Source: Patescibacteria group bacterium (lineage in GTDB: Bacteria; Patescibacteriota; Patescibacteriia; PEXW01). From it: 64,000 nt of DNA. The translations under genes were made by a program, and so were the position numbers. Of the stretch, positions 1-64,000 are shown piece by piece. How positions within the stretch are numbered: position 1 is the first letter of the stretch; each line of letters opens with the position of its first letter. The notes beneath the pieces are model-generated. The model made no database searches. It worked only from the letters and a program-made list of their open reading frames with translations, and was not told the DNA's origin. The stretch covers positions 73,978 through 137,977 of the forward strand of contig JBAZBR010000002.1 in the NCBI GenBank assembly GCA_041671325.1, in the 5' to 3' direction.

Positions 1-1274
1 AAGGAGAAAAGCCCACAGGCCTTTTTGGCATACCGGTAGCCATAAAAGACAATCTTTGTCTTTTAGGTTCGAAGACTACTGCCGCTTCAAAAATCCTGGA
101 AAATTATGTCTCACCCTACACCGCTACTGCTGTTGAAAAATTATTAGGTGCGGGTGCTGTAATCTTGGGCAAAACTAATTTGGATGAATTTGCCATGGGT
201 TCTTCAACTGAGAATTCGGCTTATAAACCAACAAAGAATCCTTGGAACCTGGAAAGAGTTCCCGGCGGTTCTTCTGGCGGTTCAGCTGCGGCCGTGGCAA
301 GTCAGGAAGCCTTGGTTGCATTGGGCTCTGACACTGGCGGCTCTATCCGCCAGCCAGCCAGTTTTTGCGGACTCGTGGGCTTTAAACCAACCTATGGCCG
401 GGTTTCGCGTTATGGCTTGATTGCCCTGGCTTCTTCTTTAGATCAGATTGGTCCTTTTGCCAGGAACGTCAAAGATGCTTTTAAAGTTTATTCAACCATT
501 ACAGGTCCAGATCCCAATGATCGAACTACGGTTAAAGCACCGCTTTATGATGAAGAAATTTTAAATAAAGGTTTTAAAAATTTGAAAATCGGAATGTTAA
601 GAGACACCTTTATTGAAGGCATGGATGAAGAGGTAACCAAAAAAACCCAAGAAGCCATTAAACTCATGAAAGAAAATAGCGCGGAAATTGTGGAAATTGA
701 AGTGCCACGTGCCAAATTAAGCCTGGCGGTTTACTATATTATCGTCACCAGTGAAGTTTCCTCGAACCTGGCCAGGTATGATGGCATCCGTTACGGTTTG
801 GGCAAGGAATTCAAGGAAGCAGAAAACTTTTTTGACTATACCAAAAGGGTTAGGGCCCAGGGTTTGGGCTTAGAAGCCCAAAGGCGGATTTTATTGGGAA
901 CTTACACCTTGTCAAAAGGTTATGCGGATAAGTATTATCACAAAGCAATTTTGCTCCAAAAAGCCATTGCCAAAGATTTTGCGCAAGCCTTTAAAAAAGT
1001 TGATGTGATTTTTGGACCAACCTCGCCGACGGTAGCCTTTAAGCTTGGAGAAAAATTTGAAGACCCCTTGACCATGTATTTGTCGGATATTTTCACGGAT
1101 CCAGCGAATATCGCCAACCTGCCGGCAATTTCCCTGCCCATTGGCTTTGCCCACCAATTGCCAGTGGGCGGCCAGTTTATGGGGCCCAGATTCAGGGACG
1201 ATTTGGTTTTCCAAGCTGCGGCAGCTTATGAAAACCTCAGCGGGATCGCAAATTTAAGCGCCCCAAAAGTTTAA
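1..1274 (+). CDS. gatA: Glutamyl-tRNA(Gln) amidotransferase subunit A, 5'-truncated by window edge
   Basis: Reading frame is open from position 3 (GEKPTGLFGIPVAIKDNLCL...) and runs into the amidase signature GGSSGGSAAAVAS; GKTNLDEFAMGSS motif; stop at 1274. Confidence 0.9.
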   Translation, partial: GEKPTGLFGIPVAIKDNLCLLGSKTTAASKILENYVSPYTATAVEKLLGAGAVILGKTNLDEFAMGSSTENSAYKPTKNPWNLERVPGGSSGGSAAAVASQEALVALGSDTGGSIRQPASFCGLVGFKPTYGRVSRYGLIALASSLDQIGPFARNVKDAFKVYSTITGPDPNDRTTVKAPLYDEEILNKGFKNLKIGMLRDTFIEGMDEEVTKKTQEAIKLMKENSAEIVEIEVPRAKLSLAVYYIIVTSEVSSNLARYDGIRYGLGKEFKEAENFFDYTKRVRAQGLGLEAQRRILLGTYTLSKGYADKYYHKAILLQKAIAKDFAQAFKKVDVIFGPTSPTVAFKLGEKFEDPLTMYLSDIFTDPANIANLPAISLPIGFAHQLPVGGQFMGPRFRDDLVFQAAAAYENLSGIANLSAPKV

Positions 1275-1279
1275 GAAAT

Positions 1280-1308
1280 TTGCGGGAATGCCTTGAATTA
1301 TGATAAGT
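1280..1308 (+). promoter_or_regulatory. Putative sigma70-like promoter, TTGCGG-N17-ATAAGT with TG upstream (shared ATTATGATAAGTT motif)
   Basis: Same extended -10 string ATTATGATAAGTT recurs at 55806 and 59066 upstream of other genes. Confidence 0.4.
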
Positions 1309-1335
1309 TTTAAGAGTTAGATTAACAAAACATTT

Positions 1336-1713
1336 ATGCCAAAAAGTAAATCCGTGGTTGTCTTGATTGAAGACGACCAAATGATCCGTGAAATGTACCA
1401 AGCCAAGTTTACCAAAGCTGGTTACGAGATCCATGATGCAGCAGATGGGGCTGCGGGTTTGGAACTAGTCAAAAAAATAAAACCCGATATTATCCTGTTG
1501 GATATCATCATGCCGAAAATGGATGGCTTCCAGGTCTTGAAGCAGCTGCGCGAAAATCCGGACTTTCAAAAAACCCCAATCGTCATGCTGACCAACCTTG
1601 GCCAAGAAGAAGACGTGAAAAAGGGCCAGGAGCTGGGTTCAACTGATTATTTCATAAAAACCAACTTTACTCCCTCGGCAATTGTTGATAAAGTCAAATC
1701 CCTTTTAAAATAA
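1336..1713 (+). CDS. Single-domain response regulator (CheY-like receiver)
   Basis: VVLIEDD...DIIMPKMDG...K receiver motifs; 125 aa, no output domain. Confidence 0.85.
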   Translation: MPKSKSVVVLIEDDQMIREMYQAKFTKAGYEIHDAADGAAGLELVKKIKPDIILLDIIMPKMDGFQVLKQLRENPDFQKTPIVMLTNLGQEEDVKKGQELGSTDYFIKTNFTPSAIVDKVKSLLK

Positions 1714-1731
1714 TTAATTTTTTGTAAAGAT

Positions 1732-2328
1732 ATGTCTACACCCCATCCACGCGAAGAGCGAACTTTAGTTTTGGTTAAGCCAGACGGTGTCAAGCGCGGT
1801 TTGATTGGCGAAATCATGCACCGCATTGAACAGCGCGGCCTGAAAATCATTGCTTTAAAAATGATTTGGGCAACCAAACCGGAAATGGACAAGCATTATC
1901 CAAAAGACGAGGCCTGGATCACCCGTTTAGGCGAAAAAACCAAAAAGACCTATGAAAAATACGGCTATGATTTGAAAGGTGAGCTGGGCACTGAAGACTT
2001 GTTGGAAATCGGCAAAATGGTGCGTTCTTGGCTTTTAGATTTTATGACCAGCGGGCCAGTGGTGAAAATGGTAGTCCAGGGCGTGCATGCCGTGGATATG
2101 ATCAGGAAAATAGCTGGGAATACCATGCCGTATTTGGCAGATATGGGTACGGTCAGGGGTGACTATTCCGTTGATTCAGCCGCCGCAGCCAATAAGGAAA
2201 AACGTTCAGTCCATAACATTATGCATGCTTCAGAAACCCCAGAAGAAGCCAAACATGAAATTGCTAACTGGTTTGTGGAAGAGGAAATTCATGCTTATAA
2301 ACGGATTGAAGAAGATATCCAGTTTTAA
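1732..2328 (+). CDS. ndk: Nucleoside diphosphate kinase (long form with insertion)
   Basis: ERTLVLVKPDGVKRGLIGEIMHRIEQRGLKIIALK matches the NDK N-terminus; 198 aa. Confidence 0.8.
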   Translation: MSTPHPREERTLVLVKPDGVKRGLIGEIMHRIEQRGLKIIALKMIWATKPEMDKHYPKDEAWITRLGEKTKKTYEKYGYDLKGELGTEDLLEIGKMVRSWLLDFMTSGPVVKMVVQGVHAVDMIRKIAGNTMPYLADMGTVRGDYSVDSAAAANKEKRSVHNIMHASETPEEAKHEIANWFVEEEIHAYKRIEEDIQF

Positions 2329-2352
2329 ATAATAGATTCAAAAAAGCGCCAT

Positions 2353-2386
2353 TCTCTCAAAAGTGGCGCTTTTTTAATTAGAAATG
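2353..2386 (+). terminator. Rho-independent terminator after ndk
   Basis: AGCGCCA...TGGCGCT hairpin followed by TTTTT. Confidence 0.7.
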
Positions 2387-2448
2387 TAAGTTTAAAAAGG
2401 TTGAAATATTCTCAGGTTTTTTTCAGTATATAAGAGTATCTTATAAAT

Positions 2449-3123
2449 ATGCGTATTTTAGTCATTGAAGACGACCATAAAATTGCCAATGCTATTAAAA
2501 AGGGCTTGGAACAAGAACGCTTTGCCGTGGATGTTTCTTATGATGGTAGGGAAAAGTTGGGTTCAGTATTGCTGAATAAATATGATTTAATTATCTTGGA
2601 TCGGATGTTGCCTGGCACTGATGGTATCAAGATTTGCCAAATGTTAAGGCAGGAAAAGAACAACATTCCAATATTGATTTTGACGGCTAAGGATAAATTA
2701 CGAGATAAAATCGAAGGCTTAAATGCCGGAGCTGATGATTATTTAATTAAGCCTTTTGCTTTTGAGGAGCTTTTAGCCAGGGTTCGGGCTTTGTTAAGAC
2801 GGCCAGAAAAAGCCCTTGATAATATTTTGAAAATCAGTGATTTGGAGCTGAATCGATTGACCTTTGAAGTGAAAAGAAACGGAAGAAAAATTGAATTATC
2901 CAGTAAGGAATTTGCTTTATTGGAATATTTAATGAGGAATCCCGGCCGGATATTGACCAAAGATAATATAATTTCCCATGTTTGGGATTATGATGCGGAT
3001 ATTTTGCCAAATACCGTTGAGGTCTACATTGGCTATTTACGGAATAAAATTGATAAGCCCTTTCCTGACCTTCCGCAATTAATTAAAACCAGCCGAGGTT
3101 TTGGCTATAAGCTTGAAAATTGA
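2449..3123 (+). CDS. OmpR-family two-component response regulator
   Basis: Receiver domain (ILVIEDD, DLIILDRMLPGTDG) plus winged-helix C-terminus (GYKLEN end typical of OmpR family). Confidence 0.9.
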   Translation: MRILVIEDDHKIANAIKKGLEQERFAVDVSYDGREKLGSVLLNKYDLIILDRMLPGTDGIKICQMLRQEKNNIPILILTAKDKLRDKIEGLNAGADDYLIKPFAFEELLARVRALLRRPEKALDNILKISDLELNRLTFEVKRNGRKIELSSKEFALLEYLMRNPGRILTKDNIISHVWDYDADILPNTVEVYIGYLRNKIDKPFPDLPQLIKTSRGFGYKLEN

Positions 3124-3127
3124 AAAT

Positions 3128-4162
3128 ATGCATTTCTACAAGATGAAAATTAATTTAACTTATTTAAAGTTATCCTCATTTTACGTTTTGATTATCATGT
3201 TAATCAGCGCGTCTTTTAGTCTTGCGATTTTTAAAATATCATCAAATGAGCTAAATCGCGGTTTGGATCGGCAAGCTGGAGTATTTAGAGGTTTGCCACC
3301 AGGCAGCTTTTTAACAAACCCCTTCCAAGACATGGAAAATATTCGTATCCAACAATTGCACGAAAGCAACGATAAATTAAAGCTTAATTTATTATATTTT
3401 AACCTGTTAATTTTAGCCCTTTCTTCTGGTCTAAGTTATTTTTGGGCCAGACGAACCATGAGACCAATTGAAGAGGCTATGGAATCGCAAAACCGTTTTA
3501 CAGCTGATGCTTCACATGAATTGCGGACGCCTTTAACTGCCATGCGCACGGAAATTGAAGTCAATCTTCGTAATGGCGAACTCAGCTCTCACGAGGCTAA
3601 AAAGTTATTAGCTAGCAACTTAGAGGAAATCAGTAAGCTTGAGACCCTTTCCAGTGCACTTTTAAAACTTGCCAACCAAAATGGGCAAGTCAATTTTGAG
3701 TTTGGCAAGGTGTCTGTGGAAGAAGTTATTGCCGAAGCATATTCGAAGATTGAAAGTTTAGCCAAGAAAAAGTTAATTGAGTTTGAAAATAGCTTTCAGA
3801 ATTTATTTGTGAGGGGTGATAAAGCAGGATTAACTGAATTATTTATCATTTTATTAGATAACGCCATTAAATATAGTCAGGAAAAATCAAAAATTTTTAT
3901 TATAATAGAAGAGGAAAAAGACCAAGCAATAATCAAAATTAAAGACCAAGGTATTGGCATCAAGGCTTCTGATTTGCCATATATTTTTAACCGTTTTTAC
4001 CGAGCTGATACTTCGCGCTCAAAGAATAAAGTAGACGGTTATGGCCTAGGGCTTTCTATCGCTAAAAGAATTGCGGAAATGCATAAAGGAAAAATTTCAG
4101 TTGAGAGCCAGGTTGGCCAAGGTTCGACTTTTACCATAGAAATTCCTTTAGTACACAATTAA
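3128..4162 (+). CDS. Sensor histidine kinase (two TM segments, short extracytoplasmic loop, HisKA + HATPase_c)
   Basis: H-box FTADASHELRTPLTAM; G-boxes DQGIGI, GYGLGLSIAKRI; start chosen at ATG 3128 just after the RR stop (the track ORF starts at 3101 overlapping the RR). Confidence 0.85.
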   Translation: MHFYKMKINLTYLKLSSFYVLIIMLISASFSLAIFKISSNELNRGLDRQAGVFRGLPPGSFLTNPFQDMENIRIQQLHESNDKLKLNLLYFNLLILALSSGLSYFWARRTMRPIEEAMESQNRFTADASHELRTPLTAMRTEIEVNLRNGELSSHEAKKLLASNLEEISKLETLSSALLKLANQNGQVNFEFGKVSVEEVIAEAYSKIESLAKKKLIEFENSFQNLFVRGDKAGLTELFIILLDNAIKYSQEKSKIFIIIEEEKDQAIIKIKDQGIGIKASDLPYIFNRFYRADTSRSKNKVDGYGLGLSIAKRIAEMHKGKISVESQVGQGSTFTIEIPLVHN

Positions 4163-4225
4163 GCTTATTCTAAGCTAAAAGATTTAAAATTTAATTAGTA
4201 TTGAATTGTTAATTAGTATCAAAAT

Positions 4226-5557
4226 ATGAGTGTATTAAATCGGGGTATAAAAAACGCTTTTAGAAACAACATCCGAACAGCTTCAATAACTTTGATTTTG
4301 GGCATTGCTATTGCTTTAAGTTTAATCATGTTGTTATCTCTAAAAACCGTTCAAGCTAGGATTGAAAATGTGAAAAGCAGTATAGGGAATACAATCGCGG
4401 TTACGCCTGCCGGGATTCGTGGTTTTGAGGGTGGCGGAGAATTATTATCTAAAACAGACGTAGAAAATTTAGCTTCAATACCAAATATCAAGAAAATTTC
4501 ACAGACCCTAAGTGACCGTTTGGAAAGTCAAAATACCAATCTTAAGTCAGCTATTGAGGCCGGAACTTTTGGCAGGCGAATTCAGCAAGAAGCTAATGAT
4601 TTACCTGAACTCCCCAGGGAAATTACCATGCCAATCATGGTCACTGGCACAAATGATTTAACCTCAACTTCAAGTTTGAATGTCAGTAAATTAGACATCA
4701 CTTCTGGGTCCGTCTTTGATGTAAATACCGATCAAAATATTGCGCTTATAGGTACGGATTTAGCTACAAAGAACAACTTAAAAGTTGATTCTACTTTTAA
4801 AGCTTACAATAAAGACATCAAGGTCGTGGGTATTTTTGATGGGGGAAATACTTTTGCCAATGCAACCCTATTTATGCCTCTGAAAGCTCTACAAAATTTA
4901 ACTAGCCAAACTGACCAAATTTCTAACCTAATTGTCCAAACGGATTCGATTGAAAGCGTTGCCAGCGTTGAAACTGCCCTAAAGTCAAAATTGGGCGATA
5001 AAGTTGATATTGTCTCCCAACAAGATTCTTCCGTCCAAGCCATTGAACCTCTACAAAATATTAAAACCATTTCCACCTATAGCCTTATTGGCGCTTTGAT
5101 TGCTGGTTCAGTAATCATTTTTCTAGCTATGTTAATGATTGTCAGAGAAAGACGGAGAGAGATCGGGGTATTAAAAGCCATTGGCTCATCAAATATCAAA
5201 ATTGTTTCGCAGTTTACTGTCGAGGCAATGGTTTTAACCTTAATGAGCAGTGTTATAGGCGTGATTTTGGGTTTTATTTTCAGTAATCCAGTCTTGAATA
5301 TGTTGGTGACAAATAGTCAAAGCAATCCTACTTCAGTAAGCGCTTCAGGTCGTGGATTTGGCGGTGCCGTAATGAGGATAGGGGGAGGCGTAATGCCAGG
5401 AATCCAAAATACCCTAAGGGACATTCATGCGGTAGTTGGTTATGACATAATCCTTTATGGTTTACTAGCGGCGATTTTGATTGCCATAATTGGCAGCGCA
5501 ATTCCAGCCTTTTTTATCGCCAAAATCCGGCCAGCCGAAGTAATGCGTTCTGAATAA
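4226..5557 (+). CDS. ABC transporter permease, FtsX/MacB-type (N-terminal TM, large extracytoplasmic domain, 3 C-terminal TM)
   Basis: FtsX-like region IGVLKAIGSSNIKIVSQFTVEAM; topology by hydrophobicity. Confidence 0.8.
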   Translation: MSVLNRGIKNAFRNNIRTASITLILGIAIALSLIMLLSLKTVQARIENVKSSIGNTIAVTPAGIRGFEGGGELLSKTDVENLASIPNIKKISQTLSDRLESQNTNLKSAIEAGTFGRRIQQEANDLPELPREITMPIMVTGTNDLTSTSSLNVSKLDITSGSVFDVNTDQNIALIGTDLATKNNLKVDSTFKAYNKDIKVVGIFDGGNTFANATLFMPLKALQNLTSQTDQISNLIVQTDSIESVASVETALKSKLGDKVDIVSQQDSSVQAIEPLQNIKTISTYSLIGALIAGSVIIFLAMLMIVRERRREIGVLKAIGSSNIKIVSQFTVEAMVLTLMSSVIGVILGFIFSNPVLNMLVTNSQSNPTSVSASGRGFGGAVMRIGGGVMPGIQNTLRDIHAVVGYDIILYGLLAAILIAIIGSAIPAFFIAKIRPAEVMRSE

Positions 5558-5569
5558 TTAATTATCCAT

Positions 5570-6238
5570 ATGCTAAAAGTCAAAAATATTTCAAAAATTT
5601 TCCAAAGTGGCGATCGTCAAGTTAAGGCGGTGGCCGGAGTCAGTTTAGAGGTCCCGGGTGGAATTTTTTCTGTGATTATCGGCAAAAGCGGGAGCGGGAA
5701 AAGCACTCTACTTTCGTTGTTAGGTGCTTTGGATAAGCCAAGTTCTGGGGAAATAGAGGTAGAAGGAGAAAATATCACCAAAATGGGCGACCGGAAATTA
5801 ATTCAATACCGACGCGAAAAGATTGGTTTTATTTTTCAAAATTACAACCTAATTCCCAATTTAAGCGCTTTAGAAAACGTCATGTTACCAATGGAATTTT
5901 CCGGAATTGATCATAAACACCGGAAAAATCGTGCTGCTAAGTTGCTGGAGCAAGTCGGTATAACCAAGGATAAATTCCACCGTAAACCCAGCCGTTTATC
6001 CGGGGGTGAGCAGCAGCGAGTGGCCATAGCCCGGGCATTAGCAAACAAACCAAAGTTAATTTTAGCAGATGAGCCTACTGGTAATTTAGACAGCGCCACG
6101 GGTAAGATTATCGTTGGTTTACTCAAGCATTTGGCCCAAACCGAAGACGCCACAATTATTGCGGTTACCCACGATGATGGAATTGCGAATGAAGCAAAAC
6201 TTACTTTCCATTTAAAAGACGGTAAGTTAGCTGCTTAA
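5570..6238 (+). CDS. ABC transporter ATP-binding protein (MacB/LolD-like)
   Basis: Walker [10 protein letters not shown], signature [15 protein letters not shown], Walker [12 protein letters not shown]. Confidence 0.9.
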
Positions 6239-6239
6239 T

Positions 6240-6316
6240 TGGTCGGGGTAGTGGGACTTGAACCCACGACCTCATGCACCCCATGCATGCGCGCTAGCCA
6301 ACTGCGCCATACCCCG
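6240..6316 (-). tRNA. tRNA-Pro (anticodon GGG)
   Basis: Manual cloverleaf on the minus strand: acceptor CGGGGTA/TACCCCG, D-arm GCGC, anticodon stem CATGC/GCATG with loop ATGGGGT, T-arm GTGGG-TTCAAGT-CCCAC, 3' ACCA encoded. Confidence 0.7.
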
Positions 6317-6349
6317 ATAATGGATACAGTTTAACAACTTTAAGAAAAA

Positions 6350-6384
6350 TAACAAAAGCACTGGGTTAACTCCAGTGCTTTTGA
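6350..6384. terminator. Bidirectional rho-independent terminator
   Basis: AAAAGCACTGG-GTTAACT-CCAGTGCTTTT flanked by A and T tracts. Confidence 0.7.
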
Positions 6385-6385
6385 A

Positions 6386-6958
6386 TTAGCAATAACCTTT
6401 CAGTTTGGATGCCACGAAGGCCAAGGTGTCCCAAAGGCAAAAGGTTATAAAATGATCAAGTTGTTTTTGCGAGCCGCTACCGTATTCAGAAGGTGCTTTG
6501 ATGACATAAATCTTTATGCCAGTGTTTGCCCAGCGTTTCTTAAAAGTTGCCCTCACGCGGCGGGCGTGCCATTGCTGGGCAACAATAATTGCGCTATGCC
6601 AGCCATGTTCTTGGAGAATCTGTAGGGTCAAATCAGCGTTAAGGTAGGTCTGTTTGCTTTGAGTTTCCAAAAACACTTTTTCAGGATCCAAAACCTGTCT
6701 AGCAATCAGAGCATGCATTAACTCAGCTTCAGTTAAACCTTGATTTAAACGATAGCCTCCGCATAAAAGAATGTTTTTAGCTTTATCGTCGTTGAATATT
6801 TCCAAGGCTTTTTGCGCTACTGAAGCTGAATATGGACTGGCATTTTTGCCATCCTTGCTAACATCGATACCTACCGCAATTACCACATCAGCTTGGGCTG
6901 GCAAATCATCGTCTTTGGTAAGGAATTTTCCCTCAAAACATTTCCAAAATTTGTTCAA
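6386..6958 (-). CDS. DUF218/YdcF-family protein
   Basis: VVIAVG...ILLCGGY...TEAELM pattern typical of DUF218 (ElyC/SanA/YdcF). Confidence 0.6.
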   Translation of the reverse strand: MNKFWKCFEGKFLTKDDDLPAQADVVIAVGIDVSKDGKNASPYSASVAQKALEIFNDDKAKNILLCGGYRLNQGLTEAELMHALIARQVLDPEKVFLETQSKQTYLNADLTLQILQEHGWHSAIIVAQQWHARRVRATFKKRWANTGIKIYVIKAPSEYGSGSQKQLDHFITFCLWDTLAFVASKLKGYC

Positions 6959-7081
6959 TTTTCAACCCCCATTTTAGTTTTTTGTTTTATAGAACTTTAT
7001 ATCAATATCCTAAAAAGTCAAGATATATCATTTTTGATTCTTTGGATTAATGGTGGATAAAACAATAGTTCTTGACATAAA

Positions 7082-7110
7082 CAATAAACCATTCTAAGGT
7101 ATTGTATTAA
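7082..7110 (+). promoter_or_regulatory. Putative promoter TTGACA-N17-TAAGGT
   Basis: Consensus -35, 17-nt spacer, -10 resembling the recurrent ATAAGT/TAAGTT element. Confidence 0.4.
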
Positions 7111-7158
7111 AAATAAATGTAAAAAACCGAGACTTTAACAGTCAGTTTGGAGGTAAAA

Positions 7159-7536
7159 ATGGATATTGAGAATTTAAAAGAATTCTTTGCTGGAATTACT
7201 CTCAAGGAATCAAAGCAGGCAATGTCAGAACTTCATCGAAGATTGGACCAGATAATTGTGGAGTTAGTGAGTGCGCTACCCAAAGAGCTGCAGGATAAAT
7301 ACGGAAACTGGGATGCGGTATCTAATCTGGTGTACAATGGTGGCTGCGAATTTTGGATTTTTGAGGATGTCGGCTTGGATATTTCTCCAGCGACGAAGAA
7401 AGAATGGTTTCAAAAGGCTCGAATACTGTTACAACCAGTATTGGACGCCTGGCAACCATTCGGTATCAAGCTTGAAAAAATCAACTTTCTTCAAGCTAAC
7501 GATGGCCTGATTATTGCCCATTTGGTTGTGAAATAG
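7159..7536 (+). CDS. Hypothetical protein
   Basis: ATG 7159 preceded by GGAGG at 5 nt (the track ORF starts at a TTG 12 nt upstream); no recognizable motifs. Confidence 0.6.
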   Translation: MDIENLKEFFAGITLKESKQAMSELHRRLDQIIVELVSALPKELQDKYGNWDAVSNLVYNGGCEFWIFEDVGLDISPATKKEWFQKARILLQPVLDAWQPFGIKLEKINFLQANDGLIIAHLVVK

Positions 7537-7562
7537 ACCAGTAGACAAAGAGCCTTTATATA

Positions 7563-7598
7563 AACCTGTTAGGAATGGATATTCTTAGCAGGTTTTTT
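7563..7598 (+). terminator. Rho-independent terminator
   Basis: AACCTGTTAGG...CTTAGCAGGTT hairpin (2 G-U pairs) followed by TTTTTT. Confidence 0.65.
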
Positions 7599-7704
7599 AA
7601 TTTTGTATAAAAAAGCGACCAAGGTCGCCTTTACATCCTTATATTGTTTTTGTTAAGATGTTTTGAAAGTTCATTAACAAACCCTTTAACCTCGGGAGAA
7701 AACT

Positions 7705-8445
7705 GTGGAAGACAAGAAAGAAATTGAAAGTCCGCCTGGACGGTGCTTACTCACACGGGATAAGGCAATAGAGCATTGGAAGGCTGGCAATATCGTAATT
7801 TACCCCTACAATCTGCTCAACCACCAGACTACTTCCTATGACGCACGGCTTGGGAAATGGTATTTCCGGGAACAGCGTTTTCGAGGTTCCCGTGCCGTTT
7901 TAAATCCATTCAGCAAAGCCGACGTCGAGAAGTATTGGGGCGAAGCCCAACAGGCTGTCAGAGCGGCTGAGTGGATGGAAGAAAACGGCAAACTTGAAAA
8001 AATCCATCCAGATGACTTAATTATCGTGATTGGTCCGGGTGAGACAATTCTTGCTCATACCTTTGAATTCATTGGCGGACGCAACTGCGTTTCCACGGAA
8101 ATGCGAGCTAGAAGCTCCATTGGCCGAGTTGGTACGACAGTATGTAAATGCGCCGGTTGGGGCGACTTGGGTTATGTAAACCGCTGGACCATGGAAATGA
8201 CCAATCACTTGACTGAACTTTCAATTGTTTTGCCGGTCGGCATGCGTATAGCCCAAATGATTTTTTATCAGGTCGATCCAATTGAAGGGCTGACATACGC
8301 AACCGAAGGGGGGAAATATCAATCGACGGATGATGTCAAGGAAATGATTAGGTCTTGGAAACCAGAGGATATGATCCCCAAGTTATACAAGGATCGAGAC
8401 ATTGATCACTTTAGAGAGTACATTGACGTTCCTTTGCCAGAATAA
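7705..8445 (+). CDS. dcd: dCTP deaminase (Dcd/dUTPase fold) with ~60-aa C-terminal extension
   Basis: Collinear with E. coli Dcd: LLTRDKAIEHW / SYDARLG / HPDDLIIVIGPGETILAHTFEFI / ARSSIGRVG / GWGDLGY. Confidence 0.7.
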   Translation: MEDKKEIESPPGRCLLTRDKAIEHWKAGNIVIYPYNLLNHQTTSYDARLGKWYFREQRFRGSRAVLNPFSKADVEKYWGEAQQAVRAAEWMEENGKLEKIHPDDLIIVIGPGETILAHTFEFIGGRNCVSTEMRARSSIGRVGTTVCKCAGWGDLGYVNRWTMEMTNHLTELSIVLPVGMRIAQMIFYQVDPIEGLTYATEGGKYQSTDDVKEMIRSWKPEDMIPKLYKDRDIDHFREYIDVPLPE

Positions 8446-8455
8446 TCAGTAAATC

Positions 8456-8487
8456 AAAAAGGACGGGTCGAAATCCGCCCTTTTTTT
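8456..8487. terminator. Bidirectional terminator between dcd and the Nudix gene
   Basis: AAAAA-GGACGGG...CCGCCC-TTTTTTT. Confidence 0.6.
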
Positions 8488-8950
8488 AATTACTTTGACT
8501 TTTAATTTCATGTTTAAGAATAGTATCCTTATCCTTAAACAAAAATTTTCCTTCCACATTCTTACCTTCCAAAACTAAAGGTAACCAATATGGATCATCC
8601 GGCCACATATCAGTAAAGGGAATTTGGTTATGTTTGAACCATTGGGGTTTCATTTCCTCAGTTTCTTTAGGTTCGCCAAGATATTTATCACTACTAAACA
8701 AATGCACCTCCAAAATATCTGTTTGACCCTCGAATTCAAAAGTTAAGATACCTCGAAATTTTAAATCCAAAATTTGGATATTGGCTTCTTCAAACATTTC
8801 ACGCTTGGCCGCTTCCATAATTGTTTCACCAGGGCGGACCTTGCCGCCAAAACCATTCCAGCGATTAACACCAAAGCCGCGCTTCTTCATGCCCAAAAGG
8901 ATTTGATCGGGGCTATAGATCAAGCATAAGGTTTGTAGAATGGCGGCCAT
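8486..8950 (-). CDS. Nudix hydrolase (MutT-like)
   Basis: Nudix box GGKVRPGETIMEAAKREMFEEANI. Confidence 0.85.
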   Translation of the reverse strand: MAAILQTLCLIYSPDQILLGMKKRGFGVNRWNGFGGKVRPGETIMEAAKREMFEEANIQILDLKFRGILTFEFEGQTDILEVHLFSSDKYLGEPKETEEMKPQWFKHNQIPFTDMWPDDPYWLPLVLEGKNVEGKFLFKDKDTILKHEIKSQSN

Positions 8951-8959
8951 ATTTAAAGA

Positions 8960-9145
8960 TTATTTTGCTTTGACCGCCTTTTTCATTTCATTCTTAATGC
9001 AGGAAGTGCAGGCCACAACTCTTTTGCCGTCTTTAAATAAGGTTTGCAAATTAATCTTTTGGCGTTTTATTGATTTTTTCTTGGAATAGCAGACTTGGTT
9101 TGCCTTTAACGAACCGCGGCCGCAAATGGAACAATTCTTTGTCAT
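8960..9145 (-). CDS. rpmB: 50S ribosomal protein L28
   Basis: MTKNCSICGRGSLKANQV...NLQ...KRVVACTSCIK matches the bL28 zinc-ribbon pattern; start taken at the internal ATG (the track ORF starts at a TTG at 9202). Confidence 0.7.
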   Translation of the reverse strand: MTKNCSICGRGSLKANQVCYSKKKSIKRQKINLQTLFKDGKRVVACTSCIKNEMKKAVKAK

Positions 9146-9205
9146 AAGGTATGATATTAGTGTAGTGTAAGAAAAGTTAACATATAATTCTATTATTGAC
9201 AAGAT

Positions 9206-9841
9206 ATGCTCCCTCTTAATTATTTTATGTCTGGTCAGCCGCTTGAAGCCTTGGCGTCATTGCTGGCTATTATCATTGCCATTACCATCCATGAATTCAG
9301 CCATGCTTTTTCTTCCTTGCTCCAAGGCGATAGCACAGCAGAAATTGAAGGCCGAGTGACTTTAAATCCCGTCTCCCATGTGGACATTTGGGGTTTGTTG
9401 GCTTTAATTTTTCTGGGTTTTGGCTGGGGCAAGCCAGTGCCTTTTAATCCTTATAATTTGAAGTTTAAAAAATGGGGTCCGGCCTTAGTCTCTCTGGCTG
9501 GGCCATTTTCTAATTTACTGGGGGTAATTATATTTGGGCTTGCGCTTAGGCTGGTTTTGCAATTTGCGCATTTGCCGACCGATAACCTTTTAATCACCTT
9601 TTTATTCTTGTTGGTAATTTTCAATATTATCTTAATGCTTTTCAATTTATTGCCCATCCCGCCCCTTGACGGTTCCAAACTTTTGAATTTATTGCCCAAG
9701 CAATTTGATGGTTTAGTCCAGTTTTTCAACAAGTACGGTTTTGTAATCCTGATTGCCATAATTCTGTTCGGCCAGAAATATTTGGGCGCAATTTTTGGCT
9801 ATATTGAAAGGGGAATTTTGTCTTTAATCATCCCGGCATAA
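9206..9841 (+). CDS. Site-2 protease family zinc metallopeptidase (M50), short form
   Basis: HEFSHAF (HExxH) in TM, NLLPIPPLDGSKLL motif. Confidence 0.8.
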   Translation: MLPLNYFMSGQPLEALASLLAIIIAITIHEFSHAFSSLLQGDSTAEIEGRVTLNPVSHVDIWGLLALIFLGFGWGKPVPFNPYNLKFKKWGPALVSLAGPFSNLLGVIIFGLALRLVLQFAHLPTDNLLITFLFLLVIFNIILMLFNLLPIPPLDGSKLLNLLPKQFDGLVQFFNKYGFVILIAIILFGQKYLGAIFGYIERGILSLIIPA

Positions 9842-9858
9842 GCTAAACAGCTAAAAGA

Positions 9859-9977
9859 GTTGACCCCGCACCACTTTCTAAAACAATCCAAATTTTTAAA
9901 TAAATAAAGAGATCAATTCTGGATAAGTATTCAATTAATAATAGGTAAATTTGTATGGAAAGTGGTGCGGGGTTGAC
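9859..9977. repeat. Element with perfect 20-bp terminal inverted repeats (GTTGACCCCGCACCACTTTC ... GAAAGTGGTGCGGGGTTGAC) around an AT-rich 79-nt core; MITE-like or structured RNA
   Basis: Exact reverse-complement arms at 9859-9878 and 9958-9977; a second copy with near-identical arms at 29115-29229. Confidence 0.7.
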
Positions 9978-10001
9978 AGGCGCGGGCTTCCGTGTTATTT
10001 T
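9973..10001 (+). promoter_or_regulatory. Candidate str-operon promoter TTGACA-N17-TATTTT embedded in the right arm of the IR element
   Basis: TTGACA at 9973 with a 17-nt spacer, ~90 nt upstream of rpsL. Confidence 0.35.
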
Positions 10002-10092
10002 TTCAATTACTGAAAACACTTTAATTCCCCATGTCGATTCTTGCGAAAGTGGGGCTAAGAATCTCCACTTCGGCTTTTTATACTTAAAAAAC

Positions 10093-10506
10093 ATGCCAAC
10101 AGTCAACCAATTAGTCAGAAAAGGCAGAAAATCCAATAAAATCAAGTCTAAAACTCCGGCCTTACAGCCAGTTTTGAATGCTATGAAGCGCTTTCGCCAT
10201 GAGTTGCCAGAAGGCAGCCCATTTAAGCGCGGAGTTTGCGTCAAGGTGACTACCACCACCCCTAAAAAACCAAATTCGGCTTTGAGAAAAATTGCCAGAG
10301 TTCGGTTGTCCAATGGCATGGAAGTAACTGCTTATATCCCAGGCATTGGCCATAATTTACAGGAACACTCAATCGTTTTAATACGTGGCGGTCGGGTTAA
10401 GGATTTGCCAGGCGTCAGGTACCACATTGTCAGGGGAGTCTATGATACCCAAGGCGTGGCCAACCGCAAACAAGGCCGCAGTCTATACGGCGCCAAGAAA
10501 CAATAA
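10093..10506 (+). CDS. rpsL: 30S ribosomal protein S12
   Basis: [13 protein letters not shown]... start; the track ORF 9955.. is an upstream extension through the repeat. Confidence 0.95.
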
Positions 10507-10509
10507 TAT

Positions 10510-10974
10510 ATGCACGGAAAGCAAGCTAAAAAAAGAATAATCAAACCGGATACCAAGTATAAAAGCGTGGCGATTGCAAAGTTTATCAATTACGTTATGG
10601 AGCGTGGTAAAAAATCAGTTGCCCAGAAAATCGTTTACAGCGCTTTGGATTTGGTGGCTGAAAAGACCGGCAAAAAGCCTTTGGATGCTTTTGAATTAGC
10701 CATCAGGAATGTTTCTCCAGTGGTGGAAGTCAAGTCCCGCCGGGTGGGCGGTGCCAATTACCAGGTGCCAATTGAGGTTCGGGGCGAAAGGAAAATGGCC
10801 TTGGCTTATCGCTGGCTTTTGGAAGCCGCCCGGAACAAAAAGGGCAAACCCATGCATGAAAAATTAGCGACGGAAATTATCGGTTCAATCAATAACGAAG
10901 GCGATGCGATCAAGAAAAAACAGGATGTCCATCGCATGGCAGAGGCAAATAGGGCTTTTGCACACTTCGCTTAG
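10510..10974 (+). CDS. rpsG: 30S ribosomal protein S7
   Basis: Conserved S7 sequence, position in the str operon. Confidence 0.95.
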
Positions 10975-10997
10975 ACCTTGGATTACGAAATACGAAT

Positions 10998-11426
10998 TTG
11001 AGTACGAATGTGCGAAATACGAATAAATCAAAGTCAAAGCTCTGGCGAAAGGATCTTGTTTACCCAGAACTAAGTTATCAGATCGTTGGCATTCTTTTTG
11101 AAGTTTATAATCAACTAGGATCAGGTTTCCCCGAAAAAGTATATCAGCGGGCAGTTGCTCAGAGGTTGCGGCAGATTCGCATATCATTCTCTGAACAAGT
11201 GCCGGCAAATGTACTTGATCAAGGTGAAGTTCTCGGTCGCTATTTCCTTGATTTCCTGATTGAATACAAATTAGTTTTAGAACTAAAACGCAATAGCCGC
11301 GCACCACTAAAAGATATGCAACAAGTTTTAGGTTATTTAAAAGCGACTGGATTGCAACTAGGAATTCTTGCTGATTTTACCAGTCATGGCGTTCAGTATA
11401 GACGTATTTTGAATCTTCATTCGTAA
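10998..11426 (+). CDS. GxxExxY-family protein (PD-(D/E)xK-like), inserted between rpsG and fusA
   Basis: LSYQIVGILFEVYNQLGSGFPEKVYQRAVAQRL...LDFLIEYKLVLELK...QVLGYLKATGLQLGILADF matches the GxxExxY family; the N-terminal ~15 aa are encoded by the TACGAA repeat and the true start may be internal. Confidence 0.7.
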   Translation: MSTNVRNTNKSKSKLWRKDLVYPELSYQIVGILFEVYNQLGSGFPEKVYQRAVAQRLRQIRISFSEQVPANVLDQGEVLGRYFLDFLIEYKLVLELKRNSRAPLKDMQQVLGYLKATGLQLGILADFTSHGVQYRRILNLHS

Positions 11427-11463
11427 TTAGTATTTTCGTATCCTTTTTCGTAATTCGTAATTT

Positions 11464-13539
11464 ATGCCAAGAGAGTATTCATTAGAAGATACCAGAAATA
11501 TTGGGATTATTGCCCATATTGATGCGGGAAAAACCACTGTTTCCGAGCGGATTTTGTTTTATACCGGCAAAAAGCACAAGATTGGCGAAGTTCATGAAGG
11601 GGAAGCGGAAATGGATTGGATGGAGCAAGAAAAGGAACGCGGTATTACCATCACCGCAGCGGCCACTACTTGTTTTTGGAAAAACAAGCGCATCAACCTT
11701 ATTGACACCCCAGGCCACATAGATTTTACGGTTGAGGTCCAGCGCTCTTTGCGGGTTCTCGACGGCGGTGTAGTAGTTTTTGACGGCGTGGCCGGCGTGG
11801 AATCTCAGTCCGAAACTGTTTGGCACCAGGCTGAAAAATTCGGCGTGCCCAGAATTTGTTTTATTAATAAAATGGACCGCATGGGTGCAGATTTTTACTA
11901 TGACATTAAAAGCATTCACGAACGTTTAACTACCCGCGCGCATCCTCTGCAACTGCCAATTGGTGCGGCCGAGACTTTCAAAGGCATAATTGATTTGTTT
12001 GAACGCAAAGCTTTTATTTATAACGATGATCTGGGCAAAGAACTTCAGGTCATTGAAGTGCCAGCAGACATGAAAGAAAAAGTTGAAGACTATCGGCACC
12101 AATTAATTGAAGCCATTGTCGAACAGGATGAAAAACTCCTGAATCAATACTTAGAAGGCAAAGAGCCTTCATTGGAAGACTTGAAAAAAGTTTTAAGGCA
12201 AGCCTGCATCAAGAATGAAATTGTGCCAATTCTTTGCGGTTCGGCTTTGAAAAATAAAGGCGTGCAGTTTTTACTCGATGCGGTTGTTGAATATTTGCCA
12301 AATCCATTGGAAATCCCTCCGACTAAAGGCAAAGACCCAAAAACCGAAGCTGAAATTATTTGCGAACCAAGCGATGAACAACCTTTTGCCGCTTTAGTCT
12401 TCAAAATAGCCGCTGATCCTTTTGTTGGTAAACTGGCCTTTTTCCGGGTTTACTCCGGATCTTTAAACGCTGGTTCTTACGTGATTAACACCTCGACTGG
12501 TGAAAAAGAGCGTATTGGCAGAATTATCCGTTTGCATGCCAACCACCGAGAAGACATGGAAGCAGTTTATGCTGGAGAAATTGCTGCAGCCGTAGGCTTG
12601 AAAAGCACTTTCACCGGCCAGACAATTTGCGATCCAGCCAGGCCGATTGTTTTGGAAAGCATTACCTTCCCAGCGCCAGTCATTGACCTGGCCATTGAAC
12701 CAAAAACCAAGGCTGACCAGGAAAAGATGGGTTTTGCCATCCAAAGATTAGCAGAAGAAGACCCGACTTTCCGGGTTAAATTTGATGATGAAACCAACCA
12801 GACTATAATTTCCGGCATGGGTGAATTACATTTGGATATTATTGTTGATCGGATGAAACGAGAATTTAAAGTTGAAGCTAATGTCGGCAAACCCCAAGTC
12901 GCTTATAAAGAGACCATTACCGGCGAAGCGGAAGGCGAAGGCAAATACATTCGCCAGACTGGTGGCCGCGGTCAATATGGGCATTGCTGGGTCAAAGTGA
13001 AACCCCAGGAGCGCGGCAAGGGCTACGAATTTGTGGATGAAGTGAAAGGCGGCGCCATCCCGCGTGAATTCATCCAACCAATCAACAAAGGCATAAAAGA
13101 AGCTTTAGACAAAGGCATAATTGCCGGCTACCCCGTAATCGATATGCAGGTTACGGTATATGACGGCACTTACCACGATGTTGATTCTTCGGAAATGGCT
13201 TTTAAAATTGCCGGTTCCATGGCTGTGCAAGCCGCGGTAAAAAGGGCTAAGCCGGTTTTACTTGAACCAATCATGAAAATAGAAGTTGTTACCCCTGAAT
13301 TATTTATGGGGGATGTAATTGGGGATTTGAATTCCAAGCGGGCGCAAATTAAAGAAATGCGGGATCGGGGCAATATGAAAGTAATCGATGCAACCGTACC
13401 TTTGGCGGAGATGTTTGGCTACGCAACTGCCTTAAGATCCATGACCCAGGGCCGAGCCTCATATTCCATGGAATTTTCGAATTATGCGGAAGTGCCTAGG
13501 AATGTGACTGAAGGCATTATCGCCAAAGCTAAAGAGTAA
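11464..13539 (+). CDS. fusA: Elongation factor G
   Basis: [17 protein letters not shown], full-length EF-G. Confidence 0.97.
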
Positions 13540-13652
13540 GAACCTTCGGGTTTGACGAAAAATTAATGTTCTGTTATACTCGCATTTGCACTTCAGTCAA
13601 CTTTTTCAAACTAATTTCAATTATTTTTTCAATTAATTAACCTAATAAGACA

Positions 13653-14837
13653 ATGGCAGAAAACTTTGACCGTTCAAAACCGCACGTCAATGTCGGAACT
13701 ATTGGCCACGTTGACCACGGCAAGACCACTTTGACTGCGGCTATCTTAAAAACCCTGGCTGAGAGGGGTTTTATCGCTCAGCAAAAAGGCGTTGACCAGA
13801 TTGATAACGCTCCTGAAGAAAAAGCCCGGGGTATCACTATTGCCACTGCTCACGTGGAATATGAATCAGAAAAGCGCCACTATGCCCACGTTGACTGTCC
13901 GGGCCATGCCGATTATGTCAAAAACATGATTACTGGCGCAGCCCAGATGGACGGCGCAATCCTAGTAGTTTCCGCAGCTGATGGCCCTATGCCTCAGACC
14001 CGCGAACACATTTTATTGGCTCGCCAAGTTGGCGTGCCATACATTATCGTCTTTTTGAATAAAGTCGATATGGTCAATGATCCGGAATTGATTGATTTGG
14101 TGGAAGTTGAAATCAGGGATCTTTTGAAAAAATACGAATTTCCTGGCGATACCACCCCGATCATTCGTGGTTCAGCCTTAAAGGCTCTGGAAGGTGATAA
14201 AGCCAACCAGGATGCCGTCATGCAGTTGATCAAAACCTTGGATGAATATATTCCAGAGCCTAAGCGTGACTTAGACAAGCCTTTCTTAATGCCAGTTGAA
14301 GATATTTTTTCAATCGAAGGTCGCGGCACCGTGGCCACTGGCAGGATCGAAAGAGGCGTCGTTAAGATTAATGATGAAGTGGAAATTGTCGGCCTTCATG
14401 CAACCAAAAAAACCGTGGTTACCGGCATTGAAATGTTCAATAAGTCTTTAGCCCAAGGCCAGGCAGGCGATAATGCTGGTCTTTTGCTCAGAGGCACCAA
14501 AAAGGAAGAAGTTGAAAGAGGCCAGGTAATGGCCAAACCCGGCACAATCACGCCTCATACCGAATTTGAATCAGAATGCGTGATTTTGACCAAAGAAGAA
14601 GGCGGCCGGCATACCCCGTTCATGAAGGGTTATAAACCACAATTTTATATTCGGACTACTGATGTTACTGGCGAAGTAATCTTGCCTGAAGGTACGGAAA
14701 TGGTCATGCCAGGCGATACCGTAAAATTAAACGTAATCTTAGTAGCCCCAGTTGCTTTGGAAGAAAAACAGAGGTTTGCCATTCGGGAAGGCGGCCACAC
14801 TGTTGGCGCGGGAGTTGTAACCAAAATTACTAAATAA
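13653..14837 (+). CDS. tuf: Elongation factor Tu
   Basis: [21 protein letters not shown], 394 aa. Confidence 0.97.
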
Positions 14838-14849
14838 TGCATACAATTG

Positions 14850-14877
14850 CCCCAGCCCCGCGAACGCGGGGCTGGGG
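14850..14877 (+). promoter_or_regulatory. GC-rich hairpin (13-bp stem) between tuf and rpsJ, no clear U-tract
   Basis: CCCCAGCCCCGCG-AA-CGCGGGGCTGGGG. Confidence 0.4.
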
Positions 14878-14920
14878 CACAGCTGTAACTTTAAGCTCTT
14901 TTGCCCTTTAATATCAACCA

Positions 14921-15280
14921 ATGAACGCAGACGAAACCAAACTTAATAATCAAGTCCCCAAAACAGAAGAAGAAATCCACCAGAGGATTCGCATCCGCAT
15001 CCGTGGCTATGACCATAAAATTATTGATCAATCAATAGTCACAATCATAGATACTGCCAAACGGACCGGAGCCCAAGTCAAGGGGCCAATTCCATTACCA
15101 ACTGAAAAAAATCGCTTTACCGTGATTCGCTCTTCGTTTGCCCATAAAAATTCCCGCGAGCAGTATGAAATGCGTACCCACAAGCGCCTGCTGGATATTT
15201 TAGACCCAACCCCTAAGACGGTTGACGCCTTGATGAACTTAAATTTACCAGCCGGGGTTGACGTGGAAATAAAAATGTAG
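14921..15280 (+). CDS. rpsJ: 30S ribosomal protein S10 (with ~17-aa N-terminal extension)
   Basis: [18 protein letters not shown] core. Confidence 0.9.
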
Positions 15281-15491
15281 TTAAATGTTGTAAGGCTAAG
15301 TAAAGTTGAAAAACTCAGCTTAACCTTAAAACATTTATTAAACCTATCGGCAGATAGGTTCTCGGGCTGAAAATATAAGTTTAAAGCAGCCTTAAGCCCA
15401 GAGATAACGATTTGCCCATTCTTTCAATAGTCAAAACTATTGAAAGTAATCTGGCATATCAATTCAGCCAGATTTTATTTATTCAGAAATT
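15281..15491 (+). promoter_or_regulatory. Structured 210-nt spacer between rpsJ and rplC with several perfect hairpins and a terminator-like hairpin + U-tract at 15448-15480
   Basis: CCTATC/GATAGG; CTTTCAATAGT/ACTATTGAAAG (11 bp); AATCTGGC/GCCAGATT followed by TTTTATTT. Confidence 0.5.
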
Positions 15492-16115
15492 ATGCCGTTT
15501 ATTTTAGCCAAAAAAATTGGTTTAAGCCAAAGATTCAAGGAAAACGGGAATGTCGTTCCGGTTACTTTGGTACAAGCTGGTCCCTGCGTTATTACTCAGG
15601 TTAAAACCTCGGAAAAAGATGGTTATTTGGCGGTGCAGCTGGGTTTTGAGGAAACTAAAAAAACCCTGCATAAAGCTAAGGCTGGACATTTAAAAAATTT
15701 GAAGATGTTAAAATTTTTAAAAGAATTCAAGGTTAAAGAAAAAGGTGATTTTGAAAGAGGTAAAGAAATTGACGCATCGGTATTTAAACCAGGTGATAAG
15801 GTGAAAGTAACTGGAACCTCCAAAGGCAAAGGTTTTCAAGGTGTGGTTAGGCGCCATCATTTCGCCGGCGGTCCGGCCAGCCACGGCCATAAGGATAATC
15901 TGCGCATGCCTGGTTCAATTGGCGCCACTTTCCCCCAGCACGTCATGAAAGGTTTAAGAATGGCTGGCCATATGGGTTCGGAAAAAGTAAGCGTTAGGAA
16001 TTTGGAAATTATTGAAGTAGATTTAAAAGAAAATTTACTTGTCATAAAAGGCGCAGTGCCAGGAGTCAGGAATTCTTTATTAATGATCCAGACCGTACAA
16101 AAATATGGACGCTAA
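15492..16115 (+). CDS. rplC: 50S ribosomal protein L3
   Basis: Homology, operon order. Confidence 0.95.
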   Translation: MPFILAKKIGLSQRFKENGNVVPVTLVQAGPCVITQVKTSEKDGYLAVQLGFEETKKTLHKAKAGHLKNLKMLKFLKEFKVKEKGDFERGKEIDASVFKPGDKVKVTGTSKGKGFQGVVRRHHFAGGPASHGHKDNLRMPGSIGATFPQHVMKGLRMAGHMGSEKVSVRNLEIIEVDLKENLLVIKGAVPGVRNSLLMIQTVQKYGR

Positions 16116-16755
16116 GATTTTAAAAATATCAGTGTTCAACAGCGAAGGCAAAGCCTTGAAAGAAGTCCAATTAGACAAGGAGATTTTTGGCGTTAAACCC
16201 GATTTAGAATTGTTACATTTTGTCGTTAATGCGTATCTTGCAAACAAGAGACTGGGCTTGGCCCACACCAAAACCAAATCTGAAGTCAGGGGTGGCGGTC
16301 GCAAGCCCTGGCGCCAAAAAGGCACAGGCCGGGCTCGCCAAGGCTCAATTCGCAGTCCTCAATGGCGCGGTGGCGGTATAACTTTTGGTCCGCGTTCAGA
16401 TCGGAATTGGTCAGTTAAAGTCAACCAAAAAGTTAAGACCAAAGCCTTGGGCATGTCTTTATCAGCTAAAGCCCAAGACGCAAAGATTACCTTGATAGAT
16501 GTTTTGCCCGTAGACGGGAAAACCAACTCAATCGTTAAGTTATTAAAAGCCATCAAGGTTCGAAGATCACCCCTGATCATTCCATCAAAAACTACCCCTG
16601 AAATTTTAAGGGCTTGCCGCAATATAAAAGATTTACAGGTTTTGCGTGCGGATAGTTTGAATGCACACGACGTATTAAAAGCCAAGCATTTGGTTATATT
16701 GGTAGATAGTTTGGAAGTAATTAAAAAAACCTTTTTCAAGAAAGCTAGTAAATAA
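16105..16755 (+). CDS. rplD: 50S ribosomal protein L4
   Basis: Homology, operon order. Confidence 0.95.
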   Translation: MDAKILKISVFNSEGKALKEVQLDKEIFGVKPDLELLHFVVNAYLANKRLGLAHTKTKSEVRGGGRKPWRQKGTGRARQGSIRSPQWRGGGITFGPRSDRNWSVKVNQKVKTKALGMSLSAKAQDAKITLIDVLPVDGKTNSIVKLLKAIKVRRSPLIIPSKTTPEILRACRNIKDLQVLRADSLNAHDVLKAKHLVILVDSLEVIKKTFFKKASK

Positions 16756-16760
16756 ATTAT

Positions 16761-17204
16761 ATGGGACTTTTTGATCGAATTAAGAAAAAGCATGAAAATG
16801 TCGGCAAAGATAAAAAACCGATCAATGTTACTGATGCAAAAAAATCAGAGAAAAAGCCAGAATCAGAAAAGAAAGAAAAACCCATTCATAAATCAGAAAA
16901 AATCAAGGTGGTTAAACAAAACACCCGTGAAGCGTATCGGATTTTATCCGGCCATATTCAAACCGAGAAAGCCTCCCGAGTCGGCAAGCTTAACCAATAT
17001 GTTTTTGCGGCTCCAGCCAACGTGACGAAAATTGAAATTGCCCAGGCAGTCGTCGCTTTATACGGCGTTAAACCCATTAAAATAACAACCGTTAAAGTCC
17101 ATGGCAAGGCTGTCAGGTTCGGCCGGACTAAGGGTAATCAGAAATCCTGGAAAAAAGTTTTTGTGAAACTCAAAACTGGCGAAACAATTGATACTTCCAA
17201 TTAA
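16761..17204 (+). CDS. rplW: 50S ribosomal protein L23 with ~50-aa Lys-rich N-terminal extension
   Basis: C-terminal L23 core; N-terminal KK-rich low-complexity region. Confidence 0.9.
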   Translation: MGLFDRIKKKHENVGKDKKPINVTDAKKSEKKPESEKKEKPIHKSEKIKVVKQNTREAYRILSGHIQTEKASRVGKLNQYVFAAPANVTKIEIAQAVVALYGVKPIKITTVKVHGKAVRFGRTKGNQKSWKKVFVKLKTGETIDTSN

Positions 17205-17207
17205 TCT

Positions 17208-18047
17208 ATGGCAATAAAAGCTTACAAACCAACAACCCCAGGCCGAAGATTTGCATCTGTCAGCGACTGGAAGCACGAAGTCACTAAAAGTGAACCTGAA
17301 AAATCATTATTGGTTGAAAAAAGACGCAAAGCCGGCCGGAACAACCAAGGCAAGATTACCATGCGGCATCGGGGCGGCGGCGCTAAACGTAAAATCAGGT
17401 TAGTTGATTTTTTACAAAATAAGTTGGATATTCCAGGCAAGGTCATTGGTATTGAATATGATCCAAACCGTTCAGCCCGTATTGCTTTATTGCAATATCC
17501 AGATGGCGAAAAAAAGTACATTTTAGCTTCAGCGGATTTAAAGCCAGGCATGGAAGTCGTCAGCTCCAACAAACGTACGGAAATAAACCCAAGCAACCGC
17601 ATGCCGCTTAAGGAAATTCCTGTCGGCATGCAAATTTACAATCTTGAATTGGTCCCGGGTCATGGCGGTATTGCCGTCCGTTCAGCTGGATCTTGGGGAA
17701 CAGTTATGGCCGTGGAGGGCAATATGGCTCAAGTGAAAATGTCTTCAGGCGAAATCAGGTCAATTCCTGGCAATGCCAAAGCTTCACTCGGCCAAGTATC
17801 AAATATTGAACACAGAAATGTTAGGTTGGGGACAGCCGGCCGACGCCGGCATATGGGTTTCCGGCCAACCGTCAGGGGTAAAGTCATGAATCCAGTAGAT
17901 CACCCGCATGGTGGTGGTGAAGGCAACCAGCCAATTGGCATGAAACATCCCAAAACTCCTTGGGGCAAGCCAGCCCTGGGCGTCAAAACCCGCAAAAAAG
18001 GCAAATATTCCAGCCGTTTTATCTTAAAAACCAGAAAGTCTAAATAA
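17208..18047 (+). CDS. rplB: 50S ribosomal protein L2
   Basis: Homology. Confidence 0.97.
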
Positions 18048-18051
18048 TCAT

Positions 18052-18393
18052 ATGTCTAGATCTCTAAAAAAAGGACCATTTACCGACCCAAAATTATTAA
18101 AAAAAGTTGGCAAGCTTAGGGTTGGAGACAAAACCATTATTAAAACTTGGTCCAGAGATTCGGTGATTACTCCGGAAATGGTCGGTTTCACTTTTGGCGT
18201 GCATAATGGTAAAAATCATATCTCAGTTTTAGTATCAGAAAATATGGTCGGCCATCGTTTGGGTGAATTTTCCCCCACCCGAAAATTCGTAAGACATGGC
18301 GGTCGCATGCAAAGGGATGCCGAAATAGCCGCGGCTGCAACAACAAAGACCGACATTTCAGCTACGCCTTCAAAAACCCCAGAAAAGAAATAA
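18052..18393 (+). CDS. rpsS: 30S ribosomal protein S19 (C-terminal extension)
   Basis: Homology. Confidence 0.95.
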
Positions 18394-18396
18394 TAT

Positions 18397-18870
18397 ATGG
18401 ACAGTAAAGCCATTTTAAAAAACATCAGGATTTCTCCAAGAAAAGTCAGATTAGTGGCTGATTTATTGCGGGGCAAGCCAGTCGACCAAGCCACGCAAAT
18501 TTTACAGAATCTTTCCAAAGGCAGCGCCCGGCCATTGTTAAAATTGTTAAAATCGGCCGTGGCCAATGCCAAGCAAAAATTGTCAGTTTCTGATGATAAG
18601 CTGATCATTAGTTCGATTACGGTTGATATGGCTCCCAGATTAAAGCGCTATAAACAAAAAGCCATGGGCAAGGCTGATATTATTTTGAAACATGCCTCGC
18701 ATATCACTTTAAACTTAAAATCAGTCATTGATGATAAAATTTCAAAAAATGAAAAAACCGAAAAATCCGGCAAAACCGGAAAAGAGGTTAAGGTTGAGAA
18801 TGCAAAAAAAGAAAAAACCGAAAAAGATGCCAAAAAAGTTTCAAAATCAATAAAGCCAGAAAGCAAATAG
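18397..18870 (+). CDS. rplV: 50S ribosomal protein L22 (Lys-rich C-terminal extension)
   Basis: Homology. Confidence 0.95.
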   Translation: MDSKAILKNIRISPRKVRLVADLLRGKPVDQATQILQNLSKGSARPLLKLLKSAVANAKQKLSVSDDKLIISSITVDMAPRLKRYKQKAMGKADIILKHASHITLNLKSVIDDKISKNEKTEKSGKTGKEVKVENAKKEKTEKDAKKVSKSIKPESK

Positions 18871-18873
18871 CAT

Positions 18874-19530
18874 ATGGGACAAAAAACACATCCAATTGGT
18901 TTTCGCCTCGGGATTACTACAGAATGGAGTTCAAAGTGGTTTATTAAGCGCGGCTTTCATCAACTTTTAAAACAGGATGTTGAAGTAAAAAAATATATCA
19001 GGAACAAACTGCGCGCTGCTGGCATAGCTCGAGTGGAAGTGGAAAGGTCTGGCAGTACCGTGACAGTCACTATCGTCACCGCAAAACCTGGCATTGTTAT
19101 TGGCCGTGGCGGCGCCGGGGTTGAAGATTTGAAAAAATCCTTGGCAAAATTTTTCCCAGGCGACAATAAATTCCGGGTGAATATCCAGGAAGTTGCCAAT
19201 CCGGCCGTGGTAGCGCAACTAGTCGTCCAGAATATGATTGAACAGCTGGAAAAACGTCTGCCTTTCCGCCGGATATTAAAGCAATCGATTGAACAGGTAA
19301 AAAAAGGCGGCGGCCAAGGCGTTAAAGTCATGGTGGCCGGCAGATTGAATGGCGCTGATATTGCCCGGACCGAATCCTTAAGCTGGGGAAAATTGCCTTT
19401 GCAGACCTTACGGGCGGATGTGGATTTTGCCAGGGGAGTGGCCTTTACAACCTATGGCGCAATTGGCGTGAAAGCTTGGGTTTATCGCGGTGAAATTTTT
19501 AATAAAAAATCCGAAGAGAAAAAAGATTAA
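18874..19530 (+). CDS. rpsC: 30S ribosomal protein S3
   Basis: Homology. Confidence 0.97.
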   Translation: MGQKTHPIGFRLGITTEWSSKWFIKRGFHQLLKQDVEVKKYIRNKLRAAGIARVEVERSGSTVTVTIVTAKPGIVIGRGGAGVEDLKKSLAKFFPGDNKFRVNIQEVANPAVVAQLVVQNMIEQLEKRLPFRRILKQSIEQVKKGGGQGVKVMVAGRLNGADIARTESLSWGKLPLQTLRADVDFARGVAFTTYGAIGVKAWVYRGEIFNKKSEEKKD

Positions 19531-19533
19531 CTT

Positions 19534-19950
19534 ATGTTTACACCTAGAAAAGTCAAACACCGAAAACACCACCGTGGACGAATCCGCGGCAATGCCACTC
19601 AAAAGATCAATTTGAGCTTCGGGTCTTATGGCTTGAAATCTTTGGAGCCTGGCTGGATTTCTTCCCGCCAGCTTGAAGCCGCACGCCGGGCGATTACCAG
19701 ATTGTTGCATAAGGGCGGTAAAGTTTGGATAAGAATATTCCCAGATAAAGCCGTAACCATAAAAGGCTCGGAAATACGCATGGGTGGAGGTAAAGGTCCG
19801 GTTGACCATTATGTGGCCGTGGTCAAACCTGGAACCATGCTTTTTGAACTTGATGGCATTACCCAGGAATTAGCTAAAGAAGCCATGAATTTAGCTGCTT
19901 ATAAATTGTCAGTAAAAACCAAATTTGTGACTAAAGCTGATACCCAATAA
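19534..19950 (+). CDS. rplP: 50S ribosomal protein L16
   Basis: Homology. Confidence 0.97.
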   Translation: MFTPRKVKHRKHHRGRIRGNATQKINLSFGSYGLKSLEPGWISSRQLEAARRAITRLLHKGGKVWIRIFPDKAVTIKGSEIRMGGGKGPVDHYVAVVKPGTMLFELDGITQELAKEAMNLAAYKLSVKTKFVTKADTQ

Positions 19951-19953
19951 GCT

Positions 19954-20154
19954 ATGAACTTAAAAGAATTAAAACTTAAGAATATCCAGGAACTAAAGAG
20001 CTTATTGGCTGAAATGCGGGAGAAACTGCGGGATTTGCATTTTAAACTTGCCCAGGATTCCCATAAGGACGTTAGAGAAGTCAGGGAAACCAGGAAAACT
20101 ATTGCTAAAATTTTGACTCTGATAAAAGAGCAAGAGAAGAAGCCAATAAAGTAA
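19954..20154 (+). CDS. rpmC: 50S ribosomal protein L29
   Basis: Homology, position. Confidence 0.9.
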   Translation: MNLKELKLKNIQELKSLLAEMREKLRDLHFKLAQDSHKDVREVRETRKTIAKILTLIKEQEKKPIK

Positions 20155-20160
20155 ATTTTT

Positions 20161-20418
20161 ATGAATACCCAAACAAGCAATAATAAAAGAATTCTGGCCG
20201 GCACGGTTGTTTCAACAAAAATGGATAAGACTATTGCAGTTAAGGTTGATCGGGTTTTAGTCCATCCGAAATACGGCAAACGCTACAATACCAGCAAAAA
20301 ATATTTAGTCGCAGCGCCAAACAAGGAATACAAAGAAGGTGATAAGGTTGAATTTGTTGAATGCCGGCCGTTATCAAAATTAAAGCGCTGGCGCGTAATT
20401 ACCAAACCTAAGAAATAA
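20161..20418 (+). CDS. rpsQ: 30S ribosomal protein S17
   Basis: Homology. Confidence 0.95.
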   Translation: MNTQTSNNKRILAGTVVSTKMDKTIAVKVDRVLVHPKYGKRYNTSKKYLVAAPNKEYKEGDKVEFVECRPLSKLKRWRVITKPKK

Positions 20419-20424
20419 TATTTT

Positions 20425-20796
20425 ATGGTTCAACTTAGATCAAGATTAGTTTCCGCCGACAACACTGGCGCTAGGGACCTGGCCGTCATTACGAATTTAG
20501 GCGGTTATAAAAAACGTTACGCGCAAATTGGCGATATTGTCCGTGTGGTGGTTAAAGAAGCTATTCCCCATTCCAGCGTGAAAAAAAGCGAAATGTACCA
20601 TGCGGTGATTGTTAGGCAACGCAAGGAATACCGGCGAATTGACGGCACTTACATCCGTTTTGATGATAATGCAGCGGTGATTATTGATCCAAAGTCCAAA
20701 GAACCCAAAGGCACCCGGATTTTCGGGCCGGTTGCCCGAGAATTGAAAAGCAAAGGCTATGCAAAATTAATCTCTTTAGCTCCGGAAGTTTTATAA
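20425..20796 (+). CDS. rplN: 50S ribosomal protein L14
   Basis: Homology. Confidence 0.97.
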
Positions 20797-20802
20797 AAAT
20801 AT

Positions 20803-21117
20803 ATGAATTTTAAAACAGGCGATCAAGTCTACGTTACTAAAGGCCAAAGCAACGGGAAAAAAGGCAAAATTATCCAAATTTTTCCAAAAAAGAATTTGGT
20901 TGTTGTTGAAGGTGTCAATGAAAGAACGCGGCATATCCGCAACCGCCGGGGCAAAGATAAGGGTCAAAAAATTTCTTTTTTTGCGCCGCTTAATGCCGCT
21001 AATGTCATGCTGTACTGTTCCAAGTGCGGCAAACCCCGAAGAAGCAAAATTTTTATTTCTAATGACGCAAAAAAACAAAGAATTTGCGTAAAATGTAAAG
21101 GCGTGTTTGGCATATGA
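20803..21117 (+). CDS. rplX: 50S ribosomal protein L24 (C-terminal CxxC...CxxC zinc ribbon)
   Basis: KOW motif N-terminus; CSKCGK...CVKCKG. Confidence 0.9.
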   Translation: MNFKTGDQVYVTKGQSNGKKGKIIQIFPKKNLVVVEGVNERTRHIRNRRGKDKGQKISFFAPLNAANVMLYCSKCGKPRRSKIFISNDAKKQRICVKCKGVFGI

Positions 21118-21731
21118 AAGCATCTACCCCAAGATTATTAGAAAAATATCGGAAGGAAATTGCCCCTAAACTGGCAAAAGATTTGGGTTTGGAAAATATC
21201 AATGCCGTTCCTAAAATCAGCAAGATTATTTTGAATTCAGGTTTCGGCAACGGCATTAAAGATCCGAAACTCCAGGAAGCCGTAGTTTCGACTTTAACCA
21301 GAATAAGCGGTCAAAAACCGATCTTAACAAAATCCAAGAAATCAATTTCTGCCTTTAAGATCCGTTCAGGCATGGCTATTGGCGCGATGGTTACGCTCCG
21401 AGGCAAAAGAATGTATGACTTTTTAGATAAACTTGTTAACGTTGCCCTGCCCCGTATCCGGGACTTCCGCGGGCTTTCCACATCGGCTTTTGACAAGCAG
21501 GGGAATTATGCTTTGGGTTTTAAAGAACATTTAGCTTTTCCAGAAATCAGGTCGGATGAAGTTGAAAAAATCCACGGCCTGGAAGTGATATTTTCAACCA
21601 CCGCCAAAGATCCCCTAGCCGGTAAAGCTCTTTTGGAGGCCTTAGGCTTTCCATTCAGAGAAGGAATTGAAAAGACCGAAGAGGAATCCAAAAAATTAAA
21701 AAAATCAGACTTAAAGAAGAAAAAGGAATAA
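21114..21731 (+). CDS. rplE: 50S ribosomal protein L5
   Basis: Homology. Confidence 0.95.
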   Translation: MKASTPRLLEKYRKEIAPKLAKDLGLENINAVPKISKIILNSGFGNGIKDPKLQEAVVSTLTRISGQKPILTKSKKSISAFKIRSGMAIGAMVTLRGKRMYDFLDKLVNVALPRIRDFRGLSTSAFDKQGNYALGFKEHLAFPEIRSDEVEKIHGLEVIFSTTAKDPLAGKALLEALGFPFREGIEKTEEESKKLKKSDLKKKKE

Positions 21732-21734
21732 ATT

Positions 21735-21920
21735 ATGTCTACCCAAGCTCTTCAAGCAAAAGCTAAGCGTAAGCCAAAATATTCAACCCGGATCATACGG
21801 CGCTGCTGGCGCTGTGGTCGAGGCCGAGGTTATATGCGTAAATTTGATATGTGCCGAATCTGTGTTCGAGAATTGGCTAACCGAGGCGAAATTCCAGGTT
21901 TACGAAAAGCCAGCTGGTAA
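21735..21920 (+). CDS. rpsN: 30S ribosomal protein S14 type Z (zinc-binding)
   Basis: 61 aa, CWRCGR...CRIC. Confidence 0.95.
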
Positions 21921-21936
21921 ATAATTAATTAACCCT

Positions 21937-22320
21937 ATGGACTCAATTGCCGACATGTTAACTCGGATCCGCAACGCGGGTTTAGCCCGCCAACGGACCG
22001 TAGTCATCCCTTATTCAAAAATGCGGTTTGCTATCGCCACGGTTTTGGTGCGGGAAACATATTTAGCCGCTGCTCTGCCTTCACCTGACAAGAAAACTTT
22101 TACCATAACCTTGAAATTCAATCCTGACGGCACCACTTTTATCCAGGAGCTGACTAGGCAATCCAAGCCAGGCAGGCGTTTGTATATTTCGGTTGGCGCC
22201 ATCCCCCGGGTGAAAAATGGCTTGGGTATTGCCATTATTTCCACGCCCCAAGGCTTGTTAACTGATAAGCAGGCAAGGAAAAAACATGTTGGCGGGGAAT
22301 TAATTTGTACAATAGCTTAA
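21937..22320 (+). CDS. rpsH: 30S ribosomal protein S8
   Basis: Homology. Confidence 0.95.
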   Translation: MDSIADMLTRIRNAGLARQRTVVIPYSKMRFAIATVLVRETYLAAALPSPDKKTFTITLKFNPDGTTFIQELTRQSKPGRRLYISVGAIPRVKNGLGIAIISTPQGLLTDKQARKKHVGGELICTIA

Positions 22321-22324
22321 ATTT

Positions 22325-22876
22325 ATGTCTAGAATCGGTAAAATCCCAATTTCAATTCCAGAAGGCGTAAAGGTTCAGGTTGCTGGGCCAGAAGTCAAAG
22401 TAATCGGCCCCAAAGGCGAGATAAATTTGACATTAAACCAGCGAATATTAGTAAAGGTTGAAGATAAAATTATCAAGATTGACGTACCCAGCCATAATAA
22501 TAGAAACGATCGGGCATTATGGGGTCTTGGACGGCAGTTAGTTTCGAATGCTGTTGACGGTGTTTCCAAGGGATTTGAAAAACGTTTGGAAATCCAGGGG
22601 GTTGGCTTTAAAGCCGCCTTACAAGGCGTAAACCTCCAATTAAATATTGGGTTTTCCCATCCAGTTATTTTCACCCCGCCCCAAGGCATTAGCTTGGCTA
22701 TTGAAAAGAATGCCATTGTAATTTCTGGTGTCGACAAACAAGTGGTGGGTGAAACAGCCGCTGAAATCAGAAGATTAAAGCCCCCCGAACCTTACAAAGG
22801 CAAGGGCATAAAATATTCCGATGAGATTGTGCGCCGCAAAGCCGGCAAAGTTGTTAAAGCCGCAGGCGCTAAATAA
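22325..22876 (+). CDS. rplF: 50S ribosomal protein L6
   Basis: Homology. Confidence 0.95.
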   Translation: MSRIGKIPISIPEGVKVQVAGPEVKVIGPKGEINLTLNQRILVKVEDKIIKIDVPSHNNRNDRALWGLGRQLVSNAVDGVSKGFEKRLEIQGVGFKAALQGVNLQLNIGFSHPVIFTPPQGISLAIEKNAIVISGVDKQVVGETAAEIRRLKPPEPYKGKGIKYSDEIVRRKAGKVVKAAGAK

Positions 22877-22882
22877 GATTTT

Positions 22883-23254
22883 ATGAAAAATTTATCTAAA
22901 AAAATTAATCGACAACATAGGCACCATCGAGTGCGGGCTAAAGTTGAAGGCACGGAATTGCAGCCTCGTTTGGTGGTTTTCCGTTCTGCCAAGCATCTTG
23001 CCGCCCAGATTATTAATGATGCGACTAGTAAAACCTTATTGGGTTTGAGCGATAAGCATTTAGCCAAGGATTTTAAACCGAAAAAAGGCCAGAATGCTAA
23101 GATTGCAATTGCTGAAGCCTTGGGAAAATTAATGGCTGAAAAAGCCAAAACTAAAAAAATCGATAGGGTAATTTTTGATGTTGCCGGCTATAAATACCAT
23201 GGCCGCGTCAAGGCTTTTGCTGACGGTGCCCGGTCAGGCGGCTTAAAGTTTTAA
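22883..23254 (+). CDS. rplR: 50S ribosomal protein L18
   Basis: Homology. Confidence 0.93.
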   Translation: MKNLSKKINRQHRHHRVRAKVEGTELQPRLVVFRSAKHLAAQIINDATSKTLLGLSDKHLAKDFKPKKGQNAKIAIAEALGKLMAEKAKTKKIDRVIFDVAGYKYHGRVKAFADGARSGGLKF

Positions 23255-23265
23255 ATAAAAGTATT

Positions 23266-23778
23266 ATGAATCCACAATCACGTTCACAAGGCGGCCGCAG
23301 GCAGCCCAGACAAAGAGAAAAGTCTGAATTTGATCAGAAGACCATTGATTTAGCGCGGGTTACCCGCGTGGTAGCTGGAGGCAAGCGTATGCGTTTCCGC
23401 GCCTGCGTGGTTATTGGCGATCGGAAAGGCCGAGTCGGGGTCGGGGTGGCCAAGGGTACGGATGTGCAAATGGCTGTTGAAAAAGCTTCAACTTCAGCCA
23501 AGCGCCACCTTGTCCACGTAGTTTTGCATGGCAGTACCATTCCGCATGCCATTAATTTAAAATTTGGTGCCGCACGGGTTTTACTAAAGCCAGCACCAGC
23601 TGGGTCTGGAGTTATTGCTGGCGGCGCGGCTAGAGCCGTGCTTGATTTGGCAGGCATTCGGGATGTGGTCAGCAAAATGCTTGGTTCAAAAAATAAGATC
23701 AACAATGTTCGTGCGGTCATAATGGCATTAAGCCAGTTAAAGCCCCGGACAACTAAAGAAAAAACCGTAGTTGAATAA
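23266..23778 (+). CDS. rpsE: 30S ribosomal protein S5
   Basis: Homology. Confidence 0.95.
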   Translation: MNPQSRSQGGRRQPRQREKSEFDQKTIDLARVTRVVAGGKRMRFRACVVIGDRKGRVGVGVAKGTDVQMAVEKASTSAKRHLVHVVLHGSTIPHAINLKFGAARVLLKPAPAGSGVIAGGAARAVLDLAGIRDVVSKMLGSKNKINNVRAVIMALSQLKPRTTKEKTVVE

Positions 23779-23783
23779 ATTTT

Positions 23784-24284
23784 ATGTCTATTAACCTTTC
23801 TAATTTAAAACCTAGCGTTGGCAGCCGCAAAAAAAAGGTTCGGGTTGGCCGAGGCAATGCTTCGGGTCATGGGACCTTTTCTGGCCGGGGCATTAAAGGC
23901 CAGCGGGCCAGGTCTGGTGGCCGAAAAAAACTGCAAAGGCGCGGCCTGAAGCAGATGCTGATGCAGCTGCCAAAATCCCGAGGTTTTCAGAGCCAGTGGT
24001 CAAAATATTCAGTGGTTAATCTGGTGGAACTGGCTAAGCATTATAAAAATGGTGAAAAAGTGACACCAGAAAATTTAATCAAGGTAAAATTAATTAAACC
24101 AAAGACCTTGGTCAAAATCTTGGGTGGAGGTAAACTTACCCTGAATCTAAATGTTTGGGCTAATGCTTTTTCCAAGAGTGCAATAACCGCAATTGAAAAA
24201 GCTGGCGGAACGGTAAATAAAGTGATTATTCCAGAAGCTTTAAAGCCTAAAAGACAAGCTGAGAAATTAAAAGCTAATAAATAA
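23784..24284 (+). CDS. rplO: 50S ribosomal protein L15 (L30 gene absent between S5 and L15)
   Basis: GRGNASGHGTFSGRG motif. Confidence 0.93.
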   Translation: MSINLSNLKPSVGSRKKKVRVGRGNASGHGTFSGRGIKGQRARSGGRKKLQRRGLKQMLMQLPKSRGFQSQWSKYSVVNLVELAKHYKNGEKVTPENLIKVKLIKPKTLVKILGGGKLTLNLNVWANAFSKSAITAIEKAGGTVNKVIIPEALKPKRQAEKLKANK

Positions 24285-25567
24285 TGCTGGAAAAATTAAG
24301 CCAACTTTGGCGAGCCAAGGATTTACGAAAGACTTTGCTGTTCGTGCTTTTAATGTTGTTAATTTTTCGGATTTTAGCCCACATTCCAGTTCCCGGGATT
24401 GACCCGAGCGGTTTGAAGCAGGTTTTACAGGGCAACCCCTTGCTAGGGCTTTTGAATTTATTTTCTGGCGGCGGTTTACAGAATTTTTCAATTGTCATGT
24501 TGGGGGTTGGGCCCTATATCACAGCCTCAATTATCATGCAGTTGTTGACCATGATTATCCCAAAACTGGAAGCCATCCAGAAAGATGGGGAATCAGGCCA
24601 AGCCAGGATTAACCAATATACCAGGTATCTGACCGTACCCATGACGATATTGCAGGCTTTTAGCACTCTGACTTTCTTAAGGCAGCAAGGCGCTGGAAAA
24701 TTAATGGGAAATTTATCACCCTTGCAATTAGCAACCGCTATCATTTGTATTGTTGGCGGCACTATGTTATTGATGTGGATAGGTGAATTGATAACCGAAA
24801 AGAAAGTTGGGAATGGCATTTCCTTGCTTATTTTTGCAGGTATTGTGGCACAAATTCCCCAGTCCATCCAACAAACCTTAAGCGTGCTGGATAAAACTCA
24901 AATTTTCACCATTGCCATGTTCTTATTGGTGGGGATTATCACGATTGCTGGCGTCGTTTTTGTGACCGAAGGCCAGCGTAATATCCCCGTCACCTACGCT
25001 AAAAGGATTATGGGCTCGCAGTCTGCTGGCGGGGTGAATACCCATTTGCCCTTAAGAGTGAATCAAGCTGGCGTAATTCCCATTATCTTTGCTGTATCAA
25101 TTATTTTAGTCCCACCTTTAATTGCGCAGTTTTTCACCAAGAACCACCTCCCTTGGGTTGCGAATTTAGCCACTTGGGTTAACACGACTTTTCAAAATCA
25201 AACCTTTTATGGCATTTCCTATTTTGTTTTAGTGGTGGCCTTTACTTATTTTTATACAGCCGTAGTTTTTCAGCCCAATAACATTGCGGAAAATTTGCAA
25301 AAGCAAGGCGGTTTTATCCCCGGCATCAGGCCTGGACCACCAACCTCTCATTACTTAAGTTTTGTCTCTAACCGGATAATTTTAGGGGGCGCATTATTCT
25401 TGGGCGCTATCGCCGTTCTGCCAACAATTATTCAATCTGCCTCAAATGTAAAATCTTTGGCTATTGGCGGGACTAGCTTATTGATCGTCGTCAGCGTGGT
25501 TTTGGAAAGCGTCAAGCAAGTCCAGGCGCAATTGGTCATGCGGGATTACGAAGCCTTTTATAAATGA
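24284..25567 (+). CDS. secY: Preprotein translocase subunit SecY
   Basis: 10-TM SecY homology. Confidence 0.95.
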   Translation: MLEKLSQLWRAKDLRKTLLFVLLMLLIFRILAHIPVPGIDPSGLKQVLQGNPLLGLLNLFSGGGLQNFSIVMLGVGPYITASIIMQLLTMIIPKLEAIQKDGESGQARINQYTRYLTVPMTILQAFSTLTFLRQQGAGKLMGNLSPLQLATAIICIVGGTMLLMWIGELITEKKVGNGISLLIFAGIVAQIPQSIQQTLSVLDKTQIFTIAMFLLVGIITIAGVVFVTEGQRNIPVTYAKRIMGSQSAGGVNTHLPLRVNQAGVIPIIFAVSIILVPPLIAQFFTKNHLPWVANLATWVNTTFQNQTFYGISYFVLVVAFTYFYTAVVFQPNNIAENLQKQGGFIPGIRPGPPTSHYLSFVSNRIILGGALFLGAIAVLPTIIQSASNVKSLAIGGTSLLIVVSVVLESVKQVQAQLVMRDYEAFYK

Positions 25568-25659
25568 TAATAAATTTTAACTAAATCCAGTTCTATAGGA
25601 AAAACTTTGGATTTGGTTATTTATATTCCTTAGGGTATAGTTAAGGGGTCATAAAATAA

Positions 25660-26340
25660 ATGAGCACTTCTCACCCCCGACCATTTAACCTAGTAATACT
25701 GGGCCCACCCGGGTCTGGCAAAGGCACGCAAGCCCAAAGCCTAGCCGAGCGTTTTTCTTTATATCATTTATCATCCGGGGATCTTATTAGAAAAGTCATT
25801 GATTCAAAAGACGTTAACGATCCTTTAGTCGAAGAGGTTAAGGATAGGTATAACCAAGGCGTTCCCCAGCCTGACAATATTGCTTTGGAATTAGTAGAAA
25901 GGGAAATTAACCGTTTGCACCACAAGACGGGTTTTGTTTTTGATAGCTTTCCTTTATCTTTACCACAAGCCATTAGTCTGGAAAGGATAATGAAAGTTTA
26001 TGAAATTCGGGAGCCATATGTAATATTGATAAAAGTTTCAATGCAAGAAACTTTAGATAGATTGACTAAGCGGAAATACTGTCCGTTCGACCAGCACGTC
26101 TATCATCCCCAAGATATCAGCTATAAGAAAAATCTTTGCGAATTGTGCGGTCAGCAATTAATCACCCGGACAGATGATACGCCCGAGGTGGTAAGAAAAA
26201 GATATATAGCGTATGAGTCCAGAATGAAAGAACTGGCAGAGTTTTATCGGGAGAAAGGCCGGCTTTTGGAAATAAACGGCGAACAGTCAATACCTGAAGT
26301 CTTTCAGGAAATTATAAATGCTTTGGTTCCGCATTTATGA
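25660..26340 (+). CDS. adk: Adenylate kinase (zinc-LID type)
   Basis: P-loop GPPGSGKGTQ; CPFD...CELCG zinc LID. Confidence 0.9.
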   Translation: MSTSHPRPFNLVILGPPGSGKGTQAQSLAERFSLYHLSSGDLIRKVIDSKDVNDPLVEEVKDRYNQGVPQPDNIALELVEREINRLHHKTGFVFDSFPLSLPQAISLERIMKVYEIREPYVILIKVSMQETLDRLTKRKYCPFDQHVYHPQDISYKKNLCELCGQQLITRTDDTPEVVRKRYIAYESRMKELAEFYREKGRLLEINGEQSIPEVFQEIINALVPHL

Positions 26341-27083
26341 CTAAATTAAAAAGCCAAACGGAAATTAACGCCCTGAAAGAAGGTGGCAGGATTTTAGCCG
26401 AGGTGTTAAGAAAAATCAGCGAGGTCATTAAGCCTGGCACTAAAGCAGGCGAACTGGATGCTTTGGCTGAAAAATTAATCAGAAAAGCAGGTGCTGAACC
26501 GGCCTTTAAAGGCTACCAAGACTATCCAGCGACTTTGTGCGTTTCGGTAAATTCCGAAGTTGTTCACGGCATTCCGGGCCATAAAATTTTTAAAAACGGT
26601 GATATTGTCGGTTTGGATTGTGGCCTGAAGTATAAAAATTTATATACGGACGCGGCCTTAACCGTGGGGGTCGGAAAAATTTCAAAAGCCGCTGCCCGAC
26701 TTATTGAAGTTACTGAGGATTCTTTCTGGCAGGGCGTAAAAGCCATAAAAGCCGGCGTTACCACGGGTGATATTGGCCATGCCATCCAGGCCTATGCCGA
26801 AGCAAACGGTTTTAACGTGGTCAGGGCTTTAGTAGGCCATGGAGTGGGCAGGCAAGTCCATGAGGATCCTAAAATCCCTAATTATGGCGCTAAAGGTATG
26901 GGCGTAAAACTTGAAGCCGGTACAATCATAGCCGTAGAGCCAATGCTTACTGAAGGCGGTTATGAGGTTGCCACTGCGTCTGACCATTGGACTGTGGTTA
27001 CGGCTGATGGCGGTTTGGCCGCGCATTATGAACATACAATATTGGTCACTGAAAAAGGCAGTGAAATAATCACCAAATTATGA
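26337..27083 (+). CDS. map: Methionine aminopeptidase type I
   Basis: Homology. Confidence 0.93.
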   Translation: MTKLKSQTEINALKEGGRILAEVLRKISEVIKPGTKAGELDALAEKLIRKAGAEPAFKGYQDYPATLCVSVNSEVVHGIPGHKIFKNGDIVGLDCGLKYKNLYTDAALTVGVGKISKAAARLIEVTEDSFWQGVKAIKAGVTTGDIGHAIQAYAEANGFNVVRALVGHGVGRQVHEDPKIPNYGAKGMGVKLEAGTIIAVEPMLTEGGYEVATASDHWTVVTADGGLAAHYEHTILVTEKGSEIITKL

Positions 27084-27478
27084 AAATTCTGGGTATAGAT
27101 TGGGGAGAAAAAAGATTAGGCTTGGCAATCAGCCAGGATGAAGCCTGGGCCTTTCCTTGGAAAATTTTGGAAATCCAAAGTTTTACTCAAGGGATTGAGA
27201 TGTTGGCAAATATTGTTGAAGAGCAAAAAATTGAAAAGGTGGTGGTTGGCATGCCCATAGGCATGGACGGGAAAGATACCAAACAAACCAGCCGGGTGAG
27301 GGAAGTCGTGGCAGACTTGGGGCATGTTTTGAATATGCCGATTGAAATGATTGATGAGCGCTTGACTAGTGAAGCGGCAAAAAAATTACAATTTGAAAGC
27401 GGAAAAACCACTAAAAATATTGATGCCCAAGCCGCAACGCAAATTTTACAAACTTTTTTAGATCAGAGGAAAAAATGA
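27080..27478 (+). CDS. ruvX: Putative pre-16S rRNA nuclease / Holliday-junction resolvase-like YqgF
   Basis: MKILGIDWGEKRLGLAIS N-terminus. Confidence 0.85.
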   Translation: MKILGIDWGEKRLGLAISQDEAWAFPWKILEIQSFTQGIEMLANIVEEQKIEKVVVGMPIGMDGKDTKQTSRVREVVADLGHVLNMPIEMIDERLTSEAAKKLQFESGKTTKNIDAQAATQILQTFLDQRKK

Positions 27479-28566
27479 CTTATTTGTTTGCCGGCTTATC
27501 GGCTTTTGGTTTGTCCATAATCCTAACCGGGGCAGTTAGGAAATTCAGTCTGCAACGTCAAATTCTTGATACTCCGGCCCAGGCACCCAAACGCAAAATT
27601 CATCAAACCCCAATTCCCTTGTTAGGCGGCTGGGCGATTTTTTTAAGCTTTATCATTATCGCTTGGATAGTTGCCTTAACCACTACGCAATTATTCGGGG
27701 GTTTTTTCCTGCCTAAATATTTGATAGGCATGACTATTGCGGGTTTGGTTTTAATGCTGGGCGGTTATTTGGATGATAGAAACCACCTGAAGCCAAAACA
27801 ACAAATCTTATTTCCAATAATCTCGGCTTTGATAATTATTGCAGTTGGCATCGGCATACCATATATAACCAATCCTTTTGGCGGAGTAATGGAACTTAAC
27901 AAATTTTCTTGGACCATCTTTTCAATTAATGGCATTCCTTACCGGCTAATTTTGTTTGCGGATATCTTTGCTTTCTTATGGCTGATTGCCACGACTTATA
28001 CTACCAAAATATTAGATGGTTTAGACGGCCTGGTTTCCGGAATAACTGTCATAGGCGCGGTTATAATTGCTATCCTAAGCCTTTCCAAAGAAGTAACCCA
28101 GCCAGAAACTGCCATCTTGGCATCAATTTTAGCTGGATCAGCTTTGGGATTTTTAATTTGGAATTGGCATCCAGCCAAGATTTTCCTCGGTGAATCAGGT
28201 TCTACTTGGACTGGTTTTATGCTTGGAACATTAGCAATAATTGCGGGCGGTAAAATTGCCACAGCTTTGTTGATTTTAGGTATACCCGCTATAGATATTT
28301 TATGGGCGATTGGCCGTCGGGTGGTTGCCCATAAATCCGCATTTGTTTCTGACCGTGGGCATTTGCATTTCCGCCTGTTGGACGTAGGTTTTTCCCACCG
28401 CCAAGCCGTCTTACTTTTATATACCATTACCGCGGTTTTTGGCAGTGTCACTTTGGTTACCCGGGGGCAACAAAAATTTTATGCCTTGCTTAGTTTAGCA
28501 ATCGTTATGTTCATGCTGACCTTAGCCGTGGTTATTGCTTATCGCAGAAAAACCAGCAAAACATAA
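27475..28566 (+). CDS. Glycosyltransferase family 4 (WecA/TagO-like undecaprenyl-phosphate GlcNAc-1-phosphate transferase)
   Basis: DDRNHL, LDGLDGL, DRGHLHFRLL motifs; polytopic membrane protein. Confidence 0.8.
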   Translation: MTYLFAGLSAFGLSIILTGAVRKFSLQRQILDTPAQAPKRKIHQTPIPLLGGWAIFLSFIIIAWIVALTTTQLFGGFFLPKYLIGMTIAGLVLMLGGYLDDRNHLKPKQQILFPIISALIIIAVGIGIPYITNPFGGVMELNKFSWTIFSINGIPYRLILFADIFAFLWLIATTYTTKILDGLDGLVSGITVIGAVIIAILSLSKEVTQPETAILASILAGSALGFLIWNWHPAKIFLGESGSTWTGFMLGTLAIIAGGKIATALLILGIPAIDILWAIGRRVVAHKSAFVSDRGHLHFRLLDVGFSHRQAVLLLYTITAVFGSVTLVTRGQQKFYALLSLAIVMFMLTLAVVIAYRRKTSKT

Positions 28567-28596
28567 AACCCGCCTTGGCTTTGGCGGGTTTTAAAA
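28566..28596. terminator. Bidirectional rho-independent terminator
   Basis: AACCCGCC-TTGGCTTT-GGCGGGTT + TT, flanked by A-tract. Confidence 0.7.
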
Positions 28597-28609
28597 ATAG
28601 CTTTAGTTG

Positions 28610-29035
28610 TTATGTGCCGTAGATTCTGTTGAAGTAATATCTGCGGGCATGCTCTTTGTCTTTTTTTTCGTATTCCTTGCGAAGATTGATTCCCCGTTGA
28701 ATTGCGCGTTCGAATTGGCAGCCCATAATGGGCTTCACTTGCTTTGTCGATCCAACGGTTTCACAGCTGTTAAAAGCGGCGATGATCAATGACCATTTTA
28801 GTAGCCACTCTTTTTCATTTTCCAATCCATGGAAGGCGGTTTGGAAGGCGATGGCTCTAAGAAGGCAACGCTTTGTTTTGCCTTTGCAATGGTTTAGGGT
28901 CATCATCTTTTTCACGATTTGGAGAGCCTGGTTGGCATCAAAATTGGCTGCAAGCAGTTCGGTTTCTAGCATGCTAAGAAGCGAATGAGCCTCTTTTGTT
29001 TTTACTTGCTGTTCCGAAGACTCTTTGGTATTCAT
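28610..29035 (-). CDS. Hypothetical protein (141 aa)
   Basis: ATG at 29035 preceded by GGAAAGGA; the track ORF extension to 29137 is encoded by the repeat element. Confidence 0.6.
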   Translation of the reverse strand: MNTKESSEQQVKTKEAHSLLSMLETELLAANFDANQALQIVKKMMTLNHCKGKTKRCLLRAIAFQTAFHGLENEKEWLLKWSLIIAAFNSCETVGSTKQVKPIMGCQFERAIQRGINLRKEYEKKDKEHARRYYFNRIYGT

Positions 29036-29114
29036 GGAATCCTTTCCTGGGTGAGGGTTTTTAAACTTGCGGTTTTTGATTTTAAACTCTATTGTAGATT
29101 TAAGCTTTAAATTA

Positions 29115-29229
29115 GTCAACCCAGCACCACTTTTCACTAAAACGCCCTAAACATAGCCCCTGAGTTATTTTTGGATAACAAGTTACAGTATAAAGAAAGG
29201 CTGTTTATGAAAAGTGGTGCTGGGTCAAC
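29115..29229. repeat. Second copy of the terminal-inverted-repeat element (GTCAACCCAGCACCACTTTTCA ... TGAAAAGTGGTGCTGGGTCAAC)
   Basis: 22-bp perfect inverted arms; arm and loop-edge similarity (CTAAAAC...TGT.T) to the element at 9859-9977. Confidence 0.7.
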
Positions 29230-29241
29230 CCCCTTAATTTT

Positions 29242-29739
29242 ATGGGCAAAAGCATGGTTACTTTCCTGGCAGTCGGCATTCTGTTGATTGCTTTTGCTTG
29301 GGCAATAGGTGGCAATGAAATTACCGATTACACGTCTTATTATTTCAAGTGCCTAATTGGCCAAACTGCCAAGGTTGAGATAAAAAATCAAGTTATTAAA
29401 GCTGAAGTTGTCAAATCGACTAAAGCTAAAGCCAAAGGCTTGAGCCATCGGAGAAATCTGCCAAAAGATAAAGGCATGCTTTTTGTCTTTGACCAGGCGG
29501 ATAAATATGAGTTTTGGATGAAAGACATGAAAATTCCCTTGGATATTATCTGGATCAACGATGGTAAGGTGGTGGATATTTCTAGAGGTGTTTTTCCGCC
29601 AGTTGCAGGTTCAGAGCCGGTAAGAGTCAAACCCACTAAATCAGTTAAAGAGATTTTGGAAGTTTATTCTGGCGTTGGGCAAAATTGGCAAATAGGCGAC
29701 CAGGTAAATATTACATTTGGGAGAATTTTAGGTTTATGA
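29242..29739 (+). CDS. DUF192 domain protein (COG1430)
   Basis: KGLSHRRNLPKDKGMLFVF...YEFWMKDMKIPLDIIWI. Confidence 0.7.
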   Translation: MGKSMVTFLAVGILLIAFAWAIGGNEITDYTSYYFKCLIGQTAKVEIKNQVIKAEVVKSTKAKAKGLSHRRNLPKDKGMLFVFDQADKYEFWMKDMKIPLDIIWINDGKVVDISRGVFPPVAGSEPVRVKPTKSVKEILEVYSGVGQNWQIGDQVNITFGRILGL

Positions 29740-30470
29740 AAACAGAAGAGAAGACGTTAAAAACTGGTTGTTTACTAATTCATGGTTTTACTTCCTTTCG
29801 TACCAGTTTGGAAGCGGTAATACCTGAATTAGAAAAAAGGCAAATACCTTGGCATTATCCGATATTAGCCGGGCACAACACTCAGCCCGGAGATTTGCGA
29901 GGTAAAACTTGGGAGCACTGGCAAAATGATGTTCGGACTGGATTAGAGTACTTGTTACAAGAAACCGAGCAAGTGGTAATTATCGCTCTGTCTATGGGTA
30001 GCTTGCTAGCTTTGGAATTAGCCGCAGAATACCCCAATAAGGTTTCGGGGCTGGTTTTACTTTCCCCGGCTCTACGCTTTAAGTCGAGATTAGCCAGGCA
30101 CGCCCCAGTCATTTCAAAGTACTTAAAAATTTATCCAGGTGTAAACTTAGTAAGATTCAGCTCCATAAGCCTAGCTTTAAAGAATAAGGGCTATAATTGG
30201 TTTCCAGTTCAAACTTTTATGCATTATTGGCATAGAGCTCAAAATTTTGATGAAGTGTTGAAGAGGGTCCACCAATCGACTTTAATAATCCATTCCAAAA
30301 AAGACAGAATTGCCTTACCCTTGGGAGCTGAGCATGTTTTTAAAACTATTCCTAACCAGGAAAAAAAATTAGTTTGGCTGGAAAAATCTGGGCACGAAAT
30401 TTTATTGGACATGGAGACCGAAAAAGTGTTAGCGGAAATTTTTAAGTTTAAAGCCTTACAACCCCAGTAA
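29736..30470 (+). CDS. Alpha/beta-hydrolase fold esterase/lipase
   Basis: HGFTSF, nucleophile elbow LSMGS; start at internal ATG with GGGAGA RBS. Confidence 0.7.
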   Translation: MKTEEKTLKTGCLLIHGFTSFRTSLEAVIPELEKRQIPWHYPILAGHNTQPGDLRGKTWEHWQNDVRTGLEYLLQETEQVVIIALSMGSLLALELAAEYPNKVSGLVLLSPALRFKSRLARHAPVISKYLKIYPGVNLVRFSSISLALKNKGYNWFPVQTFMHYWHRAQNFDEVLKRVHQSTLIIHSKKDRIALPLGAEHVFKTIPNQEKKLVWLEKSGHEILLDMETEKVLAEIFKFKALQPQ

Positions 30471-30479
30471 TTTTAATTC

Positions 30480-30508
30480 TTGACTTAGTCTGAGTCCGGT
30501 GCTACTCT
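30480..30508 (+). promoter_or_regulatory. Putative promoter TTGACT-N17-TACTCT upstream of rplU
   Basis: Spacing and -35 consensus. Confidence 0.4.
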
Positions 30509-30538
30509 GCATGTACTTAGTTTTAAGCGGTAATTTTT

Positions 30539-30850
30539 ATGTCAAAATTCGCAGTTATTAAAACCGGCGGCAAGCAGTATTTGGTCAAAACTGGCCAAAC
30601 TTTGAAGGTGGAAAAGCTTGAAGGCAAGGAAAAAGGAAAAATAAGCTTTGACAAAGTTTTAATGGTTGCTGAAGATAATGAAGTCAAGATTGGCCAACCT
30701 TTGGTCAAGGGGGTTAAGGTTGAAGCGGAAATCATCAAACAAGGCTTGGGTCCAAAAATTTACGTAGAGACTTATAAAGCCAAAACCCGCAAGCACCGTA
30801 AAATTGGGCATCGGCAGTCTTTTACCGAAGTAAAAATAATCAAGATATAA
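30539..30850 (+). CDS. rplU: 50S ribosomal protein L21 (no rpmA downstream)
   Basis: MSKFAVIKTGGKQYLVKTGQ N-terminus. Confidence 0.93.
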   Translation: MSKFAVIKTGGKQYLVKTGQTLKVEKLEGKEKGKISFDKVLMVAEDNEVKIGQPLVKGVKVEAEIIKQGLGPKIYVETYKAKTRKHRKIGHRQSFTEVKIIKI

Positions 30851-30865
30851 ATTATCAAAAAATTT

Positions 30866-30896
30866 AAAAAATCAGGAAAATATCCTGATTTTTTAT
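30866..30896. terminator. Bidirectional terminator
   Basis: AAAAA-ATCAGGA-AAATA-TCCTGAT-TTTTT. Confidence 0.75.
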
Positions 30897-31942
30897 TTCT
30901 TCTTATTTACCATAGCCCAATAAGCATCAATTTCTGCTGGTGAGGTCAAAAATTTGCGCATGGCTTGGTGGAAGAGCGTCCATTTAGTTCCAGCCCGCCA
31001 AGCCTTGTCCGGTCCACCCGGAGTTTTTTTGGCTTCCCAGCGATTTTGAAAGAACGTGAAATCTCGACCACTCATTTTTATTAAAGCTCGAATAACATCG
31101 GGCTCGGTTCCTGCATAACGATTTTTTATTTTTTGCAATTGTGAGCTTTTAAACCAAATTTTTTCTGGACTATCATTTACCGTAAACTGGATGTCAATTT
31201 CCTTACTGGCATGGGGGTCTTCTTTTACAATAAATTCCTGTAAATGTTTAACATTAGCAATAATAAAATCAACATATTCTCTGACGTCTTGATTAGCGTT
31301 TGTATCATATACGTCAAAACCCGCTTTGACCCCGGCTTTTTTAAAGAAATTTTTTACAGCCAATTCAATTTTTTCACCAAAATGAAATATACCATTTTCC
31401 ATATCAGCCAGCATTCTTTCATAAGCTCCATGTGTATTTTCATGTAATCTAGGATTCTCTATTTGTTGCAATAATAAAGCCTTTTTGTAATCTAAGTTCA
31501 TTTCACTCCTGGTTTGGGCGTGTAAATAGGCCAGACGGATATCCCTGGAAACGCTTTTATCAAAATAATACCTCAAGCCCCAGTCAACATCAGTAGTTAT
31601 ATCCATTAAATCAATCTCTGCCCTTTCATCATTATCATCACGGTAAAAAAGCTGATCGCCTTCCTGTTCAATTTTCCAAACATCACGCTCTTGCTCAGGC
31701 CGGGTTTCCAAGCTTTCCAAATTGTTTGCTTGGATTTTAGCCTCTTCATATTTTTTCTGCATGCTTTCTTGTAAGGCTTCAATTTTCTGTTGGGTTTCTG
31801 CTGGTATTTCAAAATCCGTTTCAGGTAAGTCGAATTCACTCAAATCAAAAAGCCCTTCAGGGCATTCTTCTACTTCCGAAACGCTGATTCTTTGCTGGTC
31901 TTGGCTAATTTCTGGCAGAGTTTGGGTTTCGATTGGGGGCAT
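30893..31942 (-). CDS. Hypothetical protein (349 aa, acidic N-terminal half), last gene of dnaB-ybaB-recR operon
   Basis: Long ORF, 14-nt gap to recR; no recognizable motif. Confidence 0.6.
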   Translation of the reverse strand: MPPIETQTLPEISQDQQRISVSEVEECPEGLFDLSEFDLPETDFEIPAETQQKIEALQESMQKKYEEAKIQANNLESLETRPEQERDVWKIEQEGDQLFYRDDNDERAEIDLMDITTDVDWGLRYYFDKSVSRDIRLAYLHAQTRSEMNLDYKKALLLQQIENPRLHENTHGAYERMLADMENGIFHFGEKIELAVKNFFKKAGVKAGFDVYDTNANQDVREYVDFIIANVKHLQEFIVKEDPHASKEIDIQFTVNDSPEKIWFKSSQLQKIKNRYAGTEPDVIRALIKMSGRDFTFFQNRWEAKKTPGGPDKAWRAGTKWTLFHQAMRKFLTSPAEIDAYWAMVNKKK

Positions 31943-31955
31943 TAGAGTGGAAAAA

Positions 31956-32561
31956 TTAAAGCGTTTTCCGGCCTTTTAAGGCATCGCCCAGGGTCACCTC
32001 ATCAGCGTATTCCAAATCTGCGCCTAAAGGCAAACCCCTGGCTAAACGGCTTAATTTGACGTTTAAAGGCCGTAAAGTTTTGGTTAAGTATAAAATCGTG
32101 GTTTCACCTTCAACATCAGGGTTAAGGGCAAAAATCACTTCTTTGATTTGGGGCTTGGTTTTTTGCAGTTTAGCAACCAAACTCTTGATGTTCAAATCCT
32201 CGGCAGTAATCCCGGTTATGGGGTTTAAAGTCCCGCCCAGTACGTGGTAGACCCCGTGGAATTCATTAGTCCTTTCTACGGCGACTAAATCTTGGGTTTC
32301 GGCTACCACGCAGAGCATTGCGTGGTCCCTTTTTTCATCCTTGCAGATTTTGCAGGGGGAATTGGAATTCCACTGGCCACAGAAAGCGCATTGTTTGATG
32401 CCGTCTTTAACACTAGCTAAAGCTTTGATTAATTGCTGGCGGTCGTCATCCCGGATTTTTACCAAATAAAAAGCCAAGCGCTCTGCAGACTTGGGGCCGA
32501 TCCCCGGCAAGCGGTTTAATAAATCAATCAAATTTTGGAGGCTGTCTGCGTATAAAGCCAT
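31956..32561 (-). CDS. recR: Recombination protein RecR
   Basis: C4 zinc finger CAFCGQ...CKIC, Toprim. Confidence 0.93.
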   Translation of the reverse strand: MALYADSLQNLIDLLNRLPGIGPKSAERLAFYLVKIRDDDRQQLIKALASVKDGIKQCAFCGQWNSNSPCKICKDEKRDHAMLCVVAETQDLVAVERTNEFHGVYHVLGGTLNPITGITAEDLNIKSLVAKLQKTKPQIKEVIFALNPDVEGETTILYLTKTLRPLNVKLSRLARGLPLGADLEYADEVTLGDALKGRKTL

Positions 32562-32570
32562 GGACTAATA

Positions 32571-32864
32571 TTAACCCAAATTCGGCAAGCCGCCCATGTC
32601 TTTGACCTTTTTAGCCATTTTATGCTGAGCTTTTTTAATGGCATCATTCACTGCCTCTTGCACGCCTTTTTGGACGTCGCTTTGCTTGCTGGGTGAAAGC
32701 AAGTCCGGATCGATTTTCACTTCTTCGACATTTTGGTTGCCATCCATGGAGATTTTGACCTTGCCCCAGGCGCCGCTGCCTTCGACGCTTTCTTCTTTTA
32801 AAGCGCCTTGGATTTTTTTGGCTTGGGTGCGGTAATCTTTGATTTGCTTGAGTTTTTCAAACAT
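32571..32864 (-). CDS. ybaB: Nucleoid-associated protein YbaB/EbfC
   Basis: Homology. Confidence 0.9.
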   Translation of the reverse strand: MFEKLKQIKDYRTQAKKIQGALKEESVEGSGAWGKVKISMDGNQNVEEVKIDPDLLSPSKQSDVQKGVQEAVNDAIKKAQHKMAKKVKDMGGLPNLG

Positions 32865-32890
32865 ATTAGTAAATTATTAGTTTTAAAATT

Positions 32891-34273
32891 TTAAGCTGGG
32901 GGCAGGCCGACAATGCTTTCGTCAGCCTTGCTTTCAAACCTGACCTTGTTTTCGTTGAAAATCATATCCACATGCCCGGTCGGGCCATTGCGGTGCTTAG
33001 CCACATGGATTTCAGCAATATTCTTTTTCAAGGGGTCAATATCCCGGTCATACATGGCTGGCCGGTAAATAAACATGACCACATCCGCGTCTTGTTCAAT
33101 AGAGCCGGATTCTCGCAAGTCAGCTAATTGCGGAATTTTTCGTTCCCGGTTTTCAACCGCACGGGACAATTGGGACAAGGCAATAACTGGGATATTCAAT
33201 TCCCGGGCAATAGCCTTTAAACCCCGGGTGATTTCCGCCACTTCTTGCACGCGGTTTTCAATGCCACTGCGGCCTTCCATCAGCTGTAAATAATCCACGA
33301 CAATCATGCCTAAGCCGTGTTCAGCTTGTAAGCGCCGGGCTTTGGTCCGCATCATCATGACATTGCTGGTGGCTGAATCATCAATAAAAATCGGGGCTTC
33401 GGATAAGACGCCCATGGCATGGCCAATTTTTGGAAAATCATTATCTTCCGGGCTATCTGATAACCGGCCAGTCCGCATTTTCCATAAGTCCACGCCGGCT
33501 TCAGCACAGAGCATCCTGTCTACTAATTGTTCTTTGGACATTTCTAAAGAAAACAAGCCAACGGGTATGCCGGATTTTATGGCTGCGTGCCTGGCAAAAT
33601 CCAAAGCCAAAGTAGTTTTGCCCATACTCGGCCTGGCCGCGACAATAATCAAATCGCTTTTTTGGAAACCGGCTAACAGCCTGTCAATATCCGGAAAGCC
33701 GCTGGTCACGCCGCGTAATTTGCCTGCGCCTTTATGCAATTCATCAATCCGGTCAAAGGCTTCGGAGAGGACCGAACGGATAGGAATGAAATTTTGCTTT
33801 AAATACCTTTGGGAAACGGAGAAAATGGATTGTTCGGCTTCATCAAGGATTTTTTCAACGTCTTCCTCCTCTTGATAACCGATACTGCTGATTTCGGTGG
33901 CTGCGGAAAGCAAGCGCCTAAGCGTGGCTTTTCTTTGGACGATATTGGCGTAATTAACCACGTTGCTGGCCGTCGGCACGGTATTGGCCAAAGAGGTGAG
34001 CGCGCTTAAACCCCCGATTTTTTCCAACTGTTTCTTGTCTTCTAAACGGTTGGAAAGGCTGACGACATCAATTGGCTCATGCGCTTCATATAAATCCTGC
34101 ATGGCTTCGTAAATCCAGCCATGGATATCGCGGTAAAAATCTTCGGTTCTTAAGATGTCCGCAACCTTTATAATCGCGTCTTTATCGATTAAAAGCGAGC
34201 CTAAAAGCGCTTGTTCGGCTTCCAGGTTTTGGGGCGGGATTTTATCAACGGGATTTAGTTGTTTTTCGGGCAT
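32891..34273 (-). CDS. dnaB: Replicative DNA helicase DnaB
   Basis: Walker A GARPSMGKTT; DnaB N- and C-domains. Confidence 0.95.
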   Translation of the reverse strand: MPEKQLNPVDKIPPQNLEAEQALLGSLLIDKDAIIKVADILRTEDFYRDIHGWIYEAMQDLYEAHEPIDVVSLSNRLEDKKQLEKIGGLSALTSLANTVPTASNVVNYANIVQRKATLRRLLSAATEISSIGYQEEEDVEKILDEAEQSIFSVSQRYLKQNFIPIRSVLSEAFDRIDELHKGAGKLRGVTSGFPDIDRLLAGFQKSDLIIVAARPSMGKTTLALDFARHAAIKSGIPVGLFSLEMSKEQLVDRMLCAEAGVDLWKMRTGRLSDSPEDNDFPKIGHAMGVLSEAPIFIDDSATSNVMMMRTKARRLQAEHGLGMIVVDYLQLMEGRSGIENRVQEVAEITRGLKAIARELNIPVIALSQLSRAVENRERKIPQLADLRESGSIEQDADVVMFIYRPAMYDRDIDPLKKNIAEIHVAKHRNGPTGHVDMIFNENKVRFESKADESIVGLPPA

Positions 34274-34372
34274 AGGGTTTACTCATCTTACCTAGCTTAT
34301 TTGACCAAAGCAAGGCTTAAAATCTCCCCAGTTTTTCCACTTTTTATGGGTTTTATGTTATGCTGGTTGCCT

Positions 34373-34900
34373 ATGATAGACCAGCAACCAATCTTAGTGG
34401 TTTTAGATGTGGAAACCACGGGCCTGAATCCAGAAGAGGGCCATGAAGTAATCGAAGTTGCGGCGCAAAAAATCCAAGGCAAGAAAGTGGTAGGGGAATA
34501 TGTCAGTTTGGTGGCAACTAGCCGGATTATTGATTCGGCAACGGAAAAAATCCATGGGATTTCTAATGCCCTTCTGGCCGTCGAAGGCCGGCCTGGTTCG
34601 GAAGTTTTTCCAGAGTTAGTAAATTATATCGGCCAGGCGCCCATTATCGGCCACAACATCAGCTTTGATATGGCTTTTATCAATGCACATCTTAAAAGAC
34701 TGGGCTTGCCAATTTTGACAAACCCAACGCTGGATACCATTGCCCATGCCAAGCGGTATTTATTAATTCCTAGTTACAGTTTGGAAAAAGTTGCCGCTTA
34801 CTTAAAAGTGCCTCAGCCCAAAGCCCACCGGGCCAAGGCCGACGTGGAAACGACCCGGGAAGTTTTTTGGAAGTTGGTAGAACGGGCGAAAGGAAAGTAG
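34373..34900 (+). CDS. DnaQ-like 3'-5' exonuclease (DEDDh, pol III epsilon family)
   Basis: ILVVLDVETTGLNP, GHNISFDMAF, HRAKADV; start ambiguous (ATGs at 34346/34355/34373). Confidence 0.8.
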   Translation: MIDQQPILVVLDVETTGLNPEEGHEVIEVAAQKIQGKKVVGEYVSLVATSRIIDSATEKIHGISNALLAVEGRPGSEVFPELVNYIGQAPIIGHNISFDMAFINAHLKRLGLPILTNPTLDTIAHAKRYLLIPSYSLEKVAAYLKVPQPKAHRAKADVETTREVFWKLVERAKGK

Positions 34901-35069
34901 GCCTAAAAATGCTTGCGAGTAGCAAAGTAAATTACGCCCAGCACTACAACCAATAAAATTACGACGATGATTTGTCCTCCAGACATATGTTTTTAGTATA
35001 GGTGGTTTGTTTTTTAAAATAAAGCATGCGATACTTTGTATATCAAGATCTTAATTTTTCACTAATTAT

Positions 35070-35609
35070 ATGGATAATCCACCACAAAACCAAGCAAATC
35101 CCGAAGTAAAAGAAACAAAGAAACCGCTATGGTTTAAGATTATTATAACTTTTGTCATTATCTTAATCGCGGCTATAATTTTTTATGTGTTTGTTTATTT
35201 CACCCAAGGGAATATAACATTTAGCAGGTTGGCAGCACCAATAATTGGTATTTCCCAATTAGAATGTAAATTAAATAAAGGTATTCACTATGTTAATTTA
35301 AATGGAGTCCAGAACATTTGCTTAAAAAAATCCGTTAATGCCGGGAAAGTTTGTACTCATGACAGAGATTGCCAGGGCGGAGGTTGCATGCCATCTGCTA
35401 CAAGGAGTAATGAGACGGGCCCATTTTCAAATTGGCAAGGTACCCCAAAATTTAATGATAAGGGCGAGTTAACGGGTATTTGTAGTGATCTTGATTATTC
35501 AGATTGGCCAACTAAAGATGCGGATAAAATAAACTCTGGCGGATGCAATTTTCCAATCGGGACAATTGATAATCAAACGTATGGAGATAGCGGGTGTTTA
35601 ATTTTTTAG
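35070..35609 (+). CDS. Membrane-anchored Cys-rich hypothetical protein
   Basis: N-terminal TM, about a dozen Cys in the ectodomain. Confidence 0.6.
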   Translation: MDNPPQNQANPEVKETKKPLWFKIIITFVIILIAAIIFYVFVYFTQGNITFSRLAAPIIGISQLECKLNKGIHYVNLNGVQNICLKKSVNAGKVCTHDRDCQGGGCMPSATRSNETGPFSNWQGTPKFNDKGELTGICSDLDYSDWPTKDADKINSGGCNFPIGTIDNQTYGDSGCLIF

Positions 35610-35626
35610 TTAAGTAAAAAATTTTC

Positions 35627-35786
35627 GGAAAGTGGTGCGCTTGCAGAACATAAAATACCGCAGAAACGAGGAACGGACTGAGCGAAGTGAAGGAGTACGC
35701 GTTTCTGCGGAAAAGCGGCGCGTTTGTGAAACCCGAAGTAGCCTCGCAAATGCGGGGATACGCAGGGTGTAACAAACGATGACGCG
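35627..35786. repeat. Solo half of the IR element (GGAAAGTGGTGCG) followed by a GC-rich structured element (11-bp perfect stem CCGCAGAAACG/CGTTTCTGCGG) related to 56190-56330
   Basis: Shared blocks GCA(G)AAACGAGGA ... ACGCGTTT..GC..GAAAAGCG with the element after cspA. Confidence 0.5.
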
Positions 35787-35862
35787 TGGTGCGCCCAGGA
35801 GGAATCGAACCTCCAACCTTGGGCTTAAAAGGCCCCTGCTCTGCCAATTGAGCTATAGGCGC
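35787..35862 (-). tRNA. tRNA-Lys (anticodon TTT)
   Basis: Cloverleaf: acceptor GCGCCTA/TGGGCGC, D-arm GCTC..GAGC, anticodon loop CTTTTAA, T-arm GGAGG-TTCGATT-CCTCC, CCA encoded. Confidence 0.8.
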
Positions 35863-35959
35863 ATGGCAAATCATAATGTTCGTATTGTGCCTTATATTTA
35901 AAATTATTTCAAGTCCAATTAATTAAGACTCCCCAAAATTAACATGCTAAAATATAGGC

Positions 35960-38623
35960 ATGGAGTTTTGTCGCGCCACCAACCTAAAAATTGACGAGGT
36001 TTTGCATAAATTTGACGCTTCCAGCAAGGGTTTGAATGGTTTGGAAGTTGATGAGCGTTTGAAGAATTATGGGGAAAACAAGCTGCCCAATAAGGAAGGC
36101 GTAAATTCCTTAAGAACCCTGGTCAGGCAATTTGAAAGCAGTCTGGTTATCATCCTTCTAGTTGCGGCAGTTATTAGTTTTGCCTTGGGCGATAAATTAG
36201 ACGGTTCAGTGATTTTGGCGGCTATTGCCTTGAACGTGGTCGTTGGGTTTTTCCAGGAGTACCGGGCAGAAAGGGCCTTATCAGCTTTGCAAAAAGTCGC
36301 CACTTTCACAGCCACGGTTTTGCGCGACGGCCGGGAGCGGGATATTGACGCCTCGAAAATCGTACCCGGTGATATTTTAGTTTTACACGCTGGCCAGAAA
36401 GTGGCGGCAGATTCCAGGCTTTTGGAACTGAATGAATTAGAAATAAATGAAGCGTCTTTGACCGGTGAATCAGAACCGGTCAACAAAACCACTCATATCT
36501 TGCCAGAGGCGGTGACCATATCTGAGCAAACCAATATGGTTTTTGCTGGCACGGTTATTGTCCGTGGTCGGGGTTTGGCCGTGGTTTGCCAAACCGGCTT
36601 AAACACTGAATTGGGGAAAATCGCCTCAATGCTCCAAACCACAATCACCGAAAAAACCCCCCTACAGAGGAAGCTGATAAAATTGAGTTGGGACATAACT
36701 GTGGTGATTTTAGCTGTGGCGCTTCTGGTATTCCTTTTCGGGATTTTTAAGCTATATGATGTTGAAGCCATGTTCACTACTTCGGTGGCCGTGGCCGTGG
36801 CTGCCATTCCCGAAGGTTTAGCAGTTGTTGTTACGGTAATTTTAGCTATCGGCATGCAACACATGTTAAAGCGCAGAGCATTAGCCAGATCCCTTTTAGC
36901 GGCAGAAGCTTTAGGCTCGATTACTATAATCGCCACAGATAAGACGGGTACTGTAACCGAAGGTTATATGCGGGTGGTGAAAATCCTGACGCACGACAAG
37001 CAAATAATCCATCCACGCCAGGATCCGGGCGAACCAGACCCCAGCGCCTTGATGGTCTTGAAAATTGCGGCTTTGGCTTCTGATGCCAGTATCGAGAATC
37101 CTGATCGGCCATTGGAAGAATGGGATATTCGGGGGAATTTGACCGAAAGGGCTTTGGTCAGGGCTGCGGCAGAAGTCGGTTTCAACTTATTAGCCTTGAG
37201 AAAGCAATACCCGCGCTTGGCTGACGTGCCTTTTGATTCCAGTCGAAGATTCATGGCGGTTTTGTGTGAAAAATCCGGTGATGGATATTTTGTTTTTGTA
37301 AAAGGCGCACCAGAAGTCTTGGTTGCCCATGCAAAATTCATTGATGAAAACGGCAAGCCAGTTTTATTGACTGCCGAAAGGAAAAAAGCTTTTGAAAACC
37401 AGGTTAAAGACATGAGTAGCCAGGGCTTGCGAGCCTTGGCTGTGGGTTTTCGCAAGCTTGACCATAAATATGAAGGAGGTTTTGATGAGGGGTATGCACT
37501 GGATAATTTAAGTTTGGTGGGCGTAGTTGGCATCCAAGATCCTTTACGTAAAGATGCTGCAGAAACTATTGAAACTTTAAAAAGGGCTGGCATTAAAACC
37601 GTCATGCTCACCGGTGATAATCAAGCCACAGCCCAAACCATTTCCGAGGGTTTAGGTTTGCTGAAAGATGGTGGTGAAGTCATGGACGGCAGGGAACTGG
37701 AAAAATATGACGAGGAGCATTTGAAAGATAGAGTTAAAGACGTAAAAGTTTTTGCCCGTGTCAGTCCTCGGGATAAGTTAAGGATTGTTGACGCCTGGCA
37801 AGCTCGCGGTGAAGTCGTGGCCATGACTGGCGATGGCGTCAATGATGCACCAGCCCTGAAAGCCGCCAATATTGGCGTGGCATTGGGTTCAGGTACGGAC
37901 GTGGCCAAGGAAGCAGCAGATTTAGTTTTACTGGATAACAGCCTTTCCACCATTGCTAATGCGGTTTTTGAAGGTCGGGTCATTTACCGCAACATGAAGC
38001 GGGTAATTTTATATTTAGTTGCCGGGTCTTTTGTGGAGTTGACGGTGGTAGTTGGCGCTTTGGTCATCGGCTGGCCCTTGCCTATGAGTGCCGCCCAAAT
38101 CCTCTGGATAAATTTGGTCACTGATTCTTTGCCGACCATAAGCATGACCCAAGAGCCGGCTGATCCTGGAATATTGGAAGAGCCACCGGTCAAACCGACC
38201 CGGCCGATTATCGGCAATTTCACCCGGTTTATGATGTTGTTATTAGCCTTAACTGTCGGTGGCGGCAGTCTTTTGCTTTTCTGGCTTGGCTGGTCAGATG
38301 GCCAAGCCCTGGCTTATGGCCGAACCATGGTTTTTACTTCCATCAGCGTCGTGCATTTAATGGTTGTTTTTACCACCCGAACCTTGAGGCGGCCAATGTA
38401 TTACACTTCGCCGTTTCATAATCCCTCCTTAATCTTTGCAGTTTTTATCTCCTTGGCTCTGCAATTAGTGGCAGTGTATACATCTTTTGGCCAAAGGGTT
38501 TTTGGGACTATACCTTTAGGCATAAGTGATTGGGCGTTAATTCTCTTGCTTGGTGTGATAACCATCGTCATTTGTGAATTTAGCAAGATTTGGTTTAGGC
38601 GGAGACAAATAGCCGAAGCTTAA
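35960..38623 (+). CDS. P-type cation-transporting ATPase (type II, Ca/Mg-like)
   Basis: DKTGTVTE phosphorylation site, MLTGDN, GDGVNDAPAL. Confidence 0.9.
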   Translation: MEFCRATNLKIDEVLHKFDASSKGLNGLEVDERLKNYGENKLPNKEGVNSLRTLVRQFESSLVIILLVAAVISFALGDKLDGSVILAAIALNVVVGFFQEYRAERALSALQKVATFTATVLRDGRERDIDASKIVPGDILVLHAGQKVAADSRLLELNELEINEASLTGESEPVNKTTHILPEAVTISEQTNMVFAGTVIVRGRGLAVVCQTGLNTELGKIASMLQTTITEKTPLQRKLIKLSWDITVVILAVALLVFLFGIFKLYDVEAMFTTSVAVAVAAIPEGLAVVVTVILAIGMQHMLKRRALARSLLAAEALGSITIIATDKTGTVTEGYMRVVKILTHDKQIIHPRQDPGEPDPSALMVLKIAALASDASIENPDRPLEEWDIRGNLTERALVRAAAEVGFNLLALRKQYPRLADVPFDSSRRFMAVLCEKSGDGYFVFVKGAPEVLVAHAKFIDENGKPVLLTAERKKAFENQVKDMSSQGLRALAVGFRKLDHKYEGGFDEGYALDNLSLVGVVGIQDPLRKDAAETIETLKRAGIKTVMLTGDNQATAQTISEGLGLLKDGGEVMDGRELEKYDEEHLKDRVKDVKVFARVSPRDKLRIVDAWQARGEVVAMTGDGVNDAPALKAANIGVALGSGTDVAKEAADLVLLDNSLSTIANAVFEGRVIYRNMKRVILYLVAGSFVELTVVVGALVIGWPLPMSAAQILWINLVTDSLPTISMTQEPADPGILEEPPVKPTRPIIGNFTRFMMLLLALTVGGGSLLLFWLGWSDGQALAYGRTMVFTSISVVHLMVVFTTRTLRRPMYYTSPFHNPSLIFAVFISLALQLVAVYTSFGQRVFGTIPLGISDWALILLLGVITIVICEFSKIWFRRRQIAEA

Positions 38624-38689
38624 GAAAAATTTCGCCACTTAACAACAACGTAGGGCAGTTTTTGTTAAGCTAAGGTCTAGTAGTAAATT

Positions 38690-38830
38690 AATTATTTTCC
38701 CCTCTCATATAAAGGAGAGGGTGGCCGGAGGCCGGGTGAGGTTGGCTAAAATTAATTACTATTATTCCGATATTCCGAGTACCCTCACCCCCTTCCCTCT
38801 CCCAGTGGGAGAGGGGGTGGTTTTATAACA
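38690..38830 (+). promoter_or_regulatory. Cluster of GC-rich hairpins in the asnS upstream region
   Basis: CCCTCTC/GAGAGGG; GGGTGAGG/CCTCACCC; CCTCTCCC/GGGAGAGG followed by GGTGGTTTTAT. Confidence 0.45.
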
Positions 38831-38904
38831 TATTCATATATTTTTGTATTTGCCAAAAAGCCTAAAAATTAGTATAGTTAAGGGGCAATTATTTATTAAT
38901 TCCC

Positions 38905-40200
38905 ATGACAGTTAAAATTTCCGAGATTGCCAAATATGTCGGTAAGGAGGTAACCATCCAAGGCTGGATTGCTAATCTTCGCTCATCAGGCAAGATTGTT
39001 TTTTTGCAATTGCGAGATGGCTCTACTGGGATTTTGCAAACCGTAATTGCTGCAGATTCAATCAGCCAAACTGATTTTGAAGCAGCTAAAGCCTTGACAA
39101 CAGAATCCTCGGTTGAAGTCAACGGAAAAGTTATTGCTGAACCGCGTTCGTCAGGTGGATTTGAAATGCAGGCTAAAGCCATTAAAATAATCCAAAAATC
39201 AGAAGAATACCCAATTGGTAAAAAAGAACACGGGCCGGAATTTTTACTAGACAATCGGCATTTGTGGCTGCGAGCCCAAAGGCAAGTAGCCATTTTGCGG
39301 GTTCGGGATTCAATCATCTGGGCTTTGCGGGAGTTTTTCCGCCAGGAAGGCTTTGTCATGACTGATACGCCAATTTTAACCCCAACCTCTTGCGAAGGCA
39401 CTACCACTTTGTTTGGAACTGAATATTTTGGTGAAAAAGCCTACCTTTCCCAATCTGGCCAATTGTATTTAGAGGCCTTATGTATGGCTCTGGGCAAGGT
39501 TTATGATTTTGGCCCGACTTTTCGGGCGGAAAAATCCAAGACCCGCCGGCATTTGACTGAATTCTGGATGCTGGATGCGGAAATGGCTTATATGGATTTA
39601 AATCAAAGCATTGATCTGCAAGAACGCATGGTGGTTTATGTCATTAAAAAAGTTTTACTTGAAAGGAAAAAGGAACTGGAAATTTTGGAAAGGGACACTA
39701 AGCCATTGGAAAAAGTTGCTGAAGGCGGGTTTATTAAAATGACTTATGATGAAACTTTGGTTGAATTGAAAAAACTTGGTTCAGACATCAAATGGGGGAC
39801 AGATTTGGGCAATGACGATGAAACCATTTTGACCCAAGCTCATGACAAGCCTATTTTTGTCACCAATTATCCGCTGGAGATAAAAGCTTTTTACATGAAA
39901 CCGGATCCCAAAAATCCCAAAACCGCCTTGTGTGCTGACATGCTGGCGCCCGAAGGCTATGGGGAAGTTATCGGCGGCTCGCAGAGAATTGACGATTTGA
40001 AATTGCTGGAGCAAAGGTTGAAGGAGCACAAACTGCCAAAAAAGGATTTTGAGTGGTATTTAGATTTGCGCAGATATGGCTCAGTGCCGCATTCGGGTTT
40101 TGGCATTGGCTTGGAGCGGACTGTGACCTGGCTTTGCGGATTGAAACATGTTCGTGAGGCGATTCCTTTTCCCAGACTGATAAACCGGTTAACGCCTTAA
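38905..40200 (+). CDS. asnS: Asparaginyl-tRNA synthetase
   Basis: Class IIb; FRAEKSKTRRHLTEFWMLDAEMAY matches the AsnRS motif 2 region. Confidence 0.85.
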   Translation: MTVKISEIAKYVGKEVTIQGWIANLRSSGKIVFLQLRDGSTGILQTVIAADSISQTDFEAAKALTTESSVEVNGKVIAEPRSSGGFEMQAKAIKIIQKSEEYPIGKKEHGPEFLLDNRHLWLRAQRQVAILRVRDSIIWALREFFRQEGFVMTDTPILTPTSCEGTTTLFGTEYFGEKAYLSQSGQLYLEALCMALGKVYDFGPTFRAEKSKTRRHLTEFWMLDAEMAYMDLNQSIDLQERMVVYVIKKVLLERKKELEILERDTKPLEKVAEGGFIKMTYDETLVELKKLGSDIKWGTDLGNDDETILTQAHDKPIFVTNYPLEIKAFYMKPDPKNPKTALCADMLAPEGYGEVIGGSQRIDDLKLLEQRLKEHKLPKKDFEWYLDLRRYGSVPHSGFGIGLERTVTWLCGLKHVREAIPFPRLINRLTP

Positions 40201-40202
40201 AT

Positions 40203-40634
40203 ATGTCAAAAAAGAAAATAATTTTTTTAGTTATCATCTCATTGATACTTATTGGAATTATATTAATTTGGTTCTTTATAATAAATAATAGAAATTTAAA
40301 TAATAAAACTTCTTCTTGCCCTCATAATTTTGGTTGGAGCAATAGTCCATGTACCTATATTCATGTTTTACCAAAACAGGAAGTTATTGATTCAATAAAT
40401 AGTTGTCAGGTTTATTATTTTGATTCTGATATTGGTATTATTTTCACCGCGAATAATGGTTGTAAAAAGGGAAGTAAGTTTTTAAATGCGGATTCGGGTG
40501 TTACTTATTTTAACGCATACGGCCAATACATTACTGAATGTAATGCTTTTGCAGAAGGTCCTTTTCCTAGCGATAAATGCACTTGGTTAGAGAAGTTAAC
40601 AGGAAAAACCCTTAGCACAAAAGTAGGCGAATAA
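40203..40634 (+). CDS. Membrane-anchored Cys-rich small protein
   Basis: N-terminal TM then Cys-rich 100-aa domain. Confidence 0.6.
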   Translation: MSKKKIIFLVIISLILIGIILIWFFIINNRNLNNKTSSCPHNFGWSNSPCTYIHVLPKQEVIDSINSCQVYYFDSDIGIIFTANNGCKKGSKFLNADSGVTYFNAYGQYITECNAFAEGPFPSDKCTWLEKLTGKTLSTKVGE

Positions 40635-40653
40635 AAATTAATTTTTTAAACAC

Positions 40654-42060
40654 ATGAAAAATCCCAAAGGTTTTCTCCCCATCGCCGCAATTATTATTAT
40701 CATAGTGGTTGCTGCCCTCGCCGCAGGCGGTTCGTATTATTACACCAAGACCCTGAATAAAAACACCAATTCCGTATTAAATACCAACATTGCAGTTGTG
40801 GATGAAAATACTAATGCAGTCGTTAACACAAATACAACAGTTGTAAATGGGAATACAAACGTAACCGTAAATTCAAACGGCAATTTGAATACCAATACTG
40901 TGGTCTTAAATACCAATACCGCCGTGAATTTAAATACCAATACGAGTACCATCAAATATCCTGGGCAAGAATGGCCAGGGTTGACTGATAACTCGGTTTT
41001 ATATCAAAAATACTCGAGCACAGCATCTGACGAGAAGGTCTATACTGTCCAACCTGGGCAGCAACCCAGCGTATATTTTACAATTCCAACGGGTTATTCA
41101 TTGGTTTCAAATGAGAGCGGCCGGCTTATTTGGTTGGAGAAAGATAATTATTTATATATTTATGATATTCAAAAAGGGAGCACCAGAAAAACTTCTTTGC
41201 CCGCTTTAATCGCTGGTGAGGTGCGTTTTGAATCTGCAAGACCCACTGTTTACTCAACAGATGGCGTAGAGGTGATTATTCAGTACAGTCTCTTTGATAA
41301 GAATTCCGCCGCATATAATAGTGAATTTGCGGGGCCTAATCCAATTTCCACTAAACGTTACCGTTATAATATTACTACCAACACCTATACCCCTGGAGAA
41401 AACATGAGCGGGATATTTTATTCTTTATGGGATCGTAAATTAAATATTGGCTATAACCATTTAGCCGGTGAAGGGGTTGGTTCCAAGGCCCCTATCGAAA
41501 AGACTTTCTTTGATACCGGAAACACGGAAGACTCTGCGGATTATGGGAATAATTCTACTCCTGCTTTTTCACAAGATGGAAAGTGGGTTGCCGTACCTGA
41601 ACCATCTAAGGCGCCACTGAAAATATATATATTTTCTCTCCCAGATATAAAAAATCCGGTTAAAACCCTCACCTTACCTACCGTGAAAGATACGCCGCCA
41701 GTCACAAATACCTTAGGGTATATTTACGACTTCGAATGGACAACGGATGATCAAAATTTAATCCTTTCATTTAACCACTCTATTTTCGTAATCAATGTGC
41801 AAACAGAAAAAGCCACAAAGGTTTTCGATAATACCCAAAATGATTCAAGTTATACTGGATGGAGTTATTATCCAGAGATATCCGGATCAAATAGGTATAT
41901 TTATTTTGTTGATTACAGCAATTCTAATCCAGCAACCCTCAAACCAGAAAATAACATCGATGAATTAAAGGCGTATGACATCACAACCGGGAAAACTACA
42001 ATTCTATTAAAAACAACTGGAGAAACAAATATTCAATTAATAGGATTTGATAATTTCTAG
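40654..42060 (+). CDS. Paralog 1 of membrane-anchored surface protein family (conserved N-terminal TM + N/T-rich linker, divergent C-terminus)
   Basis: MKNPKGFLPIAAIIIIIVVAALAAGGSYYYTK + NTN repeats shared with 42097 and 43392 genes. Confidence 0.75.
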   Translation: MKNPKGFLPIAAIIIIIVVAALAAGGSYYYTKTLNKNTNSVLNTNIAVVDENTNAVVNTNTTVVNGNTNVTVNSNGNLNTNTVVLNTNTAVNLNTNTSTIKYPGQEWPGLTDNSVLYQKYSSTASDEKVYTVQPGQQPSVYFTIPTGYSLVSNESGRLIWLEKDNYLYIYDIQKGSTRKTSLPALIAGEVRFESARPTVYSTDGVEVIIQYSLFDKNSAAYNSEFAGPNPISTKRYRYNITTNTYTPGENMSGIFYSLWDRKLNIGYNHLAGEGVGSKAPIEKTFFDTGNTEDSADYGNNSTPAFSQDGKWVAVPEPSKAPLKIYIFSLPDIKNPVKTLTLPTVKDTPPVTNTLGYIYDFEWTTDDQNLILSFNHSIFVINVQTEKATKVFDNTQNDSSYTGWSYYPEISGSNRYIYFVDYSNSNPATLKPENNIDELKAYDITTGKTTILLKTTGETNIQLIGFDNF

Positions 42061-42096
42061 TAAAATTTTATTAAGCAAATTTTTAAAATTATAATT

Positions 42097-43287
42097 ATGA
42101 AAAATCCCACAGGTTTTCTCCCCATCGCCGCTATTATAATAATCGTAGTAGTTGCCGCTGTTGTGGCAGGCGGTTCGTATTATTACACCAAATCCTTAAA
42201 TAAAAACACGAATACGGTTGTAAATACAAATGTTGCGATGGTGAATGAAAATACTAATGCGGTTGTTAATACAAACACAACAGTTGTAAATGGGAATACA
42301 AACGTAACCGTAAATTCAAACGGCAATTTGAATACCAATACAGTAATCGTTAACTCAAATACAAATACCGTGGTTAATTCAAATACTAATTCTGATGCAA
42401 CCGCTGGGTGGAAGACGTATACAAATGCAAAACAGGGTTACTCCGTGAAGTATCCAAGTAATTGGGTTACGCAGGTTCAAAACACAAATGGTGGTGAGGT
42501 AGCAAATGGCAATATAACAACCTTTTGGAGTAAGCCAAACTACAAAGATCTTATACCAGAAGGTACTGAGTGGGTACCAACAGATACACTTTATTATTTT
42601 CGTGTCCATTACCAAGACGAAAGTAGTGCAGCAAATGCGGTAGATCCGAACACCAAGAAACTCTCTAGTGAAGCAATAACCGTTGGTGGGATCTCTGGTT
42701 TAAAAGAGGCATATCAGGGTGCGTATGGAAAATGGACGGTTGTTTATGTAACCAAAAATGGCATAAAGTATGGTTTATATTTACCAGACAAAACCGCCGA
42801 ACAACAAGCACATGCATCAACCATCCTTTCCACCTTCACCTTCCTCGACCAAACCGTCGGGTGGAAGACGTATACGAATACAGAATATGGTTTTTCATTT
42901 AAGTACCCTGCTTCTTGGAAAGAGACAGATTACACCGCTTCGGCTGATTCTCCACTGAACAGCGATGGTGTGAAATTTGAGGATTCAGCTGGGAAAGCTG
43001 GTTCGTTTTACTGGATGCAGGGCGGATATGTACCAACCCAAGACGGTCAGTGGGATTCGACGACAACATCATTGACGGTTGGTGGTCGAACAGCTTCACA
43101 AGTCAGAATGACACCTAAAGCCGGTCAACAGTGGGCAGGTGGAGAACCAAAGCCTCGTGCGGTGGTGAGTCTAACTAGTAATCCGACAACTTGGGGGAGT
43201 AATGCAAGTATGGGTTTAGTGCAAGGCTCTGAAAAGTCTTGGGTAACAGTAGATACTATTTTGTCCACCTTCACTTTTACGAAATAA
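42097..43287 (+). CDS. Paralog 2; C-terminal region has two WKTYTN-x-YGFS-x-KYP-x-W repeats
   Basis: N-terminal ~88 aa near-identical to paralogs; ILSTFTF C-terminal motif. Confidence 0.75.
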   Translation: MKNPTGFLPIAAIIIIVVVAAVVAGGSYYYTKSLNKNTNTVVNTNVAMVNENTNAVVNTNTTVVNGNTNVTVNSNGNLNTNTVIVNSNTNTVVNSNTNSDATAGWKTYTNAKQGYSVKYPSNWVTQVQNTNGGEVANGNITTFWSKPNYKDLIPEGTEWVPTDTLYYFRVHYQDESSAANAVDPNTKKLSSEAITVGGISGLKEAYQGAYGKWTVVYVTKNGIKYGLYLPDKTAEQQAHASTILSTFTFLDQTVGWKTYTNTEYGFSFKYPASWKETDYTASADSPLNSDGVKFEDSAGKAGSFYWMQGGYVPTQDGQWDSTTTSLTVGGRTASQVRMTPKAGQQWAGGEPKPRAVVSLTSNPTTWGSNASMGLVQGSEKSWVTVDTILSTFTFTK

Positions 43288-43294
43288 ATTTTTA

Positions 43295-43351
43295 ATGAGC
43301 CGTATTTTAGTCAAAGACGCAACAAAAAGAATTAACGAACCAATCTTGTAA
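43295..43351 (+). pseudogene. Duplicated remnant of the aspS 5' end (MSRILVKDATKRINEPIL*)
   Basis: ~75% nt identity to aspS start (44487: MKRILVKDTVNKINEPVLL). Confidence 0.6.
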
Positions 43352-43391
43352 ATTGGATGACAAAATTTTAGTTAAATTAATATTAAAGAAT

Positions 43392-44477
43392 ATGAAAAAC
43401 CCCAAAGGTTTTCTCCCCATCGCCGCAATTATTATAATCATAGTGGTTGCTGCCCTCGCCGCAGGCGGTTCTTACTATTACACAAAGACCCTGAATAAAA
43501 ACACTAATACCGTGTTAAATACCAATATTGCGGTGGTGAATGAAAATACTAATGCGGTTGTTAATACAAATACAACAGTTGTAAATGGAAATACAAACGT
43601 AACCATGAATTCAAACGGCAATTTGAATACCAATACTGTGGTCGTCAACTCAAACACTAATGTCGTGGTTAATTCAAATACAAATTCTGATGTAACCGCT
43701 GGGTGGAAGACATATACAAGCACAAAATATGGTTTTTCTCTGAAATATCCTCTAACCATGCGTGTTTTAGAGGTAAACGAAACGAGTGGAATAATCCTTA
43801 GGGTAGGTGTTGAGGGGTCGGCAAATGGGGATAATGTTTTGGTTTATAATAAAAGTTCAAATGCTGGAATTCCTTATAGCACAGTTAAATCAGAAAGTGG
43901 TAAGTCTTTCGTTATTTCTCATGTTGGCGTTGAGGCCGATCAAATTCTTTCCACCTTTGTTTTCCTCGATCAAACCGCTGGGTGGAAGACGTATACAAAT
44001 TCTGAATATGGTTGGACTATGAAATATCCGAATGATTGGACGGTCAATAATTCTTATCAGACAACAGATCCGAATGACATTTTTGAAACCCCGATTCGCA
44101 CAACGACTTTCACAAATCCCAACAAGTATTACAGGTTGCTTGTCGGGATAAAAAAGAAAACCGATTCCGGTAGTATTGTCCCACGGACTGGGATTGGAGC
44201 GGGAGAATTTATAAAAGGCGATACAGTTTTAATTGGTAGCACTTCAATGACTTTATGGAATTTAAATTATAATAATTTGACTTCTGAGATTTTTAATTAC
44301 AATCCAAGTACAAATTCCAATTTTGAAATTAGCAATTTTCAATTTATTGCATATTTCGATTGTGGTACAGCAGCAACCATAGAAACAATAAAGCGTTGCG
44401 ATCAAACAAATTTATCAGTAATACCAGAATATAAAACTTTTAAACTTATTCTTGGTTCATTAGTATTGCCTAATTAA
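43392..44477 (+). CDS. Paralog 3; two WKTYT-x-YG-x-KYP repeats
   Basis: Start at MKNPKGF (the track ORF begins 39 nt upstream). Confidence 0.75.
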   Translation: MKNPKGFLPIAAIIIIIVVAALAAGGSYYYTKTLNKNTNTVLNTNIAVVNENTNAVVNTNTTVVNGNTNVTMNSNGNLNTNTVVVNSNTNVVVNSNTNSDVTAGWKTYTSTKYGFSLKYPLTMRVLEVNETSGIILRVGVEGSANGDNVLVYNKSSNAGIPYSTVKSESGKSFVISHVGVEADQILSTFVFLDQTAGWKTYTNSEYGWTMKYPNDWTVNNSYQTTDPNDIFETPIRTTTFTNPNKYYRLLVGIKKKTDSGSIVPRTGIGAGEFIKGDTVLIGSTSMTLWNLNYNNLTSEIFNYNPSTNSNFEISNFQFIAYFDCGTAATIETIKRCDQTNLSVIPEYKTFKLILGSLVLPN

Positions 44478-44486
44478 AAACGTTAA

Positions 44487-45878
44487 ATGAAACGAATTCT
44501 CGTAAAAGACACCGTCAATAAAATCAATGAACCAGTCTTGTTAAAAGGCTGGGTGCATAATCATCGGCGTTTGGGCAAGATGGTCTTTGTGGATTTGCGG
44601 GATCGTTCTGGGATTATCCAAGTTTTGTTTATGGATAAAATGGTGGAAAAGGCCAATCAGATTCGGCCAGAGTGGGTGGTAGAAATTACAGGAAAGGTGG
44701 TGGAACGTGGTGGCAAGAATAAAAATCAAAGCTCGCCCACCGGGGGAGTGGAAATCCATGCCACGGATTTGAAAGTCTTATCAGAAGCCTTAACCCCGCC
44801 ATTCCCCGTAAATGATGAAACCAAAGCCCAGGAGACTTCTGAAGATCTGCGCATGAAATATCGTTATGTGGATTTACGCCGACCCAGCATGCGGCAAAAT
44901 TTAGTCTTGCGGGCGAAGGTTAACTATTTCATCAGGAATTTTTTGACGAGCGAGGATTTTTTGGAAATCGAAACTCCTTTCTTGACCAAGGGTACGCCTG
45001 AAGGCGCCAGGGAATATATTGTACCAGCCAGGAATTTTCCAGGTAAATTTTATGTCTTGCCACAAAGCCCGCAACAGTTCAAACAATTATTGATGGTATC
45101 TGGCATTGAAAAATACTTCCAATTGGCCAAATGCTTCCGGGATGAAGACCAAAGAGCTGACCGCCAGCCGGAATTCACCCAGTTGGATTTGGAAATAAGT
45201 TTTACGGATCGGGAAGAAGTTTTGGCTTTAATTGAGAAAATGATCATTAATTTAGTCAAAGAAGTTTGTCCAGAAAAACATATTACCCAAACCCCTTTCC
45301 CCAGGATCACCTATAAAGAGGCCATGGAAAAATATAAAAGCGATAAGCCGGATATTCGAAAAGACAAAAACGAAAAAAATGAATTAGGCTTTGCTTTTAT
45401 TATTGATTTTCCCTTGTTCGAATATTCAGAAGCTGAAAAAAAATTAGTCCCTAGCCATCATCTTTTCACTTCACCTCAAGACCCTGAAGCTTTTTTAAAG
45501 GGCGAGGTTAAACCCGAAAATGCAATATCAAAGCAATATGATCTGGCTTTGAATGGTTTTGAAGTGGCTGGGGGCAGTATTCGGATCCATGATTGGAAAT
45601 TACAGGAAAAGATTTTTGAAATCTTGAAAATCGGCAAGGAAGAAGCGGAAAAACGGTTTGGCCACATGCAAAAAGCCTTCAGTTATGGCGTTCCTCCGCA
45701 TGGCGGCATTGCCATGGGTATGGATAGGTTAGTTGCCATTTTGGCCGGGGAAAGCAATATCCGCGAAATCATGGCTTTTCCCAAAACTAATGACGCCAAA
45801 GATCTGATGATGGAAGCGCCTACCGAATTGCCTAAAAAACAACTGGATGAGGCGCATATCCAGATTAAAAAGAAATAA
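44487..45878 (+). CDS. aspS: Aspartyl-tRNA synthetase (short form lacking GAD insertion)
   Basis: CFRDEDQRADRQPEFTQLDLEISF motif 2; GGSIRIH; 463 aa. Confidence 0.88.
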   Translation: MKRILVKDTVNKINEPVLLKGWVHNHRRLGKMVFVDLRDRSGIIQVLFMDKMVEKANQIRPEWVVEITGKVVERGGKNKNQSSPTGGVEIHATDLKVLSEALTPPFPVNDETKAQETSEDLRMKYRYVDLRRPSMRQNLVLRAKVNYFIRNFLTSEDFLEIETPFLTKGTPEGAREYIVPARNFPGKFYVLPQSPQQFKQLLMVSGIEKYFQLAKCFRDEDQRADRQPEFTQLDLEISFTDREEVLALIEKMIINLVKEVCPEKHITQTPFPRITYKEAMEKYKSDKPDIRKDKNEKNELGFAFIIDFPLFEYSEAEKKLVPSHHLFTSPQDPEAFLKGEVKPENAISKQYDLALNGFEVAGGSIRIHDWKLQEKIFEILKIGKEEAEKRFGHMQKAFSYGVPPHGGIAMGMDRLVAILAGESNIREIMAFPKTNDAKDLMMEAPTELPKKQLDEAHIQIKKK

Positions 45879-45879
45879 G

Positions 45880-46170
45880 ATGCTTTCCCCTTTGCAAAAA
45901 TTCATAATTAAAGAATGCCAAGGCGTGAAAGTCACCAAAAGAGTTTTATTTAAGAAGTTTTATACCAAATCCGCCAAAGTTCCCAATGCCGACGACCAGC
46001 AAAATGCTATTACTAAATCCTTGGAGCGGATTATTGATAAGGGTTTGATGATCGGTTATGGCCGAAGGACCCCGAAAAAATGGTATATTGAAGGGGTAAA
46101 ACTCACGCCCAAAGGCAGGAAAATTGTTAAAACCTTGCTTGGCAAACAGCAAAAATTCCCTTTTAAATAA
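45880..46170 (+). CDS. Small basic hypothetical protein (96 aa)
   Basis: ATG 2 nt after aspS stop; Lys/Arg-rich. Confidence 0.5.
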   Translation: MLSPLQKFIIKECQGVKVTKRVLFKKFYTKSAKVPNADDQQNAITKSLERIIDKGLMIGYGRRTPKKWYIEGVKLTPKGRKIVKTLLGKQQKFPFK

Positions 46171-46193
46171 TTAATTATTTTTTATTAAACCCT

Positions 46194-48074
46194 ATGTTAA
46201 AAAAACCGTTTAAAGCAATTGTCGCCCTTTTTTCGGTTTTGGTTTTGGTATTGCCCATGGTGACTAAAGCCGATGGCATGATGGTAGTCCCGCCAAATTA
46301 CTGGATGCGGGAAGACACCCAAAAAGCCGTGGTTTTTTATGATAAAGGTGTTGAGTCTTTGATCCTTTCCATAACCTTCCAGGGCAATGCCAATGACTTT
46401 GGTTGGATTGTACCAACCCCAACCAAGCCAACGGTAACCAAAGGTTCGGATGAAATATTTACCAATTTACAAAAATTAACCAGCACACGTTCAGATTATC
46501 CTGTGTCTGCTTTTGATTTAGGCTTTAGTGGCAGTGAAAAACAAACCAGCGGCGTATCGGTTATTGAAACCAAACAAGTTGATTATTATGATGTGACAAT
46601 TTTAACCGCTACAGATAAAGACGCCTTAACCAAATGGTTTGCGGATAACAAGTATAATTACCCGGAATCTGCCTCTTATATTTTAAACACTTATATCCAG
46701 AATAACTGGTATTTTGTGGCCATGAAGATCAATCCGCAGAGTTTGGAATGGAGCAATGTTACCAGCAGTTTACGGACTGGCCATGCCACGCCCGTGGTCA
46801 TGCAGTTTGCCACTGAAAATATAGTTTATCCTTTAAAAATTTCCACGGTTGTCAGCCAGGCGAATACCAATACTAATGCAAACGCCAACAGCAACACTAA
46901 TACCCCGGTAATTGTTTATGATGCCTCAAATTTCACTTTTGGGCCTGGGAAATTTGGCAAGGCTATAAATATTTCAGGCAGTAAGAATTTATCATATACT
47001 GCTGGAACTGAATTTCCTTATAATAGCGGGACGATTGAAGCCCAAATCAATATCCAGCCCTGGGAAAGCGGAGGTTACCGAAATATTTTGTCAGTCGGGG
47101 ATAGCAAGGGTTCAAATGTTTTTCAATTACGTTTGGCTAAAGCCTATTCTTCTGATACTACAGCAAATCCAGAAGAAACCATTCAGTTTGTTTGGTATAA
47201 AAGTACTGGAAGTAGCTTGATTTGGCGGACTACAGCGTCAACCCCTGTTACGCCAAACACTTGGCATCATGTGGCGGTCACCTGGACAAGCGGCCAAAAA
47301 CCCCAGATTTATTTAGATGGGGTGGCTATGGCAACTAGCGCTGCTTATAATGCAACCACCTGGTTAGGGCAAAGCATCAGCAATGGTTCATTCCAGGTAA
47401 TTGGCAGCCGTTTGGGCAAGTATGAATATTTAAACGGTTATCTAGATGAATACATAGTCCGAAACCAAGCGATAACCGCTACTGAAATTGCAGAAGATGC
47501 CAAGACAGTTATGCCGACTAACCCGACAGTCTCGGCGAAATATGACTCTAACGTGGTCTATTACGCGAATTTTGATGACAATATCAAACTGGAAGATGCC
47601 GCTGGTGTTGAATACAGCCAAAAAGCCGTAGTTATCGTCCAACCAAAGACAATCACCCTTCCTGATTATTATTCAAAATCCCAATACATAACCCTTTATG
47701 TGATTGCTAATGAGCGCAAGGATGCTACGGGTTTTTCCACGACTTATGCCAATTGGTTCAGCAAAAAATCTTTAGAAGATTTAGCTTTTTCTTCAACAGG
47801 TTCGCCCTTACTGGCCGTGAGTGGTAAAAAAATGTTTGTGACAGTCATGAACCGGACAATATCCTCTGGTCAGAACTTGGATGATGTTTTTTTCCGGACG
47901 GCCAGTAGCCAAAGCCTTTTGGGTACTGCTCCAGATTATACGGAAAATGGGACTTTAGCTTTTTGGATATTTTTGGGTGCGGTTTCATTAATTTCAATTG
48001 TTTTAATCTTAATTTTGATTTTGTGGAACCGTCGAACCGTAGCGCCACCAACCAGCCCCCTACCAAAGCTTTAA
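46194..48074 (+). CDS. Secreted/membrane-anchored protein: DUF2330-like N-terminal domain with embedded LamG/concanavalin-like domain, C-terminal TM
   Basis: Signal peptide; VVPP...DFGWIVPTP (DUF2330 signature); WHHVAVTW...IYLDGV (LamG-like); C-terminal hydrophobic helix. Confidence 0.65.
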   Translation: MLKKPFKAIVALFSVLVLVLPMVTKADGMMVVPPNYWMREDTQKAVVFYDKGVESLILSITFQGNANDFGWIVPTPTKPTVTKGSDEIFTNLQKLTSTRSDYPVSAFDLGFSGSEKQTSGVSVIETKQVDYYDVTILTATDKDALTKWFADNKYNYPESASYILNTYIQNNWYFVAMKINPQSLEWSNVTSSLRTGHATPVVMQFATENIVYPLKISTVVSQANTNTNANANSNTNTPVIVYDASNFTFGPGKFGKAINISGSKNLSYTAGTEFPYNSGTIEAQINIQPWESGGYRNILSVGDSKGSNVFQLRLAKAYSSDTTANPEETIQFVWYKSTGSSLIWRTTASTPVTPNTWHHVAVTWTSGQKPQIYLDGVAMATSAAYNATTWLGQSISNGSFQVIGSRLGKYEYLNGYLDEYIVRNQAITATEIAEDAKTVMPTNPTVSAKYDSNVVYYANFDDNIKLEDAAGVEYSQKAVVIVQPKTITLPDYYSKSQYITLYVIANERKDATGFSTTYANWFSKKSLEDLAFSSTGSPLLAVSGKKMFVTVMNRTISSGQNLDDVFFRTASSQSLLGTAPDYTENGTLAFWIFLGAVSLISIVLILILILWNRRTVAPPTSPLPKL

Positions 48075-48097
48075 ATTTATTTATTTAATTTAAAAAT

Positions 48098-48625
48098 ATG
48101 GACAATATAAATATTTTGCCCACCACCCCAGCACCAATGCCGCCAAAGAAAAAGTCTGTGCATAGCCCGCTTTCAATTTTGTTCATGATTATCTTGACTG
48201 GTGTTTTGATAATCTTGGTGGAAAAAGTCATGCACGATGTGAATCGTTCATTTAACCCGTATTCCGCTTATTCAGTCAGCAAGACTTCTACGACTTACCG
48301 GGCTTATTCCCAGGACAAATACGAAGCTGGCCGGCTATTGATCCATACGGGCATAACCTTGCCAATCCTTTTGGGCGCTTTATTATTTTACCTTTTGCAT
48401 GAAAGAAAATCCGGCAGTGGCGCACATGTGGTTTCCTGGTCTTTTTTTGCCACAGCCTTTTGGCTTTGCATCCGGCTTTTAGGTGAAATGTTCTATTTCC
48501 TAATCAGAAAATACGAAAGCTTGGGAGTTTACGTGGTTTTAATTGTCTTGGCGGCCGTCTTAATCTGGTTGGTAGTGGCCTTGCAAAAGCGTTATGCCCA
48601 CCAAAGGGAGATGCACTTGAATTAA
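48098..48625 (+). CDS. Hypothetical 4-TM membrane protein
   Basis: Hydrophobicity. Confidence 0.6.
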   Translation: MDNINILPTTPAPMPPKKKSVHSPLSILFMIILTGVLIILVEKVMHDVNRSFNPYSAYSVSKTSTTYRAYSQDKYEAGRLLIHTGITLPILLGALLFYLLHERKSGSGAHVVSWSFFATAFWLCIRLLGEMFYFLIRKYESLGVYVVLIVLAAVLIWLVVALQKRYAHQREMHLN

Positions 48626-48626
48626 T

Positions 48627-48974
48627 ATGTACACTGTTCAAAGAGTTTATATTTGGAATTGGGCCAAACTTTGCGCCTTGTTTAATATTATTGGCATCTT
48701 AATATACGCCGTGATATTTGTATTTATTGGATTTTTGGGAGGTAATTTTGACTTAGCAGTATTTGGGCACGGTTCTTTAAGCGGATTTGGAGTCATATTA
48801 GCCATGGTTCTGCTTATTGGAATATTGTCGGGTTTGGGTTTTGGCGCTTTAATTGCCGCCATCTACAACGGGCTTTCTAAAGTTTTTGGCCCTATTGAGG
48901 TTGAAATTAGTTTTGAGCCGGAAAACATTCCAGAAGCGGCGCCTGAAGTTAATTCACAAATCCAACAAACTTAA
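48627..48974 (+). CDS. Small membrane protein with YNxLSxxFGxI motif
   Basis: ALIAAIYNGLSKVFGPIEVEI. Confidence 0.6.
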   Translation: MYTVQRVYIWNWAKLCALFNIIGILIYAVIFVFIGFLGGNFDLAVFGHGSLSGFGVILAMVLLIGILSGLGFGALIAAIYNGLSKVFGPIEVEISFEPENIPEAAPEVNSQIQQT

Positions 48975-48976
48975 AT

Positions 48977-49618
48977 ATGTACTCTCTTGATAGGTTTAAA
49001 GTTTTGTCAGTTGGTAAGGCTTTTGCAATAGTCGGTTTGGTCGGCGGGATTTTTGGAGGGCTATGGGTGTTTTTGACTTTTTCTAATGTGGCCTGCATGC
49101 AAGTTGATGTCCAACCCTACCAGACAAGCGGATTGACTTTGGCCCCAGACTATTGTTCAACACCGGGTTTGGCCACCAGATTGCTGGTCTTGTTTATTGC
49201 TTGGCTGGCCTGCATTGCCTTGGCCTTTGTTATGGGGATTATTTATGCCGCTTTGTATAATTGGTTGTCCGAATATTTTGGGAAAATTAAGGTAAGGTTG
49301 AATTTAAACCAAAAAGGCGCTTACGAAATAACCCATTTCCAGGTTTGGTCAGTGGTTAAGAACCTGGCCATCATTTGGCTGATAGTCGGTTTAATTGTTA
49401 ACGTGCTTGTGATTATTTTTTCTATTAATTTCTTTGGTGCATTCTTAAGTTTCGGAAGCTCAAATGTCTTTTATGAGTCAAGTTTATTTGCTTTTTTAAT
49501 TGGTTGGTTAGGTTCGGCAATCGCATTTGTAGGCTTAACCGCCTTAATTACCTGGCTTTATAATTTACTCAGCCGATTTGTCGGCCATATTACCATTCAT
49601 TTAGGCGTAAAATCTTAA
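48977..49618 (+). CDS. Membrane protein, internal duplication of the preceding unit (two YNxLSxxFGxI motifs)
   Basis: IIYAALYNWLSEYFGKIKVRL and ALITWLYNLLSRFVGHITIHL. Confidence 0.6.
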   Translation: MYSLDRFKVLSVGKAFAIVGLVGGIFGGLWVFLTFSNVACMQVDVQPYQTSGLTLAPDYCSTPGLATRLLVLFIAWLACIALAFVMGIIYAALYNWLSEYFGKIKVRLNLNQKGAYEITHFQVWSVVKNLAIIWLIVGLIVNVLVIIFSINFFGAFLSFGSSNVFYESSLFAFLIGWLGSAIAFVGLTALITWLYNLLSRFVGHITIHLGVKS

Positions 49619-49635
49619 TCTTAATTTAAAAAATT

Positions 49636-50199
49636 ATGTCCATATCCAAAGCCGTTGAAAAGTATTTAAAAAATTCAAAAATAAAATATCAAATCATTCC
49701 GCATAAGACGGTTTTTACGGTTTATGACTTGGCGCAAACCTTGAAAACCAAATTAGACCAGGTAGTCAAAACCCTTTTAGTCAAAGTCGACCAAAAATAC
49801 GTGTTGGTAGTCATGCCCGCGCATTACCGGATGGATTTTGGCAAACTGAAAAAATTATTAAAAGCCAAGAAAGTGGATATTGCTAAAGAAAAAGACATGC
49901 AAACCAAATTTAAGACCAAGCCCGGCGCCATGACTGCCTTTGGCCCTTTGCACAAATTGGAAGTGGTGGCGGATAAGTCTTTGAATAAAACCAAAGAAGC
50001 CCTGTTTTCCGCAGGAAGTTTTACGGATAGTGTCAGGTTAAAAGTTAAGGATTATATTGGCATGGTTGAGCCAACAATAGCGGATATTGGCAAAAAATTC
50101 CCAATTAAGCTCCAGATCGTTAAGAAATCTAAGCCGAAGAAGATCCATCATAAAGGCAAAGGGAAGCCAAAGGCGCGGAAGTCCAAACGCAAAAAGTAG
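49636..50199 (+). CDS. YbaK/ProX-like aminoacyl-tRNA deacylase with Lys-rich C-terminal tail
   Basis: YbaK-domain similarity; C-terminal KKSKPKKIHHKGKGKPKARKSKRKK. Confidence 0.6.
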   Translation: MSISKAVEKYLKNSKIKYQIIPHKTVFTVYDLAQTLKTKLDQVVKTLLVKVDQKYVLVVMPAHYRMDFGKLKKLLKAKKVDIAKEKDMQTKFKTKPGAMTAFGPLHKLEVVADKSLNKTKEALFSAGSFTDSVRLKVKDYIGMVEPTIADIGKKFPIKLQIVKKSKPKKIHHKGKGKPKARKSKRKK

Positions 50200-50220
50200 C
50201 ATTCCGGTAAAAAAGTAAGC

Positions 50221-50955
50221 ATGAGGAAAATTAAAATCGAAAAATTTGAAGGCCCTTTAGACCTCCTGCTCCAGCTGATAGAGCAGGAAGAATTGGATAT
50301 TTCGCAAGTAGCTTTAGCCCAGGTTACGGAACAGTATTTGCAGGCCTTGGATAATGCCGAAGTCTTTTCTGCGGAAGAATTGGCGGATTTCCTGGTGGTT
50401 GCGGCCAAACTATTGTTAATAAAATCAAGGATTCTTTTGCCTGAACTGGCTATAGAAGGGGCGGAAGAAGCTCTGGATCTGGAAAAACAGCTGAAAATTT
50501 TTAAGGAATATTTGGAAGCCTCCAAAAATATCGCTAAAATAATCCATAAGCGGAGGTTCACTTTTGGCCGCGGCAAGCCCGCCGTGGTAATTGAAAAGAA
50601 GTTTTCCCCACCGGAAAAAGTCACGGGTGAAAAGCTAAAAGCGCTATTTCTTGGAGTGCTTAAGGAAATTGAATTAGTGGTCAGCCTGCCCAAAGCCATG
50701 GTGGAAAAGACTGTTTCAATTTCGGAAAAAATTGAGATAATCCGTGCTATAATTTTGGATAAGGCTTTGGTTTCTTTCAAATCGATTATCAAGGATGCCA
50801 AAACTAAAACTGACGTGATTGTTTCTTTCCTAGCGCTTTTAGAATTAGTTAAGCAAAGGACTATTTTAGTCAAACAGTCAAAAATGTTCCAGGATATTGA
50901 GATTGTCAGGATAGATAATTCGAATAATAATTCAAATACTCATGTTGAAGAATAA
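50221..50955 (+). CDS. scpA: Segregation and condensation protein A
   Basis: FEGPLDLLLQLIEQEELDI N-terminus. Confidence 0.88.
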   Translation: MRKIKIEKFEGPLDLLLQLIEQEELDISQVALAQVTEQYLQALDNAEVFSAEELADFLVVAAKLLLIKSRILLPELAIEGAEEALDLEKQLKIFKEYLEASKNIAKIIHKRRFTFGRGKPAVVIEKKFSPPEKVTGEKLKALFLGVLKEIELVVSLPKAMVEKTVSISEKIEIIRAIILDKALVSFKSIIKDAKTKTDVIVSFLALLELVKQRTILVKQSKMFQDIEIVRIDNSNNNSNTHVEE

Positions 50956-51508
50956 AATTGAAACCTTGTTATTTTTGGCCGGCCGGCCAATGTCGGTGAA
51001 AAAAATTGCGGAAATTACTAAAGCTTCGAACGCTGAAGTCAAACAGGCTATGGATGAATTAATCAAGGATTATGAAGATAAAAAGGGCGGGCTCTTAATC
51101 CAAAAAGCCGGTGACAGTTACCAGATGGTTTCACATCCAGACTTAAAAAGTTTAGCCCAAGCTTTTGTAAAAGAAGAAGTTTCTGGCGAATTGACCAAAC
51201 CCAGCTTGGAAGCTTTGACTATCGTAGCCTATCGCGGTCCGGTTTCCAAGGCGGAATTGGAGCAAATCCGGGGCGTGAATTGCAGTTTGATCTTGAGGAA
51301 CTTAATGATTCGCGGCTTAGTTGAAGCTGACTATGATAAGATCCGGGCGGTGACAGTCTATAATGTCACTTTGGATTTTGTCAGGTTTTTAGGCTTGGCC
51401 AGGGTAGAAGAATTGCCTGATTACGCTAAACTCCATGATCATGAAACTTTGTTAAAATTATTAAATCCAGATGCCGCCCAAGAAGAAACCAAAATCGAAA
51501 GTGTCTAA
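50942..51508 (+). CDS. scpB: Segregation and condensation protein B
   Basis: Winged-helix ScpB homology. Confidence 0.85.
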   Translation: MLKNKIETLLFLAGRPMSVKKIAEITKASNAEVKQAMDELIKDYEDKKGGLLIQKAGDSYQMVSHPDLKSLAQAFVKEEVSGELTKPSLEALTIVAYRGPVSKAELEQIRGVNCSLILRNLMIRGLVEADYDKIRAVTVYNVTLDFVRFLGLARVEELPDYAKLHDHETLLKLLNPDAAQEETKIESV

Positions 51509-52490
51509 AACCAAAAAAACCAGCAGAAAAAATTGGATTTTAGCTAGTGCCATGTTTTTTATTTATGGCGGCGCAATCATCGCCTGTGTGGCCATGACAT
51601 TTTTTTACTATACCTATCCGGCCGCAAAAAATTCCAGACAAGCCTTGGTAGCCGGGGAAAACTCAGTGCTTTGGTATAAGCCGGTTTTAAAAAGCAGCAC
51701 TTTTTTGAATCCCCAAGTTTCGGCTGAAGCAGGGATTTTGATTGACGCAGATTCGGCAGAAATTTTGTGGGCTAAAAACCAAAACCAACCCAGGCCCGTA
51801 GCCAGTTTAACTAAGCTAGTCACAGCCTTGGCTTTTTTAAAAACCAATCCCAACCTCCAGGAATTTTTCAAAGTCCCAAGTAATTTCAATAATGATGGCA
51901 AAGAACTGGTCGAACCAGGGGATAGCATCAGTACTTTGAAATTAATGCCTGGCGATAAAATTACATACAAGGATTTATTGTTCAGCGCCTTGATAAGTTC
52001 AGCTAATAATTCGGCCTTGGCTCTGGCCAACAAGGTCGGTGAGGGAAATTATTTAGCAAACCAACTTACAGCATTTGCCCAGAATTCTGGCGCGATCAAC
52101 GCAAATTTTAATGAAGGTTCTGGTTTAGATTCAGGCGATATCGCCTCAGCCATGGACATGGCAATCCTTTTGAACGTTGCCTTAAAAAATGAAATTATCA
52201 GCCAGGCCTTAAGCTTGCCGACTTATTCTTTTCAAACCCAAAATGGTCAGAGGAAAACCGCGGTCAATACCGATAAATTATTGAATTCTGATGGTTACCA
52301 GGTTCTTGGCGGTAAAACCGGTTATTTAGAAGAGGCCGGTTATAATTTGGCAATCAAGGCAGAGAAAAACGGCCATAATCTAATTTTGGTCTTACTCGGT
52401 TGCCCGACCTCTGATGACCGTTTTGCCGGGGCAGATAGTTTGTTAAAGTGGGGATTTGATGGCCACAACTGGCTTGCCCAAAGGCAGTAA
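51471..52490 (+). CDS. D-alanyl-D-alanine carboxypeptidase (S11 peptidase, PBP5/6-like)
   Basis: SxxK ASLTKL, SAN (SGN-equivalent) and KTG motifs; start may be the internal ATG 51552. Confidence 0.8.
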   Translation: MPPKKKPKSKVSKTKKTSRKNWILASAMFFIYGGAIIACVAMTFFYYTYPAAKNSRQALVAGENSVLWYKPVLKSSTFLNPQVSAEAGILIDADSAEILWAKNQNQPRPVASLTKLVTALAFLKTNPNLQEFFKVPSNFNNDGKELVEPGDSISTLKLMPGDKITYKDLLFSALISSANNSALALANKVGEGNYLANQLTAFAQNSGAINANFNEGSGLDSGDIASAMDMAILLNVALKNEIISQALSLPTYSFQTQNGQRKTAVNTDKLLNSDGYQVLGGKTGYLEEAGYNLAIKAEKNGHNLILVLLGCPTSDDRFAGADSLLKWGFDGHNWLAQRQ

Positions 52491-52531
52491 AATCAATGGT
52501 AAAATAAGCAATTTTGCAGTATGCTAAAAGC

Positions 52532-53281
52532 ATGAAGCCTATTGTAATTGCAAACTGGAAAATGAATTTGACCGGCCATGAGGCTTTGGCTTTTCTTGAA
52601 GTTTTTTTGAAAAAGCAAGAGGTTTTAAAACTGGCTGAAGTGGTAATTTGCCCGGCCGCCCCAGTTTTGGAGGTTGTGGCAAAAAGATTAAAAAATACCT
52701 CAATTTACTGGGGGGCCCAAAACGCCCATTGGGAAGAGCATGGAGCTTTCACCGGTGAAATTTCCATGGAAATGTTAGCGGATTTGGAATGCCGCCTGGT
52801 CCTTTGCGGACATTCGGAAAGAAGAAAATGGTTTAAGGAAACAGATTTTGAAATTGCCAGGAAAGTTGAACAGGCTTTGGCTCATGGCTTAACCCCAGTA
52901 TTATGCGTGGGCGAAACTTTTGATGAAAGGCAGAAACAAAAACAGGAAGTGGTGGTTATGGAACAAGTCAGGAAAGGCACGGAATTGTTAAAAGCTTTTC
53001 CTTCCTTGTCTTTAATCATCGCTTATGAACCAAGATGGGCTATTGGCACAGGTCAAGCTATTGAACCAGAACAGGCTTGGGGCATGGCCAGGGTAATTCG
53101 CAGCACTTTGAGGGAAGTCTTGCCCACTGGCGCAGAAAGCATACCCATCATCTATGGCGGCAGCGTGAACGAGCTGAATGTGGCAAATTTTGTGGATAAT
53201 GAAATCATTTCTGGGGTTTTGGTTGGCGGGGCTAGTTTAGATCCGGAAAAATTTCACCAATTAATCGCGCAATTAATTTAA
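52532..53281 (+). CDS. tpiA: Triosephosphate isomerase
   Basis: IANWKMN, AYEPRWAIGTGQ; the track ORF begins 18 nt upstream. Confidence 0.92.
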   Translation: MKPIVIANWKMNLTGHEALAFLEVFLKKQEVLKLAEVVICPAAPVLEVVAKRLKNTSIYWGAQNAHWEEHGAFTGEISMEMLADLECRLVLCGHSERRKWFKETDFEIARKVEQALAHGLTPVLCVGETFDERQKQKQEVVVMEQVRKGTELLKAFPSLSLIIAYEPRWAIGTGQAIEPEQAWGMARVIRSTLREVLPTGAESIPIIYGGSVNELNVANFVDNEIISGVLVGGASLDPEKFHQLIAQLI

Positions 53282-53286
53282 AAAAT

Positions 53287-54159
53287 ATGCTTACTCATAT
53301 CCGTGAATTAATGAAAGATGCCATTGAAAAAAATTATGCTATTGGCGCCTTCAATGTCGAAAATCTGGAAACTACCCTGGGTATAGTCCGGGCGGCAGTC
53401 AAGGAAAAGTCGCCCATTATCTTGCAAGTTTCAGAAAGGACAATTGAATATGCAGGCTTAAAAGCCATAACGACAATTGTGGAATGTATTGCCAGGGATG
53501 AAGCTGGCAACATCCCCATTGCCCTGCATCTGGATCATGGCCGATCCTTCCGGTCGGTTGCCGAATGCATTGGGGCCGGGTTTTCCTCTATTATGATTGA
53601 CGCTTCGGAAATGCCTTTGCAGGAAAATATAATTTTGACCAAGCAGGCGGTTGATTATGCACACCGGAAAGATGTTTGGGCCCAAGGCGAGCTTGGCACG
53701 GTGAAAGCTTTGGAAGAGGCCATGACTATGGAACAAAGAAAGCCTTTCATGACTAAGCCAGAGGAAGCCAAAGAATTTGTCCAAAAGACCGGGGTAGACA
53801 CTTTGGCGGTGGCAGTGGGCAACATCCATGGCGTGGTCAAAATGCGCAAAGGCACCAGCCAAGAGTTGGATTTAGAAAGACTCGGGGAAATACACCTGGC
53901 TTTGCCGAATATACCTTTGGTTTTGCATGGCGCTTCGGGTTTAGGCCAGACCCAACTGGATAAGGGTATGGAAAATGGGATTAGGATTATTAATATGAAT
54001 ACCGAGCTTAAATTAGCCTTTGTCGGGGCTTTGCGCACGCATTTGTTAGGGGATCCAGACGCTTATGATCCCAGGTTTGTCTTCAAGCCCGCCATAGAGG
54101 CTTTGTCAGAACTGGTGGCTAAAAAACTCAAAACCTTGGGCAGCAGTAAAAAAGCTTAA
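53287..54159 (+). CDS. fba: Fructose-bisphosphate aldolase class II
   Basis: LHLDHG; class II FBA/TBP family. Confidence 0.88.
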   Translation: MLTHIRELMKDAIEKNYAIGAFNVENLETTLGIVRAAVKEKSPIILQVSERTIEYAGLKAITTIVECIARDEAGNIPIALHLDHGRSFRSVAECIGAGFSSIMIDASEMPLQENIILTKQAVDYAHRKDVWAQGELGTVKALEEAMTMEQRKPFMTKPEEAKEFVQKTGVDTLAVAVGNIHGVVKMRKGTSQELDLERLGEIHLALPNIPLVLHGASGLGQTQLDKGMENGIRIINMNTELKLAFVGALRTHLLGDPDAYDPRFVFKPAIEALSELVAKKLKTLGSSKKA

Positions 54160-54185
54160 AATAACCAATTAATTTTATTAAAAAT

Positions 54186-55193
54186 ATGGCAGTAAAAATT
54201 GCAATCAACGGGTTTGGCCGCATCGGCCGCATGGCCGTAAGGGCGGGCTTAAACAACCCCAAAATTTCCTTTGTGGCAGTAAACGATCTGACTGATGTAA
54301 AGACTAATGCTCATTTGTTAAAATACGATTCTGTCCACGGGATCTTAAAAGAAGAGGTAAAGGTTGTTGGCAATACCATTCAAGTCGGCAAGCACACCAT
54401 GCAGGTTTTTGCCGAAAAGGATCCCAGTAAACTGCCGTGGAAACAATTAGGTGTGGATGTGGTCTTGGAATGCACCGGGGTGTTTACCAAAAAAGAACAG
54501 GCAAAAATCCATATTCAAGCGGGAGCGAAAAAGGTCATAATTTCCGCACCCGCCAATGATGCGGATGCCACCGTGGTTTTAGGGGTTAATGAGCAGGTTT
54601 TGAATGACAAATGCGAAGTGATTTCCAATGCTTCTTGTACTACTAATTCGCTTTCACCCGTGGCTTTGGTTATGGAAAAAACTTTTGGCATTGAACGGGG
54701 CATGATGAATACCATCCATTCTTATACCAACGACCAGAGGATTTTGGATTTGCCGCACAAAGATTTGCGCCGAGCTAGGTCTGCAGCCTTATCAATCATT
54801 CCAACCACCACCGGTGCTACCAAAGCAGCAGCAAAGACCGTGCCAGCCTTGAAAGACAAAATGCAAGGCGTTTCTTTGCGCGTACCCACGCCTTGCGGTT
54901 CCATAACGGATTTTGTTTTCATCGCCAAAAAATCCCCTAAAGATGAAGCTGAAGTTAATGCCGCTTTGAAAAAAGCCGCTGAAACTTATTTAAAAAATAT
55001 CCTAGAATATTCCGAAGAGCCTTTAGTTTCTCACGATATTATTGATAACCCGCATTCTTCAATAATCGATGGGCTTTCCACCCAGGTGAACGGCAACATG
55101 GTCAGGGTTTTGGCTTGGTATGACAATGAATGGGGTTATTCCTGCCGTTTGGTGGAATTAGCCGTGAAGTTAAAAAATATAGGCATTAAATAA
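54186..55193 (+). CDS. gap: Glyceraldehyde-3-phosphate dehydrogenase
   Basis: INGFGRIGR, SNASCTTNSLSP. Confidence 0.95.
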   Translation: MAVKIAINGFGRIGRMAVRAGLNNPKISFVAVNDLTDVKTNAHLLKYDSVHGILKEEVKVVGNTIQVGKHTMQVFAEKDPSKLPWKQLGVDVVLECTGVFTKKEQAKIHIQAGAKKVIISAPANDADATVVLGVNEQVLNDKCEVISNASCTTNSLSPVALVMEKTFGIERGMMNTIHSYTNDQRILDLPHKDLRRARSAALSIIPTTTGATKAAAKTVPALKDKMQGVSLRVPTPCGSITDFVFIAKKSPKDEAEVNAALKKAAETYLKNILEYSEEPLVSHDIIDNPHSSIIDGLSTQVNGNMVRVLAWYDNEWGYSCRLVELAVKLKNIGIK

Positions 55194-55200
55194 AATATAA

Positions 55201-55240
55201 CAGGGATCCTCTGTGAGGATCCCTGAGGGTTTAAAACCCT
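55201..55240. terminator. Palindromic hairpins between convergent gap and DUF4177 genes (weak U-tract)
   Basis: CAGGGATCCTC-TGTG-AGGATCCCTG; AGGGTTTAAAACCCT. Confidence 0.4.
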
Positions 55241-55248
55241 GGTCGCTA

Positions 55249-55419
55249 TTATTCGATCGGCCTTTTGAGGATAAGCGTATTAACGCGGTGCGTTTCCAGG
55301 CTTGTTCCCGTTATTGAGCCACAAACTTCCCAGCCTTGTTGCCCCAATTCATTTAGTTTCGTTAAGTCGTGATCTCTGTCGCTACCATACGCAAACACAT
55401 CGTATTGCCATTTTTGCAT
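55249..55419 (-). CDS. DUF4177 domain protein (56 aa)
   Basis: MQKWQYDV...LNELGQQGWEV matches the DUF4177 pattern; GAGGT RBS 5 nt upstream of ATG. Confidence 0.65.
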   Translation of the reverse strand: MQKWQYDVFAYGSDRDHDLTKLNELGQQGWEVCGSITGTSLETHRVNTLILKRPIE

Positions 55420-55500
55420 AATTACCTCGCGGTTAAAGGGTTTAAAAGTGCAATACATTATTGTACTTTTTCCAGAGTTTTTGTCAACTGATAAGAACTA

Positions 55501-55668
55501 CTATATTAAAAAAGCGCTTGGGTTTAAGCCAAGCACGACAGCACCAAACATGTCTATGTTTTCACGGATGTATGCCAGCCGCATGAAATATCCGGCGAGC
55601 AGCGTTGCCCCGATAAATAATATCCAAGAGCCAATAACGACCTTGTGGCACATAAACCAGGATTTCAT
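55501..55668 (-). CDS. Small membrane protein (55 aa), not in the ORF track
   Basis: AAGGAGAG RBS 5 nt before ATG; two hydrophobic helices; co-directional and just upstream of the DUF4177 gene. Confidence 0.55.
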   Translation of the reverse strand: MKSWFMCHKVVIGSWILFIGATLLAGYFMRLAYIRENIDMFGAVVLGLNPSAFLI

Positions 55669-55790
55669 GATTACTCTCCTTTGTATTGTTAAAACAGCAC
55701 CTTGTTTATTTTCGATGAAAATCTAAATAGACAGCATAGATTATTACAGATTAGTATAATTGTCAAGATAACAGGGTTTGCGTTACGAAC

Positions 55791-55818
55791 TTTACAAAAG
55801 TTTCATATTATGATAAGT
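55791..55818 (+). promoter_or_regulatory. Putative cspA promoter TTTACA-N16-ATAAGT (ATTATGATAAGTT motif), long 5' UTR with TTGTACA...TGTACAA palindrome
   Basis: Shared extended -10 string; ~100-nt leader typical of cold-shock genes. Confidence 0.45.
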
Positions 55819-55923
55819 TTCTTTTGTACAGAGGTAAACTCATGTACAAATATAGATCTAAAAAATATAGTCGAATTTTTTACAGATGCTATATACAATT
55901 AGATCAATTTCACAAATTCTTAT

Positions 55924-56121
55924 ATGCAAGGAAAAATTAAAAATTTGACTGACAAAAACTTTGGCTTTATCACGGCAGAAGGCCAGGATAAAGAATTGTT
56001 TTTTCATGCTAATGAGTTAGTGGGTGTAGCCTTCAGTGATTTACAAGTTGGCGATGCAGTCAGCTTTGAACTCACCGACACGCCTAAAGGCCCAGCAGCA
56101 GTCAAGGTCAGCAAAGTCTAA
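55924..56121 (+). CDS. cspA: Cold-shock protein (CspA family)
   Basis: GKIKNLTDKNFGFITAEGQDKELFFH (RNP1/RNP2 motifs). Confidence 0.93.
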   Translation: MQGKIKNLTDKNFGFITAEGQDKELFFHANELVGVAFSDLQVGDAVSFELTDTPKGPAAVKVSKV

Positions 56122-56136
56122 ATTCAGTATTTAGCC

Positions 56137-56169
56137 AAAAAGTACTCACTAAACCTGAGTGCTTTTTTA
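56137..56169 (+). terminator. Rho-independent terminator after cspA
   Basis: AGTACTCA...TGAGTGCT + TTTTTT. Confidence 0.7.
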
Positions 56170-56189
56170 GTTAAGTTTTTTCTATTAAG

Positions 56190-56330
56190 ATATCCAGCGC
56201 AAACGAGGAGCGCATCCCGAGTTTGCCGAGGGAGAGCACGCGTTTGCGCTGAAAAGCGAGGCTTCGCACGAAGAGCGGAGTTTTTCGTGTTTACGCGAAA
56301 ACGTAGCTCGAAGTGCGAAACGAGCTGGTA
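56190..56330. repeat. GC-rich structured element related to 35640-35786 (9-bp perfect stem GCGCAAACG/CGTTTGCGC plus further hairpins)
   Basis: Shared sequence blocks and the same stem position with compensatory changes relative to element at 35658-35710. Confidence 0.5.
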
Positions 56331-56472
56331 GCCCACTCCGGTCTTGGAACAAGACTCTAAGGGTATTGTAAGGCTTTCTCGGGCTACTTTAGATAGATTT
56401 AAGTCTCTCGGTCGGGGCTTTTTTTTAAGAATGAGACAAATGAGACACTACAAACCAGATTTGGTACCTGTC

Positions 56473-57027
56473 TCATTCTTCAATCATATTAGCGCTTCCG
56501 GACAATTTATAAGGGTCATTCGTTAACGCCCACCAGAGCGATGTATTGATAATATCAGGCTCACCATTTTCATCTAAATCTCGAATTTGTAGCGTGCGAT
56601 CAACCAACTCGACCCATTGCCACTTACCCGGGCTAAAAATATATCCAGCATAATCAAAATTGACACTGGAAGGTAGTTCTGCAAGCTTCACTTCACCATT
56701 TTCTTTATGCACCTCTGTCATGCCGAGAACTGAAATAATTCCGTTAGGATCATCCGGTTGCGTAAATGGATCACTCTCTGGAGCTAATTTTGAATATGCA
56801 TAGAATTTAAACATACCTGCGAATGCATCATTTACTTGGTAATAAACAGCTAGTACTCCAGTTACAAAACCAAAAAAAGCGAACAAAGAAATAACCGCAA
56901 GCGTTATTCGCCTCCAAGGAGTTGTCTTCATTTTTACGAAAAACCAAATTAACCCTACTAATCCAATCACGATAAGTGGGATAATAAAGTAAAAGGTTGT
57001 CGTGTTAATATCAAATTGTGGATCCAT
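56473..57027 (-). CDS. Hypothetical membrane protein (2 N-terminal TM, extracytoplasmic domain)
   Basis: Hydrophobicity; no motif. Confidence 0.6.
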   Translation of the reverse strand: MDPQFDINTTTFYFIIPLIVIGLVGLIWFFVKMKTTPWRRITLAVISLFAFFGFVTGVLAVYYQVNDAFAGMFKFYAYSKLAPESDPFTQPDDPNGIISVLGMTEVHKENGEVKLAELPSSVNFDYAGYIFSPGKWQWVELVDRTLQIRDLDENGEPDIINTSLWWALTNDPYKLSGSANMIEE

Positions 57028-57053
57028 AGAAAGTTTCTTAATATTTATATTAT

Positions 57054-57094
57054 ATCAAAAAAAGAAGCTCTGGCAAGAGAGTCGCCAGAGCTTT
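57054..57094 (-). terminator. Rho-independent terminator for the lipoprotein gene
   Basis: AAGCTCTGGC...GCCAGAGCTT then T-run on the minus strand. Confidence 0.7.
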
Positions 57095-57112
57095 ATTGCG
57101 TCAGATTACCAG

Positions 57113-57601
57113 CTACGGGCAGCTACCCTGCCAAGGCGAGGGTTCGCCTACGCTGTTGAACTGGAGACAACCCAGGTGCGTCGATCCACTGATACATTTC
57201 GACGGCCAGGTATGCGATTGAATACCCACAAAATTGTTCCATACATTTGCGATGTATCCGCAACCGGCAGGCAGTCCGCTAATGGAGACATATCTGTACC
57301 CGCCAGGCAAGGTCATGGTAGTGCTCTGCCACCAGACATAGCCATTCTGCTGAACCTGGAAGGTCCAGTAGCCCAGGTTGGACGGACCCCGGACCGAAAA
57401 AGTTGCGGTCGCGGTAGAAAGCGCCATATTCGGTGATCCCTTTTCGTCGCCAGTAATGGTCACAACGAGCGTATCGCCCTTCACCGCCGTTGTATACGAC
57501 GAAGTCGGATTGGACTGCTGGTCAGCATTCTCGGAACAGCCGATGAAGGCGAGAACCAAGAAAAGCGACAGCAAGGTGAGAAGAGTTTTCTTCAAAGTCA
57601 C
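57113..57601 (-). CDS. Putative lipoprotein (signal peptide + lipobox FIGC)
   Basis: MTLKKTLLTLLSLFLVLAFIGC; locally GC-enriched. Confidence 0.65.
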   Translation of the reverse strand: MTLKKTLLTLLSLFLVLAFIGCSENADQQSNPTSSYTTAVKGDTLVVTITGDEKGSPNMALSTATATFSVRGPSNLGYWTFQVQQNGYVWWQSTTMTLPGGYRYVSISGLPAGCGYIANVWNNFVGIQSHTWPSKCISGSTHLGCLQFNSVGEPSPWQGSCP

Positions 57602-58210
57602 TTTGTGACTCCTTTTTTGAGGTTTTAGATTAACAACTGTCTAAAAAGGTTACTTATCGATAAGACCCCCTTTCATTTTGAAGGAACAATAATACCCAAT
57701 TGGTAAATTGGGGCAAAAAACAATGAGCTTTGGCTCATCTAGCTCAAGTATACATACCTATGAAAATATTGCAAGGCTCAAGAGGTATCCAATGAGTCTG
57801 AAATTAATATTCGAAAGTATGCAAAACATCTTCTCAGAGAGAGAAGCATCACAGAAAAAAGAAAACTACTCGCGAATTTACGGAGTAGGTTGGTGTATCA
57901 GGATAAGAAAATTATGTTAGTATAAATTAATTTTTTAAACTGGTACCTCAATTACGCCTAGGGATGAATCTTGAGTTCGAACTACACTCTGCTCACAGGC
58001 AAAACTGGAGAATGACAATAAGAGCGTGAATGTAAAACGCGGACTGCGGACTAGGTGCGAAAAAGGTCGCGGCCAAAGAAATCTTTGGCTCGAACCTCGT
58101 TCTGGCTTTCGGGAAAGTCCGCCCTGTTCTAAATTTTCGCCCACAAAGACACTGGTTTGCCATACCCAGCGCCAGAGAAAAAATCGGTCAAATTTCTGAT
58201 TGTCAGATGT

Positions 58211-58288
58211 TGGTACCGCCACCGGGATTTGAACCCGGGTTACCAGGATGAGAACCTGGCGTCCTAGACCGAACTAGACGATAGCGGC
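58211..58288 (-). tRNA. tRNA-Glu (anticodon CTC)
   Basis: Cloverleaf: acceptor GCCGCTA/TGGCGGT (two G-U), anticodon stem CCAGG/CCTGG with loop TTCTCAT, T-arm CCGGG-TTCAAAT-CCCGG, CCA encoded. Confidence 0.75.
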
Positions 58289-58521
58289 ATGGTCTTTAAT
58301 GAGTTTTCTAAGTAATCCTGATTTCTTGATTTGTATTTCCCTTTTTAGAGCTTGGATTTTTAAAGCTAATGTTCAGTTTTGATAATACCATAAGGAATGT
58401 ACGCTTTTGTTGATTTAACTTTTCCTTTATTGTGTTCATTAAAGCGCCTTTGGATATTATCAGTAACGCCAATGTACAATCTGTTAAATTTCGGACTTCT
58501 CAAAATGTAAAGATAAAACAT
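58289..58521 (-). pseudogene. GIY-YIG nuclease (UPF0213-like), frameshifted; intact N-terminal 51 codons (58366..58521) then continuation in another frame abutting tRNA-Glu
   Basis: MFYLYILRSPKFNRLYIGVTDNIQRRFNEHNKG...PYGIIKTE then stop; +2 frame continues ALKREIQIKKSGLLRKLIK matching the family C-terminus. Confidence 0.6.
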
Positions 58522-58773
58522 AGGTTTGAATGATACCCGGCAGAGCCGGGTCCGGCTTTGCCGGAAGAACCAAGTGTCCTAGCCGCTTCAGGCATAGCTT
58601 GATCCGGCACTGCCGGAAGACGATGGCGCCATAAGTTTAAGTTATATTTTGTTTGTATCCATGTCAATTTTTTACCCTATTGACAGATAATTGCTGGGGT
58701 ATTAGTCAAGTGTTATTCTAAGCAACAGTTGGTTTTTTGTTTTAAACATTAGCTTTAGGAAAGGCAGGCCAAA

Positions 58774-58947
58774 ATGTCTGATGGAAAAAAGACAAAAAAG
58801 GCTCCTTCTGAAGCATTTCCGATTCAGTTGCCCGTGGTGGATTTTTCAATCTTGGGTCCGCCCTGCCAAATGTGTGGCGACACTGGGGCTAATGCCTTGA
58901 ATAATGGCGAACCATGTGTCTGTCAAATCGGCAGAAAGAAAGACTGA
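58774..58947 (+). CDS. Small Cys-containing protein (57 aa), not in the ORF track
   Basis: AGGAAAGG RBS; CQMCGD...CVCQIG; followed by terminator. Confidence 0.45.
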   Translation: MSDGKKTKKAPSEAFPIQLPVVDFSILGPPCQMCGDTGANALNNGEPCVCQIGRKKD

Positions 58948-58964
58948 ATCCAGGAAAAAGAAAT

Positions 58965-58991
58965 GAGCGTTCTGTAAAGGGGCGCTCTTTT
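58965..58991 (+). terminator. Rho-independent terminator
   Basis: GAGCG...CGCTC + TTTT. Confidence 0.55.
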
Positions 58992-58995
58992 CCTC

Positions 58996-59020
58996 AATTA
59001 AAAACTGACCCCCGTGAAAA
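58996..59020 (+). repeat. 25-bp direct repeat copy 1 (AATTAAAAACTGACCCCCGTGAAAA)
   Basis: Identical copy at 60074-60098. Confidence 0.8.
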
Positions 59021-59049
59021 ATCATCGGAATATTTTTATTTAATAGTGC

Positions 59050-59077
59050 TTGACAATAATATTTGATTATGATAAGT
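59050..59077 (+). promoter_or_regulatory. Putative promoter TTGACA-N16-ATAAGT (ATTATGATAAGTT motif)
   Basis: Consensus -35; shared extended -10. Confidence 0.45.
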
Positions 59078-59157
59078 TGCGTGGTCGAGTTTGGGTCTTT
59101 TACAATTTGAAAACATTAACGTAAACATAAACAAAACGCAAAGAAAGCGAGGCAAAG

Positions 59158-60015
59158 ATGCAACTTTTAGGAGGAAATGTCCGTTGGGATAAGGGCGATT
59201 GGCAGGAAAGCGCCGGGAATAGGTCTTTGGACCAGAAAGTCGAAGTCAATGGAGTCATTTGGCGGGTTAAAATCCAGAGTCTTACCGGACGGGGTGGCGT
59301 AGTCGGGTGTACATCCGAATGTTATTATGCCAATGTCGGTACGGACCAGATTTCGGTGGTTATTAAGATGGGAAAAGAGGGCTTTGGCGAGCCGCCTATT
59401 TATACCGTACAGATAGGTTGGAGCAATACGGATAAGCACGAACAAGCCACATACCGCTATTGCTTCAATACTGCCTATGACGAAGCAAACGTCATTGATT
59501 GGGAGATTTTACCAGCCGACAAGCCCGATTTGTTGGAAAAGATTTTCGATATCCAGCAAATACTGTCGGTGTTTGATCACAGCAAGACCTTCGACTATGC
59601 CCTGAAGCATTTGCGGCATAAGCTGGACCACCCCGAGAAATCAACAACCTACATTTTGTTTAGGGACGTTACTATGAGTCCGAACAAAATCACTGGATCA
59701 TTTTTATTGCTGGGTCCCCGGCGTACGCTGCTAGGGTTTGATGGGAGTGAAAAAGGGTTTTTGTATGGCGGATTCCAGCTTTTTAGTCGTTCGGGCGAGG
59801 ATATCTCCTCCAGGAGCGGCAGTCTAAGTTTGTCTCTAAAGGATGGGTATTATGAAATATTTATCCTTAATCCGGCCAATTGTGGTAATAGCACCTGGAT
59901 TAAAGTCTTCAGTGCTGATGACAGCAAAAATCTGGTACCCGAAACCGTAGAAATCCCAGGCGACGTTTCCCAGTTCATCCTGTCCTTGGCATCGCCAGTT
60001 ACGGCTGCTGAATAA
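59158..60015 (+). CDS. Hypothetical protein (285 aa), sole ORF of the direct-repeat-flanked cassette
   Basis: GAGG RBS; no recognizable motifs. Confidence 0.6.
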   Translation: MQLLGGNVRWDKGDWQESAGNRSLDQKVEVNGVIWRVKIQSLTGRGGVVGCTSECYYANVGTDQISVVIKMGKEGFGEPPIYTVQIGWSNTDKHEQATYRYCFNTAYDEANVIDWEILPADKPDLLEKIFDIQQILSVFDHSKTFDYALKHLRHKLDHPEKSTTYILFRDVTMSPNKITGSFLLLGPRRTLLGFDGSEKGFLYGGFQLFSRSGEDISSRSGSLSLSLKDGYYEIFILNPANCGNSTWIKVFSADDSKNLVPETVEIPGDVSQFILSLASPVTAAE

Positions 60016-60023
60016 GCCGACCA

Positions 60024-60074
60024 AAGACCGTTTGGGTAGTGGCATTTGTCCATTGCCAAACGGTCTTTATTTAT
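60024..60074 (+). terminator. Rho-independent terminator (12-bp stem)
   Basis: AAGACCGTTTGG...CCAAACGGTCTT + TATTTAT. Confidence 0.65.
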
Positions 60075-60098
60075 AATTAAAAACTGACCCCCGTGAAA
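60074..60098 (+). repeat. 25-bp direct repeat copy 2
   Basis: Identical to 58996-59020. Confidence 0.8.
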
Positions 60099-60122
60099 AT
60101 TCACAGGGGTGAAGACCTAACA

Positions 60123-60368
60123 TCAATTGAAGTTTTTCATAACTCCATAAATCACGAGGGTCAGTCCGCCGAAAAAGAACAGGGTTTCAATCAATAAGCC
60201 AATGACGGCTAAATGATTTTTGCGATTGCTTCGGCGCCGCCTCTTTTTCTTGGTGGCAAATACAAATAGGACTGCGCCAGTTAAAATCGCATCAAGCCCA
60301 TGTGGAATAAACATAGGTTTAATTCTAATTAAGGCGAAATCTTGGCCTTGGCTTTGACTAAAGCCCAT
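60123..60368 (-). CDS. Small 2-TM membrane protein with KKKRRRRSNRK loop
   Basis: Hydrophobicity; start uncertain (60368 or 60314). Confidence 0.45.
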   Translation of the reverse strand: MGFSQSQGQDFALIRIKPMFIPHGLDAILTGAVLFVFATKKKRRRRSNRKNHLAVIGLLIETLFFFGGLTLVIYGVMKNFN

Positions 60369-60564
60369 GGCCTGCTCGTGTTTTATGAAGTTTTCAAAGG
60401 ACTTTTTAGCATTAAAATATAGCGCAGGAATAAATACTTGTCAAAGTTCGTTTATTATCATCCTGAACGTAAGTAAGGATCTTCATAGGGGTATTAATAT
60501 TTATAAAGATTCTTCCCCCGCGACTGCGGGGTCAGAATGACAGAAAAGAAATTTTTCCAAACAA

Positions 60565-60600
60565 AAAACACCCCGGAAATTAATCCGAGGTGTTTTTTTA
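60565..60600. terminator. Bidirectional terminator-like hairpin in a 490-nt ORF-free region
   Basis: AACACCCCGG...CCGAGGTGTT flanked by A and T runs. Confidence 0.5.
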
Positions 60601-60854
60601 TAGTTAATAAATCATGTATTTATTCCTCCCTGCCAGCAGAAGCTTTGACAAAAGTCGAAGCGAAGGCTGGCTATTTTTTATTAATTATTAGCCCTCCATA
60701 ATTCAGTTGATGATAATTAATTATCCCCAACTGAAGAAGAGAAGGGATGAATTTGCATCCCTTAGCTGGATTTCAGGGCAGCTACCCCGATGAACAATGT
60801 CACATAATTATGCTCCTGTTCCCAAAAGATTTTTGTTTAGGATACAAGACCAGC

Positions 60855-61481
60855 CTAAGCCGGCAAGGTATTCAAAGTTTTTGGCTTGGAAAATTTTTCG
60901 GCTATTGGGTCTTTGCCAATGACCCAATAATAATAAAGGATGCCGAGCCAGCCGTGGGATATCCCAAGCAGTAGCAGATTTGGCTCTTGCTGGAAAAATA
61001 ACGAGAAGCAAAAGCCAAGCAACAGAGTCGCGGGCATGAGCCATTTATCTGGCACATGTAAAGACATGAACGCCAGACCGGTTATGAGCGCTATTATCAT
61101 CGGGGGCAAGCCAAATCCCACCAGCCTTATATTGATGTATGAGAGGATGAGGAATTGCTGGGCACAACCCCAAAGCGGGTATAGGAACAAAGAAATGGTC
61201 ATGTTTTTGTTCCACTTTAGTTTCTCGCGAATGGCGCCTATGATAAACATAATGAAAGCCAGTGTCAGCGAGAAGATAAGAATACCGAGCCAATTCGCAG
61301 ACCAGTTATCAGTCCGAATTCCAATTTGAATCAGGGAATAACCGGCTGTAGCTTGCGAATGAATAATCCAGATGCCAGCTGGCAATAAAATCGCCAGGTT
61401 TACCCAGAAAATCTTTTTAAGTTTACTGGGCAAAAGCGCATATACGGCCAAAGCACAGAAAACCAAAACCAGTTCTAACAT
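60855..61481 (-). CDS. Polytopic membrane protein (hypothetical)
   Basis: 6-7 predicted TM helices. Confidence 0.6.
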   Translation of the reverse strand: MLELVLVFCALAVYALLPSKLKKIFWVNLAILLPAGIWIIHSQATAGYSLIQIGIRTDNWSANWLGILIFSLTLAFIMFIIGAIREKLKWNKNMTISLFLYPLWGCAQQFLILSYINIRLVGFGLPPMIIALITGLAFMSLHVPDKWLMPATLLLGFCFSLFFQQEPNLLLLGISHGWLGILYYYWVIGKDPIAEKFSKPKTLNTLPA

Positions 61482-61612
61482 TATGCTCTACCTCGTTTTT
61501 GTGTTTATTTGTTAGTATTTAGCCACTCTGACAAGCGCGCTGGTTTTTTCAGTGCACTTGATAAGAGCCAGGAACCAAACCAGGTGGTTCGGTTCCTGCT
61601 TTTTTAAAGAAT

Positions 61613-62425
61613 CTAGAAAGCGAAGGTGAATTCCGCAATCCATTTCGACACATCGTCGTAATAGATCTTAATAAATCCACCGTTCTTGTTATAAACATAG
61701 GTCAGTCCCGCCAGGGTGCTAACCTTGTCATTGTCCATGTCCGCGTCAGCCTGCGCATAGGCGCGCAGGTTGTTGCTCAGGTCAAACCTGAACATTTCGG
61801 TTACCATGGGTCCATGGTGATTATAGGCGGAGAAACCCATGGTAAAGGTTGGATACCACGCAATTTCATCGGGTTTGTTTATGGTGGTATTCAGGCCGAA
61901 TCCCACTATATCTTCCCAATAGAACCACGTACTGCCGTAATTAACAGCGACACTTGTGCCGCTGTTGTAGTTGGCAGCAATCAGGCAAAATCCTGCCTTT
62001 TGCACCGTAACTTTGAGTCCGGTTGAAAGGCAAGAAAATCCCATGGTAGTTCCAGGCCATCTTGTCTGTTCCAACATCTTGGGTCCGGGCCAGACATGCC
62101 AGACCGGGTTTAAAAACCAGCCGGCAATAATTGTGGACTTGAATCCAGCCACGGTATCGACAAACCCCCCAAAAGCCGTATGCACACAGCTTTTGTAGGC
62201 GTTCCAATCCAGGTTCCCGACAAAAGAACCCCGATTGGCATCCACCCCAATCCTTATTCGAGAGAAAGAGTAGTCCTGGCTTTTTTCGGTCGGGATATAA
62301 ATCCCGCCAAAAATATAGGGTTTCAGGTTGTAGTCCGAAAGCACCTCGGACTTGGTTTCACCCAAGAGAATCGCCGCCAGGATCGTAGCGATAATAACGA
62401 CCAGGATCAGATTAAACTTCTTCAC
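61613..62425 (-). CDS. Secreted beta-strand-rich protein with OMP-like C-terminal signature (…AEFTFAF), candidate beta-barrel
   Basis: GTG start 6 nt after AAGGAGG; signal peptide MKKFNLILVVIIATILAAILLG; alternating hydrophobic dyads; terminal Phe. Confidence 0.6.
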   Translation of the reverse strand: MKKFNLILVVIIATILAAILLGETKSEVLSDYNLKPYIFGGIYIPTEKSQDYSFSRIRIGVDANRGSFVGNLDWNAYKSCVHTAFGGFVDTVAGFKSTIIAGWFLNPVWHVWPGPKMLEQTRWPGTTMGFSCLSTGLKVTVQKAGFCLIAANYNSGTSVAVNYGSTWFYWEDIVGFGLNTTINKPDEIAWYPTFTMGFSAYNHHGPMVTEMFRFDLSNNLRAYAQADADMDNDKVSTLAGLTYVYNKNGGFIKIYYDDVSKWIAEFTFAF

Positions 62426-62765
62426 GTTTTCCTCCTTGCCCACTGAAGCCTGAAAGGCGTAGGTGGGCTGTTGGTTTTTTAGTTTTATTTTCTGTTTTCA
62501 AGTCAGGCCAGGGGAGAGAGTGTTCTCGTTTTAATAATTAACTCATTATCCAAAATTTAAAATTTTGTTTAAAAGTTAATTACCCGTCCTTCGTCCTCGC
62601 CAATAGCGGGACTTCGGAGGGCAAGAATTCCTGACCTGGCTTGAAAACAGATTTGTTAATCCTCCGTAGCCTAGGCGCAGGAGGACTTCACAACAAACCC
62701 ACGAATGGATCATGAGTTTGAGAATGAAGGGGACCAGCAGATGCCAGTCCCACTTCGAAACAGCT

Positions 62766-63251
62766 TTAGATTCCAAGTGGTTCGCACTTGGTCATTTTGC
62801 CTCCATCGTAGGTAGCCTTGGCCAGCGGCACGCCAAAGATGTTTGTTGGTAATCCCTGAAAAGAACAACCAACCTCAATTTTAAAAGTTGTATGCCAGCC
62901 CCAAAGGTAGAGTTTGTTTTGAGCAACTACCTTCCAATGGAAAGTGGAGTCAGCAAAAAGTGAGTCTTTGACATACAATCTTCCAGATATCTCGCTTTCA
63001 CCAAAAGCGATTTTAGTGGCGCCAGCGTTGTAGTAAATCTCAACGCTGTCTTTCTGCATAAGCCAGCCACCGTAATTAATGCCCCCAAAATAAATCATGG
63101 TTCCGTCAGTTCCTTCCGCCACAGTAAATGGGGCTCTTTCGGCAAAATGGATATCGTTGCAATATAAGAACAAGTAGCCTATAAAGCCAATTAAACCAGT
63201 CATAAAGACTACGATCAACCTGATGAAAAGTTTTGTTCCTAACGATGACAT
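62766..63251 (-). CDS. Membrane-anchored hypothetical protein
   Basis: N-terminal TM; SD GGTAAGGAGA upstream. Confidence 0.6.
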   Translation of the reverse strand: MSSLGTKLFIRLIVVFMTGLIGFIGYLFLYCNDIHFAERAPFTVAEGTDGTMIYFGGINYGGWLMQKDSVEIYYNAGATKIAFGESEISGRLYVKDSLFADSTFHWKVVAQNKLYLWGWHTTFKIEVGCSFQGLPTNIFGVPLAKATYDGGKMTKCEPLGI

Positions 63252-63371
63252 ACAATCTCCTTACCACATCCGTGGTTGTTTTTTATTTATTTTTTCACTC
63301 TTAAGTTTGTGAAAGTTCGTAAACTTAAGAGTGAAGGGGAGCGAGCAAATATATGCACGTTCCCCCGAAAG

Positions 63372-63974
63372 TCATAATGGACTAGCAAAAATTCTGGATA
63401 CCCGCCAACCAGCAGGGTTGTACCACGGGATGTTTTTGTCCCGTGACCAGTAAATCATACTAGTTTTGCCAATGACTTTTGCTTTGGGTACGCAGCCCCA
63501 ATAGCGAGAATCATAGCTATTGTCGCGGTTATCACCCATGACAAAATATTGATTTTTCGGAACCACTATTGGTCCCATGTTATCCCGAGGCTCCTCCTCG
63601 ATTGAATAGATTCGAGCGTCAATGCGCTGGAATAATGGAGGTTCAGGGAGTATTTTGCTATTGATGAAGACAACCTTGTCGACAATCTTCAGGGTGTCGC
63701 CCGGCAAACCAACGACCCGCTTGATATAGCGCTTGGAAGGATCAAGTGGGAACTTAAAGACAATGACATCCCCACGCTTTGGCGCGCCACTTAAGTAGGC
63801 GAGCTTGTTGAAGAAGATTAAATCTCCGGTAAGCAAACTGCCTTCCATGGAACCGGAAACCACGTTATATGCGTCAACAATGAAGAAGCGCAGTAGGAAC
63901 GCAGCAATAAAAGATACTACTACCGTTTCCACAAGCAAAAGCCAAAACGGTTTTGGTTTTTTCAGCTTTTCCAT
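63372..63974 (-). CDS. lepB: Signal peptidase I
   Basis: SGSMEGSL (Ser box), KRVVGLPGD (Lys box), VMGDNRDNSYDSRYWG. Confidence 0.92.
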   Translation of the reverse strand: MEKLKKPKPFWLLLVETVVVSFIAAFLLRFFIVDAYNVVSGSMEGSLLTGDLIFFNKLAYLSGAPKRGDVIVFKFPLDPSKRYIKRVVGLPGDTLKIVDKVVFINSKILPEPPLFQRIDARIYSIEEEPRDNMGPIVVPKNQYFVMGDNRDNSYDSRYWGCVPKAKVIGKTSMIYWSRDKNIPWYNPAGWRVSRIFASPL

Positions 63975-64000
63975 CTCTTTATCCTCTAAATAAAATTTTC

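Follow-up and report, generated by a model that had tools for sequence, protein, structure and literature searches.

Probable miniature DNA transposons at the -35 boxes of rpsL and other promoters in Patescibacteria

Background

The Stowaway and Tourist superfamilies of eukaryotic MITEs consist of elements that have unrelated interiors but share a common terminal repeat and type of duplication (TA or TAA), and are cross-mobilized by one transposase family; the respective transposases are known. Among bacterial repeats, REP units are themselves palindromic and carry a GTAG head, and REPINs, which comprise two such units, are mobilized in trans. Some insertion sequences create hybrid promoters by means of an outward-facing -35 box in their end. 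The Correia elements of Neisseria (CREE/NEMIS) have 26-bp arms, are flanked by a TA duplication and possess a homogeneous interior. These elements are non-coding, about 100-150 bp in size and bounded by terminal inverted repeats, occur in many copies that are mostly intergenic and located just upstream of genes, carry promoter boxes of their own, interact with sigma-70 promoter signals, and form mRNA hairpins that can be processed (PMC10969869). The list of bacterial groups with MITEs in the same review does not include Patescibacteria (PMC10969869). A 4-bp T...A duplication (TTAA, rarely TCAA or TAAA) and terminal repeats starting with CCC are typical of piggyBac, of which IS1380 is the prokaryotic relative (PMC10813416).

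Here we describe two hairpin-forming elements in a 64,000-nucleotide stretch of DNA from a Patescibacteria group bacterium (hereafter, the window), one located upstream of the ribosomal protein gene rpsL and the other between two divergent genes. With a probability that we put at roughly 85%, both are non-autonomous DNA transposons (MITEs) of one family, because many further copies exist, both sites are empty in relatives, and the elements are flanked by target-site duplications; these observations support the first of the three options, a miniature mobile element, that had been offered by an earlier, sequence-only reading of the window. The family is apparently undescribed: the literature searched yielded no description of MITEs in Patescibacteria, and the arm sequences returned only primers.

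Results and discussion

Anatomy of the two elements

Element 1 lies between the gene for an M50 family protein (site-2 protease), which ends at position 9841, and rpsL, which starts with the ATG at 10093. The sequence-only reading had described positions 9859-9977 as an element with perfect 20-bp terminal inverted repeats. The sequence at these positions is as quoted, but only 16 bp of the inverted repeat are perfect (9863-9878 and 9958-9973; 25 nt at 84% when the repeat tool extends it imperfectly). Nor do the two 20-mers match exactly when one is reverse-complemented: the left one, GTTGACCCCGCACCACTTTC, gives GAAAGTGGTGCGGGGTCAAC, whereas the right arm reads GAAAGTGGTGCGGGGTTGAC, so that the respective 3' ends are ...GGGGTCAAC and ...GGGGTTGAC. 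The outer bases are duplicated target DNA. Indeed, each element has the same outer hexamer in the same orientation at its two ends (GTTGAC...GTTGAC for element 1, GTCAAC...GTCAAC for element 2), a direct repeat that was the first sign of duplicated target DNA as opposed to a longer arm.

As delimited from the letters and the duplication pattern, element 1 proper is 109 bp long (9864-9972) and has the ends CCC...GGG. It is flanked by TTGA at 9860-9863 and by the direct repeat of this tetranucleotide at 9973-9976, which constitutes the first 4 bases of the rpsL -35 box. The left terminal inverted repeat, CCCCGCACCACTTTC (9864-9878), is the perfect complement of the right one, GAAAGTGGTGCGGGG (9958-9972). 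The arms continue imperfectly into the outer part of the 79-nt core (9879-9957), which is AT-rich and non-coding, with no real ORF in the ORF list. Given this location, element 1 would form the 3' end of any read-through M50 transcript, and its G+C-rich arm would replace the DNA upstream of the rpsL -35 box.

The second element, previously placed at 29115-29229 and described as having near-identical arms, is real. Element 2 proper spans 105 bp (29120-29224), also has the ends CCC...GGG, and is absent from the orthologous spacer of the relative L125. Its arms, CCCAGCACCACTTTTC (29120-29135) and GAAAAGTGGTGCTGGG (29209-29224), belong to an inverted repeat for which the repeat tool finds 18 nt of 100% complementarity (29119-29136 and 29208-29225), and differ from those of element 1 by a compensated change from C:G to A:T and one extra T. 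The flanking target-site duplication is TCAA (29116-29119 and 29225-29228), the left copy of which, read on the minus strand, is the TTGA of a -35 box. Element 2 separates a minus-strand gene (28610-29035) that has no Pfam match from a divergently transcribed DUF192 gene on the plus strand (29242-29739; Pfam DUF192, E 2e-24), which starts 13 nt past the element. Because element 2 intervenes between the DUF192 start codon and any upstream promoter, transcription of DUF192 would have to begin within the element, or else the mRNA would include element 2 as a 105-nt hairpin of its 5' UTR; element 2 probably sits in this 5' UTR.

The target-site duplication

For the 76 window-type copies among the matches listed, we aligned the sequences on the arm core and compared the flanks by outward position. 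Direct-repeat identity was found at positions 6-7 in 32 of the 76 copies and at positions 5-8 in 28, compared to only 6 for positions 4-9. Given these counts for 2, 4 and 6 nt, the duplicated unit is a tetranucleotide, T-NN-A, with the element proper beginning with CC[C/T]; a 6-bp duplication (GTTGAC) and then a 2-bp one were considered and given up because the same counts favor 4 bp. The score of the direct-repeat diagonal is 0.47, compared with about 0.27 for the background, and in an earlier set of 50 copies, the flanking dinucleotides were identical in 27, with 24 non-palindromic direct pairs versus 2 inverted ones. The duplications observed are TTGA/TCAA, TTTA/TAAA, TTAA, TTCA and CGCG. 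A perfect 4-bp duplication is retained in only 28 of the 76 copies, and a few copies have direct repeats of 2 or 3 bp or none.

Empty and occupied sites in relatives

Both positions that are occupied in the window are empty in close relatives, with one intact TTGAC -35 box each and the same -10 box. In L119, in which the M50 protein is 87% identical, the 166-nt spacer between the M50 gene and rpsL (...gcaaaaGGTTGACAattcatcagcctcgtgTTATTTTtgcaattactt...) lacks the element, with neither arms nor core; this empty site contains a single GGTTGACA followed by 17 nt, TATTTT and the same leader. The element is also missing at rpsL in the more distant relatives L121 and L123, where the promoter reads TTGACG-17-TACATT or TACGCT. 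At the site of element 2, the nearest relative available, L125 (DUF192 protein 60% identical), has no element (...ctATTGTAaattcagttgataatttAGTCAAGaccctgtttttATG); AGTCAAG occurs there once, and the minus-strand TTGACT-17-TACAAT is the same as in the window.

The reverse case is found at tuf. The tuf promoter of the window (13552-13580, plus strand; TTGACG at 13552-13557, 17-nt spacer, TATACT) is empty, whereas the fusA-tuf interval of L119 contains a family member precisely at this TTGACG, with the flanks TTGA and TTTGA. Another family member precedes rplU in L125, at TTGACC-17-TATTCT. Element 1 is unchanged in L117 and L118, independent assemblies of the same or a near-identical strain. The sequence-only reading had proposed counting copies and checking for insertion polymorphism, and had named the lack of further copies along with a strictly conserved position as evidence against mobility; the data show the opposite on both counts, with many further copies and with the window sites empty in relatives.

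A family with shared ends and mostly unrelated interiors

Within the window, the 16-mer of the arm occurs 4 times with up to 3 mismatches, compared to 0.5 occurrences expected, and none of 100 shuffled sequences reached 4. We further scanned one genome for each of 185,579 species with the pattern GCACCACTTT, a gap of 64-94 nt, and AAAGTGGTGC. At least 116 loci with arm-core hairpins were detected, against about 17 chance sites expected arithmetically. More than 100 hairpins share the arm core and, among the matches listed, about 76 are of the window type, mostly from Patescibacteria. Outward pairing continues for at least 3 nt in 92 of the 123 matches listed, among which compensated outward changes are represented by CCCA/TGGG, CCCC/GGGG, TCCA/TGGA and CCGA/TCGG. 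The carriers among the matches listed include Kerfeld-, Komeili-, Parcu-, Paceibacterota, Sacchari-, Doudna- and Kaiser-bacteria as well as Staskawicz-, Zambryski-, Giovannoni-, Niyogi-, Taylor-, Yanofsky- and Nomurabacteria. Arm sequences hardly differ among these very distant lineages, a conservation that is overestimated, as the exact match demanded by the search accounts for part of it. In Actinomyces, Arthrobacter and one Bacteroidetes MAG, the palindromes match the family only in the 10-mer core that the search imposed; their ends are different, and they may be unrelated to the family. A scan of viral contigs produced a single, iteron-like match that is unrelated.

The arm consensus can be written as CC[C/A]GCACCACTTT(T)C ... 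G(A)AAAGTGGTGC[G/T]GG, with 15-16 bp perfectly paired. We also observed that the arms resemble a tRNA 3' end plus trailer, CCC[A/C]GCACCA|CTTT.

Comparison of 107 interiors indicates that most are unrelated, even within one genome; the only matches to the core of element 1 come from L117 and L118. The exceptions are within-genome bursts (11 copies in Bacteroidetes HyVt-532, 8 in Parcubacteria A3 and 5 in a member of Thermodesulfobacteriota) and one cross-genome pair with related interiors, in L125 and L106. Interiors that differ within one genome are unusual for a bacterial MITE and call for an explanation under which only the ends are shared.

The source contig contains five copies within about 82 kb, three of which are located at most 8 kb upstream of the window: a decayed copy with the flanks TTAA/TTAA, a copy flanked by TTTA/TTTA, and a 41-bp copy that consists of arms only, flanked by TTTA/TTCA. 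Copies that consist of hardly more than the two arms exist elsewhere too, and the interiors range from 7 to 90 nt. The "solo arm" that had been noted at 35627 stands as a sequence match, of 13 nt only, to the right arm (GGAAAGTGGTGCG, 35627-35639), and has no partner arm. The match represents one of two direct 9-nt repeats of the tRNA-Lys 3' end (GCGCACCAC), between which lies a 147-nt GC-rich, hairpin-rich segment; in an 85% relative, the site has a different tRNA-Lys 3' flank, with neither the match nor the segment.

Taken together, the elements show the features of MITEs: small size (109 and 105 bp), no coding capacity, and terminal inverted repeats that are perfect over 15-16 bp and extend imperfectly to about 25 bp; multiple dispersed copies (2 in the window, 3 upstream on the contig, and over 100 in other genomes); target-site duplications (TTGA/TTGA and TCAA/TCAA in the window, and in 28 of 76 copies family-wide); and insertion polymorphism, for both window copies and, in reverse, at tuf.

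Promoters at the insertion sites

The best promoter-like site of the region in a promoter scan, with 10 of 12 matches, is TTGACA (9973-9978) followed after 17 nt by TATTTT; it is the predicted promoter of rpsL and the str operon (9973-10001, plus strand), with a TG upstream of the -10 box. The sequence-only reading had proposed that the right arm brings this TTGACA into promoter position. That is not the case: in L119, which lacks the element, GGTTGACA-17 nt-TATTTT already precedes the same rpsL leader, that is, both hexamers and the leader are kept. Because the empty sites already carry the hexamer, TTGACA is a part of the host promoter that the duplication restores, and is not delivered by the element. 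The predicted promoter of the minus-strand gene 28610-29035 (29091-29119, minus strand; TTGACT, 17-nt spacer, TACAAT) likewise has 10 of 12 matches and abuts element 2. Insertion into a -35 hexamer followed by regeneration of that hexamer through duplication is the unusual property of this family.

Across the family, 56 of 71 copies (about 79%) are intergenic, compared to approximately 21% non-coding DNA in the same loci by the same criterion. TTGA/TCAA accounts for 14 of the 24 intact duplications, as opposed to 14% of the T-NN-A sites in the same intergenic DNA, an approximately 4-fold excess. Seventeen ends score at least 5/6 against TTGACA, and 15 of these read TTGAC. At a distance of 16-18 bp, all 17 are followed by a hexamer whose second base is A and whose sixth is T (TAnnnT in 14), and 10 of the 17 reach the -10 score threshold of the scan, versus 9% of the ends without a -35-like hexamer; in most cases, an ORF begins 40-270 nt downstream. 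The genes located downstream of the copies include rpsL (S12), tuf (EF-Tu), rplU (L21), greA, typA/BipA, groES, secG and a ZIP transporter gene. The favored target, (G)TTGA(C), is the -35 hexamer of sigma-70-type promoters. This bias could reflect either a preference of the enzyme or the survival of harmless insertions in gene-dense genomes; if the preference is enzymatic and not a survival bias, this would be an unusual transposon that targets, and then restores, a promoter element.

The insertions also affect gene calls. The only ORFs in elements 1 and 2 are artifacts that run through an arm, and the spurious N-termini suspected from the sequence alone are confirmed: MESGAGLT in the ORF 9955-10506 and MKSGAGLT in the minus-strand ORF 28610-29137. 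The 183-aa rpsL ORF that starts at 9955 is an artifact of the right arm of element 1; calls in relatives are 137-138 aa, and the true start of rpsL (ribosomal protein S12; 10093-10506, plus strand) is the ATG at 10093. Public gene calls share the start error and give rpsL as 183 aa, 46 codons too long, so that the element explains recurrent annotation errors.

A putative mechanism and the search for a transposase

The mechanism that we envisage involves a transposase supplied in trans, which would bind both arms and cut the target with a 4-nt stagger at T-NN-A; the CCC/GGG ends would then be joined to the target, and repair would duplicate the tetranucleotide. Transposition might proceed by cut-and-paste or copy-and-paste, and we infer cut-and-paste chemistry. 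When TTGA is the duplicated unit, the copy next to the -10 box would remain part of a complete TTGAC(A), and the promoter would survive and presumably still fire; after insertion, only the DNA upstream of the -35 box would change, with a G+C-rich arm in its place. In the window, element 1 would have entered the rpsL promoter in this manner, and element 2 the promoter of the divergent gene 28610-29035.

The fetched loci, about 0.9 Mb in total, yielded neither an autonomous copy nor a cognate transposase, and in none of them does a pair of arms enclose an ORF; likewise, among the 116 loci, neither arm pairs 130 bp to 3 kb apart nor unpaired arms bracket a gene. An all-against-all comparison of 890 ORFs from the family loci revealed no multi-copy gene, only shared housekeeping neighbors, some of which, judging from gene sizes and order, may be type IV pilus operons. 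When 82 ORFs from the four burst genomes were scanned against NCBIfam, no transposase was detected among the 25 families listed, and a tblastn search with the ISEcp1 transposase, beyond the reach of which distant homologs lie, identified no IS1380-like ORF in the fetched loci or the window.

Two candidates were rejected. An IS1595-family transposase 9 kb past the window end is the sole transposase near the window, and its ends are unrelated. An 81-aa GIY-YIG gene is located between two of the upstream copies, but its homologs in six other loci and in the window are not beside arms, with the exception of a homolog in L069 that has a copy about 300 nt away.

A bolder possibility, which we consider unlikely, is that the arms define a Patescibacteria-wide superfamily that shares only its ends and is kept alive by a putative enzyme, perhaps encoded in the chromosome or domesticated and perhaps resembling those of IS1380/piggyBac, that actively recognizes (G)TTGA(C), the promoters of highly expressed genes serving as safe landing sites repaired by the duplication. 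If this were so, the DNA upstream of core promoters and 5' UTRs would be rewired lineage-wide in hosts that have very few other mobile elements.

Alternative explanations

The near-identity of the arms over very distant lineages while the interiors drift, together with the strong association with housekeeping-gene promoters and the presence of elements ahead of orthologous genes from separate lineages (such as L078/L088 and L015/L100), is what would be expected of a host regulatory palindrome, that is, a protein-binding site or cruciform upstream of strong promoters that is kept by selection and is not selfish. We regard this explanation, the third option of the sequence-only reading, as quite improbable: the element is missing from close relatives whose promoters are the same and whose hexamers are intact without it, copies are flanked by target duplications, and decayed copies occur in the same genome. 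Furthermore, the half-sites are mostly 70-90 bp apart but are separated by 7-9 bp in other copies, which fits no single binding geometry. Independent support for a binding site does not extend beyond the arms, which are presumably bound by a transposase.

Very improbable, in our assessment, is a structured small RNA or a cis-regulatory hairpin with a 16-20-bp stem that would act on rpsL or on the transcript of the upstream gene. Element 1 is located upstream of the rpsL -35 box and so outside the rpsL mRNA, although element 2 is probably transcribed as part of the DUF192 5' UTR. Folding, a check that had been suggested along with this option, does yield what an RNA would show, with predicted structures of both elements that are much more stable than those of shuffled sequence (-41.8 and -43.2 kcal/mol; z about -6.4), and the changes in the arms are compensated (C:G to A:T). 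However, the interiors, 7 to 90 nt in length, are unrelated in sequence, and the position varies among relatives. The flanks are direct repeats, and base pairing does not explain direct TT, TC and AA repeats (as in the TT/TT and TC/TC cases), which argues against a purely structural origin, as RNA or cruciform, of the outer bases. No Rfam family matches: at gathering thresholds, the window contains three tRNAs only; a permissive scan over element 1 gave at most 27 bits, for generic miRNA hairpins with thresholds of 100 or more, all matches to such generic miRNA precursors remaining under 30 bits with none near threshold; and family members in 18 loci had no match. An Rfam Actinomyces-1 match in L054 lies beside a palindrome, not on it, and is unrelated.

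The general architecture, with a similar size, a variable spacer of about 70-80 bp between two conserved inverted units, the ability to form a long hairpin, an intergenic location and no transposase inside, is also that of REPINs, in which two inverted REP-type units are mobilized by a single-copy RAYT, an IS200/IS605-like Y1 transposase that acts on hairpin DNA. Such an origin is nevertheless very unlikely. The arms, judged by their sequence, are not palindromic themselves and lack the GTAG head of REPs; 4-bp direct repeats are present, and to our knowledge, HUH/Y1 enzymes make no target duplications; moreover, no arm-flanked RAYT-like gene is found in the fetched loci.

Finally, inverted repeats that bracket an AT-rich segment of about 80 bp beside genes, and outer GTCAAC/GTTGAC that differ from the attC core RYYYAAC/GTTRRRY by a single mismatch per side, could be taken for a promoter switch flipped by an invertase or for an integron attC-type site, an extremely improbable reading given that relatives lack the entire unit along with its arms, that 24 of 26 informative cases have their outer bases in direct and not in inverted orientation, that some copies have almost no interior, and that no cassette array, integrase, invertase or recombinase gene is found beside either window copy.

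Implications and comparison with known systems

The interpretation of these hairpins as MITEs has several implications. The genomes of Patescibacteria are tiny and gene-dense, and many of their lineages harbor the family, copies of which occupy the -35 boxes of rpsL, tuf, rplU, groES, greA and similar genes. The occupied and empty sites amount to a natural test of the weight that the sequence upstream of the -35 box has for Patescibacteria promoters, and the copies can serve as insertion-polymorphism markers for strain tracking in metagenomes. The family also points to a transposase yet to be named.

The elements share the membership features of neither Correia elements (arms, duplication), REPIN/REP-RAYT systems and integron attC sites, nor any Rfam family. 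The 4-bp T..A duplication and the CCC termini, which may be considered a lead only, resemble those of IS1380/piggyBac: the present elements end with CCC...GGG and duplicate TTGA, TCAA, TTAA or TTTA, a likeness that consists of three terminal bases and the duplication type, the arms being otherwise unrelated to the ends of ISEcp1. With REPINs, the family has in common the inverted units around a variable spacer and the intergenic location, whereas its arms lack self-complementarity and its copies are flanked by a 4-bp duplication. In population structure, that is, the sharing of ends only, the closest counterparts are the Stowaway-type superfamilies, from which the present family differs in having bacterial hosts, a 4-bp duplication and an enzyme that is so far putative. 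In behavior, the closest analogs appear to be the Correia elements, which are similarly small, promoter-proximal and hairpin-forming; their arm sequence, however, is unrelated, and in the family described here, the duplication is T-NN-A (4 bp), the interiors are mostly unrelated to one another, and the -35 box is that of the target. As in the insertion sequences that create hybrid promoters, the -35 hexamer straddles the junction between element and host; there, it is supplied by the element, whereas here it pre-exists in the host promoter and is regenerated.

The str operon

In the leader of rpsL, a hairpin precedes a T-run (AAGTGGGGCTAAGAATCTCCACTT CGGCTTTTTA; window 10047-10079, corresponding to 10748-10785 in L119, the locus from the 87% relative), and the whole leader, CGAAAGTGGGGC included, is retained in this relative. 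The leader may control the str operon, either as an attenuator or through autoregulation. In the more distant 68% relative, the rpsL -35 box directly follows another long palindrome, a distinct insert with many TACGAA repeats (L123 10633-10755), so an unrelated hairpin element has struck the same promoter. Within the operon, between rpsG and fusA, lies an ORF of the PD-(D/E)XK type (PDDEXK_3, window 10998-11426) that is found in L119 but is missing from the loci of two more distant relatives, L121 and L123, and therefore looks like a separately mobile gene.

The tRNA-Lys locus

A GC-rich segment of 147 nt (window 35640-35786, minus strand) is positioned directly 3' of tRNA-Lys (35787-35862) and lies between two direct copies of 9 nt from the 3' end of this tRNA (GCGCACCAC). 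The segment contains two strong hairpins (fold z = -2.8), and a comparison of it with Rfam gave no match. The locus from an 85% relative, L153, lacks the segment and has a different flank. The segment looks like a small insertion that brought its own replacement tRNA end. In L153 itself (~455-535, minus strand), a second tRNA-Lys 5' fragment (GCGCCTATAG...) precedes the intact tRNA-Lys and is followed by GC-rich structured sequence; this arrangement suggests that the locus was rearranged or inserted into in that lineage as well.

Nuclease and transposase genes on the same contig

Some 6.2-6.4 kb before the window begins, a gene for a GIY-YIG nuclease of 81 aa (L149 1854-2099) is placed exactly between two copies of the MITE-like family, one on each side, and adjoins a pilin-like gene. 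Part of a homologue of this nuclease, 50 aa long, is present beside tRNA-Glu (window 58372-58521), and homologues in other places do not adjoin arms of the family. A small IS1595-family element (L151 588-1454), ~9 kb past the window end, encodes a 265-aa transposase and carries 25-bp inverted repeats (GGGTATTCACCAGCAGTTGGAACAG) that are unrelated to these arms.

Family copies near putative pilus genes

In several lineages (L021, L044, L068, L099, L108), family copies are found downstream of a putative type IV pilus operon (pilB/pilT/pilC-like genes, assigned from gene sizes and order only). These copies stand where pilin genes would be expected, and may lie within pilin promoters.

Comparison with Actinomyces palindromes

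A multi-copy palindrome of ~125 bp is present in Actinomyces species (L034, L043, L052, L054, L058, L062, L070, L074, L077, L081, L086, L107); its ends are TGTCAC-N6-GCACCACTTTC, its conserved central motif is GATCATGCGGATC-like, and no obvious duplication was seen at these palindromes. Actinomyces are among the hosts of Saccharibacteria, but a link is speculative. The Actinomyces palindrome and the Patescibacteria elements have only the 10-mer arm core in common.

Follow-up and report, generated by a model that had tools for sequence, protein, structure and literature searches.

The spacer between rpsG and fusA in the window (the whole 64,000-nucleotide stretch of DNA that was analysed) probably holds a mobile selfish nuclease cassette, composed of a GxxExxY gene and two inverted arms of TACGAA units. 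Comparison of homologous loci indicates that the arms and the gene travel as a single unit, that near-identical strains can differ in having or lacking this unit, that related Patescibacteria exchange it horizontally at this rpsG-fusA junction, and that it can move to other spacers and leave ORF-less hairpin copies. We infer the action of the nuclease and the role of the arms, and propose homing by break repair as the specific step by which the cassette spreads, a step to which we give slightly less than an even chance. The features of the locus are the following:

10510..10974, + strand: rpsG (ribosomal protein S7), the upstream host gene (PF00177, E 5.8e-60)
10972-10974, + strand: TAG stop codon of rpsG, 7 nt 5' of the left arm
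10982..11027, + strand: left arm, with TACGAA at 10984, 10991, 11003 and 11018, and a degenerate TGCGAA at 11011
10998..11426, + strand: GxxExxY / PD-(D/E)XK nuclease ORF (PF13366 and TIGR04256 profile matches)
11124-11144, + strand: GxxExxY motif, G39-F-P-E42-K-V-Y45 (138-aa numbering)
11250, 11280 and 11286, + strand: putative catalytic residues D81, E91 and K93 (138-aa numbering, from a 43-sequence alignment)
11416..11461, - strand: right arm, an inverted copy of the left, with TTCGTA at 11420, 11435, 11447 and 11454, and a degenerate TTAGTA at 11427
11464..13539, + strand: fusA (EF-G), the downstream host gene (Pfam EF-G domains)

Positions 10975-11463 constitute the complete rpsG-fusA spacer, i.e., the exact gap between both genes, and contain a single ORF, which runs from TTG at 10998 or GTG at 11010 through 11426. 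The ORF encodes 142 aa with the former start and 138 aa with the latter, which is the call in public records. The true start is uncertain, and both candidates lie within the left arm. At the other end of the ORF, its TAA stop (11424-11426) sits inside the opening unit of the right arm. The right arm ends 2 nt before the ATG of fusA, and inspection of the sequence between them revealed no Shine-Dalgarno-like sequence. An earlier note on this DNA had described a GxxExxY gene between rpsG and fusA flanked by TACGAA/TTCGTA inverted repeats, which the profile matches and the mirror-image arms confirm. It had also taken the first ~15 codons of the ORF to be made of the repeat: the left arm does overlap the ORF, but over only 6-10 codons. 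Repeat-derived N-terminal extensions of the called proteins ('...NTNLRI...', 'YELRITN') are probably not translated sequence, and the conserved nuclease domain begins at W (11043).

The inverted-repeat search yielded arms of 46 nt each that are 74% complementary, i.e., terminal inverted repeats are present. Unit spacings mirror each other (7, 12 and 15 in the left arm, 15, 12 and 7 in the right). When the flanks of the 74 gene-like ORFs in the window were scored for inverted repeats, the nuclease ORF presented the top score of 45 (next 30, median 19), which also exceeds those of all 375 shuffled flanks, and no comparable inverted repeat was found around the other genes of the 64-kb window. The search for TACGAA blocks proposed earlier returned 32 TACGAA matches in 64 kb, among which the eight hexamers of both arms form the sole cluster. 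Hence, the repeats are specific to this place, and not the general intergenic low complexity that the earlier note had set against its own reading. The window contains one copy of the cassette only: no second GxxExxY or PF05635 ORF and no ORF-less hairpin was found in it, and an Rfam scan of its whole length yielded three tRNAs only, with no match in the spacer and no rRNA.

The nuclease matches PF13366 (PDDEXK_3) with an E-value of 1e-27 (97.1 bits, against a cut-off of 22) and TIGR04256 (GxxExxY) with an E-value of 3e-28 (98.4 bits, against a cut-off of 35). PF13366 is the sole Pfam match, and no other domain was found in the ~130-aa protein. Residues E42, Y45, D81, E91 and K93 do not vary in the alignment of 43 homologues, in which G39 has a conservation of at least 90%. 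The AF2 model has a pLDDT of 88.8 and the order helix-helix-3 strands-helix-2 strands; Foldseek matches it to Cas4 (4ic1, E 7e-5), lambda exonuclease, 3ijm, Hjc and restriction-endonuclease-like folds, and weakly (E 0.045) to the I-Bth0305I catalytic domain. The alignment, the model and the structural matches thus agree on the nuclease fold and catalytic residues, which had been suggested as a check, and assign the window protein to the PD-(D/E)XK superfamily, with its predicted catalytic residues intact on the alpha-beta-beta-beta-alpha-beta core. Values of dN/dS between 0.06 and 0.10 indicate purifying selection. Neither PADLOC nor PHROGs yielded a match, so that an origin in defence or in phages finds no backing there. 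No characterised GxxExxY member was found in the searchable literature, and a PDB sequence search returned no relative. The same literature holds nothing about the function of GxxExxY or PF13366 or about associated repeats, describes no such cassette arrangement, does not contain the exact repeat strings, and gave nothing relevant for a Patescibacteria/MITE query; the statement in the earlier note that the family is known for odd positions elsewhere finds no support there.

The family search yielded 311 proteins at E <= 1e-3, and the comparison set comprises 75 unique homologous loci. The GxxExxY/PDDEXK_3 family is present in several phyla. The median inverted-flank score is 50 in the 75 loci and 19 in shuffled flanks, with 95% of the loci above the shuffled 95th percentile. 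Unit variants (TACTAA, TACAAA, TCTCTAAT, CACGAAT and TACGGA) are always the same in both arms of one locus; further units are CACAGAGGA in Bacteroides and CGCGGAT in Gemmatirosa. Given that unit sequences vary among loci, TACGAA was rejected as a universal recognition motif of the family. Between arms, conservation is 93.8% in the repeat units and 77.2% in the spacers, which points to a sequence-specific binder rather than to pure pairing. The ends are often ATA(A/G)...TAT, overlapping the host stop and start codons, and this is the sole regularity at the ~60 element ends studied; neither a consistent target-site duplication or insertion consensus (these ends, together with the filled and empty sites of L255 and L275) nor a cleavage-site consensus could be defined at the ends examined. 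ORF-less hairpins with matching arms share contigs with cassettes, and extra copies, including ORF-less derivatives, occur on the related contigs L284, L227, L213 and L241.

Within 417 kb, 113 of the 140 arrays are at most 150 nt from the end of a GxxExxY ORF. TACGAA arrays were rejected as a constant marker of GxxExxY, since the gene is present in only one of the 80 array-pattern loci examined in IMG/VR, where it does not adjoin the array. Short hairpins, or simple microsatellites with a period of 7 or 8, account for many of these IMG/VR loci.

With respect to mobility, the rpsG-fusA spacing in related genomes, a comparison the earlier note had called for, separates the window from its nearest species representatives by S7 (L009, L010, L013 and L014), which have spacers of 75-101 bp and no gene. 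An identical S7 protein (P0123) occurs with the cassette in L294 and without it in L295, which has an 85-nt spacer in its place; the flanks of the two are 99% identical. Downstream, 1 of 537 nt differs; upstream, 10 of 678 nt differ, and six of these differences fall within the final 16 nt of rpsG, as seen in this one pair. A further pair of this kind is L296 (filled) and L297 (empty). Such pairs fit cassette gain, cassette loss or foreign-spacer replacement equally and give no direction, and the L294/L295 polymorphism resembles an exchange of alleles through recombination more than a simple insertion.

The window cassette presents a nuclease identity of 53% and an S7 identity of 84% with L294, whereas the corresponding values with L001 are 87% and 75%. 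Host and cassette similarities thus run opposite to each other. The left arm is 100% identical to that of the window in L002 and 93% identical in L001, with the synonymous sites of the flanking genes saturated. Likewise, pS is lower in the cassette (0.41, 0.63) than in rpsG or fusA (0.79-0.89), and the arms are 89-100% identical in the same comparison. L223 and L227 contain 99% identical cassettes inside flanks that are ~72% identical. L255 and L275, whose genomes are ~90% identical, have the cassette in different adjacent spacers, with the empty site visible. The genomic sites of family cassettes vary: the rpsG-fusA site accounts for 10 of the 75 unique loci, and these are not monophyletic by protein similarity. 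The absence in relatives, the L294/L295 polymorphism, the incongruence and the relocation all support the small mobile or selfish cassette suspected from the first reading of the window.

According to the proposed mechanism, the cassette would have no promoter of its own and be transcribed along with the str operon. No promoter-like or terminator-like site was found inside it, and cassettes are nearly always co-oriented with their neighbours (44 loci with both neighbours in + orientation, none with both in -), although part of this bias could be survivorship, given that Patescibacteria gene order is strongly co-directional. The nuclease would break the cassette-free allele, or a hairpin or cruciform that the arms form. 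The end of rpsG and the start of fusA, both very conserved, would then serve for homologous recombination with incoming or sister DNA, by which the cassette is copied in, much as free-standing homing endonuclease genes spread by intron-less homing. Pairing of the arms is probable, whether as RNA or as single-stranded DNA: in the predicted fold of the 492-nt RNA they pair in both the MFE and the centroid structures (z -3.6), and the arms alone have a predicted fold of -32 kcal/mol (z -6.4). Pairing of this kind, in the polycistronic transcript or in single-stranded DNA, would bury the start codon of the nuclease and bring the rpsG stop beside the fusA start, which may explain why an insertion in an essential operon is tolerated.

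A different purpose for the arms, compatible with mobility, would be that of an RNA element similar to the 23S rRNA intervening sequences (IVS), in which the arm stem in the str operon transcript is cut by RNase III, freeing a monocistronic nuclease mRNA and splitting the rpsL-rpsG transcript from that of fusA-tuf. The predicted long-range stem encloses the entire cassette, in many loci the arms adjoin the upstream stop and the downstream start, and the co-orientation described above also agrees with this reading. Furthermore, the rpsG-fusA spacer of L020 and L036 is occupied by ORFs of PF05635 ('23S rRNA intervening sequence protein'), which have analogous inverted arrays, and in Coxiella the IVS is selfish, contains an ORF and has a stem that RNase III processes (PMC4990558). 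However, the strand-specific wobble test revealed no asymmetry (59 sense and 62 antisense G:U-type mismatches, p 0.86) and hence neither supports nor excludes RNA pairing, the commonest arm mismatches are A<->T transversions, which break pairing, the units are more conserved than pairing needs, and the spacer has no Rfam match. Putative RNase III cutting is considered rather unlikely as the purpose of the arms.

The cassette could also belong to a cut-and-paste family of transposons with terminal inverted repeats (TIR) and their MITE derivatives, in which the GxxExxY protein would be a transposase-like nuclease that binds the repeated subterminal hexamers of both ends, excising and integrating the element, and the ORF-less hairpins would be non-autonomous derivatives. 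Some copies do have perfect terminal inverted repeats, such as the 17-nt CCCTACGAATTACGAAT ends in L255 and L275, and the arms of L003 are 54 nt long and near-perfect. The better conservation of units than of spacers, the spacing of units at 7-8 and 10-11 nt, the shift between adjacent spacers in L255/L275, the ORF-less copies on the same contigs and the three tandem cassettes on one contig (L241) are also in its favour. Against it, the target-site duplication expected of such elements was not found at the ends mentioned above, a transposase of known class is absent, the protein being a single PD-(D/E)XK domain of ~130 aa, and unit sequence varies widely across the family. A single-domain PD-(D/E)XK protein of 130 aa is not known to have integrase activity. 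Moreover, the 85-nt spacer of L295 is replaced, not interrupted, in L294, with apparently co-converted flanking bases, which fits recombination and not transposition. Overall, a transposon of this kind is considered unlikely.

The remaining explanations do not involve a mobile element. A domesticated host gene, serving in repair, RNA processing or defence, with the repeats as operator or regulatory sites and its absence as ordinary gene loss, would agree with the strong purifying selection on the protein and with its location in a highly expressed essential operon. The comparative data largely refute this reading, which is very improbable: neither the nearest relatives nor a strain with identical S7 have the gene, host and cassette similarities are incongruent, near-identical cassettes lie inside diverged flanks at variable genomic sites, ORF-less repeat hairpins occur elsewhere, and PADLOC and PHROGs give no match. 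Chance low-complexity sequence beside an ordinary small gene, for which the AT-rich character of the region (GC 0.34-0.41) could be cited, is refuted by the uniqueness of the TACGAA cluster, by a score above those of all other ORFs and shuffles, and by the recurrence of the same architecture in 95% of the 75 loci, leaving it practically no probability.

The preferred reading, a selfish nuclease cassette, can be set beside four known systems. RAYTs are HUH/Y1 transposases, and their REPs number hundreds per genome. As in REP/RAYT systems, one protein gene lies between inverted hairpin-forming repeats, and gene-less hairpins occur in other spacers; the protein studied here, however, is of the PD-(D/E)XK type and not HUH/Y1, and ORF-less copies are few per contig and zero in the window. 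TIR transposons such as Ac/Ds, with its hexamers, and Tn7 have ends with several binding motifs, and MITE derivatives exist. The cassette shares with them inverted ends of a repeated short motif at variable spacing, in autonomous and ORF-less versions, but it has no DDE or other known transposase and no target-site duplication was found, and its junctions are of the replacement type.

ORF-carrying 23S rRNA intervening sequences are found in Leptospira and Coxiella, with the S23p/PF05635 protein (PMC4990558). These are also selfish elements of about 0.4-0.5 kb, with terminal inverted repeats and a predicted closing stem around a small ORF, within a highly expressed, essential transcription unit. 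In contrast, the window element lies in the rpsG-fusA mRNA spacer rather than in an rRNA helix, its ORF is a PD-(D/E)XK nuclease and not a four-helix bundle, and its arms are arrays of short units.

The seg and mob genes of phage T4 are free-standing homing endonuclease genes, which spread by 'intron-less homing' (PMC2988022, PMC2790892). Similarly to these, the cassette has a lone small nuclease gene between conserved genes, is present or absent among close relatives (L294/L295, L296/L297), and reaches one and the same site in diverged genomes by horizontal spread. Co-conversion of flanking markers, also typical of homing, has its possible counterpart in the differences at the end of rpsG, in the single pair L294/L295 and with no direction given. 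Six homing-endonuclease families are recognised, and the PD-(D/E)XK example is unrelated in sequence to GxxExxY (PMC6083498), whose nuclease falls outside those families. The cassette also differs in residing in a bacterial chromosome instead of a phage, in its long inverted arrays, in its ORF-less hairpins and in its relocation to a new spacer, and cleavage of the cassette-free allele by its nuclease is putative.

The comparisons suggest that the uncharacterised GxxExxY family is likely to gain a role as the nuclease of mobile cassettes. A large, multi-phylum family catalogued as of unknown function would thereby obtain a concrete, testable role. A broader generalisation is considered less likely than not: GxxExxY proteins may serve as nucleases for a class of mobile cassettes that spans phyla and has so far escaped recognition. 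Such cassettes would reside in hairpin loops, home into conserved operon junctions such as rpsG-fusA, shed ORF-less hairpins, and be tolerated in essential operons through arm pairing in the transcript, which would silence the nuclease and, by bringing the upstream stop beside the downstream start, preserve coupled translation, with PF05635 and small GIY-YIG cassettes as parallels. The GIY-YIG and 23S-IVS-protein families do occupy equivalent sites with analogous repeats. The data also indicate that ultra-small Patescibacteria genomes tolerate selfish DNA within the str operon, at a gene junction that ranks among the most conserved of all bacteria, and self-pairing arms suggest a way for a mobile element to become harmless. 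A minimal sequence- or structure-specific nuclease with portable recognition arrays could have practical interest, and the natural filled and empty alleles of L294/L295, L296/L297 and L255/L275 are ready substrates for its biochemistry.

The interval 10975-11463 coincides exactly with the rpsG-fusA spacer of the plus-strand str operon rpsL-rpsG-fusA-tuf, and it contains a single ORF. The earlier note had placed a GxxExxY gene there between inverted TACGAA/TTCGTA blocks, and the spacer, the ORF and the inverted units are all confirmed. The features of the locus are as follows.

10510-10974, plus strand: rpsG (PF00177, E 6e-60)
10982-11027 and 11416-11461: arms of 46 nt, 74% complementary (inverted-repeat search)
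10984, 10991, 11003 and 11018, plus strand: left-side TACGAA units, with a degenerate TGCGAA at 11011
10998 (TTG) or 11010 (GTG) to 11426, plus strand: nuclease ORF (PF13366 PDDEXK_3, E 1e-27; TIGR04256 "GxxExxY protein", E 3e-28)
11420, 11435, 11447 and 11454: right-side TTCGTA units (the complement), with a degenerate TTAGTA at 11427
11464-13539, plus strand: fusA

Both family matches of the ORF lie far over the curated cut-offs, and public records present it as a 138-aa "GxxExxY protein" read from the GTG in a Patescibacteria MAG. The unit spacings of the left and right arrays are mirror images. The left arm begins 7 nt past the rpsG stop and encloses both candidate nuclease start codons, while the right arm includes the nuclease stop codon and ends 2 nt short of the fusA ATG. 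The cassette contains neither a promoter-like nor a terminator-like site. The eight TACGAA/TTCGTA hexamers are the sole TACGAA cluster in the 64 kb (32 matches in total), and the flank inverted-repeat score of the ORF, 45, is the highest among 74 gene-like ORFs of the window (next 30, median 19) and exceeds that of all shuffled flanks. The inverted-array pattern is thus well beyond chance, and the blocks are not a general low-complexity feature.

In an alignment of 43 homologues (44-86% identity), Y23, G27, E42, Y45, D81, F82, E91, K93, Q105 and Y109 are invariant (numbered from GTG 11010), and the conserved set includes the GxxExxY motif (G39-x-x-E42-x-x-Y45) and the full D...ExK catalytic set. 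The AlphaFold model is confident (pLDDT 88.8, pTM 0.80). Its top Foldseek matches, with TM-scores of about 0.5 or below, are PD-(D/E)XK nucleases, among them Cas4 SSO0001, lambda exonuclease, a Spirosoma restriction-endonuclease-like protein, the catalytic domain of I-Bth0305I, Hjc and tRNA-splicing endonucleases. For the predicted structure, these matches settle the nuclease fold but not the substrate; with D81, E91 and K93 invariant, they bear out the earlier suggestion of a PD-(D/E)XK-like nuclease. Given a dN/dS of 0.06-0.10 among three orthologous cassettes (the window, L001 and L002), the protein is kept by selection. The family is listed in the literature as of unknown function, and PADLOC, PHROGs and PDB sequences gave no match to the window nuclease. 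A 57% identical GxxExxY protein (P0016) carries the source label "Candidatus Pacearchaeota archaeon" (DPANN archaea), which reflects either cross-domain transfer or misbinning.

Homologues examined at widely differing genomic places all showed the same bracketing by arrays; one follows a 2023-aa ORF in a Taylorbacteria MAG, a second separates an RNase H-like gene from lgt in Doudnabacteria, and a third has lemA and an M48 peptidase as its two neighbours. For 75 unique loci, combining a metagenome scan with earlier loci, the upstream flank was aligned to the reverse complement of the downstream flank. The median local alignment score was 50; shuffled flanks gave 19, flanks aligned in direct orientation 20 and partners swapped between loci 31. 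In 95% of the loci the score lay above the shuffled 95th percentile. Half of the arms are 40 nt or longer (the median), and arm identity is 82-85%. Loci without TACGAA present variant units, always of identical type on both arms (TACTAA/TTAGTA, TACAAA/TTTGTA, TCTCTAAT/ATTAGAGA, CACGAAT/ATTCGTG and TACGGA/TCCGTA), and the outermost units frequently bear complementary extensions (GGCTAC...GTAGCC, CCCTAC...GTAGGG). Distant members in other phyla (31-33% identity) follow the same plan with different units: inverted CACAGAGGA-type 9-mers in Bacteroides finegoldii, a CGCGGAT x3 hairpin in Gemmatirosa and an inverted ACACGGATTCG pair in Treponema. An exception is a distant gene on Fusobacteria plasmid CP102406.1 (L289 1200-1960), which has three direct copies of a ~45-nt repeat, AATCAGTGAAAA..CAGA..TAATCCGTG.ACCTA, and no inverted arrays. 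Apparent "direct-orientation" exceptions are due to a second plus-strand array standing between the ORF and the inverted array (L223 3390-3490/L227, L008 960-1103 and L272), which resembles a hairpin without an ORF that lies inside the right arm or next to it.

Of 140 arrays counted in 417 kb of sequence from these loci, 113 are at most 150 nt away from a GxxExxY ORF end. The others are mostly hairpins without an ORF (arm, short loop, arm), found in further spacers of the same contigs and built from arms that resemble those of the local cassette (L284 2991-3060 and 3722-3791; L227 3280-3354). One contig, L241, carries three tandem cassettes (2260-2643, 3004-3393 and 4114-4500), which differ in unit type (TACGGA, TACGAA and TGCGGA/ATGCGAA, respectively). 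The TACGAA array was rejected as a marker of the gene, since arrays are common in IMG/VR contigs without it; some of these are plain microsatellites, others short hairpins recurring along one contig. Hairpins of the form (TACGAAT)3-4 / 14-23 nt loop / (ATTCGTA)3-4 occupy intergenic spacers of phage-like contigs of GC 0.41-0.6 (L176 at 3652-3720, 4779-4854 and 5924-5991; L186, L153, L105, L111), and no GxxExxY gene was found in the fetched stretches of these five. Neighbouring heptamer arrays (GGAATTA, GGGAATT) in L140, L144 and L160 are reminiscent of cyanobacterial STRR repeats.

The suggestion of a small mobile or selfish cassette gains support from several comparisons. In the nearest species representatives by S7, the rpsG product (74-65% identity), the rpsG-fusA spacers measure 75-101 bp and the gene is absent. 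L294 and L295 encode one identical S7 protein (P0123, sharing 84% identity with that of the window), but L294 carries a cassette where L295 has an 85-nt spacer. Upstream, these contigs differ at 10 of 678 positions, six of them within the last 16 nt of rpsG; downstream, at one of 537. The 85-nt spacer was replaced, not interrupted. L296 and L297 are a second filled/empty pair. In both L294 (3452-3583) and L295 (760-891), a stretch just 5' of the real fusA consists of a 78-nt pseudo-copy of its 5' end and then a GC hairpin; it may be a scar of earlier recombination at this junction.

Judged by protein identity, host and cassette similarities disagree: the window shares 84% of S7 and 53% of the nuclease with L294, against 75% and 87% with L001. 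In line with this, among the window, L001 and L002 the pS of the nuclease gene (0.41 and 0.63) is well under that of rpsG/fusA (0.79-0.89, saturated), and identity in the non-coding arms is 89-100%. Between L223 and L227, the cassettes with their arms share 99% identity, while the adjacent hydrogenase gene is ~72% identical (66-78% per 50-nt window). L255 and L275 represent ~90% identical genomes in which the cassette (93-95% identical) has relocated: of three successive segments A, B and C, it separates B from C in one genome and A from B in the other. The A|B site reads cagaTAATGaag when empty and cagaTAA[CCCTACGAATTACGAAT...ATTCGTAATTCGTAGGG]atATGaaa when filled. The rpsG-fusA site holds 10 of the 75 unique cassettes, which are not mutual closest relatives, and the closest protein to that of L209 (75%) is located at a different site. 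On these sequence comparisons, the arms and the gene pass on together as one unit, both in inheritance and in transfer.

The filled and empty alleles are of the replacement type with substitutions clustered at the junction, and co-orientation with neighbours is strict ((+,+) 44, (-,+) 5, (+,-) 3, (-,-) 0). The element is probably a selfish, homing-like nuclease cassette. It would be transcribed by read-through from the str promoter, and the nuclease would trigger a break in the cassette-free allele or at a structure made by the arms. Recombination in the highly conserved rpsG and fusA ends would then copy the cassette in, which would also account for the repeated use of this junction.

Two alternative readings of the arms are live, and they are partly compatible. 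As transposon-like terminal repeats bound by protein, they would contain repeated binding sites, and unit conservation and spacing look as expected for these: with units called from a single arm, their columns agree with the opposite arm 93.8% of the time, compared with 77.2% for columns in the spacers (p 4e-32), and the distances between units have peaks at 7-8 and 10-11 nt. Across the family, however, unit sequence varies widely, which favours structure recognition or a co-evolving specificity. As an RNA stem like that of intervening sequences, the arms would bury the nuclease start codon and bring the rpsG stop beside the fusA start. They are predicted to pair into the stem that closes the 492-nt spacer RNA, in the MFE and the centroid structure alike (z -3.6), and alone to fold at -32 kcal/mol (z -6.4), yet inter-arm mismatches present no sense-strand G:U preference (59 vs 62).

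In comparison with known systems, the cassette shares its genetics with free-standing homing endonuclease genes (PMC2988022, PMC2790892), but it has arms and its nuclease falls outside the recognised homing-endonuclease families (PMC6083498). Intervening sequences of 23S rRNA that bear an ORF (PMC4990558) agree in size, selfishness and closing stem (predicted for the cassette), but involve another host molecule and another protein. REP/RAYT and TIR/MITE families likewise have a gene between inverted hairpin repeats and gene-less copies, but the enzyme differs, and no target-site duplication was found for the cassette. In the searchable literature, GxxExxY genes are nowhere described as mobile cassettes flanked by hairpins, although absence there is no proof that such a description does not exist. 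The window cassette appears to be one ordinary member of an undescribed variant of selfish nuclease cassettes.

Other insertions occupy the same sites. In a Yonathbacteria MAG (L020 3965-4431) and in L036 (1184-1724), the rpsG-fusA spacer contains a 114-aa PF05635 "23S rRNA intervening sequence protein" ORF (E 4e-33), with 5-8 tandem GTTCATAAA/GTTTGTAAA 9-mers upstream and an inverted CTTTATAAAC-type array downstream, i.e., the GxxExxY-cassette architecture with another protein and another unit. More PF05635 ORFs with short-unit arrays lie at L264 1828-2220 and L253 4371-4757. At the B|C site of L275 (~2915-3300), the spacer filled by the GxxExxY cassette in sister genome L255 contains a 79-aa GIY-YIG ORF (PF01541, E 3e-11) accompanied by GC-rich inverted repeats of its own (AACCCAGCCCTTTC.../...GAAAGGGCTGGGTT); one site appears to be used by different small nucleases. 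In other Patescibacteria, insertions unrelated to the cassette fill the rpsG-fusA spacer: a conserved ORF pair of no Pfam family (L012 3962-5631, 237/160 aa; L015 3962-5282, 290/313 aa), an alpha/beta hydrolase with an Lnb_N protein (L063 604-2856), a KGG-repeat protein (L016), a 116-aa membrane ORF (L018) and a 67-aa ORF on the opposite strand (L037). The junction is unusually permissive in this group.

Just 5' of rpsL in the window, a 25-nt inverted repeat (9863-9887/9949-9973, 84% complementary, 61-nt loop) overlaps a promoter-like site (9973-10001) and a terminator-like hairpin (9979-9996), and may be a str operon leader or regulatory structure. The strongest tandem repeat of the window, at 43557-43596, has 1.9 copies of the 21-nt unit GTTGTAAATACAAATACAACA (score 59).

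What the first reader, a model, noticed from the sequence alone, without database searches (positions are those of the whole stretch)
29115..29229. Second copy of the inverted-repeat element between a hypothetical gene and the DUF192 gene
This copy has 22-bp perfect arms, GTCAACCCAGCACCACTTTTCA and TGAAAAGTGGTGCTGGGTCAAC. Both copies are intergenic and lie directly upstream of a plus-strand gene, which fits an insertion preference or a regulatory role.
Basis: seen in the sequence. Interest (0 to 1): 0.55.

Follow-up and report, generated by a model that had tools for sequence, protein, structure and literature searches.

The report
Small hairpin transposon inside a promoter
The inverted repeat is one copy of a small, non-coding mobile DNA element that has jumped into the -35 box of a promoter and rebuilt that box by duplicating four bases; it belongs to an apparently undescribed family found in roughly 70 species, mostly ultra-small (CPR) bacteria.

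Summary
The repeat is real, but it is not a 22-bp perfect palindrome. The arms pair perfectly over 18 bp (29119-29136 / 29208-29225). The outer bases form a direct repeat, TCAA, on both sides.

Window 29120-29224 is a 105-bp MITE-like element. It has terminal inverted repeats YCC[A/C]GCACCACTTT and a 4-bp target-site duplication. Copy 1 (9864-9972) belongs to the same family and is flanked by TTGA.

Orthologous loci prove insertion:
- Relatives at 55-57% DUF192 protein identity carry a single TCAA and no element at the copy-2 site. A relative at 80% DUF192 identity carries the element.
- A relative with an 87%-identical flanking protease carries a single TTGA at the copy-1 site.
- That relative has its own copy in the tuf promoter, where the window is empty.

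Both window copies sit in the -35 hexamer of a sigma-70-type promoter and regenerate it. Copy 2 lies in TTGACT-17-TACAAT of the minus-strand gene 28610-29035. Copy 1 lies in the rpsL promoter.

Most are Patescibacteria; some are respiring non-CPR MAGs. A second target class is the G-F-T codons of type IV prepilins.

The mobilising enzyme was not found. Rfam and the searchable literature have no match. I call it a new variant of a known kind, with interest about 0.6.

The parts
29116..29119 (.). Left target-site duplication of copy 2, TCAA (TTGA on the minus strand)
   Evidence: Read directly from the sequence. Empty orthologous sites L245 and L246 carry a single TCAA.
29120..29224 (.). Copy 2 of the element, 105 bp
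   Evidence: The boundaries are those that give exact 4-bp flanking direct repeats in 58 of 149 family members. The element is absent from L245/L246 and present in L243/L244.
29120..29136 (+). Left terminal inverted repeat, CCCAGCACCACTTTTCA
   Evidence: The family core CC[A/C]GCACCACTTT is paired at close to 100% in 150 pairs.
29137..29207 (.). AT-rich interior, not conserved between family members
   Evidence: Similarity to the copy-1 interior is marginal (z 1.98). It shows 9 substitutions in 71 nt against the ortholog L243.
29208..29224 (+). Right terminal inverted repeat, TGAAAAGTGGTGCTGGG
29225..29228 (.). Right target-site duplication of copy 2, TCAA
29091..29119 (-). Sigma-70-type promoter of the minus-strand gene: -35 TTGACT (29119-29114), 17-nt spacer, -10 TACAAT (29096-29091). 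The -35 overlaps the left duplication.
   Evidence: Best promoter-like site in the region, 10 of 12 matches. Both hexamers are conserved in orthologs with and without the element. Promoter activity was not measured.
28610..29035 (-). Hypothetical gene (141 aa from the ATG at 29035) served by that promoter
   Evidence: no Pfam hit. One assembly calls it as 141 aa. Another calls it as 175 aa, with a start that runs into the element, which is probably an over-extension.
29242..29739 (+). DUF192 gene on the other side of the element
   Evidence: PF02643, E 2.3e-24. The 80% ortholog starts at the second ATG, which corresponds to 29254.
9860..9863 (.). Left target-site duplication of copy 1, TTGA
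   Evidence: The empty site in L239/L240 has a single TTGA.
9864..9972 (.). Copy 1 of the element, 109 bp
9973..10001 (+). rpsL promoter TTGACA-17-TATTTT. The first four bases are the right target-site duplication of copy 1.
   Evidence: 10 of 12 matches, with TG before the -10. The same promoter is present without the element in L239/L240.
13548..13557 (+). Unoccupied target in the window: GGGTTTGACG, the -35 of the tuf promoter. It is occupied by a family member in relative L239.

Best explanation
Window 29120-29224 is a non-autonomous, MITE-like transposable element. It is a 105-bp AT-rich segment bounded by 17-bp terminal inverted repeats (family consensus YCC[A/C]GCACCACTTT). It integrated into the tetranucleotide TTGA of the -35 hexamer of the promoter that drives the minus-strand gene 28610-29035, and duplicated those four bases.

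The element ends in ...GGG and the duplicated TTGA is followed by the original C-T. The promoter-proximal junction therefore reads GGG-TTGACT again, with the original 17-nt spacer and the TACAAT -10 behind it. The promoter is rebuilt and the insertion is tolerated. Copy 1 did the same to the rpsL promoter.

Shown here: the insertion, the terminal repeats, the duplication, the target preference, the multi-copy cross-lineage family, and the conservation of the rebuilt promoter sequence.

Inferred: mobilisation in trans by a transposase that makes 4-bp staggered cuts and reads the 14-16 bp ends; that the promoters are active; and that rebuilding them is why these copies survive.

Not identified: the enzyme.
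For: (1) Filled and empty sites.
- Copy 2: L245 (57% DUF192 identity) and L246 (55%) read ...TAATTTAG-TCAA-GACAC...ATG, with the -35 and -10 conserved and no element. L243/L244 (80%) carry the element at the same site.
- Copy 1: L239/L240 (87%-identical flanking protease) read ...GCAAAAGG-TTGA-CAATTC..GTGTTATTTTT. The window reads ...CTAAAAGAG-TTGA-[109 bp]-TTGA-CAGGCG..GTGTTATTTTT.
- Reciprocal case: L239 has a copy in the tuf -35, where the window is empty.

(2) Family.
- Arms come as convergent pairs: 150 pairs against 28 single arms.

(3) Target-site duplication.
- 58 of 149 elements have exact flanking direct repeats of 4 bp or more, against 7.2 expected from randomly paired flanks.
- The repeats are TTTA/TAAA (23), TTGA/TCAA (21) and a few others.
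- The central dinucleotide is direct in 51 cases and inverted in 8.

(4) Target.
- 23 of 27 outward-facing TTGAC ends have TAnnnT at a 16-18 nt spacing, against 1-3 at control spacings.
- The left-flank consensus is GGG-TTGA.

(5) Second target class.
- In 15 cases the flanks are the two halves of a prepilin N-terminus, M..(K/R)GFT | FTLIELL.
- The neighbouring genes are type IV pilus genes.

(6) Other evidence.
- Nested copies occur in L072 and L004.
- Several contigs end close to a copy, for example L025, L028, L049 and L073.
- No interior polarity relative to the duplication in the TTGA class: A 499 against T 479. This fits symmetric ends.
Against: - No transposase or recombinase with these ends was found in the window or in about 900 kb of loci.
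- Interiors are not conserved between copies of one CPR genome, which is unusual for a MITE. Meanwhile the 13-nt core is nearly invariant across phyla.
- About a third of the copies show no recognisable duplication. Some copies, such as those in L029, fit a 2-bp repeat better.
- The shortest forms, with 6-14 nt between the arms, could hardly be synapsed as duplex DNA by a classical DDE enzyme.
- Copy 2 is kept at the orthologous site with perfect arms and only 13% interior divergence, while third codon positions next door differ by 42%. That suggests constraint beyond selfish persistence.
Confidence: 0.82

Rival explanations
1. The element is primarily a structured RNA, either a cis-regulatory 5'-UTR or 3'-UTR hairpin or a small RNA. 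Its long stem is selected at the RNA level, for example as an RNase III site or a stabilising hairpin in the DUF192 leader.
For: - Folding is very stable: -42 to -51 kcal/mol for copy 2, z -5.9 to -7.7.
- Stem positions outside the core covary: -1 is C-G in 107 cases and T-A in 23; core position 3 is A-T in 112 and C-G in 27.
- Between the orthologous copies, 2 substitutions change U.G to U-A and one pair changes G-C to A-U.
- The interior diverges by 13%, against 42% at third codon positions.
- Three copies lie in or next to an RNase P RNA gene.
Against: - No Rfam family reaches its threshold. The weak RAGATH-9 hit was not reproduced.
- The wobble-favoured strand of copy 2 lies upstream of the predicted minus-strand promoter, so it would not be in that transcript.
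- Per-element G.U against A.C purity is barely above random: 22 observed, 15.3 expected, of 62.
- Copies occur in both orientations, in coding leaders and in promoters.
- The empty/filled sites and the duplications need a DNA-level origin in any case.
Confidence: 0.12
2. The element moves by site-specific recombination of a folded hairpin, in the manner of integron attC sites or Xer-dependent elements, and not by cut-and-paste transposition. Its joined ends would form two 13-bp inverted repeats around a 6-bp asymmetric spacer, GT-xy-AC. That site would recombine with look-alike targets of the form GGG-TTKA-CCC.
For: - Each junction reads (GG)GT-xy-AC(CC), with xy identical and direct at both ends. 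This is what an overlap region would leave.
- The target resembles the abutted ends.
- The loop varies from 6 to about 100 nt, like the variable terminal structure of attC.
- The very short forms are easier to handle as hairpins.
- Copies cluster 0.5-2 kb apart around single genes.
Against: - No integrase is adjacent. Xer-like genes occur in only 3 of 115 loci.
- The ends match the attC core sites RYYYAAC / GTTRRRY at only 5-6 of 7 positions, and in most copies both ends carry the same hexamer in direct orientation, which the inverse-core/core arrangement does not allow.
- The target outer half-sites are not conserved beyond 2-3 bases.
- A 4-bp staggered-cut duplication explains the same data more simply.
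Confidence: 0.12
3. The arms are operator sites for a DNA-binding regulator that controls the adjacent promoters, with the two half-sites about 90 bp apart.
For: The right or left arm abuts the -35 hexamer in both window copies and in 23 further promoter-class copies. The arms are perfectly conserved between orthologs.
Against: - The same arms lie inside prepilin coding leaders, next to an RNase P RNA gene, nested in one another, and in hosts of different phyla.
- Orthologous promoters work with the same hexamers but without the arms.
- No regulator co-occurs with the element.
Confidence: 0.04

Closest known systems
Bacterial MITEs in general, such as Correia elements of Neisseria and RUP of Streptococcus pneumoniae (compared from my own knowledge, not tested against their sequences)
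   Same: Both are about 100 bp, non-coding and AT-rich inside, with terminal inverted repeats and short target-site duplications. Both are multi-copy, mostly intergenic and close to gene starts, with presence/absence differences between relatives. Like Correia ends, these ends sit next to or contribute to -35 hexamers.
   Different: - The duplication is 4 bp, TTKA, and not TA.
- The ends have a different sequence.
- The 13-nt core is conserved across many CPR classes and in non-CPR hosts, while the interiors are unrelated even within one genome.
- The promoter is not created here. It already existed and is rebuilt.
- No parent insertion sequence is known.
Rickettsia palindromic elements (RPE; from my own knowledge)
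   Same: Both are palindromic repeats of about 100-150 bp that are tolerated inside genes. Here 6 of 15 prepilin insertions stay in frame and open from the original start codon. Copies also lie in or next to an RNA gene, RNase P RNA in L029.
   Different: Sequence and hosts are unrelated. Here there are clear 4-bp duplications and a defined target. Most copies are intergenic and sit in promoters.
Integron attC sites (from my own knowledge)
   Same: Both are imperfect palindromes of 40-130 bp with conserved ends and a highly variable central part. Both often flank single genes, and both can fold as single strands.
   Different: - The core sites do not fit RYYYAAC / GTTRRRY.
- The conserved part here is a 13-bp stem segment.
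- There is no integrase and no cassette array.
- The window copies sit between housekeeping genes.
REP/BIME elements and IS200/IS605-derived palindromic elements (from my own knowledge)
   Same: Both are hairpin-forming extragenic repeats. IS200/IS605 targets such as TTAC and TTGAT resemble TTTA(C) and TTGA(C).
   Different: Those elements leave no duplication, have subterminal hairpins and not terminal inverted repeats, and are strand-specific. Here there are 4-bp direct repeats and no polarity of the interior.

Membership tests
MITE (miniature inverted-repeat transposable element) | Small and non-coding | tested here: met
   The two copies are 105 and 109 bp. The family has 6 to about 100 nt between the arms, with a mode of 73-75. 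No ORF is specific to the element.
MITE (miniature inverted-repeat transposable element) | Terminal inverted repeats | tested here: met
   The ends are 14-17 bp. The core is paired at close to 100% in 150 pairs.
MITE (miniature inverted-repeat transposable element) | Target-site duplication | tested here: met
   Both window copies have 4-bp direct repeats. So do 58 of 149 family members, against 7.2 expected.
MITE (miniature inverted-repeat transposable element) | Insertion polymorphism (filled and empty orthologous sites) | tested here: met
   Three sites were compared.
MITE (miniature inverted-repeat transposable element) | A related autonomous element with the same ends that encodes the transposase | tested here: inconclusive
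   None was found in the window or in the 115 loci. Whole genomes could not be searched.
Correia / CREE elements | TA duplication and the Correia 26-bp terminal repeat | tested here: not met
   The duplication is TTKA. The Correia end sequence is quoted from memory and was not compared directly.
Integron attC | R'' RYYYAAC and R' GTTRRRY core sites in inverse orientation | tested here: not met
   Read by eye from the printed ends. GTCAAC and GTTGAC fit 5-6 of 7 positions. In most copies both ends carry the same hexamer in direct orientation.
Integron attC | Association with intI or a cassette array | tested here: not met
   The only integrase-family genes are Xer-like, in 3 of 115 loci. The window copies lie between housekeeping genes.
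Any Rfam RNA family | Score at or above the family's gathering threshold | tested here: not met
   Searches found only tRNAs. The best sub-threshold hits are generic hairpin models and RAGATH-9 at 24 bits against a threshold of 75. The RAGATH-9 hit was not reproduced.
IS200/IS605-derived palindromic elements / REP | No target duplication, and strand-specific insertion 3' of a tetranucleotide | tested here: not met
   Direct 4-bp repeats lie on both sides. The interior has no polarity relative to the repeat. The two window copies lie in opposite orientations.
Sigma-70-type promoter (the target of copy 2) | -35 and -10 hexamers at a 16-18 nt spacing, conserved in orthologs | tested here: met
   TTGACT-17-TACAAT, conserved in L243-L246. 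Activity was not measured.

The most novel reading that the evidence does not exclude
The family may be more than a passive MITE. It could be a hairpin element handled by an as yet unknown, widely shared enzyme that recognises a folded 13-bp stem. It would home to sequences that mimic its own joined ends (GGG-TTKA-CCC) and so rebuild what it interrupts: -35 boxes, or prepilin leaders, where its right end reads K-S-G-A-G just before the cleavage site. Some copies, including copy 2, would have been kept by the host as part of promoter or leader architecture. This would explain why arms and interior evolve far more slowly than synonymous sites.
Probability: 0.2. Interest if true: 0.8.

Novelty: new variant of a known kind. 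Interest (0 to 1): 0.6.

Why it matters
CPR/Patescibacteria genomes are small and, as far as I know, are usually described as poor in mobile DNA. This work points to a repeat family present in roughly 70 species-level assemblies, with a defined target, that sits in promoters of core genes (rpsL, tuf) and in type IV pilin genes.

Practical consequences:
- The element marks real -35 boxes. In 23 of 27 cases a TAnnnT follows at 16-18 nt. This gives a sequence-only handle on promoters in organisms without transcript maps.
- It misleads gene callers. The neighbouring gene is called as 175 aa against 141 aa. There is a spurious 183-aa rpsL ORF. Prepilin leaders appear lengthened.
- Contigs often end close to a copy, so it may break assemblies.

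Its presence in respiring non-CPR MAGs points to transfer between CPR bacteria and possible hosts or neighbours. Finding the enzyme that moves it could give a small, target-specific insertion system.

Tried and rejected
- Rfam at gathering and at E-value thresholds on the window and on 26 loci found nothing. The RAGATH-9 hit of 24 bits was not reproduced.
- Full-text search for the arm 10-mers and for MITEs or palindromic elements in CPR returned only primers or unrelated papers.
- A viral-contig scan with the 14-mer end gave only single chance hits and no paired arms.
- Same-species empty-site patterns for copy 2 and copy 1 in JGI metagenomes gave 0 hits each. Contigs from other samples that carry identical proteins are identical at the site.
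- A search for a long element bounded by the ends turned up only chance near-matches.
- Clustering the neighbouring ORFs for an enzyme found only pilus genes enriched.
- An inward-facing promoter from the other TTGACC end is not supported: the -10 candidates I read by eye are poor.
- A built-in start codon before the right arm is not enriched: ATG in 9 of 300 arms.
- Strand-specific G.U selection across the family is weak: 22 observed against 15.3 expected.
- Interiors are not generally tRNA-derived, despite the 73-75 nt mode. Only one element (L025) encloses a tRNA.
- Chance is rejected.

Full report
**1. The observation**

The perfect inverted repeat is 18 nt, at 29119-29136 / 29208-29225, with 71 nt between the arms. 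The outer bases read G-TCAA-C on both sides, so they form a direct repeat.

The arm 18-mer, with up to 3 mismatches, occurs four times in the window against 0.12 expected. The four hits form two convergent pairs, at 9863-9880/9956-9973 and at the finding. Both copies share the 13-nt core CCNGCACCACTTT exactly. A relaxed paired-arm scan finds nothing else above chance.

Copy 1 is flanked by TTGA on both sides. This is the reverse complement of the TCAA that flanks copy 2.

**2. A large family**

I scanned one genome per species with GCACCACTTT-N45-75-AAAGTGGTGCNGG.

- By my count of the record titles, these come from roughly 70 assemblies.
- Most are Patescibacteria/CPR of many classes: Kerfeld-, Komeili-, Doudna-, Kaiser-, Taylor-, Nomura- and Saccharibacteria.
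- Some MAGs are labelled Thermodesulfobacteriota, Deltaproteobacteria, Gammaproteobacteria, Chthoniobacterales or Endomicrobiia.
- The Thermodesulfobacteriota/Deltaproteobacteria loci encode complex I, cytochrome oxidase and isocitrate dehydrogenase. These hosts are therefore not CPR.
- Two hits, Hymenobacter and Brucella, look like chance matches in coding DNA.

In these loci plus the window, arms occur as 150 convergent pairs against 28 single arms. The spacing between cores runs from 6 to about 100 nt, with a mode of 73-75.

Interior sequences are unrelated between lineages, and even between copies of one CPR genome. In the Thermodesulfobacteriota MAGs they are conserved and occur in both orientations.

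Rfam has no family for the element. The papers I could search do not describe it.

**3. Anatomy**

Counting pairs over the 150 elements gave the following.

| Position | Result |
|---|---|
| 13-nt core | paired at close to 100% |
| -1 | covaries, C-G in 107 and T-A in 23 |
| -2 | mostly A-T |
| -3 and -4 | not complementary |
| -5 | mostly T-A |

At -3/-4 the dinucleotide is instead the same in direct orientation at both ends. It is AA/AA in 17 cases, CA/CA in 14, TT/TT in 13 and TG/TG in 7, against 8 inverted combinations.

If the element is taken as YCC[A/C]GC...GC[T/G]GGR, 58 of 149 copies have exact direct repeats of 4 bp or more immediately outside. Randomly paired flanks give 7.2. The repeats are TTTA/TAAA (23), TTGA/TCAA (21), CGCG (3), TTCA (3), TTAA (2) and a few singletons.

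This is the signature of a target-site duplication with target TTKA. The left flank is G-rich (GGG-TTKA) and the right flank often starts with C or CCC. The target therefore resembles the element's own abutted ends.

**4. Proof of insertion at both window copies**

Copy 2. Orthologous loci keep the same gene order: glycosyltransferase, minus-strand hypothetical gene, DUF192, L21.

- The relative with 80% DUF192 identity (L243/L244) has the element at the same site.
- The relatives at 57% (L245) and 55% (L246/L247) have ...TAATTTAG-TCAA-GACACTG...ATG or ...TATAGCCG-TCAA-CACCC...ATG. There is one TCAA and no element. The ATTGTA/TACAAT and GTCAA/TTGAC hexamers are in place.

Copy 1. The protease-rpsL spacer of L239/L240 (87% protease identity) reads ...GCAAAAGG-TTGA-CAATTCATCAGCCTCGTGTTATTTTTGC. 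The window reads ...CTAAAAGAG-TTGA-[109 bp]-TTGA-CAGGCGCGGGCTTCCGTGTTATTTTTTC. L241 (66%) also lacks the element.

Reciprocal case. L239 carries a slightly degenerate copy (14415-14521) in GGG-TTTGAC-G, the -35 of the tuf promoter. The window (13548-13557) is empty there.

The family has therefore been mobile within this genus-level group.

**5. What was hit**

For copy 2 the best promoter-like site in the region is on the minus strand. It is TTGACT (29119-29114), a 17-nt spacer and TACAAT, reading into the hypothetical gene whose ATG is at 29035. For copy 1 it is TTGACA-17-TATTTT, with TG before the -10, in front of rpsL. In both, the first four bases of the -35 are the duplication.

Across the family, 23 of 27 outward-facing TTGAC ends have TAnnnT at a 16-18 nt spacing. 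Control spacings give 1-3. The empty sites show that these promoters existed before the insertion. The insertion regenerates the hexamer at the promoter-proximal end.

**6. The second target class**

The second target is TTTA inside GG(N)-TTT-AC(C), the G-F-T codons at the prepilin cleavage site. In 15 elements the left flank encodes M-(K/R-rich)-G-F-T and the right flank continues F-T-L-I-E-L-L. Removing the element and one repeat restores a normal leader.

Six of the 15 are in frame and open from the original start codon. In those, the left arm reads G-F-T-Q-H-H-F and the right arm reads K-S-G-A-G just before the cleavage site.

This explains why the neighbours of the element are enriched for pilins, PilB, PilC, PilM, prepilin peptidase and response regulators.

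**7. Mechanism and what is missing**

Terminal inverted repeats, a 4-bp duplication, both orientations and no interior polarity relative to the duplication (A 499 against T 479 in the TTGA class) all fit a cut-and-paste transposase acting in trans. Nested copies exist.

I found no gene bounded by these ends and no enriched transposase or recombinase. Whole genomes could not be searched.

Several features keep a hairpin-recombination mechanism alive as a rival:
- the deep conservation of the 13-nt core;
- the unrelated interiors;
- the very short forms;
- the resemblance between the target and the joined ends.

From memory, the ends (CC...) and the 4-bp repeat resemble what is listed for the IS1380 family. 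I could not test this.

**8. Is copy 2 more than junk?**

Between the window and L243, the arms differ at 0 of 44 positions. The interior differs at 9 of 71. The promoter/5'-UTR flank differs by about one substitution plus two short indels in roughly 80 nt. Third codon positions of DUF192 differ by 42%.

Three of the nine interior changes keep pairs on the minus strand, and one further pair changes on both sides from G-C to A-U. With two sequences this is only suggestive.

Family-wide, strand-specific wobble purity is weak: 22 observed against 15.3 expected. The element may lie in the DUF192 5' leader if that gene is transcribed from the weak TTGCGG-17-TATTGT on the plus strand. I read this site by eye; it is below the scan's threshold.

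A host-level role is possible but unproven.

**9. Verdict**

It misread the ends and missed which promoter was involved.

The feature is a MITE-like element of an apparently undescribed, widely distributed family. The family targets -35 boxes and prepilin G-F-T codons and rebuilds them. I rate it a new variant of a known kind, with interest about 0.6.

Noticed in passing
L029:7411-7830: Three family members lie within 420 bp, in or next to an RNase P RNA gene. The motif GGAGGAAAGTCCGAACAC lies between the first two. There is a partial RF00011 match at 7813-7865 (23.9 bits, E 2.4e-4). Two of the copies are flanked by a 2-bp AG repeat and not by 4 bp.
   Followed up: partly
L025:3491-3599: Arms with one mismatch each enclose a complete tRNA-Arg(tct) gene (3506-3580, minus strand). 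The outside flanks look like the 5' and 3' parts of another tRNA-like sequence. This is the only case among the 150 elements, and I have no explanation for it.
   Followed up: partly
window:62491-62651: A different inverted repeat: arms of 22 nt at 91% complementarity (TCTGTTTTCAAGTCAGGCCAGG / CCTGACCTGGCTTGAAAACAGA) with 117 nt between them. It is unrelated in sequence to this family.
   Followed up: no
window:28610-29137 and window:9955-10506: Mechanical ORFs run into the elements. One is a 175-aa form of the hypothetical gene, which one assembly's gene call uses (L236), against 141 aa in L238. The other is a 183-aa rpsL ORF that starts at an ATG in the right arm of copy 1 (M-E-S-G-A-G-L-T...). 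Both are probably over-extensions.
   Followed up: partly
L242:10631-10881: The protease-rpsL spacer of this relative lacks the element. It holds a different insert rich in TACGAA/TTCGTA repeats just upstream of the same -35.
   Followed up: no
L072:2741-2933 and L004:6231-6433: Nested copies: one element lies inside the interior of another.
   Followed up: partly
L056:7295-7434 and L093:792-883: Very short forms, with 8-14 nt between the arms, occur in tandem with partial duplications of the arms inside prepilin 5' regions.
   Followed up: no
window:29242-29256: The closest DUF192 ortholog (80%) starts at the position that corresponds to the second ATG (29254, MVTFLAV...). The annotated start at 29242 may therefore be four codons too early.
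   Followed up: no
L007:1585-2106 and three other loci: A 173-aa protein with a PaaX central Cas2-like domain (PF20803, E 1.6e-17) recurs near elements in 4 loci. Its significance is unknown.
   Followed up: no
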